A stretch of 12,360 nucleotides of DNA, from IMG/VR virus record IMGVR_UViG_2802429245_000001, positions 1 through 12,360 of that record, one strand, 5' to 3'. The notes below the pieces were generated by a model. The model was not told the DNA's origin. It saw only the letters and a program-made list of their open reading frames with translations, and searched no databases. Shown here one piece after another: positions 1 through 12,360 of the stretch. Positions within the stretch are counted from its first letter, which is position 1; each line of letters opens with the position of its first letter. The DNA comes from a virus. Taxonomy: Duplodnaviria; Heunggongvirae; Uroviricota; Caudoviricetes. A program made the position numbers and the translations under genes.

Positions 1-115
1 TACCCAACTCCAATCAATCAATGCGTTTTAATCGACAATACAAATAATATAAGACGCGTGAGATGTCGCCCGGTGATTCGCTTTCTGGTGTTTTTTCGAT
101 CTTTCCGGGTTTTAA

Positions 116-433
116 ATTCCTATCGATGAACGCCTGGAAAAACTGGAAGAAAACGTCGCGCAGTTCAGCGCGAAGAATGCCCCGAAAGATACCGGTGATA
201 ACAAGCCGGAAGGCAGCACCGGCGATCAGGGACAGGACAACGCAGAACAGAACAACAAGGACGACAAAACCTTCACGCTGACCACCGGGCAGGGCGAAAA
301 GCTGTTCTCCACAGTGAACGCCATCGCGGAGAAGGTTACCAGTATGGAAACCGCATTTGCTGAACTCAGCAAGGACGCCACGAAGCTGCCGGGCAACAAT
401 CCGGCCGGTGGCGAAACTTTTAACCTGGTGTAA
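116..433 (+). pseudogene. Capsid scaffolding protein (P2 gpO-like), C-terminal ~105 codons only; 5'-truncated with no canonical in-frame start
   Basis: The frame ending at TAA 431-433 translates to ...ERLEKLEENVAQFSAK...VTSMETAFAELSKDATKLPGNNPAGGETFNLV*, which resembles the C-terminal scaffolding region of gpO-type proteins as I recall them. In-frame stops lie at 74-76 and 113-115, and the first in-frame GTG/ATG are at 314/344. It sits immediately upstream of the capsid gene, as in P2 (O then N). Confidence 0.5.
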
Positions 434-447
434 CCGGAGAGAACGCA

Positions 448-1461
448 ATGAACATGACACCAGAAGCACAAAAGCTGGTTAATCAGTACATCAGCGAACT
501 GCAAAAAACATTCAGTGACTGCGGGAAATCAAGCGATCGTTTCTTTTCGCTGACCGAGCCACGCAGTATTGCCCTGCGTAAAGCCCTGCTGGAAAGCACA
601 GAGTTTCTGAGTTTCATCACCTGCATGGACGTTCCGCACCCGCAGGGGCAGGTCGTCACCGTGGGCGAATCCACGCTGCGCACCGGTCGCGTGAAAAGCG
701 GTCGTTTCGCTAAAGGTTCGGGCATCAAAGGCAACGAATTTAAACTCGTTGAAACTGATTCCTGCTGCGTGATCACCTGGGAACAACTCGCCATCTGGGC
801 GAATGCCGGCAGCCCGCAGGAATTTTTCAACCTGATGAACTCCGCCGCCGTCACCAACTTTGCGCTGGACATGCTGCGCATTGGCTTTAACGGTAAAGAG
901 GCTGCTGAAAACTCTGACCCGGAAAGTCACCCGAACGGCGAAGACGTCAACATCGGCTGGCATGAAATCGCCAAAAAGTGGGGAGAACAGCCCGGCAATA
1001 CCTCCCGTATTCTGACGGACGCCGTTACCCTGGGCGAAGGCGGTGATTATGTCGGCCTTGATGCCATGGCCTCAGACCTGATCCGCACTTATATCCCGGC
1101 GCAATATCACAACGATCCTCGCCTTACTGTGCTGGTTGGCGCAGACCTTGTGGCTGCTGAAGAACTACGCCTCTACAACAAAGAGGACAAGCCCACCGAA
1201 AAAGTGGCCGCACAGTTGCTGACGAAGAACATCGCAGGCCGCAAGGCCATCATTCCGCCGTTTATGCCGGGTAAGCGTATGGTGGTGACCATGCTGCCAA
1301 ACCTGCAGATCCTGACGCTGAAGGATTCCCGCCGTCGTAAAGCGGAAGATGTGGGCGATCGCAAACAGTTCGAAAACTCATACTGGCGTTACGAGGGGTA
1401 CGCCCTGGGCGATCCGGATTTATATGCTGCCGTGGATGAGTCTGCGGTCACTATCGCCTGA
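448..1461 (+). CDS. Major capsid protein, P2 gpN family
   Basis: 337-aa ORF with SD GGAGA 7 nt upstream of ATG 448. Size, position after the scaffold remnant and before the terminase endonuclease subunit, and the sequence match the P2 gpN-type major capsid protein from recall. Confidence 0.88.
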   Translation: MNMTPEAQKLVNQYISELQKTFSDCGKSSDRFFSLTEPRSIALRKALLESTEFLSFITCMDVPHPQGQVVTVGESTLRTGRVKSGRFAKGSGIKGNEFKLVETDSCCVITWEQLAIWANAGSPQEFFNLMNSAAVTNFALDMLRIGFNGKEAAENSDPESHPNGEDVNIGWHEIAKKWGEQPGNTSRILTDAVTLGEGGDYVGLDAMASDLIRTYIPAQYHNDPRLTVLVGADLVAAEELRLYNKEDKPTEKVAAQLLTKNIAGRKAIIPPFMPGKRMVVTMLPNLQILTLKDSRRRKAEDVGDRKQFENSYWRYEGYALGDPDLYAAVDESAVTIA

Positions 1462-1478
1462 TAAACGGAGCGCACGGT

Positions 1479-2189
1479 ATGCCAACGCCAATGCAGCGAC
1501 AACGTGCCCGACAGATGGATGAGCGCCGTGCGGCGCTCATGACCACAACGGACGGACGCGCCATCAGCACAGAGAGTCAGCACATTAAACTGCTGGCACT
1601 GGATAACGACATCAGACAACTGCACAACATGGAGCTGCTGTCTGACAAGCTGGAATTCAAGCGGAGCACGCTGCTGCCCCGCTGGCTGCCACACGCACAG
1701 GCTTATCTGGAGGGGGAACGCGTCTATCAGAATCCCATTCTGGTGTACTGCATCATCTGGCTGTTCGATACCGGGCAGTTTGAGATGGCGCTGCGGTGGA
1801 CTGACATTGCCATTGAGCAGGGGCAAAAGACGCCGGAGAACTTCAAAAGCGAGCTGCCAACGTTTGTGGCCCATTTCATTCTTGAATGGGCAGAAACCGA
1901 AGCTGAACGCGGGAACAGTATCGCGCCATATTTTCAGCAGGTGTTTGAAAAAATCCGTGACAAATGGCGCGTGAATGAACGCCTTGCTGCCCGCTACTGG
2001 CGCTTTGCAGGCGTCCTGCTGCTGCGCGGCGATGACGGTAAACCGCTGGCCAGTGCAATTAACGATCCGGAGAGACTGCAACAGGCCGACCAGTGTCTGG
2101 AACGGGCTGCCTGGCTGCATCCCAAAATTCAGGTGAAAACCCTGCGCCAGCGCATTGCCGCAAGACTGCGCGCGTTGCAGGGCACGTAA
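1479..2189 (+). CDS. Terminase endonuclease (small) subunit, P2 gpM-like
   Basis: 236-aa ORF with SD ACGGAG 8 nt upstream of ATG 1479, 17 nt after the capsid stop. Size and synteny (N-M-L) are as in P2-like phages. Confidence 0.8.
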   Translation: MPTPMQRQRARQMDERRAALMTTTDGRAISTESQHIKLLALDNDIRQLHNMELLSDKLEFKRSTLLPRWLPHAQAYLEGERVYQNPILVYCIIWLFDTGQFEMALRWTDIAIEQGQKTPENFKSELPTFVAHFILEWAETEAERGNSIAPYFQQVFEKIRDKWRVNERLAARYWRFAGVLLLRGDDGKPLASAINDPERLQQADQCLERAAWLHPKIQVKTLRQRIAARLRALQGT

Positions 2190-2287
2190 ACGACTCCCAA
2201 CAACCGGGCGGGCGCGGTGGAGGTGTGCCGGCAAAAGCCATCAGCACACTGCGGAAACCGGTCAGCCCGCCTTTCCCCGGAGTGAGC

Positions 2288-2782
2288 ATGTTTGACGGGA
2301 AAAGCATTCACTATCAGCAGGCCATTATTCAGAACGATGGATTCTGGCCGGATATTGATGCCGGCGATTTTGAAAAGAGCCGCAGCATCCCCGCCGTCAC
2401 GTCACACGAAACGGTGCTGACGGCGCTGCTTTGCGCGGTAACAGAGATTAACACTGAACTGGCTGCACGCCGTGAATACTGGCAGGAACAGGGCTACATC
2501 CGGGCCGCTGATATTCCGGGTTACACCGTGTTGCAACCAGAGCCGCGCAATACAGGCGCACAACCTGAACGGATGCAGAATCACATTACAGCACTGTACA
2601 CCAAGGCCGTGTATGCACGCGCAAAGGCCGATCTTTTGCCGGAATCTGCCAGCGTGGGGCGGCGCGAGGCGCAACCCTCATCAGAAGCCAGCGAGAGTCG
2701 CCGGACGTTGCTGGCTGAAGCGGCCATGGCGGTGCGGGCGCTGCTGGGCCGACCACGTGCATCCATCGCGCTGATTGATTAA
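2288..2782 (+). CDS. Head completion/stabilization protein, P2 gpL-like
   Basis: ATG 2288 is preceded by GGAG at 2279-2282. The 164-aa product contains FWPDIDAGDF, resembling the gpL-family FxPDIDP region from recall. The track ORF starts at 2093, but that extension overlaps the gpM gene and lacks an RBS. An in-frame GTG at 2225 is an alternative start. Confidence 0.75.
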   Translation: MFDGKSIHYQQAIIQNDGFWPDIDAGDFEKSRSIPAVTSHETVLTALLCAVTEINTELAARREYWQEQGYIRAADIPGYTVLQPEPRNTGAQPERMQNHITALYTKAVYARAKADLLPESASVGRREAQPSSEASESRRTLLAEAAMAVRALLGRPRASIALID

Positions 2783-2791
2783 GGAAATGGT

Positions 2792-3265
2792 ATGACGCAA
2801 CTCGCCAGCCTGACGGCATTCATTGAAAACAATCTGCCGGCACGCGCACGCATTCCGTTCACCAGTGACATGGATGACATCACGCTCGTTCCGTTTACGA
2901 AGTCGCTGGGGCACGGGCAGTTATGTACGCAGGTTCGAAAATATACGGCTTTTCTGCGATGGGACGCATGGCCCTACCGCAAACTGAATCCGGATTTGGT
3001 GTTTTCTCTGGTTGAAGCCTGGCTGGCAGACAACGGCGGCGACCTGCGCCAGCGCCTGGCACCGGATGCGCCAGCCGTTGACGTCGAAGTGGATGATGAA
3101 AATGAAGTGGCATGGCTGGAAATCAGTCTGCCGCTGGTTGATCCCATCACCCTGGTTGAGGACGAAAACGGCCCCATCCCCAGAGGCGGGAAACGTTACC
3201 AGCTGGAAAAGCCTGAAATCTGGGTGGCTCAGGCGCATCAGCTTCACTGTCAGGTGATGCCATGA
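2792..3265 (+). CDS. Putative tail completion protein (P2 gpR-like)
   Basis: 157-aa ORF with SD AAGGA upstream of ATG 2792. Size and position (after gpL, immediately before the S-like gene, stop overlapping the next start as ATGA) fit a gpR-type tail completion protein. The assignment rests mostly on synteny. Confidence 0.45.
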   Translation: MTQLASLTAFIENNLPARARIPFTSDMDDITLVPFTKSLGHGQLCTQVRKYTAFLRWDAWPYRKLNPDLVFSLVEAWLADNGGDLRQRLAPDAPAVDVEVDDENEVAWLEISLPLVDPITLVEDENGPIPRGGKRYQLEKPEIWVAQAHQLHCQVMP

Positions 3266-3975
3266 CGCGCCCCGTGATTAACGAGTCACAACTCCGGCAG
3301 GTTCGTCGCGCCATCAGAGAGGCAGAACTTCCGCCGGCAAAGGCCAGAAAGCTGTTGGTTCGCATTGCGAAATACGGCCTGATACCGGCTGCACGACGCA
3401 ATGTGAAAGCACAGCGAACACCGGAGGGGGCAGCCTGGGCACCACGAAAAAGACCGGATAAAGCCAGCGGCAGGTATAAAAACAAAATGCTGCTGGGACT
3501 GCCGAAACTGCTGGCCATCAGGGTTGATGGCAGCGGGAAAAGTGTCCGCCTTTTCTTCAAAAAAGGGGATTACAACACCGGCTCTCATGGTGGGGCGGTT
3601 GCGTGGGTGCAACAGCACGGCGCAACCATCAAAGGCCGCGCCACAAAACGCCGGGACAGCGAAGCCATGCGCACCCGTCCCGCCACACGACGGCAGGCAG
3701 AACGCCTTCTTTCTCTGGGCTTTCGCGCCCCCGTCGGCGCGGTCAGCAAAAAAACCGGACGCAGGGGATACAGAAAACCTTCCCTGAAATGGATTATGGA
3801 AAACATGAGTATGGCGCAGGCCGGGCTGGTGATCAGCATTCTGAAAGGCGAGCAGAAAAAACGTGTATGGGAAATCAAAATTCCCTCCCGCGCATTTCTG
3901 GGAGCCAGTAACGCTGAATTTGCCCGCATTCTGGAGGCGCAATTGCGCAGCCTGCATTACGGCGGCACGAGATAA
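3262..3975 (+). CDS. Phage virion morphogenesis / tail completion protein (gpS-like), extended basic form
   Basis: 237-aa ORF whose start overlaps the upstream stop (ATGA at 3262-3265). Central VAWVQQHGATIKG and C-terminal IPSRAFLG resemble conserved motifs of the virion morphogenesis family from recall. The protein is very Arg/Lys-rich. Confidence 0.55.
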   Translation: MTRPVINESQLRQVRRAIREAELPPAKARKLLVRIAKYGLIPAARRNVKAQRTPEGAAWAPRKRPDKASGRYKNKMLLGLPKLLAIRVDGSGKSVRLFFKKGDYNTGSHGGAVAWVQQHGATIKGRATKRRDSEAMRTRPATRRQAERLLSLGFRAPVGAVSKKTGRRGYRKPSLKWIMENMSMAQAGLVISILKGEQKKRVWEIKIPSRAFLGASNAEFARILEAQLRSLHYGGTR

Positions 3976-3994
3976 CAAAATCAGGAGACAAATC

Positions 3995-5143
3995 ATGACC
4001 TGGCCATCTGTCACGATCGAACAGTACAACACATTCAGCAGTTCACCGGACGGCGTGGAAAATACACTGCTGTTTGTGGGCAATGCACAAAACAACAAAG
4101 GTAAGGTTCTGCCGGTTAACGCTAACAGCGATCTGGATGAACTGCTGGGAACGAACGCCAGCCCGCTGAAGAATTTCCTTCAGTCCGCACTGACCAATGC
4201 CGGGCAGAACGCCTTTTTCTATGTTGCCGTTCTGCCGGAAGCAGGCAGGGGCAAAGAAGCGACGCCAGCCTGCCAGGCATGGCAGAACGCCATACTGGCG
4301 GCTCAGGAAACTGTTTCAGTTGAAGGCGTGGTGATCACCGAACCGGTCAGCACGAAGGATGACATCAACGCCATACAGGCGTTACGTCAGACCATCATCA
4401 ATAAATATCAGCGCCGCATCTGGTTCATTCTGACCATTGCCGCCAATAACTGCAGCAAAACCTGGGCAGATTACGTTGCTGAACTGACCACGCTACAGGA
4501 AGGCATCGCCGCCCCGCAAATCATGCTGGTTCCGGAAATTTTTGGCTTTGAACCGGGCGTTCTTGCCGGCCGTCTGTGTAACAGCGCCGTCACCATTGCT
4601 GACAGTCCGGCGCGTGTGGCAACCGGGGGCCTGTCCGCACTGAAAACCACTGAACGCCCGAAGGACAGCGCAGGGCAGGCAATTGATCTCGCCACCCTGC
4701 AGGCACTGGCAACCGCCCGCTACAGCGTGCCCATGTGGTATGCCGACTATGACGGCCTTTACTGGGCTGACGGTGTAACACTTGAAGTGGAAGGTGGGGA
4801 CTACAACGTCATTGAGCATGTCCGCATTGCTGATAAGGTGGCGCGCCGCGTGCGGCTGATAGCCATCCCCAAGATTGCAGATCGCTCGCTGAACAGCACG
4901 CCGGGTAGCATTGCCGCACATGAAACGCTGTTTGCCCGCCCACTGCGTGCCATGGCGAAATCCACGCAAATTAACGGCATCACATTTCCGGGAGAAGTGA
5001 AATCGCCCCGGAAAGGCGACGTGGTTATCACCTGGCAGGACGAAAAGACGGTCAGCATCAGCATTGTCGTCCGCCCTTACGCCTGCCCTAAAACCATCAA
5101 AGTGGGCATTCAGCTGGATAAATCTCTGGAGGAAAACGCATGA
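3995..5143 (+). CDS. Putative contractile tail sheath protein (DUF2586-like family, non-P2 type)
   Basis: 382-aa product with SD AGGAG 7 nt upstream of ATG 3995. It sits in the canonical myovirus order sheath - tube - chaperone - tape measure. The track ORF start at 3863 overlaps the previous gene and is rejected. No clear similarity to P2 FI from recall. Confidence 0.55.
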   Translation: MTWPSVTIEQYNTFSSSPDGVENTLLFVGNAQNNKGKVLPVNANSDLDELLGTNASPLKNFLQSALTNAGQNAFFYVAVLPEAGRGKEATPACQAWQNAILAAQETVSVEGVVITEPVSTKDDINAIQALRQTIINKYQRRIWFILTIAANNCSKTWADYVAELTTLQEGIAAPQIMLVPEIFGFEPGVLAGRLCNSAVTIADSPARVATGGLSALKTTERPKDSAGQAIDLATLQALATARYSVPMWYADYDGLYWADGVTLEVEGGDYNVIEHVRIADKVARRVRLIAIPKIADRSLNSTPGSIAAHETLFARPLRAMAKSTQINGITFPGEVKSPRKGDVVITWQDEKTVSISIVVRPYACPKTIKVGIQLDKSLEENA

Positions 5144-5595
5144 CGACCCGCATTAACGGCATGGCGTTTGACACTTTTATCGGTGGAACGGATATCCATG
5201 TGAAAAGCATCTCACTGGACATCAGCGATGAAAGCGCCGTTGCCAAAACCCGTGGCATCCCTGACGGCAAACTGCGCGGCCCTGTCAGTGCCGAAGGTGA
5301 AATCGAAATGAGTACCCGCAGCTTTAACCAGCTCGGGGAAGTGGCTGCTCAGGCGGGATCGTGGCGTGACCTGCCGCCAATGGATTTTGTGTTTTACGCC
5401 AATACGGGAACCGAAGAAATCCGCGTTGAAGCCTTCGGTTGTGAGCTGATGCTTTCCGGCCTGTTAAGCATTGACACCGAGAGCGCAGATCTGACCACGC
5501 ACAAAATCAAGTACGTGGTGGCAAGCCCTGACTTTGTGCGTATCAACGGCGTGCCCGTTCTCTCAGAGAACGACGTGCGCGGACTGATGGGGTGA
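5140..5595 (+). CDS. Putative tail tube protein (DUF2597-like)
   Basis: 151-aa ORF whose start overlaps the sheath stop (ATGA at 5140-5143), with GGAGGA upstream. Size and position between sheath and the chaperone/tape measure genes fit a tube protein. Confidence 0.5.
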   Translation: MTTRINGMAFDTFIGGTDIHVKSISLDISDESAVAKTRGIPDGKLRGPVSAEGEIEMSTRSFNQLGEVAAQAGSWRDLPPMDFVFYANTGTEEIRVEAFGCELMLSGLLSIDTESADLTTHKIKYVVASPDFVRINGVPVLSENDVRGLMG

Positions 5596-5598
5596 ACC

Positions 5599-5895
5599 AT
5601 GCAGGAGCATGAGCGCACCATTATCACTCTGGGCATTCTGGGCGGAATCGCTGCCGCAAGTCGGGTGCTGGCTGGCGCAGAGCCGATTACGTTGCGGTTG
5701 TTTGTGGGCCGAACCCTGCTGGGGAGCGCGCTGGGTGTTTCTGCCGCTGCCCTGCTGGTTCGCTACCCGAATCTTGACCCACTGGCCATTGCCGGCGCAG
5801 GCACCGCAATGGGCGTTGCCGGTTACCAGATTGTTGAAATCTTCCTGCGTCATATGCGCCGGAAGCTGGACGAGAAAGAGAACAAAGAGGAGTAA
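5599..5895 (+). CDS. Holin (3 predicted transmembrane segments, charged C-terminus)
   Basis: 98 aa with three hydrophobic stretches (TIITLGILGGIAAASRVLAG, LRLFVGRTLLGSALGVSAAALLV, LAIAGAGTAMGVAGYQIVEIFL) and a highly charged tail (RHMRRKLDEKENKEE). SD GGGGTGA is upstream of ATG 5599 and the gene lies just upstream of the endolysin. Confidence 0.65.
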   Translation: MQEHERTIITLGILGGIAAASRVLAGAEPITLRLFVGRTLLGSALGVSAAALLVRYPNLDPLAIAGAGTAMGVAGYQIVEIFLRHMRRKLDEKENKEE

Positions 5896-5900
5896 CCGCA

Positions 5901-6008
5901 ATGTTGTCCCGCAGGGAACAAAAAGCCGCTGCCATTGCCTGGAAAATTATCCGGGCACTGTGGTACTGGCTGCGCAAACCTCAGCAACCTCATAAGGAGC
6001 AAAAATGA
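5901..6008 (+). CDS. Small basic amphipathic peptide (35 aa), hypothetical; between holin and endolysin
   Basis: ATG 5901 is preceded by a strong SD, AGAGGAG, with an 8-nt spacer. Translation is MLSRREQKAAAIAWKIIRALWYWLRKPQQPHKEQK. The stop TGA 6006-6008 overlaps the endolysin start ATG 6005-6007. It is below the size cutoff of the ORF track. Confidence 0.35.
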   Translation: MLSRREQKAAAIAWKIIRALWYWLRKPQQPHKEQK

Positions 6009-6346
6009 AACTCTCCGATAAGCAACAACAATTTACCGTCATGATCGGAAAACTCATCCAGTTTGCCCATCAGCGCGGTTATGGCCTGACGTTCGGTGAG
6101 GCGTACCGCACGCCAGAACAGGCAAAACTCAACGCACAAAAGGGATCCGGCATTGCCAACAGCCTGCACTGCCAGCGGCTGGCCGTGGATTTTAATCTGT
6201 TTATTAACGGTGAATATCAGACCCGCACAGAGGCCTACCGCGAGCTGGGCGAGTACTGGGAATCCCTTGGTGGCGCATGGGGCGGTCGTTTTAAAAACCG
6301 CCCGGATGGCAATCATTTCAGCCTTGAGCACGACGGCGTGCGCTGA
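6005..6346 (+). CDS. Endolysin, peptidase M15 (LAS-type zinc metallopeptidase, probable L-alanyl-D-glutamate endopeptidase)
   Basis: 113 aa with a perfect SD AAGGAG 4 nt upstream of ATG 6005. Metal-binding motifs SLHCQRLAVDF (H-x6-D) and DGNHFSLEHDG resemble T5-type M15 endolysins from recall. No signal peptide or SAR segment. Confidence 0.82.
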   Translation: MKLSDKQQQFTVMIGKLIQFAHQRGYGLTFGEAYRTPEQAKLNAQKGSGIANSLHCQRLAVDFNLFINGEYQTRTEAYRELGEYWESLGGAWGGRFKNRPDGNHFSLEHDGVR

Positions 6347-6353
6347 TTTTACG

Positions 6354-6383
6354 CTTAATAAGCCTTCCTGCAGGCTTATTAAG
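6354..6383 (+). terminator. Stem-loop (11-12 bp stem) immediately after the endolysin stop; possible attenuator or terminator without a strong U-tract
   Basis: CTTAATAAGCC (6354-6364) pairs with GGCTTATTAAG (6373-6383), and the loop region contains the palindrome CCTGCAGG. It is followed by CCCTCTTATTCTTGAC rather than a clean T-run. Confidence 0.3.
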
Positions 6384-6410
6384 CCCTCTTATTCTTGACT
6401 TTAAAAGGAA

Positions 6411-6704
6411 ATGATGATGAACGATAAAAACACCCAGACTACCGCAGAGAACACCATCACTTTACAGGTCGGCGAGCATGAACTGACGTTTATCCCGACC
6501 GTAAAAGCCTACAACGACCTGCAGAACGACTTCATGCCGGATAACAAAATCGCGCCGCTGAAAAACTACCTGCGCCGTATCGTGATTAAAGAGCACCGCG
6601 ATCTGCTGAACCAGCTGCTGGAAAAACCAGGAATGCCGGCCAGCCTGGCAACAGCCGTGAATAACGAGTTTGTGCCGGAAGTGGAAATCACCGTAAAAAA
6701 ATAA
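6411..6704 (+). CDS. Tail assembly chaperone (P2 gpE-like / lambda gpG analogue)
   Basis: 97-aa ORF directly upstream of the tape measure gene, ending ...EITVKK* at a run of A residues. Three tandem ATGs lie at 6411/6414/6417 and the AAAGGA SD favours the second or third. Confidence 0.7.
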   Translation: MMMNDKNTQTTAENTITLQVGEHELTFIPTVKAYNDLQNDFMPDNKIAPLKNYLRRIVIKEHRDLLNQLLEKPGMPASLATAVNNEFVPEVEITVKK

Positions 6705-6892
6705 AAAGCCATCTGGGAGCCATTGATCGCAATGACCTTACCCGGATGCTGATTCTGCGCCGCCACTGGCTGCCCGGCGAGGATGACTCGCCGCAGTCAC
6801 TGGCTGCCGCCGTCTGGCTGGATAACCACTACTGGGAAAATATGAGCATCGCCGTCAATAACGGCATTATCCGTGCTTTTAAGGGATCGTAA
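6411..6892 (+). CDS. Tail assembly chaperone, -1 frameshift-extended isoform (gpE+E' / G-T analogue), predicted ~160 aa
   Basis: The -1 frame is open from the slippery site to TAA 6890-6892, which overlaps the tape measure ATG (TAATG). The extension reads IKSHLGAIDRNDLTRMLILRRHWLPGEDDSPQSLAAAVWLDNHYWENMSIAVNNGIIRAFKGS. Recoding at this position is conserved in the chaperones of long-tailed phages. Confidence 0.55.
6695..6701 (+). other. Candidate -1 programmed ribosomal frameshift slippery heptamer A_AAA_AAA, followed immediately by the zero-frame stop TAA
   Basis: Zero-frame codons are GTA AAA AAA TAA. The heptamer AAAAAAA at 6695-6701 allows both lysyl-tRNAs to re-pair in the -1 frame, after which the reading frame continues ATA AAA AGC and onward. 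Confidence 0.5.
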
Positions 6893-9066
6893 TGTCACAA
6901 CAGCGCCTTGAATTACTTCTTGAACTGACAGACCGCCTGACAAGGCCGTTGCGTGCAGCCGGGCGACAGGTTCAGGGATTTGCTGCAACAAGTCGGGGAG
7001 CCTTTCGGGACATTGCTACCGGAGGCGCTGCGCTCTGGGGAGTGGGTGCAGCCATTCAGGGGGCACTGATGCCAGCCATTGAAATGGACAGGGCGCTCGG
7101 TGAGGTGAAATCACTGGGCGTCGCAGAGTCCGGATTGCGTAAACTCAGCCGCGCCGCCGTTGATTTCACTATGGAATACGGCGGGGCTGCGCAGGATTTT
7201 GTGCGTGCGTCATACGACATCCAGTCAGCCATTGCCGGGTTAACTGACGATGAGCTGTCCCGCTTCACCACCGCATCAGCAACGGTGGCAGCAGCAACCA
7301 AATCCAGCAGCCAGACCATTACCGCCTACATGGGCACCATGTACGGCATCTTTAAAGACCAGGCTGATGCCATGGGAAAAAGCAAATGGGTGGAGCAGGT
7401 CGCCGGGCAAACCGCCACCGCCGTGCAAATGTTTAAAACAACCGGCGATAACATGTCAGCGGCGTTCACCACGCTGGGTGCCAGTGCAAAAGCGGCCGGT
7501 ATTGATGCGGCTGAACAGTTCGCCGTGCTGGGACAACTACAGGCCACCATGAGTGGCAGCGAGGCAGGGACGAAATACAAAGCATTTCTTGCCGCAGTAG
7601 GCAGCGCCCAGAAAAAGCTGGGGCTTAATTTCGTGAATAAAGACGGCACGATGAAAAGTGTTGTCGAGATCATGAAACTTATCAGGGGCAAATTTGGTGA
7701 TCTGTCAAAAGTGGCTGATTCCGATTTGCTGAAAAGCGCCTTTGGCTCCGATGAAGCTGTGGCCATGATTAAATTACTCAATGCGGACATTGGCGGACTT
7801 GAAAAGAATATCGCCACGCTGGGCAATATCAAAGGTATGGATAAGGCTGTCGAAATGGCACAAGCCATGGCCGATCCATGGGAACAGGCCGCTGCAATTA
7901 TTAACGGCATTCGCATCGAAATTGGCACGCAGTTGTTGCCTGTTCTGTACCCGTTTATCCAGAAAAGCAACGAAGGCGGCAAATCCTTTGTTGCCTGGTT
8001 ACGTCTGTATCCAAACATCACGCGCGCAATTGGTTTACTGGCGGGGACTTTTCTTAGCCTCGCAACCGTTGGCGCTCTCAGCAATATCATCATGGGACTG
8101 TTCAGCTTTGTAACAAAAGGGCTGATTGCCCCCGTAACAGGCTTAATAAAGCTTCTCAGGTTAAGCGCATTGCGAAATACACTGGCCGCTGCTGCAACAG
8201 GGGCTTATGCCGCTGCACAACAATATCTGAACAGGGTCATGCTGGTTTCAATGCTGACAGGACGCGGCTTTCTTACCACCATGCTGATGATGAGCGGGCC
8301 CATTCTGCTTATTGGTGCAGCCATTGCAGCAGTTGTTGCTCTTGTCTGGAAATTCTGGGAACCCATCAAAGCGTTTTTCAGCGGATTCATTCAGGGGTTC
8401 AGCGATGCATGGAAGACTATTTCACTTGGCTCTCCCATTCTGGCCGATATCGGCGCTGTTTTTGGTTTTGTATGGGATGCCATCAAAACAGCATTTAACT
8501 GGCTGATGAATTTACTCACACCGGTAGAACTGACGGGCGAAGCGTTCGGACGCGCCAGCGATGCCGGTGCGTCTTTTGGCCGTATCGTTGCCACAGCAAT
8601 CAACTGGATCCTGACGCCCACTGAAATCATGCTCGGACTGTTATCAAAAGTGTGGCAGGCCCTGCTCATTATTCTGCAGGGGTATAAGGATATCTGGAAC
8701 AGCCTGGATATTACTCACCCCCTAGATTCACTGAAAAATCTGGCTTCCGGGATCCTGGCTATTTTCAGCAACCTCTGGGAACTGGTGAAACAGTCCTTCA
8801 GTGATTCATGGGGCTGGATTGTGGACAAACTCAACATGATCCCCGGCGTTAACATCGGCACATCAGAAAGCACAGGAAGTGGCGAAGGCTCCGTATTAAC
8901 CGGCGGTAAAGCCATCAGCGCGGGGCCGGGTGGCATTGCGGCAGAAATGCAGAACAACAGCGAAAACCAGACCACCATCGACAACTCCCGTCGTGTGGTC
9001 AACGTCAATGTGCAGGATCCATCCCCTGCCCGTCTTAACGAGTGGATGGAGCTGCATGCATACTGA
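6892..9066 (+). CDS. Tail tape measure protein
   Basis: 724 aa with an Ala-rich, helical N-terminal half, central hydrophobic segments and C-terminal aromatic periodicity typical of tape measure proteins. It lies immediately downstream of the frameshifting chaperone. By the roughly 0.15 nm per residue rule this predicts a tail on the order of 100 nm (inference). Confidence 0.88.
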   Translation: MSQQRLELLLELTDRLTRPLRAAGRQVQGFAATSRGAFRDIATGGAALWGVGAAIQGALMPAIEMDRALGEVKSLGVAESGLRKLSRAAVDFTMEYGGAAQDFVRASYDIQSAIAGLTDDELSRFTTASATVAAATKSSSQTITAYMGTMYGIFKDQADAMGKSKWVEQVAGQTATAVQMFKTTGDNMSAAFTTLGASAKAAGIDAAEQFAVLGQLQATMSGSEAGTKYKAFLAAVGSAQKKLGLNFVNKDGTMKSVVEIMKLIRGKFGDLSKVADSDLLKSAFGSDEAVAMIKLLNADIGGLEKNIATLGNIKGMDKAVEMAQAMADPWEQAAAIINGIRIEIGTQLLPVLYPFIQKSNEGGKSFVAWLRLYPNITRAIGLLAGTFLSLATVGALSNIIMGLFSFVTKGLIAPVTGLIKLLRLSALRNTLAAAATGAYAAAQQYLNRVMLVSMLTGRGFLTTMLMMSGPILLIGAAIAAVVALVWKFWEPIKAFFSGFIQGFSDAWKTISLGSPILADIGAVFGFVWDAIKTAFNWLMNLLTPVELTGEAFGRASDAGASFGRIVATAINWILTPTEIMLGLLSKVWQALLIILQGYKDIWNSLDITHPLDSLKNLASGILAIFSNLWELVKQSFSDSWGWIVDKLNMIPGVNIGTSESTGSGEGSVLTGGKAISAGPGGIAAEMQNNSENQTTIDNSRRVVNVNVQDPSPARLNEWMELHAY

Positions 9067-9406
9067 TAAAACGCTTTACATTGATTTGCTCATCACCGGC
9101 CGCAATCTCACGCTGAACAGCGCCAGTGAGCCGGTGTTATGCAACAACAGGGAAAGTATTGCCCAGGACTGCCAGCACGCCATCATTGAGAGCGGACTGG
9201 CAACGCGCCTGCTGGCTGAAAAAAGCCCGACGCTTCGTGCCGACATCATGATGCAGATGACACTGCTGATTGAAGATGATGAGCGTATTACGCCTGGCAC
9301 GGTCAGTGTGACAGAAGAAACCCCGCTTTCTGGTCGCCTGCTGATTAGCGCCCACACCGAAGATTTTTTTGAACCCCTGACTTTTACGGTATCTCTTGAT
9401 GATTAA
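9056..9406 (+). CDS. Small baseplate-associated protein (DUF2590-like; possibly gpW/gp25-like wedge protein)
   Basis: 116 aa with ATG 9056 preceded by GGAG at 9048-9051. It overlaps the tape measure 3' end by 11 nt and precedes baseplate J. Size and position fit a gpW/gp25-like protein, but sequence similarity is weak from recall. Confidence 0.45.
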   Translation: MHTDKTLYIDLLITGRNLTLNSASEPVLCNNRESIAQDCQHAIIESGLATRLLAEKSPTLRADIMMQMTLLIEDDERITPGTVSVTEETPLSGRLLISAHTEDFFEPLTFTVSLDD

Positions 9407-10583
9407 CGGCAAACCTACTGCAGATTACGAGCGCATTCTGGCTGATAATGGCATGCCGGTAACCGAAGAACAGGCTCGCGCTGAATTTGAAGCCATTGTC
9501 AAAGACGAAGGGCTTATCACCAACACTTCCCGCATGTCGCCGTTCTGGCGACTGATTACAGCTATCACCACAAAACCCGTGATGTGGCTGAAAGATGCGC
9601 TGGTTAATGTGGTGATGAAAAACCTGTTTCTGGCTGATGCCAGCGGTGTATTCGTTGATGTTTTTGCCTGGGCGGTAAACCTGCAACGCAAGGCCGCCAC
9701 GCACGCAGCCGGCGAGATTCGTTTCACCAAAAACGACATTGATCGCGCAGTTACCGTGTCGGCCGGTACGCAGATTCAGACAGAACGCATTAACGGCGTG
9801 ATTTATACGCTGACCGTTGTCAGGGATACCGTTATTCCGGCAGGAACACTCAGCATGAACATCGATGTTTCTGCGGAACAGGCCGGAGCCGGCTTTAACC
9901 TTGCGCCGGGATATTACCGCATCCTTCCGGTGGCGATTGATGGTATTGCCGGCGTTGAGAACGATGAAAACTGGCTGACCACACCGGGTGCCAACGAAGA
10001 AAGCGATGACGAGTTGCGTGATCGTGTTCGCAATCAGTTTAATCTTGCCGGCGCTTATCACACCGATGCAGTTTACCGGGGATTAATTGCCGGCGTTGCC
10101 GGCATCAGTGCCGACCGCATCTATTTTCTGCATGACGCACCACGCGGCCCCGGCACAGCAAATGCTTACATTCTGCTGGATACCGGCATCGCATCCGAAC
10201 CGTTCGTTGATGCAGTAAACGCATTCATTAACGATGAAGGTCATCACGGACACGGTGATGATCTGCGCTGTTTTTCCATGCCTGAAACACGCCACACCCT
10301 GACCGTGACACTCTGGTTATATGCAACGCTGAACCTCAGCGATGAGGAAATTCAGACGTTATTGCGCAATGTGGAAAATCTGGTTCGCTGTGCATTTCGA
10401 GAAAACAGCGATTATGACGTTCAGAAAACATGGCCGTATAGCCGTTTCAGCATGTCCAGACTGGGCGAAGAGATCCACCAGGTATTTCCACAGGTGGAGT
10501 CGGTTACATTTTCTCTTCCGGATATTCTCAGTGATCTGGCTGTTCCTCGTCTGGAATCCCTTACTGTGGAGGTGAGCGCGTGA
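9399..10583 (+). CDS. Baseplate J / gp47 family protein
   Basis: About 394 aa. The start is either ATG 9399 or TTG 9396, overlapping the previous gene's stop at 9404-9406. Size and position are those of a baseplate J-like protein (P2 gpJ / Mu gp47), followed by an I-like gene and the tail fibre. Confidence 0.8.
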   Translation: MINGKPTADYERILADNGMPVTEEQARAEFEAIVKDEGLITNTSRMSPFWRLITAITTKPVMWLKDALVNVVMKNLFLADASGVFVDVFAWAVNLQRKAATHAAGEIRFTKNDIDRAVTVSAGTQIQTERINGVIYTLTVVRDTVIPAGTLSMNIDVSAEQAGAGFNLAPGYYRILPVAIDGIAGVENDENWLTTPGANEESDDELRDRVRNQFNLAGAYHTDAVYRGLIAGVAGISADRIYFLHDAPRGPGTANAYILLDTGIASEPFVDAVNAFINDEGHHGHGDDLRCFSMPETRHTLTVTLWLYATLNLSDEEIQTLLRNVENLVRCAFRENSDYDVQKTWPYSRFSMSRLGEEIHQVFPQVESVTFSLPDILSDLAVPRLESLTVEVSA

Positions 10584-11215
10584 AACTTCCGGAGATCCCT
10601 GAATTCCCGCTCCCCACCTGGATGAATAAAGGCGAGCCGTTAACGCTGGCACATTCATCGCATCGCTACTGGGAAAAGGTATACAGCTGGCTGACGTGGC
10701 CACTACAGCAGATTGATGTCGACACCTGCGCAGAACCTTTACTTAACCTGCTGGCTTATCAGCGCAATATCACCCGATTTAAAGGAGAGCCGGTTTCGTT
10801 ATTTCGCTTAAGGGTGAAACACGCGTTTATTAACGCTCAGGACTCTGGCGAACGCGCCGGCTTCGAACGCATCTTTAAGCGTCTTGGCGTGGGAGACGTT
10901 AAAACACTGGAACGGCAACTGCAGCATGACTGGGACGTTATTTTACTGCGCATTAATGACACCCAGTTAAGTGAAAACAACGCGCTGATGATGCAGCTCG
11001 TGCGCCAGTATGGTCGTACCTGCAGGCGCTATTTCTTTCAGGTAATCAATACAACCACTGCCCGGCTGACAGCCGGCACATTTGATGGCCATTACAGGTA
11101 TCACACAGCAGAAGCAACGGTGAGAAAGGACACCATCTGGTTAACCGCTTCGCTACAGGCAGGACATTACGGCCTGTCCGTGGAGCATTACACATTACAG
11201 GCAGACGAAGCATGA
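10580..11215 (+). CDS. Baseplate/tail protein (P2 gpI-like or Mu gp48/YmfQ-like)
   Basis: 211 aa with a GTG start at 10580 overlapping the baseplate J stop (GTGA), preceded by a strong SD GGAGGTGA. Position between baseplate J and the tail fibre fits this family. Confidence 0.55.
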   Translation: MKLPEIPEFPLPTWMNKGEPLTLAHSSHRYWEKVYSWLTWPLQQIDVDTCAEPLLNLLAYQRNITRFKGEPVSLFRLRVKHAFINAQDSGERAGFERIFKRLGVGDVKTLERQLQHDWDVILLRINDTQLSENNALMMQLVRQYGRTCRRYFFQVINTTTARLTAGTFDGHYRYHTAEATVRKDTIWLTASLQAGHYGLSVEHYTLQADEA

Positions 11216-12360
11216 GCACGATTATTACTGAACAGTACGAACACTGGTGTGCGAATCAGCTCATCAGTGGAAAACCTGCGCGCCCGGATACATTTGTTTT
11301 TGCATATATTCCGGGACAGGATGAATCCGCAGAGATCCCCCGCGATGAGATACTCCCTGATGAATCCATGATTCAGTATCGTGCGCCGGTCACCCAGTAC
11401 GGCCTCCTGTCGCCGAACGCGACCGCGTTTTCCATCATTCTGGACACGACAGTCGGCGACTTCGAATACAACTGGATCGGTCTGCTGAACGAAGAAAGCG
11501 GCGTGCTCTGCATGATTGCGCACACACCTCGTCAGCAAAAAATTAAAACAGCGAACGGCGTGCAGGGAAACAACCTGATCCGCACATTTTCCATGGAGTT
11601 TGACGGCGCAGCCGCAGCAATGCATATCGATGTCAGTGCTGATGTCTGGCAGATTGATTTCACTGCACGCCTTGCAGGAATGGATGAGGCCCGCCGGCTG
11701 CTGGCGTTTGATCACTACGGTGAAGCCGCTTTTCTGGGGGATGGTTTTCAGGTCAGCTATCAGGATGGTACCGCTACTGTTGCCGCCGGCGTGGGTTATG
11801 TGGGAGGTCTGCGCGTCAGTCTGCGCGAACCTTACAGCCTGCCGGCTGCGGTCGGGGATACCATTTGGATTGATGCAAGCTGGCAGGGATTTGTTACCGG
11901 CGAATGGAATACCGTTTTTACGTTCTGCGCCCGCCAGGAACATGCGTCCTATACAGACGGTAACGGCTTCCGACACTTTGTCGCGCCACTTGCGAAACTG
12001 ACATCAGAAGGCTTACAGGATTTACGTCCACAGACGCCCGATGAAGAACAAAGCAATGCACTGGCAGAGCACGAAAAATCCCGCCGTCATCCGGACGCAA
12101 CACTGAAGGAGAAAGGCTTTGCGCAGTACAGCAACTCCACCGACAGCGACGCAGAAGACCGCGCCGCCACATCAAAGGCAGTAAAAGCCGCAATGGATAA
12201 GGCAAAAGGCGCTGTTGAGCGTGGCGGCGACACCATGACCGGGGAACTGAAAATCCGTGGTGTTAATGCGCTGAGGATTTTCAACGAAGCCTTTGGTCTG
12301 ATTTTTCGTCGTTCGGAAGAGTGCCTGCACCTTATCCCTACCAGTGAAGGTCAGGGCGAG
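11212..12360 (+). CDS. Tail fibre protein, N-terminal part (3'-truncated by the window end)
   Basis: ATG 11212 overlaps the upstream stop (ATGA). My manual translation shows no stop through 12360 (383 codons). It contains the conserved tail-fibre motif AEHEKSRRHPDATLKEKGFAQYSNSTDSDAEDRAATSKAVKAAMD, similar to P2 gpH / lambdoid Stf, followed by GDTMTGEL. Confidence 0.82.
   Translation, partial: MSTIITEQYEHWCANQLISGKPARPDTFVFAYIPGQDESAEIPRDEILPDESMIQYRAPVTQYGLLSPNATAFSIILDTTVGDFEYNWIGLLNEESGVLCMIAHTPRQQKIKTANGVQGNNLIRTFSMEFDGAAAAMHIDVSADVWQIDFTARLAGMDEARRLLAFDHYGEAAFLGDGFQVSYQDGTATVAAGVGYVGGLRVSLREPYSLPAAVGDTIWIDASWQGFVTGEWNTVFTFCARQEHASYTDGNGFRHFVAPLAKLTSEGLQDLRPQTPDEEQSNALAEHEKSRRHPDATLKEKGFAQYSNSTDSDAEDRAATSKAVKAAMDKAKGAVERGGDTMTGELKIRGVNALRIFNEAFGLIFRRSEECLHLIPTSEGQGE

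Follow-up and report, generated by a model that had tools for sequence, protein, structure and literature searches.

The window, meaning the whole 12,360-bp stretch of DNA analysed here, is an entire draft contig (PTSN01000045.1 of assembly GCA_002965865.1, with identity confirmed over window positions 1–11461). It opens with a short stretch assigned by sequence to the end of an insertion sequence (IS), which is followed directly by the 3′ part of a P2-type capsid scaffolding gene, gpO, and then by the intact major capsid gene. At its far end the contig stops inside a tail-fibre gene. The features to which we refer are as follows.

1–127, plus strand: right (oriIS-side) terminus of an IS91-family element, assigned from 131/131 identity to CP056643.1.
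128–131, plus strand: GAAC target tetranucleotide (5′-GTTC on the opposite strand), which abuts the oriIS end and pre-exists in gpO.
128–433, plus strand: 3′ remnant of GPO, codons 196–296 and the stop codon, a pseudogene fragment, by identity to WP_097728285.1.
448–1461, plus strand: major capsid gene of the P2 family (Pfam PF05125), intact and the first complete gene past the junction.
14–448, minus strand: antisense ORF of 144 aa spanning the IS/gpO junction, a public gene call with no Pfam match.
12234–12360, plus strand: the other contig end, lying within an incomplete tail-fibre gene that runs off the contig.

Forward frame 2 contains stops at 74–76 (TGA) and 113–115 (TAA), and is then open from 116 to a stop at 431–433. 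The earliest conventional initiation codons in this open frame are GTG at 314 and ATG at 344, with no ATG, GTG or TTG ahead of them, so that the first such codon of the remnant comes no earlier than its codon 67. Upstream of 314 the frame offers only the rare codons ATT (116), ATC (122) and CTG (134 and 143). A preliminary description of this DNA had reported the two stops and the missing ATG/GTG, together with an AT-rich region at 1–115, and all of these observations are confirmed (G+C of 0.40 for 1–115 vs 0.54 for the window). A search for promoter-like sites in positions 1–500 found none.

The preliminary description read 116–433 as the C-terminal part of a gpO-type protein, and this reading holds. 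From its fifth residue (ERLEKLEEN...FNLV), the translated frame is identical to residues 196–296 of the 296-aa GPO encoded by a sister prophage, and it has no usable start. The four codons before this point, IPID (116–127), are foreign and not phage sequence. The discontinuity that had been proposed at 115/116 is therefore real, but it sits at 127/128: in 41 of 41 E. coli genomes with a related prophage, the alignment to the window starts only at 127/128, and comparison with intact related prophages places the break between GPO codons 195 and 196 of 296. The antisense ORF at 14–448 is almost certainly a spurious reverse-strand shadow of the gpO remnant and the IS end. An exact look-up nevertheless gives it a use, as its protein is found on this contig only; the IS/gpO junction that it crosses is thus private to this strain, and the ORF serves as a unique tag for it. 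A 30-mer across 127/128 has no match in a species-representative genome collection, so the source assembly is not among its members.

The sister prophage lies inside a 313-kb contig of assembly GCA_002965845.1 and provides the uninterrupted allele. The 12,062 bases at window positions 128–12189 align to it without a single mismatch or gap, and the capsid gene at 448–1461 is 100% identical at the DNA level. The sister encodes an intact 296-aa GPO (WP_097728285.1), with genes for the large terminase and the portal upstream of it. Pfam PF05929 covers residues 7–252 of the intact protein. The remnant alone has no Pfam or NCBIfam match, PF05929 included. Because only residues 196–296 are kept and the N-terminal protease domain is absent, what the window contains is part of a gene and not a member of the GPO family in its own right. 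Our literature search found no paper naming GCA_002965865.1 or GCA_002965845.1.

The intact allele resembles gpO of P2, a scaffold with an N-terminal serine protease (PF05929), in being a 296-aa PF05929 protein. The arrangement around it is also that of P2, with the portal and large terminase genes preceding GPO on the opposite strand, divergent from O-N-M-L, in the sister and in the E. coli relatives. It differs in sequence, as the sister GPO is only ~33% identical to P2-type proteins over the N-terminal 136 residues, and the window differs further in retaining just residues 196–296, without a start codon. In the relatives, the capsid gene follows one that encodes a GPO family capsid scaffolding protein of 293–298 aa. 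The nearest GPO proteins of sequenced phages, from Vibrio and Pasteurella phages, share 33–39% identity and are all full-length; many of the more distant GPO alignments cover only residues 1–136, or extend up to ~210.

Two observations could have overturned the claim that gpO is truncated here, namely a short independent scaffold ORF in relatives or a protease domain upstream in the same frame. The first is found in none of the relatives, all of which encode full-length GPO, and the second is found in no frame; the truncation therefore stands. When all three forward frames of 1–127 are compared with GPO, none shows any likeness to it. A frameshift or sequencing error hiding an upstream protease domain is rejected, as 1–127 is not GPO-like and its DNA is 100% IS.

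The preliminary description had found that 1–115 reads as nonsense in all three forward frames. The sequence instead identifies 1–127 as a defined part of a mobile element of the IS91 family, namely its right (oriIS) end. Matches to it occur on over 1,200 plasmids of E. coli and Shigella, many of which contain it repeatedly, and among these plasmid matches only one is perfect: window positions 1–131 are 131/131 identical to E. coli plasmid pRHBSTW-00300_2 (CP056643.1). There, the matching stretch lies 62 bases downstream of a transposase ORF that scores 261 bits against NCBIfam NF033538, 'IS91 family transposase' (cut-off 125), and matches Pfam Y2_Tnp (PF04986, 1.3e-34) and Zn_Tnp_IS91 (PF14319, 7.8e-13). 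This ORF is preceded by a 121-aa ORF (3406–3771 of locus L009, the CP056643.1 region), as in IS91, which carries orf121 and tnpA (PMC13181058). The orf121 product of this copy is intact, and its exact sequence occurs on 102 contigs across Enterobacterales.

Setting the bounds of the element from matches of the CP056643.1 region to other copies gives 1,810 bp (L009 3318–5127), starting CGAGTAGG... and ending ...TTCCTATCGAT, close to the ~1,830 bp of IS91. Both this copy and an ordinary 1,828-bp IS91 copy (L010) begin with CGAG, equivalent to 5′-CTCG on the other strand. The two ends of IS91 are distinct, terIS (5′-CTCG) and oriIS, and the target, 5′-CTTG or 5′-GTTC, lies adjacent to oriIS and is not duplicated upon insertion (PMC13181058). 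The window shows two features of the family, homology to the oriIS end and an abutting GAAC (5′-GTTC), one of the two IS91 targets. An alignment of four independent IS copies with the window shows that all end ...TTCCTATCGAT and continue with GAAC. Other IS91-family right ends are 73–87% identical to the window end, and all share ...TTTTAAATTCCTATCGAT.

The element is nonetheless a sequence variant of IS91, an HUH/Y2 rolling-circle element of enterobacterial plasmids. The CP056643.1 copy is ~91% identical to the ordinary copy over the first 1,672 bp, and identity falls to 73–87% in the right-end region. Only the terminus lies within the window, and the reference copy that matches it fully has a tnpA gene (L009 3677–4939) with an indel-induced frameshift ~14 codons in, relative to L010; the protein table of the plasmid leaves out pseudogenes and does not list this gene. 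With tnpA frameshifted in the only reference copy whose right end is 100% identical, this IS91 variant may not be active or autonomous. In the strain studied here, the transposase would lie upstream of 1–127, off the contig, reading on the plus strand. The two imperfect subterminal palindromes described for the IS91 oriIS gain no support from this end: a repeat finder returned no inverted repeats of at least 7 bases in 1–140, single-strand DNA folds are not more stable than those of shuffled sequences (z = +1.4 to +1.6), and only a 5-bp CCCGG/CCGGG stem is seen.

Members of this family are known for their association with virulence determinants. Two examples come from ETEC plasmids, where sta1, encoding heat-stable enterotoxin (L002 4001–4550), and the CS6 fimbrial operon genes cssB, cssC and cssD (L003 3191–8129) each have a related IS91-like right end immediately upstream. 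Those ends adjoin truncated IS91-family transposase genes.

At the position of the break, the uninterrupted gpO of the sister reads ...AAAACCGGC to the left (ending ...ACCGGC) and GAACGCCTGG to the right, so that the same GAAC is already present. The pre-existing target, together with the oriIS end that abuts it, therefore indicates a genuine insertion. We consider it highly probable that gpO of a P2-type prophage received an IS91-family insertion sequence whose oriIS end lies at GAAC and which splits the gene between codons 195 and 196. The inserted element would be ~1.8 kb long, carrying orf121 and an HUH/Y2 transposase and moving by rolling-circle transposition. In a simple insertion, the gpO 5′ part, ending ...AACAAAACCGGC, would be joined to the IS left end, CGAGTAGGCAGCC..., without target duplication. 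Three readings had been offered for the truncation: a boundary left by deletion or recombination, a defective or domesticated prophage, and an insertion that separated the scaffold gene from its 5′ part. The last is borne out by the IS91 end at GAAC inside gpO; positions 1–127 are no deletion scar. The event is very recent, since the remaining prophage is identical (0/12,062) to the intact sister copy.

The position of the junction at the very edge of the contig probably stems from the assembly. Here, the assembler would have stopped in the repeated IS, leaving a contig that holds the downstream half of the interrupted gene and an IS terminus. The contig includes just the last 127 bases of the IS, a length that is also typical of the largest de Bruijn k-mer, and an assembly at k = 127 may explain this edge. 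The opposite edge is of a similar kind: the tail-fibre gene that begins at 11212 is cut at codon 383 of 608, and 12234–12360 is a shared prophage tail-fibre segment of which a complete E. coli genome can contain as many as 6 copies. Both contig ends are thus probably repeat-induced breaks of a short-read assembly.

A contig break within this IS end is a clear sign that the strain carries it more than once. The shared repeat stops at 127 rather than 131, which suggests that the first base after the other IS copy or copies is not G, for example at the alternative CAAG target. The preliminary description had supposed that the protease domain, and perhaps the portal and large terminase genes, are missing. 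This is unsupported: the window is the entire contig and starts inside a repeated element, and absence of these genes from the genome cannot be deduced from it. The 5′ half of gpO, the terminase and the portal likely lie just beyond the IS on another contig. More generally, where a gene seems truncated at a distance of roughly one k-mer length or less from the end of a contig, the cause to assume is an assembly break at a repeat and not a deletion.

An insertion at this point would be expected to inactivate the gene. No full-length GPO would be made, as the 3′ remnant has no start codon and stands behind the in-frame TAA of the IS, and the prophage would then be unable to assemble or mature capsids. 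The 1.8-kb insert would also lie between the late promoter and N-M-L, and may be polar on those genes. The earlier label 'defective' is accordingly a reasonable functional inference from a split gpO whose 3′ part lacks a start codon. The companion label, 'domesticated', finds no support, as the rest of the 12 kb is base-for-base identical to the intact sister prophage and shows no sign of selection or decay.

Among other explanations, an IS91-associated deletion or rearrangement fares best, but is unlikely. Here, recombination between IS copies, during the insertion or later, would have removed or relocated the gpO 5′ half, the terminase, the portal and perhaps more, and the prophage would truly be a remnant starting at the IS. 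The additional IS-end copies in the strain would supply substrates for such recombination, and the window contains no sequence from beyond the IS end. We also looked for 17 predicted fusions of GPO residues 1–195 to the IS left end (covering several boundary offsets, two left-end variants and truncations of the kind that short k-mers would produce), and all were absent from an exact-match protein collection that includes the gene calls of this assembly. This failed look-up is weak evidence, however, as a hit would require the start to be called exactly, the left end to match exactly, and a gene to be called on what may be a tiny contig. Contig counts for exact upstream and downstream proteins (GPA 4, ParM 3, Ogr 2, GPO 2 and gpM 4) disagree with a second tally, of 7 contigs for gpM, and carry no weight for either reading. 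Against a deletion, the zero divergence from the intact sister speaks for one event in the very recent past, and among events of this type simple insertion is the most common.

One-ended transposition, in which the element passed terIS (CGAGTAGG) and brought adjacent donor DNA such as plasmid cargo into gpO, appears improbable. The insert would then exceed the IS in length, and foreign genes would separate the gpO 5′ part from the IS. The IS91 family does this in 1–10% of events, more commonly without Orf121 (PMC13181058), so that it is a minority outcome of transposition. It would also explain the missing simple fusion product, and the related IS91-like ends that adjoin sta1 and the CS6 fimbrial genes give it some precedent. 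The zero divergence from the intact copy leads us to favour simple insertion over both one-ended transposition and a secondary deletion. That one-ended transposition delivered cargo from a plasmid to the P2-type late operon, such as virulence or resistance genes like those that neighbour related IS91-like ends, is, in our estimation, even less probable; if true, the cargo would sit behind the phage late promoter.

It is very hard to reconcile the data with a short ORF acting as a functional stand-alone scaffold, as a domesticated capsid module or one resembling that of a satellite might have, with expression driven by the IS end or beginning at a non-canonical start. The frame does stay open from position 116, and the break at 195/196 falls past the aligned region of the protease family, leaving a remnant that roughly corresponds to the C-terminal scaffolding part. 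Yet the frame has no ATG, GTG or TTG before codon 67 and lies behind the in-frame TAA at 113–115; there is no promoter-like site in 1–500; and none of the related prophages or phages encodes a short independent scaffold. The junction moreover occurs on one contig only, and the remnant has zero divergence from the intact allele and no sign of selection. With neither a start codon nor a precedent among relatives, a stand-alone short scaffold gene is rejected. An assembly artefact, in which a chimeric junction conceals a gpO that is actually intact in the strain, is suggested by the location of the junction, right where a short-read contig ends, and is scarcely credible: a random chimera would not reproduce a complete oriIS terminus at a pre-existing GAAC, and the same contig is reported for two samples.

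The prophage that received the insertion belongs to a lineage that is poorly characterised (window positions 448–12360). Related prophages occur in 41 of 5,426 complete E. coli genomes at 95–98% identity, and the first 1,500 bases of the window have no megablast match in a 50,697-record phage collection. The head module is P2-type, comprising portal, terminase, GPO, capsid, gpM and gpL, and is accompanied by a gpA-type replication endonuclease. The P2-type order of the late region is found in the sister and in the relatives; the window itself shows only N-M-L and the downstream genes. The prophage also carries ParM/StbA-type partition genes, and some of the relatives (L001, L004 and L007) add an Rrf2-family regulator. 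The tail region comes directly after the head genes and includes DUF2586, HP1 Orf24-like, tape measure and baseplate J genes. Two small ORFs before the tape-measure gene, Phage_TAC_10 (6417–6704, 95 aa) and DUF6890 (6746–6892, 48 aa), occupy the position of a tail assembly chaperone pair. In many phages, the two members of this pair are joined by a programmed −1 frameshift.

An insertion of an IS91-family element in gpO is an event of an already known kind, an insertion sequence in an essential prophage gene. It is alike in form to other prophages of E. coli and Shigella that an IS has rendered cryptic or defective, with a single IS in an essential morphogenesis gene of a prophage that is otherwise complete; nothing notable sets it apart from these, and the event here is demonstrably recent. 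Its biological weight is accordingly small: this is another IS knockout of an essential prophage gene, caught essentially at time zero. The terminus ...TTCCTATCGAT abutting GAAC offers a quick diagnostic of IS91-family ends. For the prophage, the pair of isolates, one with an intact and one with an IS-interrupted gpO and otherwise identical, would serve as a clean natural control for the role of this poorly characterised GPO and of this prophage lineage.

What the first reader, a model, noticed from the sequence alone, without database searches (positions are those of the whole stretch)
448..12360. Mosaic virion module: P2-type head genes joined to a rearranged, non-P2-type contractile tail module
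The head genes follow P2 order (O-N-M-L), but sheath and tube sit directly after the R/S-like completion genes and before the chaperone, tape measure and baseplate J/I/fibre genes. In P2 the sheath/tube/chaperone/tape measure block lies downstream of the fibre genes. The sheath and tube candidates also do not resemble P2 FI/FII from recall. The tape measure and fibre regions look more AT-rich than the head genes by eye. Together this suggests modular recombination between phage lineages.
Basis: partly seen in the sequence, partly recalled or inferred. Interest (0 to 1): 0.45.

Follow-up and report, generated by a model that had tools for sequence, protein, structure and literature searches.

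The report
HP1-type P2-family prophage late genes
The window is the head, tail and lysis gene block of an Escherichia prophage from the HP1 branch of the P2 phage family; its "P2 head plus non-P2 tail" layout is the normal, already published architecture of that branch, not a fresh recombinant.

Summary
From left to right: capsid N, small terminase M, head completion L, R-like, S-like, sheath, tube, chaperone, tape measure, J, I, fibre.

The order matches Haemophilus phage HP1 (orf18 to orf31) and Cronobacter phage ESSI-2 gene for gene. It also matches all 80 species-representative genomes that carry this sheath family. Sheath (DUF2586) and tube (HP1_Orf24) show no sequence or profile similarity to P2 FI/FII, but their predicted folds are sheath and tube.

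Third-codon-position GC (GC3) does not change at the proposed head/tail junction (0.64 vs 0.62, p=0.56). It does drop modestly at about 6,600-6,900, from 0.635 to 0.558.

The HP1-type layout was described in 1996 and 2009. A 2023 paper proposed that one branch of the P2 family acquired an old paralogous tail module when the branches split. So the mosaic reading holds only for deep evolution.

The window is a complete draft contig from a roughly 35-kb prophage found in 41 of 5,426 complete E. coli genomes.

By-product: no spanin was detected in this lineage. A 35-aa, +7 amphipathic ORF sits where relatives have none, which makes it a candidate disruptin.

The parts
1..127 (.). Contig-end sequence unrelated to the prophage, probably a k=127 assembly-graph overlap
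   Evidence: All relatives start aligning at base 127/128. This includes sister contig L007, which is 100% identical from 128 onward. The window is the whole contig PTSN01000045.1.
128..433 (+). 3' end of the gpO-type capsid scaffold/protease gene
   Evidence: 98-100% nucleotide identity to the ends of intact GPO genes in L001 and L007.
448..1461 (+). Major capsid protein, P2 gpN family
   Evidence: Pfam PF05125, E=3.8e-83. Amino-acid identity: 58% to ESSI-2, 31% to HP1, 29% to P2 N.
1479..2189 (+). Small terminase subunit (gpM type)
   Evidence: Pfam PF05944, E=1.7e-35. Identity: 39% to HP1 orf19, 24% to P2 M.
2288..2782 (+). Head completion / head-tail adaptor (gpL type)
   Evidence: Pfam PF05926, E=1e-27. 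33% identical to HP1 orf20.
2792..3265 (+). Tail terminator (gpR-like)
   Evidence: Pfam PF06891, E=4.6e-16. PHROG 65 'tail terminator'.
3262..3975 (+). Tail completion / neck protein (gpS-like, with a C-terminal extension as in HP1 orf22)
   Evidence: Pfam PF05069, E=2e-8. PHROG 26. 27% identical to HP1 orf22 over its full length.
3995..5143 (+). Contractile tail sheath, DUF2586 / HP1 orf23 family
   Evidence: Pfam PF10758, E=1.8e-127. PHROG 907 'tail sheath'. AlphaFold model pLDDT 76; all 47 PDB hits with E<=1e-3 are sheath proteins. 47% identical to HP1 orf23; no similarity to P2 FI.
5140..5595 (+). Tail tube, HP1 orf24 family
   Evidence: Pfam PF10772, E=1e-50. AlphaFold model pLDDT 80; the top PDB hits I inspected are tail-tube proteins of contractile systems (phage 812, PVC, AFP, A-1(L), diffocin), with T4 gp19 and Hcp lower in the list. 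51% identical to HP1 orf24; no similarity to P2 FII.
5599..5895 (+). Holin (P2 gpY type)
   Evidence: Pfam PF04550, E=5.5e-28. 43% identical to P2 Y; no hit to the HP1 holin.
5901..6008 (+). 35-aa cationic (+7) amphipathic ORF; candidate outer-membrane disruptor (inferred)
   Evidence: A GAGGAG sequence lies 8 nt upstream, and its stop overlaps the endolysin ATG. Present only in the Escherichia lineages that lack a spanin. Annotated only as hypothetical.
6005..6346 (+). Endolysin, M15 metallopeptidase
   Evidence: Pfam PF13539, E=3e-11. 78% identical to the ESSI-2 endolysin.
6353..6384 (+). 13-bp-stem hairpin directly after the endolysin stop; possible terminator or attenuator (inferred)
   Evidence: Listed first among the terminator-like sites in the window, with the longest stem.
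6417..6704 (+). Tail assembly chaperone (P2 gpE / HP1 orf26 equivalent)
   Evidence: Pfam PF10963, E=1.6e-26. 40% identical to HP1 orf26.
6695..6892 (+). Slippery heptamer A_AAA_AAA (6695-6701) and the -1 frame extension (DUF6890). Together they would give a 157-aa fusion like P2 E+E'
   Evidence: The -1 frame is open from the heptamer to a stop that overlaps the tape-measure ATG. DUF6890 Pfam E=3.5e-24.
6892..9066 (+). Tail tape measure protein
   Evidence: Pfam PF10145, E=8e-29. 40% identical to HP1 orf27, 25% to P2 T.
9056..9406 (+). DUF2590 protein, HP1 orf28 family; occupies the gpW position ahead of J (role inferred from position only)
   Evidence: Pfam PF10761, E=4.7e-36. 57% identical to HP1 orf28. 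No profile similarity to P2 W.
9399..10583 (+). Baseplate wedge protein, J/gp47 family
   Evidence: Pfam PF04865, E=4e-31. 55% identical to HP1 orf29.
10580..11215 (+). Baseplate protein, gpI family
   Evidence: Pfam PF09684, 23.1 bits against a cut-off of 20.6. PHROG 1228. 48% identical to HP1 orf30.
11212..12360 (+). Tail fibre gene, first 383 codons, cut off by the contig end. The last ~125-180 nt are a segment shared among many coliphage fibre genes
   Evidence: Pfam PF12571 and PF03406. Bases 12182/12235-12360 are 85-100% identical to fibre genes of phiP27, Rac and more than 140 E. coli genomes that share nothing else with the window.

Best explanation
The window is the late-gene block of a temperate prophage from the HP1 subgroup of the family Peduoviridae (P2-like phages), resident in Escherichia.

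How it works, shown and inferred:
- The genes lie on one strand with little intergenic space, so they probably form one or two late transcription units. This is inferred.
- Head: the scaffold (gpO), capsid (gpN) and head-completion protein (gpL) build it. The small terminase (gpM), with the upstream large terminase, packages the DNA.
- Tail: R-like and S-like proteins cap and join it. A DUF2586 sheath and an HP1-orf24 tube polymerise around the tape measure. A chaperone helps; it is likely made in two forms by a -1 frameshift at A_AAA_AAA.
- Baseplate and fibre: DUF2590, J and I form the baseplate wedge that carries the fibre.
- Lysis: a holin and an M15 endolysin sit between the tube and chaperone genes, the same position as in HP1.

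The combination of P2-order head genes with a tail module that is unrecognisable against P2 is the defining, inherited architecture of the whole HP1 subgroup. It is not a junction created in this genome.
For: - Pfam, PHROG and BLAST assign every gene.
- Gene-for-gene colinearity with HP1 orf17-orf31, ESSI-2 and phiO18P.
- 80 of 80 species-representative loci are colinear, and 71 carry the same capsid family upstream.
- Sheath and tube folds are confirmed by structure prediction and PDB fold search.
- No GC3 break at the head/tail junction.
- Capsid and sheath identities co-vary across relatives, rho=0.61.
- Synonymous divergence from E. coli E7-1N7 is flat across genes, 0.50-0.68.
- The prophage context is intact in related genomes: integrase, gpA-type replication endonuclease, Ogr, portal and large terminase.
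- Published descriptions of the HP1-type layout: PMC2771037 and PMC10612066.
Against: - No phage in the 50,697-record phage collection is similar at the nucleotide level; the best hit covers 2% of the window. The closest isolate (ESSI-2) is only 38-78% identical per protein, so function is inferred by homology, not shown.
- GC3 drops from 0.635 to 0.558 near 6,600-6,900. This is unexplained and could mark an exchange within the subgroup.
- No spanin was found.
- The window's own copy begins with 127 unrelated bases inside gpO. Intactness in this isolate cannot be shown from the contig alone.
Confidence: 0.9

Rival explanations
1. One reading: a recent mosaic. A P2-type head module was recombined onto a foreign contractile-tail module in this phage or its near ancestors, with the join near 2790-4000.
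For: Sheath, tube, DUF2590 and J give no BLAST hit to P2, and sheath, tube and DUF2590 give no profile hit either. The gene order differs from P2. The right half of the window has lower GC3.
Against: The identical layout occurs in HP1, ESSI-2, phiO18P and 80/80 genomes from Enterobacterales and Pasteurellaceae. There is no GC3 change across 2790-4000 (p=0.56). M, L, R and S are closer to HP1 than to P2. Synonymous divergence from a relative is uniform across the junction.
Confidence: 0.03
2. Ancient module replacement. At the split of the P2 and HP1 subgroups, one branch replaced its tail module with a much older paralogous contractile-tail module. This window simply inherits that state.
For: The capsid is equidistant from HP1 (31%) and P2 (29%), while tail proteins are 40-57% identical to HP1 and mostly undetectable in P2. 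The same asymmetry and this explanation are published for phage ACA1 (PMC10612066).
Against: Faster divergence of tail genes without any replacement is not excluded by my data. R, S, J, I, the tape measure and the fibre N-terminus still hit P2-family models, so the tail is not wholly foreign. This reading is compatible with the best explanation; it addresses origin, not identity.
Confidence: 0.5
3. Exchange within the subgroup. The tape measure-baseplate-fibre block (from about 6,900 onward) came from a different, lower-GC HP1-type prophage than the head-sheath-tube-lysis block.
For: The GC3 change point lies near 6,620 (0.635 to 0.558). Its log-likelihood ratio is 12.0, against a maximum of 8.1 in 300 permutations. 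The E7-1N7 relative has a uniform GC3 of 0.61-0.69 over the same genes. The tape measure alone is swapped in E. albertii (73%) and in another E. coli variant (69%), while their flanking genes are 96-100% identical. A strong hairpin lies at 6353-6384.
Against: Synonymous divergence from E7-1N7 is the same on both sides of the step. The identity profile against Edwardsiella and the other relatives shows no block boundary at that point except for the tape measure. The step is small, about 8 points.
Confidence: 0.2
4. Defective remnant or tailocin. The window's source carries only a truncated prophage, because the contig starts inside gpO with unrelated sequence.
For: Bases 1-127 are unrelated to gpO and match no complete E. 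coli genome beyond 32 nt. Head-less clusters of this tail module do exist in Xenorhabdus.
Against: The break is exactly 127 nt from the contig end. The other end also finishes in a 126-nt repeat that is 100% identical in many genomes, which is the signature of k=127 assembly overlaps. A sister assembly has the identical sequence in an intact prophage on a 313-kb contig. Capsid and terminase genes are intact here.
Confidence: 0.07

Closest known systems
Haemophilus phage HP1 (Hpunavirus, Peduoviridae), orf17-orf31
   Same: Identical order: O, N, M, L-like, R-like, S-like, sheath, tube, lysis genes, chaperone, tape measure, DUF2590, J, I, fibre. Every structural protein is homologous, at 23-57% identity.
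   Different: The lysis cassette has different content. HP1 uses its own holin, a lysozyme-type endolysin and an Rz-like spanin. The window has a P2 Y-type holin, an M15 peptidase, a 35-aa cationic ORF and no spanin. The hosts differ, and so does GC content: 40% in HP1, 54% here.
Cronobacter phage ESSI-2 (Seongnamvirus) and related Escherichia/Salmonella/Yersinia phages (ESSI2_ev*, SW3, SI7, vB_YenM_324)
   Same: These are the closest isolated phages, with the same order throughout. Identities to ESSI-2: capsid 58%, sheath 55%, J 61%, M15 endolysin 78%.
   Different: Only 38-78% identical per protein, and not alignable at the nucleotide level. ESSI-2 has an i-spanin after the endolysin and no ORF between holin and endolysin.
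Enterobacteria phage P2 (Peduovirus)
   Same: The head gene order O-N-M-L and their Pfam families. R, S, J, I and tape-measure families. Y-type holin (43% identity). Fibre N-terminus (64% over 50 aa). A chaperone with a -1 frameshift product like E/E'. The wider prophage has Ogr, a gpA-type replication endonuclease, and portal plus large terminase on the opposite strand.
   Different: In P2 the lysis genes lie between L/X and R, and FI-FII-E-T-U-D follow the fibre genes in a separate operon. Here sheath and tube follow S directly. Sheath, tube and DUF2590 have no detectable sequence or profile similarity to FI, FII and W.
Phage Mu tail module
   Same: The general myovirus order: sheath, tube, chaperone, tape measure, then wedge proteins and fibre.
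   Different: No significant protein similarity apart from a 47-aa fibre repeat. Mu places its hub and spike genes between the tape measure and the wedge; the HP1-type layout does not.

Membership tests
HP1 subgroup of Peduoviridae ('HP1-like viruses') | Six P2-type capsid/packaging genes in P2 order (Q, P on one strand; O, N, M, L on the other) | tested here: met
   O (3' end), N, M and L are in the window. Portal and large terminase lie upstream on the opposite strand in the 100%-identical sister contig L007 and in L001.
HP1 subgroup of Peduoviridae ('HP1-like viruses') | Tail proteins of the HP1 type (orf23 sheath/DUF2586, orf24 tube, orf28/DUF2590) rather than P2 FI/FII/W | tested here: met
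   Pfam PF10758, PF10772 and PF10761. 47-57% identical to HP1 orf23, orf24 and orf28. No similarity to P2 FI, FII or W.
HP1 subgroup of Peduoviridae ('HP1-like viruses') | Gene order R-S-sheath-tube-lysis-chaperone-tape measure-baseplate-fibre | tested here: met
   Colinear with HP1, ESSI-2 and phiO18P, and with 80/80 genome loci.
HP1 subgroup of Peduoviridae ('HP1-like viruses') | A temperate P2-type backbone: integrase, CI/Cox-type switch, gpA-type replication endonuclease, Ogr/Delta late activator | tested here: met
   These lie outside the window. They are present in L001, L006 and L007 around the same late genes.
HP1 subgroup of Peduoviridae ('HP1-like viruses') | Produces infectious myovirus particles | not testable with these tools
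   Only prophage sequences are available, and no isolate is similar at the nucleotide level.
Peduovirus / P2-186 subgroup | FI/FII-type sheath and tube in a separate operon downstream of the fibre genes, with lysis genes between L/X and R | tested here: not met
   Sheath and tube follow S directly, lysis genes follow the tube, and no FI/FII homology was found.
Disruptin (phiKT gp28 type outer-membrane disruptor), considered for the 35-aa ORF at 5901-6008 | A small, highly cationic, amphipathic-helical peptide encoded in the lysis cassette of a phage that lacks spanins | tested here: met
   35 aa with net charge +7. The maximum 18-residue helical hydrophobic moment is 0.62, reached by 36 of 1000 shuffles. 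The ORF lies between holin and endolysin. No spanin homologue or credible lipoprotein ORF exists in the prophage. For comparison, gp28 is 56 aa with charge +7 (bioRxiv 10.1101/515445).
Disruptin (phiKT gp28 type outer-membrane disruptor), considered for the 35-aa ORF at 5901-6008 | Complements a lambda Rz/Rz1 spanin defect and disrupts the outer membrane | not testable with these tools
   This needs an experiment. There is no sequence homology to gp28 to lean on; the gp28 paper reports no homologues beyond one nearly identical phage protein.

The most novel reading that the evidence does not exclude
This Escherichia branch of HP1-type prophages has replaced its spanin with a 35-aa cationic amphipathic peptide (5901-6008). 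The peptide would act as a disruptin, breaching the outer membrane at lysis.

The distribution among relatives is reciprocal:
- 62 loci carry an ESSI-2-type i-spanin, and 4 more carry an HP1 orf25-type spanin. In the relatives that have an M15 endolysin, the gap from endolysin to chaperone is about 470-950 nt, where the ESSI-2-type spanin lies, and no ORF of 25-70 aa sits between holin and endolysin.
- The three Escherichia lineages that lack a spanin (this one, including E. coli L001; E. albertii L011; E. coli E7-1N7 L091) all have a 35-aa, +7/+8 ORF between holin and endolysin. Its size, charge and Trp-rich amphipathic core are kept although its sequence has diverged.

If true, this would be a disruptin in a temperate myovirus-type prophage.
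Probability: 0.3. Interest if true: 0.5.

Novelty: new member of a known kind. Interest (0 to 1): 0.15.

Why it matters
For the finding as stated, it matters little. The architecture is the textbook layout of HP1-type P2-family phages, and the idea that their tail module has a separate deep origin is already in print.

There are three modest points of value:
- This Escherichia prophage lineage has no sequenced phage isolate close to it. It occurs in 41 of 5,426 complete E. coli genomes, and its 35-aa ORF is recorded on at least 1,000 public contigs.
- Its sheath and tube are still annotated as 'DUF2586' and 'phage protein'. The fold evidence here supports naming them.
- Its spanin-less lysis cassette, with a conserved small cationic ORF, gives a cheap, testable candidate for a second disruptin family.

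Tried and rejected
- **Nucleotide search of the phage collection:** only fragments matched, at most 2% of the window.
- **Sequence and profile searches of sheath and tube against the PDB:** nothing significant.
- **hhalign of the sheath, tube and DUF2590 alignments against single P2 FI, FII and W sequences:** no similarity. The profiles were shallow (Neff about 2), so this does not exclude the remote homology that PMC10612066 reports from HHpred.
- **Mu comparison:** no tail homology.
- **Search for P2-type Ogr binding sites (TGT-N12-ACA):** 2 matches against 2.9 expected by chance, so uninformative.
- **Sigma-70 promoter scan:** fewer hits than in shuffled sequence.
- **Recombination between the window lineage and E. 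coli E7-1N7:** rejected, because synonymous-site identity is flat across genes.
- **Search for spanins by homology and by lipobox scan:** only spurious antisense or out-of-frame ORFs turned up.
- **Esposito et al. 1996 (the HP1 genome paper):** could not be read because it is not held in the library.
- **First 127 bases:** matched only 32 nt of some ETEC plasmids. Their origin is unresolved.

Full report
**What the window is**

The 12,360 bases are one complete draft-assembly contig, PTSN01000045.1 of GCA_002965865.1. From base 128 to 11,461 it is 100% identical to part of a 313-kb contig from a sister assembly (L007). That contig continues upstream into a gpA-type replication endonuclease, ParM/StbA, Ogr/Delta, portal, large terminase and an intact gpO gene.

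Forty-one of 5,426 complete E. coli genomes carry at least 80% of the window; the full-length matches I listed are 96-98% identical. In strain CFIAFB20180511 it is part of a roughly 35-kb prophage with an integrase and a switch region, inserted in topB. Every alignment to a relative starts at base 127/128. The last 126 bases are a repeat that is 100% identical in many E. coli fibre genes. Both ends therefore look like k=127 assembly overlaps rather than biology.

**Checking the observation**

All long ORFs with family support are on the + strand. Pfam, PHROG and BLAST give the following map:

| Coordinates | Gene |
|---|---|
| 128-433 | gpO, 3' end |
| 448-1461 | capsid N |
| 1479-2189 | small terminase M |
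| 2288-2782 | head completion L |
| 2792-3265 | R-like tail terminator |
| 3262-3975 | S-like completion protein |
| 3995-5143 | DUF2586 sheath |
| 5140-5595 | HP1_Orf24 tube |
| 5599-5895 | Y-type holin |
| 5901-6008 | 35-aa ORF |
| 6005-6346 | M15 endolysin |
| 6417-6704 | tail assembly chaperone |
| 6746-6892 | DUF6890 |
| 6892-9066 | tape measure |
| 9056-9406 | DUF2590 |
| 9399-10583 | baseplate J |
| 10580-11215 | gpI family |
| 11212-12360 | fibre, first 383 codons |

It omits only the lysis cassette between tube and chaperone.

P2 does place FI-FII-E-T-U-D after H-G, and its lysis genes between L/X and R. Sheath and tube give no BLAST hit to FI/FII and no profile hit. I confirmed their identity independently. 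AlphaFold models (pLDDT 76 and 80) were searched against the PDB. All 47 sheath-model hits with E<=1e-3 are contractile sheath proteins. The top tube-model hits I inspected are tail-tube proteins of contractile systems (phage 812, PVC, AFP, A-1(L), diffocin), with T4 gp19 and Hcp lower in the list.

**Is it a mosaic?**

The layout is colinear, gene for gene, with Haemophilus phage HP1 orf17-orf31, Cronobacter phage ESSI-2 and Aeromonas phage phiO18P.

A scan of one genome per bacterial species found 124 loci encoding this sheath family. The tool kept the best 80. All 80 have the window's genes in the window's order, and 71 have the same capsid family upstream. The hosts are mainly Enterobacterales and Pasteurellaceae. 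The sheath family has at least 1,357 clusters at 90% identity in public data.

Per-protein identity to HP1 and P2:

| Protein | HP1 | P2 |
|---|---|---|
| N | 31% | 29% |
| M | 39% | 24% |
| L | 33% | 28% (partial) |
| R | 23% | none |
| S | 27% | 31% (partial) |
| sheath | 47% | none |
| tube | 51% | none |
| chaperone | 40% | none |
| tape measure | 40% | 25% |
| DUF2590 | 57% | none |
| J | 55% | none |
| I | 48% | none |

The tail is clearly HP1-type, and most head and completion genes are nearer HP1 than P2. The capsid is equidistant from the two.

Across relatives, capsid and sheath identities co-vary (rho=0.61). Against a 75%-identical E. coli relative (E7-1N7), third-position identity at conserved codons is flat across all 14 genes, at 0.50-0.68.

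**Composition**

GC ranges from 0.49 to 0.60 in 500-nt windows. GC3 by block:

| Block | GC3 |
|---|---|
| N-M-L | 0.639 |
| R-S-sheath-tube | 0.624 |
| holin-endolysin-chaperone | 0.647 |
| tape measure to fibre | 0.558 |

The head versus sheath/tube contrast is null (p=0.56). The best single change point is at about 6,620. Its log-likelihood ratio is 12.0, against a maximum of 8.1 in 300 permutations.

The step does not coincide with the proposed junction at 2790-4000. The E7-1N7 relative lacks the step, with GC3 of 0.61-0.69 throughout. The cause is unexplained. An exchange within the subgroup of the distal tail block is possible but not supported by the divergence profiles.

**Genuine local mosaicism**

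Local exchange does exist, at these places:
- Fibre 3' segment: bases 12182/12235-12360 are shared at 85-100% identity with phiP27, Rac and more than 140 otherwise unrelated E. coli prophage fibres.
- Tape measure: 73% identical in E. albertii and 69% in one E. coli variant, where all flanking genes are 96-100% identical.
- Lysis cassette: a P2 Y-type holin with an ESSI-2-type M15 endolysin, neither shared with HP1.

**Comparison with what is known**

Lavigne et al. 2009 (PMC2771037) defined the 'HP1-like viruses'. They state that the six capsid genes are in the same order in HP1 and P2 phages, while the other structural genes, mainly tail, generally show no similarity to those of P2.

The ACA1 paper (PMC10612066) documents the same head/tail asymmetry. 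[quoted passage not shown]

No phage isolate is close to this prophage: the best protein identities are 38-78% to ESSI-2, and nothing aligns at the nucleotide level. It is an uncharacterised member of a known kind.

**How it most likely works**

Shown by homology or structure: the assignments listed in the table above.

Inferred:
- Gene spacing is tight from O to the endolysin. The hairpin listed first by the terminator scan, with the longest stem, lies at 6353-6384. This suggests one long late transcript through the lysis genes, with possible attenuation before the chaperone/tape-measure block.
- The chaperone ends in GTA AAA AAA TAA. A -1 slip on A_AAA_AAA (6695-6701) reads without a stop into the DUF6890 frame and ends at the tape-measure ATG. 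That gives a 157-aa product analogous to P2 E+E'.
- DUF2590 is assigned a gpW-like wedge role from position and size only (one search found no similarity).

**By-product: a spanin-less lysis cassette**

The window and the whole prophage contain no homologue of the HP1, P2 or ESSI-2 spanins, and no credible lipoprotein ORF.

An ESSI-2-type i-spanin is found in 62 loci, and an HP1 orf25-type in 4 more. In relatives with an M15 endolysin the endolysin-to-chaperone gap is about 470-950 nt, where the ESSI-2-type spanin lies. The holin-to-endolysin gap there is mostly 42 nt or less and holds no ORF of 25-70 aa.

The three spanin-less Escherichia lineages are this one (including L001), E. albertii L011 and E. 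coli E7-1N7 L091. They have a 74-111-nt endolysin-to-chaperone gap and a 113-122-nt holin-to-endolysin gap. That second gap holds a 35-aa ORF with net charge +7/+8 and a Trp-rich amphipathic core. The ORF has a GAGGAG sequence 8 nt upstream, and its stop overlaps the endolysin start. Databases call it only 'hypothetical'.

It resembles the phiKT gp28 'disruptin' in size class, charge, predicted amphipathicity and genomic position (bioRxiv 10.1101/515445). That is a functional analogy only, and it is untested.

**Verdict**

The object is an ordinary late-gene block of an HP1-type P2-family prophage, and interest is low. The only item worth a follow-up experiment is the candidate disruptin.

Noticed in passing
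window 5901-6008 (context 5599-6416): The lysis cassette has no detectable spanin. A 35-aa ORF with net charge +7 and an amphipathic core lies between holin and endolysin. It is present only in the Escherichia lineages that lack the i-spanin found in 62+4 related loci, which makes it a candidate disruptin-like outer-membrane disruptor.
   Followed up: partly
window 1-127 and 12235-12360: Both contig ends look like k=127 assembly-graph overlaps. The first 127 nt are unrelated to gpO and absent from complete E. coli genomes apart from a 32-nt match to ETEC plasmids. The last 126 nt are a fibre-gene repeat that is 100% identical in E. coli W, DH5alpha and others.
   Followed up: partly
window 6695-6892: The slippery heptamer A_AAA_AAA sits immediately before the chaperone stop codon. 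The -1 frame is open into the DUF6890 ORF and ends at the tape-measure start. DUF6890 therefore appears to be the frameshift extension of the chaperone (like P2 E'), not a separate gene as annotated.
   Followed up: partly
window 6353-6384: A 13-bp-stem hairpin lies right after the endolysin stop. It is listed first by the terminator scan and has the longest stem in the window. It may be an operon boundary or attenuator ahead of the chaperone/tape-measure genes.
   Followed up: no
window ~6,600-6,900: GC3 drops from 0.635 to 0.558 and stays low through the tape measure, baseplate and fibre genes. The step is absent in the related E. coli E7-1N7 prophage (L091). The cause is unknown.
   Followed up: partly
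L001 1905-2288 and 37697-39271: In E. coli CFIAFB20180511 the prophage sits inside topB (topoisomerase III), which is left as two annotated pseudogene fragments. The prophage also carries ParM/StbA and plasmid-stability genes, an SPFH protein and Hok/Gef.
   Followed up: no
L041, L048, L051, L053, L060, L062 (Xenorhabdus) and L081: These loci carry head-less versions of the same tail module: R, sheath, tube, chaperone, tape measure, baseplate and fibre, with no capsid, small terminase, L or S, and (in the Xenorhabdus loci) no holin or endolysin. In L041, the one locus I checked upstream, an Ogr/Delta gene precedes R and ordinary chromosomal genes lie beyond it. This is a tailocin-type locus, possibly the xenorhabdicin cluster.
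   Followed up: partly
L011 (E. albertii) and L006 (E. coli), tape measure gene; window 6892-9066: The tape measure is 73% and 69% identical to the window's, while all neighbouring genes are 96-100% identical. This indicates exchange of the tape-measure gene, or part of it, among otherwise near-identical prophages.
   Followed up: partly

What the first reader, a model, noticed from the sequence alone, without database searches (positions are those of the whole stretch)
5599..6346. Lysis cassette (holin - 35-aa peptide - M15 endolysin) embedded between the tail tube and tail chaperone genes
In P2-like phages the lysis genes sit between head gene X and tail genes R/S. Here a compact holin/endolysin cassette with its own strong SD sequences is inserted between the tube and tail assembly chaperone genes and is followed by a hairpin. 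The endolysin is an M15 metallopeptidase rather than the P2-type lysozyme. This looks like an independently acquired lysis module.
Basis: partly seen in the sequence, partly recalled or inferred. Interest (0 to 1): 0.5.

Follow-up and report, generated by a model that had tools for sequence, protein, structure and literature searches.

The report
HP1-type lysis cassette, spanins swapped for peptide
The holin and endolysin genes between the tail tube and tail chaperone genes are in the normal place for HP1-like phages, not a new insertion, but in this E. coli prophage clade the usual outer-membrane-breaking spanin genes are gone and a 35-residue cationic peptide gene sits in the cassette, which may do their job.

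Summary
A P2-Y-type holin (5599-5895), a 35-aa ORF (5901-6008) and an M15 endolysin (6005-6346) lie between the tail tube and tail-assembly-chaperone genes, and a 13-bp hairpin follows.

The reading as an independently acquired, strain-specific insertion is not supported. Phage HP1, phage SI7 and about 95 related loci place the cassette at the same site.

In those relatives the holin overlaps the endolysin, and an Rz/Rz1 spanin pair (about 490 bp) follows. In the window's clade both spanin genes are missing. This clade covers E. coli and E. albertii prophages, 42 of 5426 complete E. coli genomes. Only 64-107 bp separate endolysin and chaperone, and one complete prophage has no lipoprotein or spanin gene anywhere.

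Instead, a 33-41-aa ORF with a Shine-Dalgarno site, abutting or overlapping both neighbouring genes, lies between holin and endolysin. Four forms are only 17-54% identical. All keep net charge +7 to +9, an amphipathic helix and no transmembrane segment. These properties match the phiKT gp28 disruptin and LL-37.

Best explanation: an ancestral HP1-type cassette in which a cationic peptide replaced the spanins for outer-membrane disruption. That function is inferred and not shown (about 0.5).

The parts
5140..5595 (+). Tail tube gene; upstream boundary of the cassette.
   Evidence: Pfam Phage_HP1_Orf24, E 1.1e-50; PHROG 1182 tail protein, 1.1e-65.
5599..5895 (+). Holin, 98 aa, of the P2 gpY / 'phage holin family 2' type. 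It has hydrophobic segments at about residues 8-24 and 38-54, a weaker one at about 61-81, and a charged C-terminal tail.
   Evidence: PF04550, E 5.5e-28, full length. PHROG 175 holin. 49% identical to P2 gpY. 29% identical to the phiKT holin gp29, E 2e-11. Hydropathy profile.
5901..6008 (+). pep35, a 35-aa cationic (+7) amphipathic helical peptide with no Cys and no transmembrane segment. It is the candidate outer-membrane disruptor (disruptin-like). The start lies 5 nt after the holin stop, and the stop overlaps the endolysin ATG (ATGA).
   Evidence: GAGGAG Shine-Dalgarno site. The ORF is kept in four divergent lineages with net charge +7 to +9. Hydrophobic moment 0.62, maximum hydropathy 0.57-0.81. 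AlphaFold predicts a helix at residues 4-24. pN/pS is 0.33 in this frame against 0.72 in the other two frames. In shuffles, a spacer-spanning ORF with net charge of at least +6 arises in 0.8-8% per lineage. No Pfam or PHROG hit.
6005..6346 (+). Endolysin, 113 aa, an M15 (VanY / L-Ala-D-Glu peptidase type) zinc peptidase. It is cytoplasmic, with no signal or SAR (signal-anchor-release) segment.
   Evidence: PF13539, E 3.2e-11. Endolysin PHROGs. H55, D62, D101 and H104 align with PDB 8q2g, an L-alanyl-D-glutamate endopeptidase, and are invariant. Maximum hydropathy 0.55.
6353..6384 (+). Conserved 13-bp hairpin followed by CCCTCTTATTCTTGAC. It is terminator-like and occupies the place of the lost spanin genes.
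   Evidence: -21 kcal/mol, z = -3.5. Compensatory pair changes in relatives.
6411..6892 (+). Tail assembly chaperone (6411-6704) and its -1 frameshift extension (DUF6890 ORF, 6746-6892); downstream boundary of the cassette.
   Evidence: PF10963 and PF21830. The slippery run A AAA AAA lies at 6693-6699, immediately before the stop codon TAA (6702-6704). The -1 frame is open from 6665 to 6892.

Best explanation
This is the late-gene lysis cassette of an HP1-like (Peduoviridae) E. coli prophage, sitting in the ancestral position for that lineage between the tail tube and tail chaperone genes. It is co-transcribed with the tail genes.

Shown by homology: a P2-Y-type holin that would permeabilise the inner membrane, and a cytoplasmic M15 zinc peptidase that would then reach and cut the peptidoglycan cross-links.

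Shown by comparison: sister lineages finish the job with an overlapping Rz/Rz1 spanin pair encoded just after the endolysin. This clade has lost both spanin genes and carries a tightly packed 35-aa ORF between holin and endolysin.

Inferred: the peptide is a cationic, Trp/Arg-rich amphipathic helix. It would bind and destabilise the outer membrane once the cell wall is gone. This is the 'disruptin' mechanism shown for phiKT gp28, and it would replace spanin-mediated membrane fusion.

The hairpin after the endolysin is a conserved terminator-like element. It probably lowers transcription into the low-copy chaperone and tape-measure genes (inferred).
For: Position is ancestral. HP1, SI7, 34 species genomes and 62 IMG/VR contigs show the order tube, holin, endolysin, spanins, chaperone.

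Spanins in relatives. An i-spanin with an N-terminal transmembrane domain overlaps an o-spanin with a lipobox (LSAC/MSGC).

Clean split between two layouts. In the spanin layout the holin-to-endolysin gap is 5 nt or less (an overlap of 4 or 14 nt in most) and the endolysin-to-chaperone gap is about 465-520 nt in nearly all (about 940 nt in two Yersinia loci). One locus, L030, has an 88-nt gap after a truncated holin. In the window's clade the gaps are 106-118 nt and 64-107 nt. No locus has both a peptide ORF and spanins.

No spanin elsewhere. Two lipobox scans of the whole prophage L001 found nothing convincing. tblastn with 9 spanins gave only hits at E > 0.04. PGAP annotates no lipoprotein or spanin. 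The remaining unnamed late genes match tail or baseplate PHROGs or families of unknown function, none of them lysis-related.

Peptide ORF is maintained. Four forms are 17-54% identical, while flanking genes are 68-95% identical. All are 35-41 aa with net charge +7 to +9 and hydrophobic moment 0.61-0.78. pN/pS is 0.33, p = 0.005. Shuffle controls. AlphaFold predicts a helix at residues 4-24.

Match to the validated disruptin. gp28 is 56 aa with charge +7 and an amphipathic helix, and its gene lies between the endolysin and holin genes. LL-37 is 37 aa with charge +6 (paper 10.1101/515445). The phiKT holin belongs to the same family as the window's holin.
Against: There is no experimental evidence for translation or activity of pep35. 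It shows no sequence similarity to gp28, so the link rests on properties and context only.

The spanin loss and peptide gain trace to one clade. The association is therefore effectively a single evolutionary event, not repeated independent co-occurrence.

Constraint on the peptide is weak. pN/pS is 0.33 against 0.05-0.11 for its neighbours, polymorphic sites are spread evenly over codon positions, and some variants are truncated to 27 or 33 aa.

PGAP does not annotate the ORF in the window-type or E7-1N7-type records.

Many phages (about 13-15%) lack recognisable spanins, and spanins are dispensable in shaken laboratory cultures. A spaninless phage therefore need not carry a substitute.
Confidence: 0.5

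Rival explanations
1. pep35 is a real peptide that acts at the inner membrane as a lysis-timing factor. It could be an antiholin-like or holin-assisting factor, comparable in role to LambdaSo Lcc6, or a factor that lowers the proton-motive force to trigger the holin. On this view the clade has no dedicated outer-membrane disruptor.
For: The gene lies directly after the holin and is tightly packed against it. Small accessory lysis proteins acting at the holin step are known, for example Lcc6 in Shewanella LambdaSo (10.1101/2024.01.23.576932). The gp28 paper itself expects that an accumulating cationic peptide could trigger holins prematurely.
Against: Known antiholins and Lcc6 are transmembrane proteins. 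pep35 has no transmembrane segment. The sister lineages with spanins have no equivalent ORF and couple the holin directly to the endolysin. The peptide appears exactly where the spanins disappear.
Confidence: 0.2
2. The 109-nt segment is a non-functional remnant of the recombination that removed the spanins and swapped the holin. The ORF is fortuitous or only serves to couple endolysin translation, and the peptide sequence has no function of its own.
For: The segment diverges very fast: 17-54% identity against 68-95% for its neighbours. Polymorphism is even over codon positions, and truncated variants exist. PGAP does not call the ORF. Another frame of the segment is also open in all close haplotypes.
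Against: A full-span ORF with net charge of at least +6 arises in only 0.8%, 1.8% and 8.5% of shuffles in three nearly independent lineages. The GAGGAG Shine-Dalgarno site and the overlap with the endolysin start are conserved. Charge, length and amphipathicity are preserved despite near-random sequence identity. pN/pS is lowest in this frame.
Confidence: 0.15
3. One reading: the holin, peptide and endolysin unit is an independently acquired, strain-specific lysis module inserted into a P2-like tail operon.
For: P2 itself carries its lysis genes between X and R/S and uses a lysozyme-type endolysin (established knowledge). The M15 endolysin is more conserved than its neighbours and also occurs in an unrelated cassette (L085), so module exchange inside the cassette does happen.
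Against: The site is occupied by a lysis cassette in HP1, SI7 and about 95 related loci in many Enterobacterales genera. All 41 E. coli genomes that carry the window-type prophage have the cassette. The holin is homologous to P2 gpY.
Confidence: 0.03

Closest known systems
Haemophilus phage HP1 lysis cassette (hol, lys, orf25 Rz-like spanin) and its enterobacterial relatives (Cronobacter phage ESSI-2, Salmonella phage SI7 / Irrigatiovirus, Yersinia phage vB_YenM_324)
   Same: The location is identical, between the tail tube (Orf24 family) and the tail assembly chaperone. The late-operon context is the same. SI7 and ESSI-2 have the same M15 endolysin (about 80% identical) and a holin directly upstream.
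   Different: Those phages encode an i-spanin/o-spanin pair after the endolysin and have no ORF between holin and endolysin. The window's clade has the reverse arrangement. The HP1 endolysin is a 186-aa protein, not the 113-aa M15 enzyme.
Escherichia phage phiKT gp28, the founding 'disruptin' (Holt et al., bioRxiv 10.1101/515445; J Bacteriol 2022)
   Same: Both are small cationic peptides (+7) with a predicted amphipathic helix and no transmembrane domain or lipobox. Each is encoded between the holin and endolysin genes of a phage with no spanin or lipoprotein gene. The partner holins belong to the same family.
   Different: There is no detectable sequence similarity. pep35 is 35 aa against 56 aa, is Trp/Arg-rich with a higher charge density, and sits in the gene order holin, peptide, endolysin rather than endolysin, peptide, holin. 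It belongs to a temperate myovirus prophage, not a virulent podovirus, and is paired with an M15 peptidase, not a T4-type lysozyme. Its function is untested.
Phage P2 lysis genes (Y holin, K endolysin, lysA, lysB/lysC spanins)
   Same: The holin is homologous to gpY, 49% over residues 22-84. The virion module is related: P2-family capsid, gpM, gpL, gpR and gpS homologues.
   Different: The P2 cassette sits between the head gene X and the tail genes R/S, uses a lysozyme, and has lysB/lysC spanins (established knowledge). None of this applies here.
L-alanyl-D-glutamate peptidase endolysins of family M15 (for example the T5 endolysin; PDB 8q2g)
   Same: Small single-domain zinc peptidase with the H-x6-D ... 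D-x2-H motif.
   Different: The sequence relationship to solved structures is only distant (E 0.07). Bond specificity has not been determined.

Membership tests
HP1-type (Hpunavirus-like Peduoviridae) lysis cassette | Cassette located between the tail tube gene (HP1 Orf24 family) and the tail assembly chaperone / tape measure genes. | tested here: met
HP1-type (Hpunavirus-like Peduoviridae) lysis cassette | Rz-like spanin gene or genes directly downstream of the endolysin. | tested here: not met
   Only 64 nt, containing a hairpin, lie between the endolysin and the chaperone. There is no spanin homologue or lipobox ORF in the window or in the whole prophage L001.
Phage holin family 2 (PF04550; P2 gpY type) | Full-length match to the family profile above the curated cut-off. 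| tested here: met
   97.6 bits against a cut-off of 25; residues 1-85 match profile positions 1-85 of 86. 49% identical to gpY.
Phage holin family 2 (PF04550; P2 gpY type) | Multiple transmembrane segments and a charged C-terminal tail. | tested here: met
   Hydropathy peaks at residues 8-24 (1.87) and 38-54 (1.59), with a weaker third segment. The tail LRHMRRKLDEKENKEE follows.
Phage holin family 2 (PF04550; P2 gpY type) | Forms lethal inner-membrane holes at a programmed time. | not testable with these tools
   Requires expression and lysis assays.
Peptidase M15 (PF13539 Peptidase_M15_4) endolysin | Match to the family profile above the gathering score. | tested here: met
   44.1 bits against 25, E 3.2e-11. 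PGAP names the identical protein 'M15 family metallopeptidase'.
Peptidase M15 (PF13539 Peptidase_M15_4) endolysin | Zinc ligands H-x6-D and a C-terminal H, with the catalytic D-x2-H. | tested here: met
   H55, D62, D101 and H104 align with SRHLHGLAVD and DGVHF of PDB 8q2g. They are invariant in 10 homologues.
Peptidase M15 (PF13539 Peptidase_M15_4) endolysin | Peptidoglycan hydrolysis and its bond specificity. | not testable with these tools
   Requires a muralytic assay and muropeptide analysis.
Disruptin (functional class founded by phiKT gp28) | Small (<80 aa), strongly cationic (at least +4) peptide with a predicted amphipathic helix and no transmembrane domain or lipobox. | tested here: met
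   35 aa, net charge +7, hydrophobic moment 0.62, maximum hydropathy 0.57-0.81, no Cys. AlphaFold helix at residues 4-24.
Disruptin (functional class founded by phiKT gp28) | Encoded in the lysis cassette of a phage that has no spanin or lipoprotein gene. | tested here: met
Disruptin (functional class founded by phiKT gp28) | Sequence homology to gp28. | tested here: not met
   BLASTP finds no alignment at E <= 100. The paper reports that gp28 has no homologues beyond a near-identical protein in phage PGT2.
Disruptin (functional class founded by phiKT gp28) | Complements a spanin defect, associates with the outer membrane, and has antimicrobial-peptide activity. | not testable with these tools
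   Requires the lambda Rz(am) Rz1(am) complementation system and assays with synthetic peptide.
Spanins (two-component Rz/Rz1 or unimolecular) | An N-terminal transmembrane domain (i-spanin), or a lipoprotein signal with a lipobox Cys (o-spanin or u-spanin). | tested here: not met
   pep35 has no hydrophobic segment and no Cys. The only lipobox-like ORF nearby (MAIISALSTTAC, an alternative frame at the 3' end of the endolysin gene) lacks a Shine-Dalgarno site and a charged N-region, and its mature part is not conserved in L042.

The most novel reading that the evidence does not exclude
pep35 and its three divergent relatives are a second family of phage disruptins, unrelated in sequence to gp28. 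It would be the first in a temperate contractile-tailed phage. It arose by replacing an ancestral Rz/Rz1 spanin pair inside an otherwise unchanged cassette. Spanin-bearing sister prophages then serve as natural controls, and the 35-residue Trp/Arg-rich peptide is a genetically tractable antimicrobial peptide.
Probability: 0.45. Interest if true: 0.7.

Novelty: new variant of a known kind. Interest (0 to 1): 0.55.

Why it matters
Where the cassette sits is ordinary for HP1-like phages and should not be followed up as an insertion. The spanin-to-peptide swap is worth following up. Only one disruptin (phiKT gp28) has been validated. A 2026 paper still calls it an open question whether spaninless phages use disruptins, and says that the diversity of disruptins defeats systematic prediction (PMC12819732). 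Here comparative genomics points to one specific 35-aa candidate, with closely related spanin-bearing cassettes as built-in controls, in a prophage present in many sequenced E. coli strains. If confirmed, it would give a second disruptin family, show how one outer-membrane strategy can replace another, and provide a short natural peptide active against the Gram-negative outer membrane.

Tried and rejected
Searches that gave little:
- tblastn of pep35 against 50,697 phage records found nothing, even at E <= 10.
- phmmer of pep35 against 1.84 billion representative proteins returned its own cluster, one true relative (P0036, 39 aa) and three long repetitive proteins. I dismissed those three as compositional matches, since each matched through 6-14 short stretches.
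- blastn of the 2-kb region against phage records found no isolate covering more than 19% of it. The clade is therefore known only from prophages and uncultivated viral contigs.

Candidates rejected:
- A lipobox-like alternative-frame ORF at the end of the endolysin gene (MAIISALSTTAC..., inside ORF 6096-6398). It has no Shine-Dalgarno site and no charged N-region. Its conservation only reflects the overlapping endolysin codons, and the part after the Cys differs completely in L042.
- Antisense lipobox hits inside the replication and gpM genes.
- The long alternative-frame ORFs 5609-5995 (+) and 5563-5901 (-). They overlap the holin gene, which has full-length family support, so I treated them as overlap artefacts.
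- An upstream in-frame extension of the endolysin (158 aa in L042). It is not conserved in the window.

Technical problem: the first polymorphism count gave meaningless values for the spacer and the chaperone gene because indels broke the register. Only the holin-to-endolysin stretch was used afterwards.

Full report
**What is in the window.** The + strand carries an unbroken run of late genes of a P2/HP1-family prophage. In order: major capsid, small terminase, head completion, tail terminator and completion, sheath (3995-5143), tube (5140-5595), then the three ORFs of the finding, then tail assembly chaperone (6411-6704), DUF6890 (6746-6892), tape measure (6892-9066) and baseplate genes. The same region at 97-99.5% identity occurs in 41 of 5426 complete E. 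coli genomes, always chromosomal. In NZ_LR778147 it lies in a complete prophage of about 36 kb with integrase, cox, replication, portal, terminase, tail and fibre genes.

**Check of the observation.** All three ORFs are at the stated coordinates.
- The 98-aa protein is a full-length member of Pfam Phage_holin_3_2 (E 5.5e-28) and PHROG 175. It is 49% identical to the P2 holin gpY over residues 22-84. It has two clear hydrophobic segments, a weaker third, and a charged C-terminal tail.
- The 113-aa protein matches Peptidase_M15_4 (44 bits against a cut-off of 25) and endolysin PHROGs. It aligns with a solved L-alanyl-D-glutamate endopeptidase so that H55-x6-D62 and D101-x2-H104 fall on the zinc and catalytic motif. 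These residues are invariant in ten homologues. It has no hydrophobic N-terminus, so it needs the holin to reach the wall.
- The hairpin is a perfect 13-bp stem at 6353-6384.

**The position is ancestral, not an insertion.**
- The tube belongs to the HP1 Orf24 family. In phage HP1 the annotated order is sheath (orf23), tube (orf24), hol, lys, Rz-like spanin (orf25), orf26, orf27.
- Salmonella phage SI7 has tube, holin, endolysin, Rz-like spanin, chaperone, tape measure, with an endolysin 80% identical to the window's.
- A scan of one genome per species with the endolysin returned 39 loci. Of these, 35 carry sheath, tube, endolysin, chaperone, DUF6890 and tape measure in this order: E. albertii plus 34 other Enterobacterales loci, including Enterobacter, Salmonella, Yersinia, Serratia, Photorhabdus, Xenorhabdus, Morganella, Providencia and Erwinia.
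- A scan of IMG/VR with an endolysin alignment returned 80 loci, 78 with the same placement.

So the idea of an independently acquired, strain-specific module is not supported. Modules inside the cassette do get exchanged. HP1 uses a different endolysin. Some relatives have a holin too diverged for tblastn to detect. The M15 endolysin (77-86% identical across clades whose tube proteins are about 50% identical) also occurs in an unrelated cassette with embedded Rz/Rz1.

**What is special to this clade.**
- In the spanin-bearing relatives the holin stop overlaps the endolysin start by 4 or 14 nt in most loci, and the gap never exceeds 5 nt. The one exception, L030, has a truncated holin.
- In nearly all of them the 465-520 nt between endolysin and chaperone encode an i-spanin of 109-132 aa with an N-terminal transmembrane domain, overlapped by an o-spanin with a lipobox (LSAC, MSGC, LSGC). 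Two Yersinia loci have about 940 nt there, with an extra membrane-protein ORF.
- In the window and its clade the endolysin-chaperone interval is only 64-107 nt and holds the hairpin. The holin-endolysin interval is 106-118 nt and holds a 33-41-aa ORF. The clade comprises E. coli and E. albertii prophages, E. coli E7-1N7, 22 IMG/VR contigs and one metagenome contig.
- No locus has both a peptide ORF and spanins.
- In the complete prophage L001, two lipobox scans found only antisense or alternative-frame artefacts. tblastn with nine spanins gave only noise. The remaining unnamed late genes match tail or baseplate PHROGs or families of unknown function.

The clade is therefore spaninless.

**The 35-aa ORF.**
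- It starts 5 nt after the holin stop, behind GAGGAG. Its stop overlaps the endolysin ATG.
- Four divergent forms exist:
  - window: MLSRREQKAAAIAWKIIRALWYWLRKPQQPHKEQK
  - P0036: MKLTDRQQKRAAIAWKILRTLWRWLCKPQKTSKDKNETL
  - E7-1N7: MNTTDRQWRVIATLWRYGQALWRLWKKLRNSNRRE
  - L064: MTGKKASPGILSGMRQFAVKVWQLLRSLQKLRNSMNGKTRP
- Their identity to the window form is 54%, 23% and 17%, while tube, holin, endolysin and chaperone stay at 68-95%.
- All keep net charge +7 to +9, an 18-residue hydrophobic moment of 0.61-0.78, and no transmembrane segment or cysteine lipobox. AlphaFold predicts one helix, residues 4-24, and a disordered tail.
- Among 16 close haplotypes, pN/pS is 0.33 in this frame (binomial p = 0.005) against 0.72 in the other two frames and 0.05-0.11 in the neighbouring genes.
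- A spacer-spanning ORF with net charge of at least +6 arises in 0.8%, 1.8% and 8.5% of shuffles of the three most divergent spacers.
- The exact window peptide is recorded on at least 1000 contigs and is only ever named 'hypothetical protein'. PGAP does not call it in the RefSeq records examined.

I conclude that the ORF is very probably a real gene. It appears to be under selection for composition rather than for exact sequence.

**Mechanism.** Steps supported by homology: late transcription through the tail operon; the holin accumulates and permeabilises the inner membrane; the cytoplasmic M15 peptidase is released and cleaves peptidoglycan. The third step, outer-membrane disruption, is carried out by Rz/Rz1 in the sister lineages.

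For this clade I infer that the cationic amphipathic peptide does it, as shown experimentally for phiKT gp28. That peptide is 56 aa, has charge +7, has an amphipathic helix, and complements a lambda spanin defect. It behaves like LL-37 (37 aa, +6), and its gene lies between the endolysin and holin genes of a phage with no lipoprotein gene (10.1101/515445). The phiKT holin is a homologue of the window's holin (29% identity, E 2e-11).

There is no sequence similarity between pep35 and gp28. The claim is therefore 'works like', not 'is a member of the same family'.

Weak points: nothing shows translation or activity. The swap is a single evolutionary event. Constraint on the peptide is loose, and truncated variants of 27 and 33 aa exist.

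**Rivals.** The peptide could instead tune holin triggering at the inner membrane (0.2). The segment could be a remnant whose ORF matters at most for translational coupling (0.15). The insertion hypothesis is essentially excluded (0.03).

**The hairpin.** It is conserved across the clade, with both-sides-changed pairs at two or three positions, and is followed by the conserved CCCTCTTATTCTTGAC. It fits a terminator pattern weakly, since the tail is T-poor. I read it as an attenuator between abundantly needed products (head, sheath, tube, lysis) and scarce ones (chaperone, tape measure). This is inference only.

**Novelty and verdict.** The cassette and its location are already known (HP1, 1996; ESSI-2 and SI7 annotations). 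The spanin-for-peptide replacement and the peptide family do not appear in the literature searched. Searches for 'disruptin(s)' and 'spaninless' returned only the gp28 work and papers citing it. A 2026 paper states that whether spaninless phages encode disruptins is still open. I rate the finding as a new variant of a known kind, with interest 0.55.

Noticed in passing
window 6691-6892: The chaperone gene ends GTA AAA AAA TAA. The -1 frame is open from 6665 to 6892 and contains the 'DUF6890' ORF. This fits a programmed -1 frameshift on A_AAA_AAA that makes a chaperone-DUF6890 fusion, the analogue of P2 E/E+E' and lambda G/GT. PGAP instead annotates DUF6890 as a separate 48-aa protein of unknown function.
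   Followed up: partly
window 6005-6346; L085 2501-2842: The M15 endolysin is 77-86% identical across clades whose tube and chaperone proteins are only 36-49% identical. It also occurs at 79% identity in an unrelated cassette, with two holin-like membrane proteins upstream and an embedded Rz/Rz1 pair downstream. It looks like a highly conserved or horizontally mobile module.
   Followed up: partly
window 6892-9066 vs L001 21893-23989 and L003: The tape measure protein is only about 72-73% identical to that of otherwise near-identical prophages, whose sheath, tube, holin, endolysin and chaperone are 96-100% identical. The tail-length gene appears to be mosaic.
   Followed up: no
L044 3304-3387; L052, L057, L059: Natural truncations of the peptide exist: 27 aa (Q28 to stop) and 33 aa. 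They remove only the proline-rich and polar C-terminal tail and keep the amphipathic helix. The helix may be the functional part.
   Followed up: partly
L067 (phiKT) 883-1266: The holin of phiKT, the only phage with a validated disruptin, belongs to the same holin family as the window's holin (29% identity, E 2e-11).
   Followed up: yes
L001 9192-10470 and 34801-34941: The complete prophage carries ParM-like and partition-protein genes and a Hok/Gef toxin gene. These are plasmid-style maintenance functions in an integrated P2/HP1-like prophage.
   Followed up: no
L018 4827-5210 and L021: Two Yersinia relatives have an extra ORF of about 127 aa, a predicted membrane protein, between the o-spanin and the chaperone gene. 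It widens that interval to about 940 nt.
   Followed up: no
window 5609-5995 (+) and 5563-5901 (-): Long alternative-frame ORFs of 128 and 112 aa overlap the holin gene. The + strand one stays open in all close haplotypes. I treated them as overlap artefacts because the holin frame has full-length family support.
   Followed up: partly

What the first reader, a model, noticed from the sequence alone, without database searches (positions are those of the whole stretch)
5901..6008. Untracked 35-codon ORF with a strong RBS encoding a highly basic, Trp-rich amphipathic peptide
ATG 5901 follows an AGAGGAG SD at near-ideal spacing and its stop overlaps the endolysin start, implying translational coupling inside the lysis cassette. 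The peptide (MLSRREQKAAAIAWKIIRALWYWLRKPQQPHKEQK) carries a net charge of about +7 and has an amphipathic AIAWKIIRALWYWL core. It could be a membrane-active lysis accessory such as an antiholin or lysis regulator, or simply a coupling leader. It has no Cys, so it is not a lipoprotein o-spanin.
Basis: seen in the sequence. Interest (0 to 1): 0.5.

Follow-up and report, generated by a model that had tools for sequence, protein, structure and literature searches.

The report
Candidate spanin-replacing cationic lysis peptide
A real, conserved 35-codon gene between the holin and endolysin genes of an E. coli P2/HP1-like prophage encodes a cationic, Trp-rich helical peptide found only in the one phage lineage that has lost its outer-membrane-breaking spanin genes, so it is a testable candidate for a second family of "disruptin" lysis peptides.

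Summary
The ORF (5901-6008, +) is exactly as described. It has a GAGGAG Shine-Dalgarno 8 nt upstream, and its stop overlaps the endolysin ATG. It is a genuine gene. Three diverged subtypes keep an ORF in this slot (peptide identity 60% and 24%). dN/dS is 0.13-0.22 in frame and about 0.8-3 out of frame. All 41 complete E. coli genomes keep its length.

Context decides the interpretation. In about 60 homologous Enterobacterales cassettes the holin stop overlaps the endolysin start, and an i-/o-spanin pair follows the endolysin. Only one nested clade (this window, E. albertii, two further subtypes) has the 106-118 nt peptide gene. That same clade lacks the spanins, and none was found elsewhere in the 48-kb prophage region.

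The peptide is +7, forms a single predicted helix (residues 4-25), and has no transmembrane segment, signal peptide or lipobox. Its physico-chemical values match phiKT gp28, the only proven disruptin, whose holin belongs to the same Pfam family. There is no sequence homology to gp28.

Best reading: a spanin-substituting outer-membrane disruptor (confidence about 0.45). Function is untested, and the gain/loss correlation rests on one evolutionary event. Rivals are a holin-timing modulator or a coupling relay.

The parts
5599..5895 (+). Holin, 98 aa, Pfam PF04550 (Phage holin family 2), PHROG 175
   Evidence: Pfam E = 5.5e-28 and PHROG holin E = 1.3e-32. Hydrophobic segments present. Same Pfam family as phiKT holin gp29.
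5886..5892 (+). Shine-Dalgarno AGAGGAG of the small ORF, inside the last holin codons, 8 nt before the ATG
   Evidence: Read directly. The equivalent GGAGGA in L024 and GAAGGA in L107 sit at similar spacing.
5901..6008 (+). Small ORF, 35 aa, cationic (+7), Trp-rich peptide; candidate outer-membrane disruptor
   Evidence: ORF seen. pN/pS is 0.22 among 16 haplotypes, against 0.99 and 0.93 in the other frames. dN/dS against subtype L107 is 0.21 overall and 0.13 for codons 2-28, Fisher p = 2.4e-4. An ORF occupies the same slot in L107, L024, L105 and L130.
5910..5975 (+). Codons 4-25: predicted single amphipathic alpha-helix (wide hydrophobic face I12, I16, I17, L20, W14, W21, W23, L24; narrow cationic face K8, K15, R18, R25, K26)
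   Evidence: AlphaFold2 gives a helix at residues 4-25, with block pLDDT 77/90/71. Helical wheel. Core residues are near-invariant across 21 alleles, while polar-face position 22 varies Y/H/R/C. No TMD: maximum KD19 0.41, longest uncharged run 6 aa.
5994..5999 (+). AAGGAG Shine-Dalgarno of the endolysin, embedded in ORF codons 32-33 (K-E)
   Evidence: Read. It explains the invariance of the C-terminal KEQK.
6005..6346 (+). Endolysin, 113 aa, Peptidase_M15_4; no signal or SAR sequence, so holin-dependent
   Evidence: Pfam E = 3.2e-11 and PHROG endolysin. N-terminus is not hydrophobic. 78-81% identical to the endolysins of the closest spanin-bearing relatives.
6347..6410 (+). 64-nt endolysin-to-TAC junction where relatives carry about 475-515 nt with the i-/o-spanin genes; holds a 13-bp stem-loop at 6353-6384
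   Evidence: Distances. Fold is -21 kcal/mol, z = -3.5, and the scan flags it as terminator-like. A comparable inverted repeat, with differing bases in its arms, is read by eye in the printed L107 and L024 sequences; it was not folded or scored there.
6411..6704 (+). Tail assembly chaperone (PF10963); downstream boundary of the lysis cassette
   Evidence: Pfam E = 1.6e-26. PGAP annotates the start at the position equivalent to 6417.

Best explanation
The ORF is a genuine late gene of a P2/HP1-like (Peduoviridae-type) E. coli prophage. It is translated in a chain with the holin and the endolysin. Its product is a 35-aa peptide with net charge +7. It forms one amphipathic, Trp-rich helix followed by a short disordered basic tail.

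Proposed mechanism (inferred, not shown): the peptide is made in the cytoplasm without any export signal and binds membranes through its wide hydrophobic/Trp face. When the PF04550 holin opens the inner membrane, the cytoplasmic M15 endolysin degrades the murein. The peptide then reaches and weakens the outer membrane through electrostatic binding to anionic lipid/LPS plus interfacial Trp insertion, so the envelope bursts. It would thereby do the job of the i-/o-spanin pair that this lineage has lost. This is the 'disruptin' mode shown experimentally for phiKT gp28.

Shown here: the gene is real and constrained; its place in the cassette; the absence of spanins; the physico-chemical match to gp28. 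Inferred: outer-membrane disruption itself.
For: (1) Coding constraint. pN/pS is 0.22 in frame against 0.99 and 0.93 off frame among 16 haplotypes. dN/dS is 0.13-0.21 against subtype L107 with synonymous sites near saturation (pS 0.62-0.66, like the holin), Fisher p = 2.4e-4. All four indels seen are in frame. 41/41 complete E. coli genomes keep the 181-nt span. Only the sense frame is open with a start and SD in all three subtypes.

(2) The phenotype is preserved despite fast sequence change. The three subtypes are 35-41 aa, +7 to +9, with muH 0.61-0.68 and a shared W-x-[IL]-[IL]-R-x-L core, at 60% and 24% identity.

(3) Complementary distribution. In about 60 related cassettes the holin overlaps the endolysin (-4 or -14 nt), and an i-spanin plus an overlapping lipobox o-spanin fill 475-515 nt before the TAC gene. 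Only WIN/L027/L107/L024 have the 106-118 nt insert, and they have just 64-84 nt after the endolysin. These four form one clade nested among spanin-bearing cassettes.

(4) No spanin elsewhere. HMMs of the family's i-/o-spanins find nothing in the 48-kb prophage region, while the control hits at 1e-48 and 8e-45. There is no credible lipobox ORF, no spanin PHROG among 10 prophage proteins that lacked an informative annotation, and no other late membrane protein.

(5) Match to the one proven disruptin. phiKT gp28 is 56 aa, +7, muH 0.68, hydrophobic fraction 0.45, encoded between the endolysin and the holin. phiKT's holin is also PF04550. The authors' candidate criteria (<80 aa, charge at least +4, spaninless genome) are met.

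(6) The endolysin has no signal or SAR sequence, so a hole-forming holin is needed, and such holes would also pass a 4-kDa peptide (the last step is inference).
Against: No functional data exist. There is no sequence similarity to gp28 (z about 0), so the link is by analogy only.

The gain-of-peptide/loss-of-spanin correlation is a single phylogenetic event, so it could be coincidence. One short MAG contig (L055) lacks spanins and also lacks the small ORF, showing that spanin loss can occur without it, although that element may be decaying.

Amphipathicity is only moderate (top 5% of shuffles). Constraint is weaker than on the neighbouring genes (0.13-0.22 against 0.03-0.08). Nonsense alleles that trim the C-terminal tail circulate: Q34* on 182 contigs and Q28* once.

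No isolated phage in 50,697 records carries this cassette, so lytic competence of the prophage is unproven.
Confidence: 0.45

Rival explanations
1. Holin-level lysis regulator. The cationic amphipathic helix binds the cytoplasmic face of the inner membrane or the holin's charged C-terminal tail. It advances or delays holin triggering (antiholin or pro-holin, lysis-timing factor). Outer-membrane rupture in this lineage is then left to turgor and shear.
For: The gene sits immediately after the holin and is translationally chained to it. It is membrane-active in character and has no export signal. Small accessory lysis factors acting at the holin step are known, for example Lcc6 of LambdaSo. The disruptin paper itself notes that such peptides could perturb the PMF and trigger holins. 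L055 shows a spaninless cassette can exist without the peptide.
Against: This reading does not predict why the gene occurs only in the spanin-less clade. The peptide has no TMD and no significant similarity to the holin (z 2.1-2.3), unlike dual-start or TMD-bearing antiholins. None of about 60 related cassettes with the same holin family needs such a factor.
Confidence: 0.25
2. Translational-coupling relay. After a DNA insertion separated the holin from the endolysin, an ORF of any sequence was retained only to carry ribosomes from the holin stop to the endolysin start. The peptide itself would be irrelevant.
For: In all relatives the holin stop overlaps the endolysin start. The inserted ORF restores an unbroken chain: 5-nt gap or ATGA/GTGA overlap upstream, ATGA or 14-nt overlap downstream. 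L024 has only a weak SD for its endolysin.
Against: The amino-acid sequence is constrained: dN/dS 0.13-0.22, replacements mostly conservative (I/V/L, R/K, E/D), and charge and helix pattern kept at 24% identity. In the window the endolysin has its own strong AAGGAG. The circulating Q28* and Q34* alleles break exact stop-start overlap yet persist.
Confidence: 0.08
3. A functional small protein unrelated to host lysis, for example a moron-type toxin, an antimicrobial peptide released at lysis against competitors, or a superinfection-exclusion factor, that merely rides in the late operon.
For: The coding constraint shows some function, but not which one. The composition is AMP-like. The peptide has no match in Pfam or PHROGs, and no meaningful match among PDB sequences (best E about 0.1).
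Against: The position between the holin and the endolysin, with overlapping stop/start codons, is typical of lysis genes. The gene is found in no other genomic context in E. coli genomes, phages or plasmids. It co-occurs with spanin loss.
Confidence: 0.1
4. A chance ORF in a non-coding spacer, i.e. not a gene.
For: A 35-codon open frame in 109 nt is not rare, and other frames of the spacer are also open. RefSeq does not call it.
Against: There is a frame-specific excess of synonymous change. A start codon plus SD is conserved in three subtypes. Indels are all in frame and length is invariant in 41 genomes.
Confidence: 0.03

Closest known systems
Disruptin gp28 of Escherichia phage phiKT (Holt et al., bioRxiv 10.1101/515445; cited as Holt et al. 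2022 in PMC12819732)
   Same: Both are small (<80 aa) peptides with net charge +7. Both have a predicted amphipathic helix, no TMD, no signal and no lipobox. Hydrophobic fraction is similar (0.46 vs 0.45), as is muH (0.62 vs 0.68). Both are encoded inside a three-gene lysis cassette next to a PF04550 holin and a cytoplasmic endolysin, in a genome with no spanin.
   Different: There is no detectable sequence similarity. This peptide is shorter (35 vs 56 aa) and Trp-rich (3 W vs 1). Gene order is holin-peptide-endolysin rather than endolysin-peptide-holin. The host element is a temperate P2/HP1-like myovirus prophage, not a virulent T7-like podophage. The endolysin is an M15 peptidase rather than a T4-type lysozyme. 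Function is untested here.
Two-component spanins (i-spanin/o-spanin, Rz/Rz1-like, PHROG 1152) of the sister cassettes, e.g. Escherichia phage ESSI2_ev239 (Peduoviridae, Evevirus)
   Same: They belong to the same lysis cassette in homologous phages. The spanins are the component whose role the peptide is proposed to fill.
   Different: Spanins have an N-terminal TMD (i-) and a lipobox Cys (o-), are 95-130 aa, and lie after the endolysin. The peptide has none of these features and lies before the endolysin. There is no homology.
Cationic alpha-helical and Trp-rich antimicrobial peptides (LL-37; lactoferricin/tritrpticin-type Trp/Arg peptides). The second group is recalled from general knowledge, not tested.
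   Same: Size (35-37 aa), charge (+6 to +7), and a single amphipathic helix with a basic face.
   Different: The hydrophobic moment is lower than LL-37's (0.62 vs 0.89). The peptide is made intracellularly by a phage, and no activity data exist.
Small accessory lysis proteins acting at the holin step (Lcc6 of Shewanella phage LambdaSo, bioRxiv 10.1101/2024.01.23.576932; antiholins)
   Same: A short protein encoded in or near the lysis cassette, outside the holin/endolysin/spanin triad.
   Different: Lcc6 and the classical antiholins are transmembrane proteins. This peptide has no TMD. LambdaSo keeps its spanins, whereas this lineage does not.

Membership tests
Disruptin (functional class founded by phiKT gp28) | Small (<80 aa) peptide with net charge of at least +4 | tested here: met
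   35 aa, +7. Subtypes are 39 aa/+8 and 41 aa/+9. The criterion is quoted.
Disruptin (functional class founded by phiKT gp28) | Predicted amphipathic alpha-helix; no TMD, signal sequence or lipobox | tested here: met
   AF2 helix at residues 4-25. muH is 0.62 against 0.68 for gp28. Maximum KD19 is 0.41 and there is no Cys.
Disruptin (functional class founded by phiKT gp28) | Encoded in the lysis cassette next to the holin and endolysin | tested here: met
   Between the PF04550 holin and the M15 endolysin, with adjacent or overlapping stop/start codons. This holds in all three subtypes.
Disruptin (functional class founded by phiKT gp28) | The phage genome lacks any two-component or unimolecular spanin | tested here: met
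   Whole prophage region L026: spanin HMMs negative with a positive control, no credible lipobox ORF, no spanin PHROG among 10 prophage proteins that lacked an informative annotation.
Disruptin (functional class founded by phiKT gp28) | Sequence homology to gp28 | tested here: not met
   Local alignment z between -0.6 and 0.3. The class is defined by function and gp28 has no homologues beyond a near-identical phage, so this does not exclude functional membership.
Disruptin (functional class founded by phiKT gp28) | [quoted passage not shown] | not testable with these tools
   Requires the plasmid/lysogen assay described.
Disruptin (functional class founded by phiKT gp28) | Tight membrane association, and antimicrobial activity of the synthetic peptide | not testable with these tools
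   Requires fractionation, MIC and MBC assays.
o-spanin / u-spanin | N-terminal lipoprotein signal with a lipobox Cys | tested here: not met
   No Cys in the window peptide. Cys appears only as a sporadic substitution in some alleles.
i-spanin | N-terminal TMD plus a periplasmic coiled-coil domain of about 90-130 aa | tested here: not met
   35 aa, no TMD. No significant similarity to 51 family i-spanins.
Holin / antiholin | At least one transmembrane domain, or an alternative-start product of the holin gene | tested here: not met
   Different reading frame from the holin. No TMD. Similarity to holins is not significant.
Bona fide protein-coding gene | Frame-specific purifying selection and a conserved ORF, start and RBS in diverged homologues | tested here: met

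The most novel reading that the evidence does not exclude
This peptide family (35-41 aa; core AAIAWKI[IL]R[AT]LW-x-WL) is a second disruptin family unrelated in sequence to gp28, and the first in a temperate P2/HP1-like phage. It arose in a lineage where it replaced an ancestral Rz/Rz1-type spanin pair. If so, spanin-bearing and peptide-bearing sister cassettes with 78-81% identical endolysins form a natural swap experiment on how phages breach the outer membrane. It would also supply a compact Trp-rich membrane-active peptide scaffold.
Probability: 0.42. Interest if true: 0.72.

Novelty: new member of a known kind. Interest (0 to 1): 0.6.

Why it matters
About 13-15% of phages of Gram-negative hosts have no recognisable spanin (PMC6139136; 10.1101/515445). 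As of 2026 only one disruptin has been demonstrated. Whether spaninless phages generally use such peptides was then called an open question, because the peptides are too diverse to predict (PMC12819732).

Here comparative genomics isolates a single candidate without guesswork. It is the only gene gained in the only clade that lost the spanins, inside an otherwise collinear cassette, in E. coli. The lambda Rz/Rz1 complementation assay can therefore test it directly.

If confirmed, it would show that spanin-to-disruptin replacement happens in nature within one phage family. It would give a second sequence family for building predictors. It would also flag a gene that RefSeq annotation misses in every complete genome carrying it.

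Tried and rejected
- **Peptide homology searches.** Pfam, PHROGs, Rfam and PDB-sequence searches gave nothing meaningful.
- **Other collections.** tblastn of the peptide against 50,697 phage records and 72,556 plasmids gave no match. Megablast of the cassette and of the whole window against phages found no isolated phage with this cassette.
- **Profile search.** An HMM search of 1.84 billion representatives found one new relative (P0011) plus a spurious repetitive 1059-aa hit (P0010), which was rejected.
- **More loci.** Metagenome and further viral scans for extra subtypes returned only loci already seen.
- **Origin of the insert.** No significant protein or DNA similarity to the holin C-termini, the i-/o-spanins or the deleted spanin region, and no repeat elsewhere in the window. 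Origin is unknown.
- **Possible hidden o-spanin.** A 43-aa ORF with 'LSTTAC' overlaps the endolysin 3' end (window 6267-6398). It was rejected: the motif is a by-product of the conserved endolysin C-terminus in another frame, only 6-19 residues follow the Cys, and no i-spanin partner exists.
- **Tat or Sec signal.** The SRRE motif is not conserved (SHK, TDRQ in other alleles) and the h-region is interrupted by charges.
- **Antisense ORFs as the source of constraint.** The two antisense frames whose codon positions could mimic the in-frame signal each carry stops in at least one subtype.
- **L024-type cassette.** Absent from complete E. coli genomes.

Full report
**Observation.** The window carries the late morphogenesis region of a P2/HP1-like prophage. 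The gene order is:
- sheath (DUF2586)
- tube (Phage_HP1_Orf24, 5140-5595)
- holin (PF04550, 5599-5895)
- the 35-codon ORF (5901-6008)
- M15_4 endolysin (6005-6346)
- tail assembly chaperone (6411-6704)
- DUF6890
- tape measure

AGAGGAG lies 8 nt upstream of the ATG. The stop overlaps the endolysin start as ATGA. The peptide is MLSRREQKAAAIAWKIIRALWYWLRKPQQPHKEQK, with net charge +7, three Trp and no Cys.

The same DNA is present in 41 of 5,426 complete E. coli genomes, always on the chromosome. In STEC711 the prophage lies between flk and pdxB. RefSeq annotates nothing in the 109-nt gap in any of these genomes. The exact peptide nevertheless occurs on at least 1000 contigs, and some GenBank/UniProt records list it as a hypothetical protein.

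**Is it a gene?** On its own, a 35-codon ORF in this spacer is not remarkable, and other frames are also open. The comparative evidence is what counts.

Among 24 closely related cassettes (16 haplotypes), pN/pS is 0.22 in the ORF frame. It is 0.99 and 0.93 in the two other frames. The holin gives 0.03 and the endolysin 0.08.

A profile search of 1.84 billion proteins found a diverged relative (P0011, 39 aa). Its contig has the same synteny. Against that subtype the holin is 83% identical, the endolysin 95% and the peptide 60%. Synonymous sites are near saturation. dN/dS is 0.21 overall and 0.13 for codons 2-28, against 0.78 and 3.3 off frame (Fisher p = 2.4e-4).

A third subtype (L024/L105/L130; holin 69-71% identical by the two alignments used, endolysin 86%) has a 41-aa GTG-initiated ORF in the same slot. 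It is only 24% identical, but it is again +9, helical-amphipathic and shares W-x-[IL]-[IL]-R-x-L.

Further points:
- Every indel seen is a multiple of three: an I12 deletion, a QQP duplication and a QQP deletion.
- All 41 complete genomes keep the 181-nt span unchanged in length.
- Nonsense alleles exist, but only in the C-terminal tail: Q34* on 182 contigs and Q28* once.
- The two antisense frames whose codon positions could mimic the in-frame signal each carry stops in at least one subtype.

I conclude with high confidence that this is a translated, selected small gene that evolves faster than its neighbours.

**What the peptide looks like.** AlphaFold2 predicts a single helix at residues 4-25, with core pLDDT about 90, and a disordered tail. 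The helix has a wide hydrophobic/Trp face and a narrow Lys/Arg face.

muH is 0.62, which is top 5% of shuffles but well below LL-37's 0.89. There is no TMD (maximum KD19 0.41, longest uncharged run 6 residues), no signal peptide and no lipobox.

Across 21 alleles the hydrophobic-face residues are invariant or change conservatively. The polar-face position 22 varies freely as Y/H/R/C.

**Context: the decisive observation.** I retrieved 78 loci encoding homologous endolysins from one genome per species. I measured the junctions in each.

In about 60 Enterobacterales cassettes that have both the PF04550 holin and the TAC gene, two things hold. The holin stop overlaps the endolysin start (-4 or -14 nt). 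The 475-515 nt between the endolysin and TAC hold an i-spanin (N-terminal TMD, 109-132 aa) and an overlapping o-spanin (lipobox LS[AG]C). This is the arrangement annotated in ESSI-2-like Peduoviridae.

Only the window, E. albertii (L027), L107 and L024/L105/L130 differ. They have 106-118 nt between the holin and the endolysin. The same loci have just 64-84 nt between the endolysin and TAC, with no spanin.

On a holin+endolysin tree these loci form one clade nested among spanin-bearing cassettes. The ancestral state is therefore holin-endolysin-spanins, and the clade is derived: spanins lost, peptide gene gained.

Spanins are not hidden elsewhere:
- HMMs built from 51 i- and 48 o-spanins of the family find nothing in the 48-kb STEC711 region (prophage plus flanking host genes). 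They hit the control locus at 1e-48 and 8e-45.
- A lipobox scan gives no credible candidate.
- The 10 prophage proteins that lacked an informative annotation match no spanin PHROG.
- The only late-operon membrane proteins are the holin and the tape measure.

**Mechanism proposed.** The endolysin has no export signal, so lysis needs holin holes. The only component that distinguishes this spaninless clade from its spanin-bearing sisters is the cationic amphipathic peptide.

This is the configuration shown experimentally for phiKT, whose genome has no lipoprotein gene. [quoted passage not shown]

I extracted gp28 and found its charge, hydrophobic fraction and hydrophobic moment to be nearly the same as those of the present peptides. 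There is no sequence similarity. The phiKT holin gp29 belongs to the same Pfam family as the holin here (E = 2.4e-9; 29% identity).

I therefore propose that the peptide is a disruptin-like outer-membrane disruptor. It would be released to, or pre-bound at, the envelope and would rupture the outer membrane once the murein is gone. The steps from 'cationic helix' to 'outer-membrane disruption' are inference.

**Caveats and rivals.**
- The gain/loss correlation is one evolutionary event.
- A short MAG contig (L055) has lost the spanins without having the ORF.
- No cultured phage carries this cassette.
- Constraint on the peptide is moderate.

A holin-level timing role (antiholin or pro-holin) fits the position and the membrane-active character. 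It does not explain the exclusive association with spanin loss.

A pure coupling-relay ORF fits the conserved stop/start chaining. It is contradicted by the amino-acid-level constraint and by the endolysin's own strong SD.

A chance ORF is essentially excluded.

The origin of the insert is unknown. It shows no similarity to holin tails, to spanins, to the deleted region or to anything else in the window.

**Novelty.** The peptide family is narrow: E. coli/E. albertii prophages plus one metagenome contig. It belongs to no curated family and is unannotated in RefSeq. If the proposed function holds, it would be a second, non-homologous member of the disruptin class and the first in a temperate myovirus. 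Spanin-bearing sister cassettes would serve as natural controls. The field currently regards the means of outer-membrane disruption in spaninless phages as open and disruptins as hard to predict. This candidate is directly testable in the established lambda system.

Noticed in passing
window 6353-6384 (and L107 about 4455-4490; L024 about 3777-3810): A perfect 13-bp stem-loop (GCTTAATAAGCCT/AGGCTTATTAAGC, -21 kcal/mol, z -3.5) lies directly after the endolysin stop, where relatives carry the spanin genes. A comparable inverted repeat, with different bases in its arms, is visible in the printed L107 and L024 sequences (not folded there), and it is partly disrupted in L105. It could be a terminator/attenuator or an mRNA-stabilising element ahead of the tail genes, or a deletion scar.
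   Followed up: partly
L055 (MAG contig JAVBKE010000038.1, 2.8 kb), 1040-1730: An independent spanin-less version of the same cassette. The holin overlaps the endolysin and an AT-rich 75-nt spacer runs to TAC. It has no small ORF and no spanins. It is labelled 'Bacillales' but is clearly Enterobacterales-like phage DNA.
   Followed up: partly
window 6267-6398 (+), within the 100-aa ORF 6096-6398: An alternative-frame ORF overlaps the endolysin 3' end with a pseudo-lipobox (AIISALSTTAC). The motif recurs in L024 only because it mirrors the conserved endolysin C-terminus. It is too short after the Cys to be an o-spanin.
   Followed up: yes
window 6746-6892 (+): A 48-aa DUF6890/PHROG 7050 ORF lies between the tail assembly chaperone and the tape measure, and its stop abuts the tape-measure start. 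It is conserved in all related loci. It may correspond to the frameshift-extension part of the chaperone pair (as in P2 E/E+E') rather than an independent gene.
   Followed up: no
L131 (phiKT JN882298) 22283-22666: The holin gp29 of phiKT, the only phage with a proven disruptin, is a PF04550 'Phage holin family 2' protein, like the holin of this window (29% identity). GenBank still labels gp28 as a 'hypothetical OmpW family transmembrane protein'.
   Followed up: yes
window 12182-12360: The 3' end of the window (tail-fibre region) is 94-98% identical to tail-fibre genes of unrelated phages (phiP27, Rac-SA53, and an Actinobacillus phage record). This indicates mosaic exchange of the fibre tip.
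   Followed up: no
L026 6429-7502 and 38229-38342 (E. coli STEC711; outside the window): A Hok/Gef toxin gene and a TMD-containing DUF4875 gene sit at the tail-fibre end of the prophage. A 37-aa hydrophobic ORF lies in the early region. None is spanin-like.
   Followed up: partly
window 5609-5995 (+): A 128-aa ORF in the endolysin's reading frame runs through the whole holin gene and most of the small ORF. The holin region shows very strong constraint in the holin frame only, with off-frame pN/pS of 3.5-4.9, so this is most likely a GC-rich chance ORF.
   Followed up: partly

Follow-up and report, generated by a model that had tools for sequence, protein, structure and literature searches.

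A spanin-less lysis cassette in an HP1-like Escherichia prophage with a candidate spanin substitute between the holin and endolysin genes

Late genes and lysis cassette of the prophage

We analyzed a 12.4-kb stretch of viral DNA, referred to as the window throughout. It covers the late genes of a prophage of Escherichia that is HP1-like (Peduoviridae). Matches in Pfam and PHROG place a P2-type major capsid gene at 448-1461 and a small terminase gene at 1479-2189; head completion and tail completion genes follow, and then a sheath gene (DUF2586) that ends at 5143. The tape measure gene lies at 6892-9066, with the baseplate genes after it. The lysis cassette is bounded upstream by the gene of a tail tube protein of the HP1 Orf24 family (5140..5595, + strand; Pfam Phage_HP1_Orf24, E = 1e-50) and downstream by the gene of a tail assembly chaperone (6411..6704, + strand; Pfam Phage_TAC_10, E = 1.6e-26).

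The holin gene (5599..5895, + strand) encodes a 98-aa protein with three predicted transmembrane domains (TMDs) and a charged C-terminal tail, which matched Pfam Phage_holin_3_2 over its full length (E = 5.5e-28). Its score of 97.6 bits (gathering cutoff 25) places it in Phage holin family 2 (PF04550), and it also matched PHROG 175, a holin family (E = 1e-32). The endolysin gene (6005..6346, + strand) encodes a 113-aa M15 metallopeptidase that matched Pfam Peptidase_M15_4 (E = 3e-11) as well as PHROG endolysin families, and falls within PF13539 (M15 peptidase) at 44.1 bits (gathering cutoff 25). Reading of its N-terminus revealed neither a signal peptide nor a SAR domain. The enzyme is 79-86% identical to the endolysins of spanin-bearing relatives and has no added extension. 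Between the holin and endolysin genes lies a small ORF (5901..6008, + strand) for a 35-aa cationic amphipathic peptide, MLSRREQKAAAIAWKIIRALWYWLRKPQQPHKEQK, which we regard as a candidate spanin substitute (disruptin-like).

Downstream of the endolysin gene, only 64 nt (6347..6410) separate its stop codon from the ATG of the chaperone gene. This interval, which we call the empty spanin slot, is too short for any ORF. A terminator-like scan found a perfect 13-bp inverted repeat in it, with a 6-nt loop and a weak T-rich tail (6353..6384, + strand). Folding of the RNA gave energies of -18.6 (centroid) and -20.7 kcal/mol (minimum free energy), with z = -4.0, and the hairpin is kept throughout the clade. 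No Rfam match was obtained for the window, so the hairpin does not belong to a known RNA family. A first, sequence-only reading of this DNA had described the endolysin gene as followed by a hairpin and the tail chaperone gene and by nothing else, and the coordinates and the 64-nt gap agree with that description.

Prophages in complete E. coli genomes are 97.7-97.9% identical to the window, and the cassette region is present in 42 of 5426 such genomes (~0.8%). The lineage also occurs in E. albertii, and its late genes are otherwise intact. A megablast search of phage records with the cassette gave no match, so this lineage is absent from deposited phages; for the tube gene, the top protein match in a set of 50,697 phage records was no more than 56% identical. 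Two complete prophages served as proxies for the whole phage. L148 (CFIAFB20180511), inserted in topB, appears intact, is ~35 kb long and is 97.9% identical to the window, while L001 (EC42405) is 97.7% identical and has a disrupted tail-fibre region.

Spanin genes in relatives and their absence from the window lineage

The slot that is empty here is occupied in the relatives. In Salmonella phage SI7, the slot holds an Rz gene, whose 127-aa product has an N-terminal TMD, and an overlapping gene for Rz1, with the lipobox ITSGC; the chaperone gene comes immediately after them. HP1, phiO18P and Pmp5 likewise have an annotated Rz-like spanin gene 3' of the endolysin gene. We retrieved 80 IMG/VR loci with the window endolysin, 59 of which show an HP1-like context and match both SI7 Rz and SI7 Rz1. 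The slot holding Rz and the overlapping Rz1 measures about 480-520 bp: the distance from endolysin to chaperone gene is 482-519 bp in spanin-bearing loci versus 68-100 bp in spanin-less ones. Two further IMG/VR loci lie in other contexts, and one of them (L022) has the same endolysin in a different cassette that includes Rz with an embedded Rz1.

A similar picture was obtained for GTDB species-representative genomes, 37 of 39 of which carry one or more spanin-type ORFs immediately 3' of the endolysin gene (one spanin was confirmed by hand, and one further locus is a truncated remnant). Spanins are lacking only in the window lineage, that is, in 18 IMG/VR loci, E. albertii, the E. coli prophages and the sister contig L021. 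Since the relatives hold spanin-type ORFs in exactly the same slot, the absence here is meaningful rather than trivial. The ancestral order in the HP1-like group is holin, endolysin and Rz with overlapping Rz1, and the window lineage has lost the pair.

We scanned all six frames for lipoproteins from every ATG, GTG or TTG start, looking for a positively charged n-region, a hydrophobic core and a lipobox Cys, and searched separately for N-terminal transmembrane segments. As a positive control, the lipoprotein scan recovered Rz1 of SI7. Signal-peptide and lipobox prediction in all frames had been proposed in the sequence-only reading; run on the window, it gave no credible ORF, only antisense and alternative-frame artefacts. 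Antisense lipobox-like ORFs in the tape-measure gene and other genes were rejected as by-products of Ala/Gly-rich coding on the opposite strand. Among + strand ORFs of 50-250 aa in the window, none has an N-terminal TMD except the holin itself. These six-frame scans bear out the earlier statement that no spanin gene adjoins the endolysin gene.

Each known spanin architecture was considered in turn. We found neither an i-spanin, i.e., a type II protein with an N-terminal TMD and ~100 aa of periplasmic coiled-coil, nor an o-spanin, i.e., a lipoprotein with a lipobox Cys whose gene is adjacent to, overlaps or is embedded in the i-spanin gene. A unimolecular spanin of the T1 gp11 type, with a lipobox signal and a C-terminal TMD, was not found in the late region either, which is free of lipobox ORFs. 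Further, tblastn with SI7 Rz and Rz1 returned no match.

Three ORFs nested in or near the cassette were examined individually and rejected. The ORF at 6096-6398 is out of frame, embedded on the + strand and without a family match in Pfam or PHROG. The earlier reading had stated that it lacks a signal peptide, which is right for the full-length ORF; only from an internal start at 6267/6270 does a marginal lipobox-like motif, STTAC, appear. The Cys of this motif is encoded by the codons of the endolysin's terminal Gly-Val-Arg and is Phe at that position in SI7, and the tail after it is 19 aa in the window, 7 aa in L018 (after a 22-nt insertion) and 6 aa in L021. Because the Cys derives from endolysin codons and the tail is not conserved, we consider that this ORF is neither an o-spanin nor a gene. 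The ORF at 5609-5995 (128 aa) is in the endolysin frame, overlaps the holin gene and has no lipobox or signal; its translation differs at many positions in L109 from E. albertii, and in L021 its frame continues into the endolysin. The nested 28-aa ORF at 5935-6021 has no hydrophobic signal.

The search of the rest of the prophage for membrane-protein/lipoprotein pairs, also proposed in the earlier reading, was run on the two proxies and yielded no credible pair. L001 and L148 have no annotated spanin, and their six-frame scans gave no Rz-like type-II protein. The sole lipoprotein in both is a 274-276-aa SPFH-domain protein of the early region, preceded by a 67-aa protein with two TMDs. These two proteins look like an NfeD/SPFH-type module, and we rejected them as spanins on account of wrong domain, size and location. 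The sequence-only reading had left three options for the spanins: encoded elsewhere, replaced by another mechanism, or absent. With the proxy scans and tblastn negative, it is unlikely that they are encoded elsewhere in the prophage, and since they were not found there, "replaced" or "absent" stands.

A conserved small ORF at the holin-endolysin junction

The 35-aa ORF was missed in the sequence-only reading; it lies just upstream of, and overlaps, position 6005, at which the region of interest in that reading began. A Shine-Dalgarno sequence, AGAGGAG (5886..5892, + strand), sits inside the last holin codons, 8 nt 5' of the ATG, and its GAGGAG is conserved in all alleles. The stop codon overlaps the endolysin start codon as ATGA, a usual sign of translational coupling between the two genes. 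The spacer between the holin and endolysin genes is 110 nt in the window, whereas in spanin-bearing relatives the two genes range from a 10-nt overlap to a 43-nt gap.

Across ten nucleotide alleles, the pN/pS of the ORF was 0.15-0.5; part of this conservation is unrelated to the peptide, because the C-terminal HKE codons (31-33) double as the Shine-Dalgarno sequence of the endolysin gene, placed at 5994-5999. Replacements are conservative (R/K/H, I/V, A/V and E/D). Of all residues, only residue 22 (Y/H/R/C) is hypervariable, and it maps to the polar side of the predicted helix. Three independent indels, of -1, -3 and +3 aa, are all in frame. Shortened alleles of 27 aa and 33 aa occur in L009 and in L005-L007, respectively. 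The ORF is carried by all 18 window-type IMG/VR loci and by L001, L148, L109 (E. albertii), L180 and L181. Taken together, we hold with high confidence that this small ORF is a real gene.

A small ORF at this spot is found in every spanin-less locus and in none of the spanin-bearing loci. This mutual exclusion can be traced to only one or two events in evolution, and the holin clade confounds it, because the peptide also accompanies one particular holin subtype. The peptide is likely made and likely acts in lysis.

The peptide is roughly 4 kDa, carries a net charge of +7, is rich in Trp and ends in a short Pro/Gln tail. It shows no TMD or signal sequence, K15 and R18 breaking the hydrophobic stretch. 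Its hydrophobic moment is 0.62 in an 18-residue window, a value reached by 3.7% of shuffles; the corresponding values are 0.51-0.89 for magainin, melittin, cecropin and LL-37 and 0.68 for phiKT gp28. The polar stripe of the predicted helix runs R4-K8-K15-R18-Y22-R25/K26. AlphaFold2 modeled a single helix over residues 4-25 followed by a disordered Pro/Gln tail, with block-mean pLDDT values of 78 and 90 over residues 1-20. Three of 21 short + strand ORFs pass the same cationic and amphipathic thresholds, so these two properties are not rare in such GC-rich DNA; the other two passing ORFs lie out of frame inside known genes.

Homologue searches did not lead beyond the clade. The peptide has no Pfam or PHROG match, and tblastn against the 50,697 phage records was negative. 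To search 5.8 billion proteins, we used 40 codons, 5 of which lie upstream of the ORF; the result was only 8 unnamed clusters (32-38 aa). Two alleles were looked up, and both sit in the same cassette. A degenerate DNA pattern search of IMG/VR recovered only the same clade plus chance matches. BLASTP against gp28 gave no alignment at E <= 100. By sequence comparison, the peptide thus has no detectable homologue beyond its own clade.

The sister lineage, comprising L021 and L184, is also spanin-less. Its identity to the window is 73% for the holin, 86% for the endolysin, 84% for the tube protein and 83% for the chaperone, and an L021-type cassette gave no megablast match in complete E. coli genomes. 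At the same spot this lineage has a cationic ORF encoding 41 aa, or 28 aa if its internal ATG is used (MTGKKASPGILSGMRQFAVKVWQLLRSLQKLRNSMNGKTRP), with a net charge of +9. It begins at the holin stop codon and ends in ATGA at the endolysin start. Between its two known alleles there are 7 synonymous changes and 3 conservative ones. BLASTP detected no sequence similarity between the L021 peptide and the 35-aa window peptide, and alignment of the two spacer DNAs showed only out-of-frame similarity. Position, coupling, charge and amphipathicity are thus common to the two peptides, while sequence is not. Since these traits are kept between the lineages without the sequence, a lipid target fits better than a specific protein partner.

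Possible roles of the peptide and comparison with known lysis systems

[quoted passage not shown] One of them, the coliphage phiKT, encodes gp28, a protein of 56 aa with a net charge of +7 whose gene is flanked by those of the endolysin and the holin (Holt et al.; bioRxiv 10.1101/515445). It complements lambda Rz/Rz1 mutants and was named a "disruptin"; phiKT gp28 is the only disruptin shown experimentally so far (bioRxiv 10.1101/515445). Its homologues are limited to phage PGT2, so homology does not define the class, and the authors called bioinformatic discovery of further disruptins hard (bioRxiv 10.1101/515445). The 35-aa peptide has no sequence homology to gp28. It is small (<80 aa), has a net charge of at least +4 and no TMD or export signal, is predicted to form an amphipathic alpha-helix, and is encoded in the lysis cassette of a spanin-less phage. 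As far as its sequence tells, it therefore fits the descriptive criteria of disruptins, a class that is itself defined by function.

The reading that we favour is that the peptide is a functional analogue of gp28 and may replace spanin function through outer-membrane disruption, a proposal to which we give close to an even chance. The lineage has lost the spanin pair and has a new, translationally coupled 35-codon gene between the holin and endolysin genes. The holin, of class-I type, would open non-specific holes in the inner membrane, through which the soluble M15 endolysin and the ~4-kDa peptide would pass together into the periplasm. After cleavage of the murein, the peptide would insert into the outer membrane and destabilise it in the manner of cationic antimicrobial peptides and phiKT gp28. 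Its action would thereby stand in for spanin-mediated membrane fusion.

We weighed four other explanations. One is that the spanins were lost and nothing replaces them: the outer membrane would fail by shear or osmotic stress, or the prophage would be decaying, and the ORF would have a marginal role or one unrelated to the outer membrane. When shaken in the laboratory, cultures of lambda spanin mutants do lyse as long as the outer membrane is not stabilised by divalent cations, which makes such a loss conceivable, as do the spanin-less share of phages cited above (bioRxiv 10.1101/515445), the shortened alleles of the ORF and the disrupted tail-fibre region of L001. However, spanins are kept by essentially every other relative, and this near-universal retention points to strong selection for the outer-membrane step. 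The lineage is also widespread (42/5426 E. coli genomes, and E. albertii) with intact late genes and an apparently intact member, L148, the ORF is under purifying selection, and the sister lineage has a second, unrelated cationic ORF at this position. We consider simple loss unlikely, at about one chance in five.

An accessory role of the peptide at the inner membrane or with the endolysin is about equally unlikely. It would then be an antiholin or a holin helper, with outer-membrane disruption either absent or brought about by something else. Small lysis factors at the holin level do exist, such as Lcc6 of LambdaSo, which has 65 aa and a TMD and is needed at the holin step (bioRxiv 10.1101/2024.01.23.576932). 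In the present clade, the gene lies directly 3' of the holin gene and the peptide co-occurs with one holin subtype, a pattern that a holin-specific partner would yield identically. Classical antiholins, however, have a TMD, as does Lcc6, and the 35-aa peptide has none. Further, the sister holin is 73% identical, yet its companion peptide is dissimilar and shares only charge and amphipathicity, and holins of the same family work without any such peptide in spanin-bearing relatives.

That the 110-nt spacer is merely a regulatory or coupling sequence whose open frame is incidental appears very improbable. The ORF is very short, its 3' end holds the endolysin Shine-Dalgarno sequence, and PGAP leaves it unannotated in the RefSeq proxies, although other gene callers do call it. 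Against this, its pN/pS is well below 1, its indels are all multiples of three, its own Shine-Dalgarno sequence and the ATGA overlap are conserved, and the sister lineage maintains an equivalent ORF of different sequence. Least probable of all, and largely refuted with proxies 97.7-97.9% identical standing for the rest of the prophage, is that spanins are hidden in another frame of the cassette or elsewhere: LambdaSo was presumed spanin-less until a nested Rz/Rz1 was found between its holin and endolysin genes (bioRxiv 10.1101/2024.01.23.576932), and a marginal lipobox in ORF 6096-6398 and an early-region membrane-protein/lipoprotein pair in the proxies are on record here, but the SI7-validated scans of the window and both whole proxies gave no credible candidate, the STTAC tail is unconserved, the nested spacer ORFs have no hydrophobic signal or TMD, and the early pair resembles an NfeD/SPFH module.

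Somewhat more tentatively than for the replacement of spanin function, the two junction peptides, that of 35 aa in the window lineage and the unrelated one of 41 aa in the sister lineage, could represent a second and a third disruptin family, which would have arisen at the holin-endolysin junction upon loss of Rz/Rz1. Of interest here is a candidate second disruptin family, in a clade where spanin-bearing relatives bracket the swap. If the reading is true, the clade would display a natural, bracketed swap from fusion spanins to a cationic membrane-active peptide, and disruptins would be findable by synteny comparison with spanin-bearing relatives. Because such close relatives exist, the present candidate was picked by synteny and mutual exclusion, not by charge and size alone. 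Confirmation would mean that the disruptin solution recurs in temperate E. coli myoviruses, would provide a natural 35-residue peptide of possible antimicrobial use, and would add a small, mostly unannotated gene to a prophage that ~0.8% of complete E. coli genomes contain.

Compared with known lysis systems, the Rz/Rz1 pairs of relatives, namely HP1 orf25 and SI7 gp13 with its overlapping Rz1, lie in the adjacent slot of this cassette and carry out the step that the window lacks. The window has no such type-II membrane protein, no lipoprotein and nothing able to span the periplasm, and the 35-aa peptide is too short to bridge both membranes. LambdaSo Lcc6 and antiholins are similar in being small extra genes in or near a lysis cassette, but Lcc6 is transmembrane and works with the holin, unlike the TMD-free window peptide. 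In size, charge, hydrophobic moment and interfacial Trp, the peptide resembles LL-37, cecropin, magainin and melittin. Those are secreted host-defence peptides that act from outside, whereas the window peptide would be produced in the cytoplasm and exert its effect from within, following holin triggering.

The closest likeness is to phiKT gp28. Both peptides are small (35 versus 56 aa), carry a net charge of +7, are predicted to form an amphipathic helix and lack a TMD and a signal. In each case the gene belongs to the lysis cassette of a spanin-less coliphage, where its neighbour encodes a holin of one and the same Pfam family; with 29% identity over 75 aa (pairwise E = 2e-11), the window holin is a distant homologue of gp29, the phiKT holin. 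The window peptide differs from gp28 in being shorter and Trp-rich, with no sequence similarity. The gene order also differs, being holin-peptide-endolysin in the window and endolysin-peptide-holin in phiKT, and the carrier is a temperate HP1-like myovirus instead of a virulent podovirus. Unlike phiKT, the window phage has close spanin-bearing relatives with the same cassette, so that the swap is visible.

Possible exchange of the endolysin gene, and a mosaic breakpoint at the left end of the window

The endolysin of the window (6005-6346) shares 79-86% identity with those of the spanin-bearing relatives, whereas the tube, holin and chaperone proteins of the same relatives are just 40-58% identical to their counterparts in the window. 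The same endolysin is also carried by a different cassette type, found in the IMG/VR locus L022. Given this disparity between neighboring genes and the occurrence in L022, the sequence comparison suggests that the endolysin gene alone was exchanged horizontally, or else that it is unusually strongly conserved. At the left end, positions 1-127, which precede the capsid gene where the scaffold gene comes to an end, were unaligned to every complete E. coli genome that otherwise matches at 96-98% identity. This marks a local mosaic breakpoint.

The former spanin slot and the tail chaperone

Inside the former spanin slot lies a perfect 13-bp hairpin (6353-6384), with a centroid energy of -18.6 kcal/mol and a minimum free energy of -20.7 kcal/mol (z = -4.0). 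Loci of the spanin-less clade all keep it, although L018, the locus with a 22-nt insertion, has it in a variant form. Its T-rich tail is weak, and no match to it was found in Rfam. Possible roles are partial termination and stabilization of the mRNA; alternatively, the hairpin may be a scar of recombination.

The tail chaperone gene (6411-6704, + strand) ends with ...GTA AAA AAA TAA, and the -1 frame at its 3' end has no stop from at least 6671 until 6892, where the stop immediately precedes the tape-measure ATG. The distal part of this frame (6746-6892) is annotated in RefSeq as a separate gene, "DUF6890 family protein". Such an arrangement resembles the programmed -1 frameshift (G/GT type) that is classic for tail chaperone genes.

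A lipoprotein pair in the proxy prophages and holin kinship with phiKT

Outside the window, the early regions of the complete proxy prophages L148 (6092-7122) and L001 (4115-5148) encode a 67-aa protein with two TMDs, followed, with a 4-bp gene overlap, by a 274-276-aa SPFH-domain lipoprotein with the lipobox LLVGC, the only lipoprotein in the proxy prophage. This pair is not spanin-like and was rejected as a spanin candidate; it looks like NfeD/SPFH-like accessory (moron) genes.

A proven disruptin is known from phiKT only (bioRxiv 10.1101/515445). The phiKT holin gp29 (4283-4666 in the phiKT locus, L183) is distantly homologous to the window holin (5599-5895), with which it aligns over 75 aa at 29% identity (E 2e-11); both are alike in belonging to "phage holin family 2".

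What the first reader, a model, noticed from the sequence alone, without database searches (positions are those of the whole stretch)
6690..6892. Programmed -1 frameshift producing an extended tail assembly chaperone
The chaperone ORF ends at an A_AAA_AAA heptamer followed directly by TAA. The -1 frame is open for 63 further codons and terminates at a TAA overlapping the tape measure ATG. This is the classic layout of the conserved chaperone frameshift in long-tailed phages (G/GT in lambda, E/E' in P2). The slippery sequence here is a pure A-run next to the zero-frame stop, which may itself stimulate slippage.
Basis: partly seen in the sequence, partly recalled or inferred. Interest (0 to 1): 0.55.

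Follow-up and report, generated by a model that had tools for sequence, protein, structure and literature searches.

The report
Tail chaperone -1 frameshift, HP1-type prophage
This is the usual programmed -1 ribosomal frameshift that long-tailed phages use to make a short and a long tail-assembly chaperone, here in an HP1-like E. coli prophage, where databases miss it and file the shifted part as a separate protein of unknown function.

Summary
The chaperone ORF (6411/6417..6704, Pfam Phage_TAC_10) ends GTA AAA AAA TAA. The heptamer A_AAA_AAA (6695-6701) is in slip phase. The -1 frame then runs 63 codons (6701-6889) to a TAA that overlaps the tape-measure ATG (6892).

- All but two distinct sequences carry a canonical heptamer (A_AAA_AAA/C/G or G_GGA_AAG) at the same codon.
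- The -1 ORF that follows is 59-64 codons long in all but one disrupted lineage, and aligns without gaps for its first 46 codons from the slip site.
- It shows purifying selection only in that frame (pN/pS 0.51, against 1.09 and 1.25).
- It often has no possible start codon and never a Shine-Dalgarno sequence.
- The codon before the slip always ends in the base the heptamer needs.
- Local RNA structure is enriched directly 3' of the site.

The -1 ORF is Pfam DUF6890 / phrog_7050, "unknown function". None of the database records I checked annotates the shift. It works like lambda G/GT and P2 E/E+E' but has no detectable sequence homology to P2 E or E'. It is an ordinary, well-supported new member of a known kind, and its practical value is for annotation. 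No experiment has been done.

The parts
6405..6409 (+). Shine-Dalgarno sequence (AAGGA) of the chaperone gene
   Evidence: Read from the sequence. It lies 7 nt upstream of ATG 6417, the start that PGAP uses.
6411..6704 (+). Tail assembly chaperone ORF, zero frame: 97 aa from ATG 6411, more likely 95 aa from ATG 6417. The stop TAA is 6702-6704.
   Evidence: Pfam Phage_TAC_10 PF10963, E = 1.6e-26. phrog_1214. It sits immediately upstream of the tape measure gene.
6695..6701 (+). Slippery heptamer A_AAA_AAA in X_XXY_YYZ phase
   Evidence: The homologous position carries A_AAA_AAA/C/G or G_GGA_AAG in all but 2 of 181 distinct complete sequences. The preceding codon is always NNA, or GTG before GGA.
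6702..6704 (+). Zero-frame stop TAA directly 3' of the heptamer; a possible 'shifty stop' stimulator
   Evidence: The stop is adjacent in 98 of 104 distinct sequences of the first set. It is not adjacent in the Pseudomonas lineage, L033, L030 or L218.
6707..6750 (+). Predicted stem-loop 5 nt downstream of the heptamer; candidate frameshift stimulator
   Evidence: RNAfold; z = -1.6 for this sequence alone. Across 30 representatives the 45 nt directly after the slip site has mean z = -1.71, against about -0.2 elsewhere. There is no common covarying structure.
6701..6892 (+). -1 frame extension: 63 codons (6701-6889) plus TAA 6890-6892. It is translated only after the shift. The fused product is 160 aa from ATG 6411 (158 aa from ATG 6417).
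   Evidence: Pfam DUF6890 PF21830, E = 8e-24. phrog_7050. pN/pS is 0.51 in this frame against 1.09 and 1.25 in the other two. PGAP calls only 6746-6892, as a 48-aa 'DUF6890 family protein'.
6879..6884 (+). Shine-Dalgarno sequence (AAGGGA) of the tape measure gene, lying inside the last codons (F-K-G) of the extension
   Evidence: Read from the sequence. It lies 7 nt upstream of ATG 6892.
6892..9066 (+). Tail tape measure protein gene. Its ATG overlaps the extension's TAA (TAATG).
   Evidence: Pfam PhageMin_Tail PF10145, E = 8e-29. PGAP names it 'phage tail tape measure protein'.

Best explanation
A minority of ribosomes translating the chaperone mRNA slip back one base on GU-A_AAA_AAA (6695-6701). 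Either the two tRNA-Lys re-pair together from AAA-AAA to AAA-AAA, or the P-site tRNA-Lys slips while the slow-to-decode UAA waits in the A site. These ribosomes then read ATA AAA AGC ... for 63 more codons. The result is two proteins with the same N-terminus: an abundant short chaperone (95-97 aa, Phage_TAC_10) and a rare long form (158-160 aa) with a C-terminal DUF6890 domain.

By analogy with lambda gpG/gpGT and P2 gpE/gpE+E', the shared chaperone part would coat the tape measure protein, which is encoded immediately downstream and is translationally coupled by TAATG. The extension would recruit the tail tube subunit, and neither form would end up in the virion. The adjacent stop codon and a hairpin 5 nt downstream probably set the shift frequency.

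Shown here: the sequence layout, family-wide conservation of the slip site, of its phase and of the -1 ORF, and the lack of any independent start. Inferred: that the shift actually happens, how often it happens, and what the two products do.
For: 1. Layout.
2. Family assignments: TAC_10 (E = 1.6e-26), DUF6890 (E = 8e-24), and tape measure directly downstream.
3. Slip site. 217 homologous loci came from E. coli, IMG/VR, GTDB genomes and 17 GenBank phages, including HP1, K139, phiO18P, F108, ESSI-2 and phi3. Among distinct complete sequences the heptamer is A_AAA_AAC in 71, A_AAA_AAA in 29, A_AAA_AAG in 78 and G_GGA_AAG in 1, always at the same codon. Only 2 are non-canonical.
4. Nucleotide-level constraint. 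The codon before the slip is GTA, ATA or CTA even when the amino acid changes, and GTG where the motif is G_GGA_AAG. GTA makes up only 14% of Val codons elsewhere in these ORFs.
5. The -1 ORF. It is 59-64 codons long except in one disrupted lineage, and aligns without gaps for its first 46 codons from the slip site. Conserved residues (I8, N11, L13, Q15) lie upstream of the ATG that PGAP uses. pN/pS is 0.51 in this frame against 1.09 and 1.25 in the other two.
6. No independent initiation. No Shine-Dalgarno sequence precedes any candidate start. 6 of 104 distinct extensions have no ATG/GTG/TTG at all, and 50 of 104 have none in the first 20 codons.
7. RNA structure. Local structure is enriched specifically in the 45 nt after the slip site: mean z = -1.71, with 10 of 30 representatives below -2. 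This is the lowest of 43 offsets tested.
8. Motif efficiency. In E. coli, A_AAA_AAA shifts at 0.4% with no stimulator, 0.8% with the IS911 stimulators and 25% with the IS3 pseudoknot. A_AAA_AAC and A_AAA_AAG are also used by IS elements (PMC4066793, main text and supplement).
9. The experimentally established P2 E/E+E' has the same gene order and sizes: 91 and 142 aa, with the T gene overlapping the end of E' (PMC3091744).
Against: - There are no expression data for this prophage, or for any HP1-type phage, in the literature I could search.
- For this sequence alone the downstream hairpin is not significant (z = -1.6), and no single covarying structure is shared across the family.
- The open -1 frame alone could be chance (7.8% of shuffles).
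- An A7 run could also allow some RNA polymerase slippage, which would give the same protein.
- The assumed functions of the two products rest on analogy, because no sequence homology to P2 E or E' was detected. The AlphaFold model of the chaperone was too poor to compare folds (pLDDT 47).
Confidence: 0.88

Rival explanations
1. Transcriptional slippage. RNA polymerase adds one A (or drops two) in the A7 run. A fraction of mRNAs then carry the two ORFs in one frame, and normal translation gives the same VKK-IKS... fusion.
For: The run is a pure A7 homopolymer. AAAAAAA is under-represented in E. coli genes in all three frames, and transcriptional slippage is one of the proposed reasons (PMC4066793). 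Inserting one A gives exactly the same protein as a -1 ribosomal shift (sequence logic).
Against: - The homologous site is A6C in 71 distinct sequences, A6G in 78 and GGGAAAG in 1. These runs are too short, or too interrupted, for efficient polymerase slippage (established knowledge: efficient slippage needs runs of about 9 or more).
- The X_XXY_YYZ phase is strictly kept, and the base before the motif co-varies with it: A before AAA, G before GGA. Phase matters to ribosomes, not to RNA polymerase.
- A minor contribution in A7-bearing members such as this one is not excluded.
Confidence: 0.06
2. Independent small gene. DUF6890 is a separate 48-aa protein started at ATG 6746, as PGAP annotates it, and its closeness to the A-run is coincidental.
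For: PGAP annotates exactly this in E. coli. Several phage records list a short separate ORF here: phiO18P gp37, phi3 gp26, F108 Orf32, SI7 gp15 and yong1 gp39. Pfam and PHROGs treat it as its own family.
Against: - There is no Shine-Dalgarno sequence upstream of ATG 6746 or of any candidate start in 58 representatives.
- The Met is not conserved.
- 6 of 104 distinct extensions have no ATG/GTG/TTG at all, and 50 of 104 have none in the first 20 codons.
- Conservation and the gap-free register extend upstream of 6746, right back to the slip site.
- The ORF is always in the -1 frame and always overlaps or abuts the heptamer.
Confidence: 0.03
3. Decay or error. A single ancestral chaperone gene of about 160 aa was broken by a 1-nt indel in the mutation-prone A-run, either as a pseudogene or as a sequencing error.
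For: Homopolymer runs are indel hot spots. The prophage sits in a bacterial chromosome, where decay is common.
Against: - The same two-frame arrangement is found in all 181 distinct complete sequences, from Enterobacterales, Vibrionales, Pasteurellales, Aeromonadales, Alteromonadales, Pseudomonas and a Pseudodesulfovibrio genome, and in viable isolated phages such as HP1 and K139.
- No contiguous single-frame version was found when searching with the fused protein. The only exception is one deletion variant, P0005.
Confidence: 0.01

Closest known systems
Bacteriophage P2 gpE / gpE+E' (-1 frameshift at T_TTT_TTG in the FETUD operon; Christie et al. 2002, cited in PMC3091744)
   Same: - Both are Peduoviridae myoviruses with the same capsid, terminase and tail-completion gene families.
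- The chaperone gene lies directly before the tape measure gene.
[quoted passage not shown]
- Product sizes are similar: 91 and 142 aa in P2, 95-97 and 158-160 aa here.
- The end of the extension overlaps the tape measure start.
   Different: - The Pfam families differ: P2 has Phage_TAC_7 + Phage_P2_GpE, and this locus has Phage_TAC_10 + DUF6890.
- No profile-level homology was found for either part.
- The heptamer differs: T_TTT_TTG in P2 (PMC3091744), A_AAA_AAA here.
- In P2 the zero frame continues for about 20 nt past the annotated shift site. Here the stop is adjacent.
- Here lysis genes lie between the tube gene and the chaperone gene.
- P2's shift is annotated in GenBank and by PGAP. 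This one is not.
Bacteriophage lambda gpG / gpGT (G_GGA_AAG; Levin et al. 1993; Xu, Hendrix and Duda 2004, 2013, 2014, as summarised in PMC5009743)
   Same: - It is the prototype of the conserved tail-chaperone frameshift, with two products sharing an N-terminus.
- The two are made at about 30:1, both are needed for assembly, and neither is found in virions (PMC5009743).
- One family member here (L033) uses the very same heptamer, G_GGA_AAG.
   Different: - Lambda is a siphovirus. I ran no sequence comparison with gpG or gpT.
- The slip site in lambda is not next to the zero-frame stop (my own knowledge of lambda; not checked here).
- The function of the extension (binding the tail tube protein) has been shown for lambda only.
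Haemophilus phage HP1 orf26 and the unannotated 189-nt gap before orf27
   Same: It is a true homologue: about 40% identity over both pieces. It has A_AAA_AAC TAA at the same codon, a 60-codon -1 ORF and the same gene order.
   Different: The last base of the heptamer differs (C rather than A). HP1 has spanin genes between the endolysin and the chaperone, and this prophage has none. The HP1 record annotates neither the shift nor the -1 ORF. I could not check whether Xu et al. 2004 or Christie et al. 2002 already listed HP1, because neither paper is held.
IS1 / IS3-family transposase frameshifts and dnaX (A_AAA_AAC, A_AAA_AAA, A_AAA_AAG)
   Same: The slippery heptamers are the same, and so is the use of a downstream hairpin as stimulator. 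Even low-efficiency motifs are used to set a fixed product ratio (PMC4066793).
   Different: The proteins and their purpose are unrelated. I found no convincing upstream Shine-Dalgarno-like stimulator here, only GGA about 11-13 nt upstream.

Membership tests
Conserved tail-assembly-chaperone -1 frameshift of long-tailed phages (the class defined by Xu, Hendrix and Duda 2004) | Two overlapping ORFs lie between the major tail (tube) gene and the tape measure gene, directly upstream of the tape measure gene | tested here: met
   The gene order is sheath (DUF2586), tube (HP1 Orf24 family), holin, M15 endolysin, chaperone, -1 ORF, tape measure. The lysis genes are inserted between tube and chaperone, as in HP1.
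Conserved tail-assembly-chaperone -1 frameshift of long-tailed phages (the class defined by Xu, Hendrix and Duda 2004) | [quoted passage not shown] | tested here: met
   A_AAA_AAA at 6695-6701. The site is conserved as A_AAA_AAA/C/G or G_GGA_AAG in all but 2 of 181 distinct sequences. The preceding codon always ends in the matching base.
Conserved tail-assembly-chaperone -1 frameshift of long-tailed phages (the class defined by Xu, Hendrix and Duda 2004) | The downstream ORF has no translation start of its own and is conserved as a coding sequence | tested here: met
   No Shine-Dalgarno sequence was found. 6 of 104 extensions have no start codon at all. pN/pS is 0.51 in the -1 frame only. Pfam DUF6890, E = 8e-24.
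Conserved tail-assembly-chaperone -1 frameshift of long-tailed phages (the class defined by Xu, Hendrix and Duda 2004) | Both the short and the frameshifted long protein are actually made, in a fixed ratio, and both are needed for tail assembly | not testable with these tools
   This needs reporter assays, western blots or mass spectrometry, and phage genetics. No such data were found in the searchable literature.
Pfam Phage_TAC_10 (PF10963) tail assembly chaperone family | Score above the Pfam gathering threshold over the full domain | tested here: met
   92.7 bits against a cut-off of 25.7. Residues 16-97 match profile positions 1-82 of 82.
Pfam Phage_TAC_10 (PF10963) tail assembly chaperone family | Chaperone fold shared with solved or known tail assembly chaperones | tested here: inconclusive
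   The AlphaFold2 model had mean pLDDT 47 and was too poor for a fold search. A profile search of PDB sequences gave nothing below E = 0.17.
P2 gpE / gpE+E' family (Pfam Phage_TAC_7 PF10109 + Phage_P2_GpE PF06528) | Sequence homology of the chaperone part to gpE | tested here: not met
   No Pfam hit to PF10109. hhalign of a 62-sequence profile against P2 gpE gave probability 0.4%.
P2 gpE / gpE+E' family (Pfam Phage_TAC_7 PF10109 + Phage_P2_GpE PF06528) | Sequence homology of the extension to E' (PF06528) | tested here: not met
   There was no PF06528 hit even at E <= 10. hhalign of the 33-sequence extension profile against P2 E', alone and as an 11-sequence alignment, gave probability below 1%. 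A shared 'HW.P.E' string is not statistically supported.
P2 gpE / gpE+E' family (Pfam Phage_TAC_7 PF10109 + Phage_P2_GpE PF06528) | T_TTT_TTG slip site | tested here: not met
   The site here is A_AAA_AAA. P2 has TTTTTTG.

The most novel reading that the evidence does not exclude
In this chaperone family the zero-frame stop codon placed directly after a weak heptamer (A_AAA_AAA or A_AAA_AAC) is itself a selected part of the frameshift signal, a 'shifty stop'. It would work together with hairpins that each lineage evolved separately. Lineages that acquired the efficient A_AAA_AAG or G_GGA_AAG motif could then let the stop drift 21 nt downstream. If so, the family would be a natural series for working out how stop-codon pausing and heptamer strength trade off in setting a frameshift ratio. 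Separately, DUF6890 / phrog_7050 would gain a function, as the tube-recruiting domain of the long chaperone.
Probability: 0.35. Interest if true: 0.4.

Novelty: new member of a known kind. Interest (0 to 1): 0.25.

Why it matters
The biology is textbook. Almost all long-tailed phages make two tail chaperones by a -1 frameshift, so a specialist would not be surprised. The value is practical.

1. None of the HP1-type records I inspected (HP1, K139, phiO18P, F108, ESSI-2, phi3 and others, plus the PGAP annotation of E. coli) annotates the shift. Either a roughly 190-nt "gap" is left, or a truncated 47-59 aa "hypothetical protein" or "DUF6890 family protein" is called.
2. Two database families of "unknown function" (Pfam DUF6890 and phrog_7050) can now be explained as the frameshift extension of Phage_TAC_10 chaperones.
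3. The family offers a clean comparative series of slip sites (A6A, A6C, A6G, GGGAAAG, and a non-canonical GUG GGG GAG UAG), with and without an adjacent stop codon. This could be used to test how stop codons and hairpins tune frameshift efficiency.

Tried and rejected
- **Near-identity DNA search against GenBank phages.** It found only a 61-nt chance-like hit. A tblastn search with the fused protein was needed to find relatives.
- **Alignments too diverse for the search for related loci.** I used closer sets and single proteins instead.
- **A single conserved RNA structure.** RNAalifold on 30 representatives predicted no shared pairs. Inspection showed hairpins in the same region but in different registers, so I built no covariance model and rely on the positional z-score dip instead.
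- **Remote homology of DUF6890 to P2 E'.** A shared HW.P.E...SL...W string prompted the test. hhalign gave probability below 1%, so the idea was dropped.
- **Homology of the chaperone to P2 gpE.** None was found.
- **AlphaFold2 of the chaperone.** With an 11-sequence alignment the mean pLDDT was 47, so I ran no fold search.
- **Other databases.** Rfam had no match in 6300-7000. NCBIfam had no model for either part. A profile search of PDB sequences found nothing.
- **Literature.** No held paper mentions DUF6890 or an HP1-type chaperone frameshift. Christie et al. 2002 could not be retrieved, and Xu et al. 2004 is known to me only through citations in held papers, so I cannot say whether HP1 was already listed there.
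- **An upstream Shine-Dalgarno-like stimulator.** Only a weak GGA lies about 11-13 nt upstream, so I do not claim one.
Full report
**1. The observation**

- The ORF 6411..6704 ends ACC GTA AAA AAA TAA.
- The seven A's occupy 6695-6701. The first A is the third base of the Val codon, so the run is an A_AAA_AAA heptamer in the X_XXY_YYZ phase that tandem tRNA slippage needs.
- One base back, the frame reads ATA AAA AGC CAT CTG ... (IKSHLGAIDR...). It stays open for 63 codons (6701-6889).
- It stops at TAA 6890-6892, whose last A is the first base of the ATG of a 724-aa ORF.
- The chaperone most likely starts at the third ATG (6417). The AAGGA Shine-Dalgarno sequence is at 6405-6409, and PGAP chooses the same start in identical E. 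coli prophages.

On its own the open frame is not remarkable. 7.8% of shuffles of these 189 nt lack a stop in that frame, and the window has a second A7 run at 3748-3754. The case therefore rests on context and conservation.

**2. Context**

The window is the late-gene region of an HP1-like member of the Peduoviridae, integrated in E. coli. Its genes are:
- P2-family capsid, small terminase, head completion protein, and tail completion proteins R and S;
- a DUF2586 sheath and an HP1-Orf24-family tube;
- a holin and an M15 endolysin;
- the 95-97 aa ORF, which is Pfam Phage_TAC_10 (E = 1.6e-26);
- a PhageMin_Tail tape measure, then DUF2590, baseplate J and a P2-I-like protein.

The same prophage region, at 95% identity or more, is found in 41 of 5426 complete E. 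coli genomes. The translated -1 ORF matches Pfam DUF6890 (PF21830, E = 8e-24) and phrog_7050. Both are labelled "unknown function". PGAP annotates only its last 48 codons, from ATG 6746, as a separate "DUF6890 family protein", and annotates no frameshift.

**3. Comparative test**

I collected 217 homologous loci:
- the E. coli locus;
- IMG/VR contigs;
- one genome per species from GTDB, namely Edwardsiella, Symbiopectobacterium, Pseudoalteromonas, Vibrio, Shewanella, Erwinia, Kistimonas and a Pseudodesulfovibrio MAG;
- 17 GenBank phage records, including HP1, K139, phiO18P, F108, ESSI-2, PV94, SI7, SMHB1, phi3 and YenM_324.

A tblastn search with the hypothetical fused protein hit 76 phage records, each listed hit being two pieces in two frames.

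Slip site. Among 104 + 77 distinct complete sequences, the homologous codon position carries A_AAA_AAC (71), A_AAA_AAA (29), A_AAA_AAG (78) or G_GGA_AAG (1). Only two related sequences (L081, L082) lack a canonical heptamer, and they read GTG GGG GAG TAG.

The preceding codon. It is GTA, ATA or CTA, so the amino acid varies but the third base is always A. It is GTG in the one case where the motif starts with G. Elsewhere in the same ORFs, GTA accounts for only 14% of Val codons. This is a constraint on the nucleotide, not on the protein. It is the constraint expected if the P-site tRNA must re-pair one base back.

The -1 ORF. It is 59-64 codons long in all but one disrupted lineage (L053/L126). 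It aligns without a single gap through its first 46 codons, counted from the first codon after the slip site. Conserved residues include I8, N11, L13 and Q15, which lie upstream of the start codon that PGAP uses. Pairwise pN/pS is 0.51 in this frame (pS is saturated at 0.77), against 1.09 and 1.25 when the same alignment is read in the other two frames.

No independent start. None of 58 representatives has a Shine-Dalgarno sequence before any ATG/GTG/TTG in the extension. Of 104 distinct extensions, 6 have no such codon at all and 50 have none in the first 20 codons. The extension therefore cannot be an independently initiated gene, and the only access to it is from the chaperone frame.

**4. 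Stimulatory elements**

In the window, RNAfold predicts a stem-loop at 6707-6750, which starts 5 nt after the heptamer. For this one sequence the energy is not exceptional (z = -1.6).

Across 30 diverse representatives I folded 45-nt windows every 15 nt, from -240 to +390 relative to the slip site. The window starting right after the heptamer has a mean z of -1.71, and 10 of the 30 are below -2. The other 42 offsets average about -0.2, and the next lowest is -1.0. So local structure is enriched exactly where a frameshift stimulator should be.

RNAalifold finds no common structure, however. By eye, the hairpins use the same region but different registers, so each lineage seems to have its own. 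The representatives are related to each other, so this evidence is supportive rather than decisive.

The zero-frame stop directly follows the heptamer in 98 of 104 distinct sequences of the first set, as TAA, TAG or TGA. It lies 21 nt downstream in the whole Pseudomonas lineage (A_AAA_AAG) and in L033 (G_GGA_AAG). It lies 3 nt downstream in L030 and 36 nt downstream in L218, which has A_AAA_AAA.

Measured efficiencies in E. coli fit a low, tunable shift. Each motif was tested with no stimulator, with the IS911 stimulators, and with the IS3 pseudoknot (PMC4066793 supplement):

| Motif | No stimulator | IS911 stimulators | IS3 pseudoknot |
|---|---|---|---|
| AAAAAAA | 0.41% | 0.82% | 24.8% |
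| AAAAAAC | 0.16% | 0.19% | 0.74% |
| AAAAAAG | 0.29% | 4.3% | 39% |

**5. Mechanism and rivals**

The best explanation (confidence about 0.88) is a programmed -1 ribosomal frameshift. It yields an abundant 95-97 aa chaperone and a rare 158-160 aa chaperone-DUF6890 fusion. The TAATG overlap and a Shine-Dalgarno sequence (AAGGGA, 6879-6884) inside the last codons of the extension couple it to tape measure translation.

The roles of the two proteins are inferred from lambda (PMC5009743) and from the parallel layout in P2. The chaperone part would coat the tape measure, and the extension would recruit the tube protein.

The rivals are weaker.
- **Transcriptional slippage** would give the same protein. 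It does not explain the A6C, A6G and GGGAAAG variants, or the strict phase and the co-variation of the preceding base. A minor contribution at this A7 run cannot be excluded.
- **An independent gene** is contradicted by the missing start codons and Shine-Dalgarno sequences, and by conservation reaching back to the slip site.
- **A broken pseudogene or sequencing error** is contradicted by the same two-frame layout in viable isolated phages and across several bacterial orders. A search with the fused protein found no single-frame version. The only exception is P0005, a Salmonella variant that arose by a 185-nt deletion.

**6. Comparison with what is known**

In function and layout this is the conserved tail-chaperone frameshift of lambda G/GT and P2 E/E+E'. 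P2's experimentally established shift (T_TTT_TTG; E is 91 aa and E+E' is 142 aa) is annotated with a joined CDS in GenBank, and PGAP names the fused product.

By sequence, however, this locus is not a member of the P2 E/E' family. P2 is Phage_TAC_7 + Phage_P2_GpE, and this locus is Phage_TAC_10 + DUF6890. Profile comparisons give probabilities below 1% for both parts.

The true homologue is HP1 orf26 together with the unannotated 189 nt before orf27. HP1 has A_AAA_AAC TAA and a 60-codon -1 ORF there.

None of the 17 HP1-type phage records I inspected, nor PGAP, annotates the shift. I found no held paper that mentions it or DUF6890. Christie et al. 2002 could not be retrieved, and Xu et al. 2004 is known to me only through citations in held papers, so HP1 may already be listed in either. 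A fold comparison was not possible, because the AlphaFold2 model had pLDDT 47.

**7. Verdict**

It is a new, or at least unannotated, member of a well-known kind. It would not surprise a specialist, so I score interest at about 0.25.

Its use is in annotation. The chaperone ORF and "DUF6890" should be joined with a -1 shift, which would give DUF6890 and phrog_7050 a function. It also offers a natural series of slip-site variants for studying how stop codons and hairpins tune frameshift efficiency.

Noticed in passing
window 6353-6384: A perfect 13-bp inverted repeat (GCTTAATAAGCCT / AGGCTTATTAAGC, 6-nt loop) lies in the 64-nt gap between the M15 endolysin stop (6346) and the chaperone start. 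It is followed by a weak T-rich tail (CCTCTTATTC). It looks like a terminator or attenuator, or an RNA-processing or stability element, between the lysis and tail genes.
   Followed up: partly
window 6570-6577 and 6755-6762; protein P0005: A Salmonella Montevideo protein (96 aa, carrying both Pfam domains) is the N-terminal 54 or so residues of the chaperone fused in frame to the last 42 residues of the extension. This fits a 185-nt deletion between the 8-bp direct repeats CTGCGCCG (the Leu-Arg-Arg codons in both frames). It is probably a defective prophage.
   Followed up: partly
L081:1440-1460 and L082 (IMG/VR contigs): Two distant family members keep the conserved -1 ORF but have no canonical heptamer. 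The chaperone ends ACT GTG GGG GAG TAG. The shift there may use a G_GGG tetramer or some other non-standard site. Seven clusters of representative proteins also end in '...GE', and four end in '...VKE'.
   Followed up: partly
window 5895-6411, compared with L036 (HP1) and L038 (YenM_324): HP1, YenM_324, ESSI-2, phiO18P and phi3 have spanin genes between the endolysin and the chaperone. This prophage has no room for them there (6346 to 6411). Only an unannotated 35-aa ORF (5901..6008) lies between the holin and the endolysin. A 128-aa ORF (5609..5995), with no family hit, overlaps the holin in another frame.
   Followed up: no
window 3748-3754: There is a second A7 run, inside the 237-aa tail-completion (S-like) ORF 3262..3975. 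It starts at codon position 1 (AAA AAA A), so it is not in X_XXY_YYZ slip phase.
   Followed up: partly
L053 / L126 (IMGVR_UViG_2814123090_000010) and one identical duplicate locus: One lineage has a truncated, scrambled extension: 50 aa, diverging after ...ENLE. This is consistent with an indel in a decaying prophage or with an assembly error. It is the only disrupted -1 ORF among 181 distinct sequences.
   Followed up: no
window 6877-6889: The strongly conserved C-terminal A-F-K-G of the extension (GCT TTT AAG GGA) contains the Shine-Dalgarno sequence (AAGGGA) of the tape measure gene. Part of that conservation may therefore be pressure on the nucleotides rather than on the protein.
   Followed up: no
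L072 (Vibrio phage K139, NC_003313: 22798-23376): K139 orf30 is annotated as a 579-nt ORF that runs from upstream lysis-region sequence into the chaperone. RefSeq names the homologous feature in phage VPUSM 8 'Rz-like spanin'. These are probably wrong starts or wrong names for the chaperone gene.
   Followed up: no
window 3863-5143: The longest sheath ORF starts at GTG 3863 (426 aa) and overlaps the S-like gene by 113 nt. PGAP starts it at 3995 (383 aa), and the DUF2586 match begins at residue 47. The shorter start is therefore more likely.
   Followed up: no

What the first reader, a model, noticed from the sequence alone, without database searches (positions are those of the whole stretch)
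9056..11215. Compact baseplate block lacks recognisable hub and spike genes between tape measure and baseplate J
Contractile tails of the P2 and Mu types encode a hub (gpD/gp27-like) and spike (gpV/gp5-like) near the tape measure and baseplate wedge genes. Here only a 116-aa ORF separates the tape measure from baseplate J. Either the hub and spike are encoded outside the window, downstream of the fibre genes, or this tail uses an unusual minimal baseplate.
Basis: inference. Interest (0 to 1): 0.35.

Follow-up and report, generated by a model that had tools for sequence, protein, structure and literature searches.

The report
HP1-type phage tail, hub-spike encoded downstream
The tail genes belong to an ordinary HP1-like prophage of E. 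coli; its hub and spike are not missing but are fused into one VgrG-like protein encoded a few kilobases downstream, after the tail fibre genes and outside the window, an arrangement already described for this phage group.

Summary
Only one 116-aa ORF (9056-9406) lies between the tape measure gene (6892-9066) and baseplate J (9399-10583). Neither this ORF nor the tape measure C-terminus looks like a hub or spike.

The window is the late region of an HP1-subgroup Peduoviridae prophage. In this group, three conserved genes follow the fibre genes: homologues of HP1 orf33, orf34 and orf35.

The orf35 homologue (565 aa) models as a gp27/gpD-like hub fused to a gp5/gpV-like spike. Its best Foldseek matches are full-length VgrG, Pvc8 and Afp8 (E 1e-17 to 1e-13), Mu gp44 (4e-10) and T4 gp27. 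The OB-domain family matches 23 of 24 family members. An HxH motif is invariant, as in the P2 gpV apex.

All 41 E. coli genomes with the full block also carry this gene, and 78 of 80 viral contigs keep the same gene order.

The 116-aa DUF2590 protein is most likely the gp25/gpW-type sheath initiator. The fold and profile evidence for that is weak but consistent.

A 2023 paper (PMC10612066) already reports the gpD-gpV fusion in HP1 and finds the homologues in virions. The baseplate is therefore not minimal. Verdict: already known, low interest.

The parts
6892..9066 (+). Tail tape measure protein (724 aa), homologue of HP1 orf27
   Evidence: Pfam PhageMin_Tail 8e-29. phrog_28 tape measure 1.1e-103. 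The C-terminal 224 aa have no Pfam or PDB match.
9056..9406 (+). 116-aa DUF2590 protein, homologue of HP1 orf28. Probable gp25/gpW-type sheath initiator (baseplate wedge).
   Evidence: Pfam DUF2590 4.7e-36. The AF2 model (pLDDT 76.8) has IraD and T4 gp25 as its top PDB fold matches at E about 0.1. BFVD matches are named baseplate wedge, gpW or IraD/Gp25-like. A 63-sequence profile hits only the E217 gp34 and Pa193 gp35 sheath initiators in the PDB, at E 0.12-0.14. PMC10612066 Table S1 assigns the HP1 orf28 family to gpW by HHpred.
9399..10583 (+). Baseplate J / gp6-like wedge protein (394 aa from the ATG; a TTG lies at 9396), homologue of HP1 orf29
   Evidence: Pfam Baseplate_J 4.3e-31. phrog_6 baseplate wedge subunit 6.5e-62.
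10580..11215 (+). gpI-like baseplate/tail protein (211 aa), homologue of HP1 orf30
   Evidence: Pfam Tail_P2_I 7.4e-5. phrog_1228 tail protein 9e-82.
11212..12360 (+). Tail fibre gene, cut off by the window end (first 383 aa)
   Evidence: Pfam Phage_tail_fib N-terminal domain 2.3e-29 and Phage_fiber_2 repeat 6.6e-14.
3995..5143 (+). Tail sheath (DUF2586, HP1 orf23 type)
   Evidence: Pfam DUF2586 1.2e-127. Annotated as tail sheath in HP1 and ESSI-2.
5140..5595 (+). Tail tube (HP1 orf24 type)
   Evidence: Pfam Phage_HP1_Orf24 1.1e-50.
6411..6892 (+). Tail assembly chaperone (6411-6704) with a probable -1 frameshift extension (-1 frame open 6665-6892, DUF6890)
   Evidence: Pfam Phage_TAC_10 1.6e-26 and DUF6890 3.5e-24. 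An A_AAA_AAA slippery run lies at 6695-6701, just before the stop, and the -1 frame is open through to the tape measure start.
2792..3975 (+). Tail completion proteins: gpR-like (2792-3265) and gpS-like (3262-3975)
   Evidence: Pfam P2_Phage_GpR 4.6e-16 and Phage_tail_S 2e-8. PHROGs tail terminator and tail completion.

Best explanation
The window is the late (head and tail) operon of an HP1-subgroup Peduoviridae prophage of E. coli. Its contractile tail has a complete conventional baseplate, but the genes are ordered differently from P2 and Mu.

The order here is: sheath, tube, lysis genes, chaperone, tape measure, gp25/gpW-like sheath initiator (the 116-aa DUF2590 protein), gpJ, gpI, fibres. 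Only after the fibres come a three-gene hub block: homologues of HP1 orf33, orf34 and orf35.

The orf35 homologue is a single 565-aa polypeptide built like VgrG. It has an N-terminal gp27/gpD-like hub, an OB-fold, a beta-helical spike and a C-terminal HxH (histidine-cage) apex. It therefore supplies both hub and spike.

The hub-spike gene lies about 5-8 kb downstream of the block, outside the window.

What is shown: the gene content, the gene order, the fold of the hub-spike protein, and co-occurrence of the block with the hub-spike gene.

What is inferred: that DUF2590 acts as the sheath initiator, and that the window's own genome carries the same downstream genes as its 97.9%-identical relatives.
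For: Family assignment:
- P2-family capsid, gpM, gpL, gpR and gpS.
- DUF2586 sheath, HP1_Orf24 tube, DUF2590, Baseplate_J and Tail_P2_I.
- DUF2590 homologues occur in HP1 orf28, HP2, F108, ESSI-2, phiO18P and Vibrio phages.

Gene order:
- The full prophage L001 (97.9% identical to the window) has 237-, 191- and 565-aa genes after the fibre genes.
- The same triad occurs in HP1 as orf33-35 and in ESSI-2.
- In 80 IMG/VR loci the order is always TMP, DUF2590, J, I, fibre ... orf33, orf34, orf35. 78 of 80 contain orf35, and the other two end at a contig edge.
- 41 of 41 E. coli genomes with the full-length block also have the full-length hub-spike gene. In the genomes with a single copy of each, it lies 5-8 kb downstream on the same strand.

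Hub-spike identity of the 565-aa protein:
- AF2 model, with the N-terminal 240 residues at pLDDT above 80.
- Foldseek against the PDB: AlgoCIS spike 4.6e-17, Pvc8 6e-16, T6SS VgrG 9e-16 to 3e-13, Afp8 4e-14, Mu gp44 hub 3.9e-10, T4 gp27 2.7e-5, Mu gp45 spike 1.5e-3.
- Pfam Phage_base_V OB domain hits 23 of 24 family members (best 5e-5); Gp5_trimer_C hits 7 and Gp5_C hits 3.
- NCBIfam VgrG models at 6e-4.
- A profile search against PDB sequences returns the T4 gp5 beta-helix and VgrG OB regions at E 0.03-0.08, in the same order along the protein.
- H532 and H534 (HTH) are invariant in 24 and 26 sequences. P2 gpV has HTH at 197-199, and the motif is described as diagnostic of spike apex domains.

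Literature: PMC10612066 Tables S1 and S2 state that in HP1 the gpD and gpV homologues are fused into one polypeptide. They assign orf28 to gpW. Mass spectrometry of virions of the HP1-subgroup phage ACA1 detected the gpW-, gpD- and gpV-like proteins and the orf33 homologue.
Against: - The window ends inside the fibre gene, so the hub-spike gene cannot be read in this very genome. Its presence is inferred from close relatives.
- The spike half of the AF2 monomer model is of low confidence (residues 353-453, pLDDT below 50).
- Pfam hits to the OB and beta-helix families are all below the curated gathering scores.
- The DUF2590 to gp25 link never reaches significance in any single test: Foldseek against the PDB gives E about 0.1, the PDB profile search gives E 0.12, Pfam GPW_gp25 hits 0 of 63 members, and hhalign against P2 gpW gives probability below 1%.
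- No tube-initiator (gpU) or LysM (gpX) homologue could be confirmed. orf33 and orf34 have no detectable relatives of known function.
Confidence: 0.9

Rival explanations
1. The tail uses an unusual minimal baseplate that lacks a gp27-like hub and a gp5-like spike.
For: No hub or spike family matches any protein in the window. The tape measure C-terminus has no recognisable domain.
Against: A VgrG-like hub-spike protein is encoded in every related complete element examined. It has strong fold matches to hubs and spikes. Its homologues were detected in virions of an HP1-subgroup phage.
Confidence: 0.02
2. This particular prophage copy is truncated or defective downstream of the fibre genes and has lost the hub-spike block, so this copy really cannot build a complete tail.
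For: The window stops at 12360 inside the fibre gene, so the downstream part is unseen. Fragmentary copies exist in E. coli: five records hold only 3-20% of the block.
Against: All 41 E. coli genomes that hold the whole block also hold a full-length hub-spike gene. Every gene in the window is intact, with overlapping start and stop codons typical of a functional operon.
Confidence: 0.05
3. The 116-aa DUF2590 protein is itself a small spike, spike-tip (PAAR-like) or hub component rather than a sheath initiator.
For: It directly follows the tape measure gene, where Mu and P2 place hub-associated genes. No test for gp25 membership reaches significance.
Against: The model is an alpha/beta fold with three helices and a small sheet. 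It is not an OB-fold, a beta-helix or a PAAR cone. Its best fold and profile matches are gp25-type sheath initiators. A separate protein already supplies spike and apex. In P2, Mu and T4 the gene immediately upstream of the J/gp6 homologue is the gp25 homologue; for P2 this is shown, and for Mu and T4 it rests on my own knowledge.
Confidence: 0.03

Closest known systems
Haemophilus phage HP1 tail module (orf23-orf35) and the HP1 subgroup of Peduoviridae (HP2, K139, F108, phiO18P, ESSI-2, phi3, ACA1)
   Same: Identical gene order from capsid to fibre, and the same families throughout: DUF2586 sheath, HP1_Orf24 tube, lysis genes between tube and chaperone, tape measure, DUF2590, J, I, fibre, then the orf33-34-35 block. 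The DUF2590 protein is 57% identical to HP1 orf28.
   Different: The host is E. coli. The endolysin is an M15 peptidase, whereas HP1's lys gene encodes a larger protein of about 186 aa that I did not compare. The closest E. coli relative carries a second fibre/DUF4376 gene pair before the hub block. The hub-spike protein is only about 39% identical to HP1 orf35.
Phage P2 tail genes (V-W-J-I-H-G and FI-FII-E-T-U-D operons)
   Same: The head genes are clearly homologous. R, S, J, I and the fibre N-terminus match the same families. The sequence W-like gene, then J, I and fibre is kept. The spike apex carries the same HTH histidine-cage motif.
   Different: P2 encodes the hub (gpD, after T and U) and the spike (gpV, before W) as separate proteins in two operons. 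Here they are one polypeptide placed after the fibre genes. Sheath, tube and the W-like protein are too diverged to hit the P2 Pfam families. No confirmed gpU or gpX counterpart was found.
VgrG (T6SS), Pvc8 and Afp8 (extracellular contractile injection systems)
   Same: One chain carries the gp27-like hub, the OB-fold and the beta-helical spike. These are the best full-length fold matches (E 1e-17 to 1e-13).
   Different: Sequence identity is only 10-15%. The protein here belongs to a phage virion. It ends in its own HxH apex, plus about 30 further residues, rather than a blunt beta-helix capped by a separate PAAR protein.
Phage Mu gp43-gp44-gp45 followed by gp46-gp47-gp48
   Same: A three-gene hub block (accessory protein, hub, spike) plus the W-like, J-like and I-like wedge genes. 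Mu gp44 and gp45 are fold matches.
   Different: In Mu the hub block lies between the tape measure and the wedge genes, and hub and spike are separate proteins. The Mu gene order rests on my own knowledge. Here the block is moved behind the fibre genes and hub and spike are fused.

Membership tests
HP1-subgroup Peduoviridae tail module | P2-family head genes (N, M, L) followed by gpR- and gpS-like tail completion genes | tested here: met
   Pfam Phage_cap_P2 3.8e-83, Phage_term_smal, Phage_GPL, P2_Phage_GpR and Phage_tail_S.
HP1-subgroup Peduoviridae tail module | HP1-type sheath (DUF2586) and tube (HP1_Orf24), with lysis genes between tube and chaperone | tested here: met
   Pfam 1.2e-127 and 1.1e-50. 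Holin at 5599-5895 and M15 peptidase at 6005-6346. HP1 has the same layout.
HP1-subgroup Peduoviridae tail module | Tape measure directly followed by DUF2590, J, I and fibre | tested here: met
   The order is the same in every one of the 80 IMG/VR loci whose range reaches these genes (DUF2590 seen in 54, J and I in 65, fibre N-terminus in 70).
HP1-subgroup Peduoviridae tail module | orf33-orf34-orf35 block downstream of the fibre genes | not testable with these tools
   The window ends in the fibre gene. The feature is met in all relatives: L001, 41 of 41 E. coli genomes and 78 of 80 viral loci.
VgrG-like hub-spike fusion (gp27 + gp5), for the 565-aa orf35 homologue | N-terminal gp27/gpD-type hub fold | tested here: met
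   Foldseek: Mu gp44 3.9e-10 (TM 0.53 on the target), E217 hub 5e-9, T4 gp27 2.7e-5, pyocin R2 hub 2.6e-5. The model region has pLDDT above 80.
VgrG-like hub-spike fusion (gp27 + gp5), for the 565-aa orf35 homologue | OB-fold (Pfam Phage_base_V) after the hub | tested here: inconclusive
   23 of 24 family members hit PF04717 at E<=0.1 (best 5e-5). The E. coli protein scores 15.7 bits against a cut-off of 23.8. NCBIfam VgrG models hit the same stretch at 6e-4.
VgrG-like hub-spike fusion (gp27 + gp5), for the 565-aa orf35 homologue | Trimeric beta-helical spike | tested here: inconclusive
   Gp5_trimer_C hits 7 of 24 members and Gp5_C hits 3 of 24. The T4 gp5 beta-helix matches at E 0.028 in the PDB profile search. 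The monomer AF2 model is unreliable in this region.
VgrG-like hub-spike fusion (gp27 + gp5), for the 565-aa orf35 homologue | Matches VgrG-type chains over their full length, in the same domain order | tested here: met
   The top 14 Foldseek matches are full-length VgrG, Pvc8, Afp8 or CIS spike chains, with 570-675 alignment columns.
P2 gpV-type spike apex | Conserved HxH histidine-cage motif near the C-terminus | tested here: met
   H532 and H534 are invariant in alignments A1 and A6. P2 gpV has HTH at 197-199. The motif is described as diagnostic in bioRxiv 10.1101/2023.02.25.529910. Metal binding itself was not tested.
gp25/gpW sheath initiator (Pfam GPW_gp25), for the 116-aa DUF2590 protein | Sequence match to the GPW_gp25 family | tested here: not met
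   0 of 63 diverse DUF2590 members hit GPW_gp25 at E<=1. hhalign against P2 gpW gives probability below 1%.
gp25/gpW sheath initiator (Pfam GPW_gp25), for the 116-aa DUF2590 protein | gp25-like fold | tested here: inconclusive
   Top PDB fold matches are IraD (TM 0.56) and T4 gp25, at E about 0.1. BFVD matches from 9e-4 include proteins named baseplate wedge, gpW and IraD/Gp25-like. The only PDB profile hits are the E217 and Pa193 sheath initiators at E 0.12-0.14.
gp25/gpW sheath initiator (Pfam GPW_gp25), for the 116-aa DUF2590 protein | About 110-130 aa and encoded immediately upstream of the J/gp6 homologue | tested here: met
   116 aa, at 9056-9406, overlapping the J start. P2 gpW is 115 aa and lies directly before J.
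P2 gpU tube initiator (Pfam PF06995), for the orf34 homologue | Sequence or profile match to gpU | tested here: not met
   The only significant Pfam hit is PF25759 HP1_ORF34; nothing matches PF06995 at E<=1. hhalign against P2 gpU gives probability 0.1%. There is no PDB hit. The literature calls the link uncertain.

The most novel reading that the evidence does not exclude
The hub-proximal part of HP1-type baseplates may be built differently from all solved contractile tails. Two observations leave this open.

First, orf33 and orf34 are conserved in every member of the group, and the orf33 homologue was detected in virions. Neither has a detectable relative among gpU/gp48/gp54 tube initiators or LysM/gp53 proteins.

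Second, the fused hub-spike ends in a predicted helix, then the HxH motif, then another helix. About 30 conserved residues follow the histidine cage, unlike the short beta-structured gpV apex.
Probability: 0.2. Interest if true: 0.35.

Novelty: already known. Interest (0 to 1): 0.1.

Why it matters
It matters little for biology. The finding is a correct reading of a gene order that is standard for HP1-like phages. The position and the fusion of hub and spike in this group are already published.

The practical value is for annotation. In RefSeq E. coli genomes this hub-spike gene is labelled 'hypothetical protein' in nearly all of the 48 full-length copies; one is labelled as a T6SS Vgr family protein. 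DUF2590 is still listed as a domain of unknown function. Genome scans that expect the P2 or Mu order will therefore repeatedly flag such prophages as lacking a hub and spike.

Tried and rejected
- hhalign of the family profiles against single P2 sequences (gpW, gpV, gpD, gpU) gave probabilities below 1% and is uninformative.
- I tried to build a diverse gpW profile with the search for related loci. It returned only copies 100% identical to P2 gpW.
- Searches against PDB sequences gave nothing for DUF2590 as a single sequence or as a shallow profile. They also gave nothing for orf34, orf33 or the tape measure C-terminus.
- Pfam scans of all 24 orf33 family members gave only scattered chance hits.
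- NCBIfam has no model for DUF2590, J, I, orf33 or orf34 at E<=0.01.
- Megablast of the window against the phage collection found no close sequenced phage, only fragments.
- I considered and rejected three ideas: a hub domain hidden in the tape measure C-terminus, DUF2590 as a spike or PAAR-like tip, and antisense ORFs inside 9056-9412 as genes (they lie within conserved coding sequence and match no family).

Full report
**Observation**

The + strand of the window carries one uninterrupted late operon.
- Head genes: P2-family major capsid (448-1461), small terminase (1479-2189) and the gpL head-completion protein (ending at 2782).
- Tail completion: gpR-like (2792-3265) and gpS-like (3262-3975).
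- Tail body: DUF2586 sheath (3995-5143) and HP1_Orf24 tube (5140-5595).
- Lysis: holin (5599-5895) and M15 peptidase (6005-6346).
- Tail assembly: chaperone (6411-6704) and tape measure (6892-9066).
- Baseplate block: a 116-aa DUF2590 protein (9056-9406), Baseplate_J (9399-10583), a gpI-like protein (10580-11215), and a tail-collar fibre gene from 11212 that runs off the window end.

The genes of the block overlap at their start and stop codons: ATG...TGA by 11 nt, then 8 nt, then GTGA, then ATGA. No hub or spike family matches any protein in the window. The last 224 residues of the tape measure match nothing in Pfam or in PDB sequences, even at E<=10.

**What the element is**

The tube, sheath and DUF2590 families point to the HP1 subgroup of Peduoviridae. 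By tblastn, the 116-aa protein finds HP1 orf28 (57% identity), HP2, Pasteurella F108, Cronobacter ESSI-2, Aeromonas phiO18P, Pseudomonas phi3 and many Vibrio phages. No sequenced phage is close at the DNA level. 41 complete E. coli genomes hold at least 80% of the window, the best at 97.9% identity.

The best of these (L001) shows a complete prophage, from the integrase to a tail operon that continues beyond the window. After the fibre genes come a fibre assembly protein, a second fibre/DUF4376 pair, and then three genes of 237, 191 and 565 aa at the end of the element. HP1 has the same three genes (orf33, orf34, orf35) after its fibre genes, at the right end of the genome. So does ESSI-2.

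**Where the hub and spike are**

The 565-aa protein is phrog_2258, 'baseplate protein'. It has weak Pfam hits to the Phage_base_V OB domain (residues 310-347) and to Gp5_trimer_C (393-442).

I built a 26-sequence alignment of its homologues and predicted the structure. Mean pLDDT was 68.8. The first 240 residues were above 80, and the spike part was poor, as expected for a monomer model of a trimeric beta-helix.

Foldseek against the PDB gave 46 matches at E<=1e-3.
- The top 14 are full-length hub-spike fusions. They include the Algoriphagus CIS (4.6e-17), the Anabaena CIS, Pvc8 (6e-16), T6SS VgrG proteins (9e-16 to 3e-13) and Afp8 (4e-14).
- Next come hub-only proteins: PhiTE, Mu gp44 (3.9e-10), MuSo2, E217, Pa193, the pyocin R2 hub and T4 gp27 (2.7e-5).
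- The Mu gp45 spike matches at 1.5e-3.

Support at the sequence level is individually weak but consistent.
- The family profile hits the T4 gp5 beta-helix (E 0.028) and the VgrG OB region (E 0.05-0.08), in the same order along the protein.
- NCBIfam VgrG models match at 6e-4.
- 23 of 24 diverse family members hit Phage_base_V (best 5e-5), 7 hit Gp5_trimer_C and 3 hit Gp5_C.
- Two histidines, H532 and H534 (sequence HTH or HSH), are invariant in both family alignments, including HP1. P2 gpV has HTH at 197-199. This HxH cage is described as the one universally conserved feature of spike apex domains and as a way to recognise them (bioRxiv 10.1101/2023.02.25.529910).

The protein is therefore a VgrG-like fusion of hub and spike that carries its own apex.

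**Conservation of the arrangement**

I fetched 80 IMG/VR loci through the orf33 family and mapped eight query proteins onto them by tblastn. The order was always tape measure, DUF2590, J, I, fibre ... orf33, orf34, orf35. orf35 was found in 78 loci, and the two exceptions stop at a contig end.

In E. coli, 41 records hold the full 9056-11215 block at 97% identity or more. All 41 also hold a full-length copy of the hub-spike gene. In those with single copies it lies 5-8 kb downstream on the same strand. The window's own downstream sequence cannot be read, so for this copy the conclusion is an inference from close relatives.

**The 116-aa protein**

Its AF2 model (pLDDT 76.8) is a small alpha/beta fold. 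No PDB fold match reaches E<=1e-3. The best matches are IraD (TM 0.56; I know it as a Gp25-like protein, and a BFVD entry name supports this) and T4 gp25, in the baseplate and as a crystal structure, at E about 0.1.

Against BFVD the best match is at 9e-4. Named matches include 'baseplate wedge protein', 'COG3628 phage baseplate assembly protein W' and 'IraD/Gp25-like domain'.

An exhaustive profile search found 193 clusters of DUF2590 relatives. A 63-sequence profile built from them hits only two PDB sequences. Both are deposited as sheath initiators: E217 gp34 and Pa193 gp35, at E 0.12-0.14, matching over the N-terminal 30 residues.

Pfam GPW_gp25 is not hit by any of the 63 members. Formal membership of that family is therefore not shown.

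Its size (116 aa, against 115 for P2 gpW) and its position directly upstream of J match gpW. I take it to be the gp25/gpW-type sheath initiator, with moderate confidence.

**Comparison with the literature**

A 2023 analysis of HP1-subgroup Pseudoalteromonas phages (PMC10612066) reached the same assignments by HHpred.
- The orf28 family corresponds to gpW (sheath initiator).
- orf34 may correspond to gpU, marked as uncertain.
- The orf35 N-terminal half corresponds to gpD and the C-terminal half to gpV. The paper notes that in HP1 the two are fused into a single polypeptide.

Mass spectrometry of ACA1 virions detected the gpW-like, gpJ-like, gpI-like, gpD-like and gpV-like proteins and the orf33 homologue.

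The explanation of the finding is therefore already in print, and my fold and synteny results confirm it independently.

**What remains open**

orf33 (237 aa) and orf34 (191 aa; Pfam PF25759, 'HP1 ORF34 baseplate complex protein') gave no link to any protein of known structure or function. As a result, the tube initiator and the LysM-type component expected in a contractile baseplate are not identified. The hub-spike protein also carries about 30 conserved residues after the HxH motif, and the motif is flanked by predicted helices. This differs from the short gpV apex.

**Verdict**

The 'encoded downstream of the fibre genes' alternative is right, and the 'minimal baseplate' alternative is wrong. 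The arrangement is the standard, published one for HP1-like phages: already known, low interest.

Noticed in passing
window 6665-6892 (slippery run at 6695-6701): The tail assembly chaperone gene ends ...GTA AAA AAA TAA. This gives an A_AAA_AAA heptamer directly before the stop. The -1 frame is open from 6665 to 6892, ends exactly at the tape measure start, and encodes the DUF6890 peptide that RefSeq annotates as a separate 48-aa gene. It looks like the usual programmed -1 frameshift of tail chaperones (P2 gpE/E').
   Followed up: partly
L001:31347-33044 (565-aa hub-spike protein, residues about 505-565): The invariant HxH motif (H532, H534) sits between two predicted helices. It is followed by about 30 conserved residues (...TGxPxNA...KYxPII). 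In P2 gpV only 12 residues follow the motif. The tip of this spike may be built differently from the gpV apex.
   Followed up: partly
L001:30090-30803 and L001:30775-31350 (homologues of HP1 orf33 and orf34): Two genes conserved in all 80 related loci, directly upstream of the hub-spike gene, have no detectable homology to any protein of known function or structure. The orf33 homologue was detected in ACA1 virions by mass spectrometry (PMC10612066 Table S2).
   Followed up: partly
E. coli RefSeq genomes listed: Nearly all of the 48 full-length copies of the hub-spike gene are annotated 'hypothetical protein'. One (NZ_OZ547217.1) is annotated 'type VI secretion system Vgr family protein'. This is an annotation gap that can mislead both phage and T6SS surveys.
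   Followed up: no
window 5599-6346: A holin and an M15-family peptidase (endolysin) are embedded in the tail operon, between the tube and chaperone genes, as in HP1. No spanin gene was evident in the 6346-6411 gap or among the listed ORFs.
   Followed up: no
L001:28307-30093: The closest complete prophage carries a second tail-collar fibre gene (404 aa) with a DUF4376 protein, after the first fibre and assembly pair. This suggests two alternative or additional receptor-binding proteins.
   Followed up: no
window 3262-3975: The gpS-like tail completion protein is 237 aa. The Pfam Phage_tail_S match covers only residues 11-123, whereas P2 gpS is about 150 aa. The basic C-terminal half has no assigned family.
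   Followed up: no
window 1-127: The first 127 bases, inside the scaffold gene, do not align with the otherwise 97.9%-identical E. coli prophages; all matches start at 127-128. This suggests a recombination junction in the scaffold gene.
   Followed up: no
L001:9064-10342 and 33873-34013: The related prophage carries ParM-like and partition-stability genes next to the replication endonuclease gene. A Hok/Gef toxin gene lies just beyond the tail operon.
   Followed up: no
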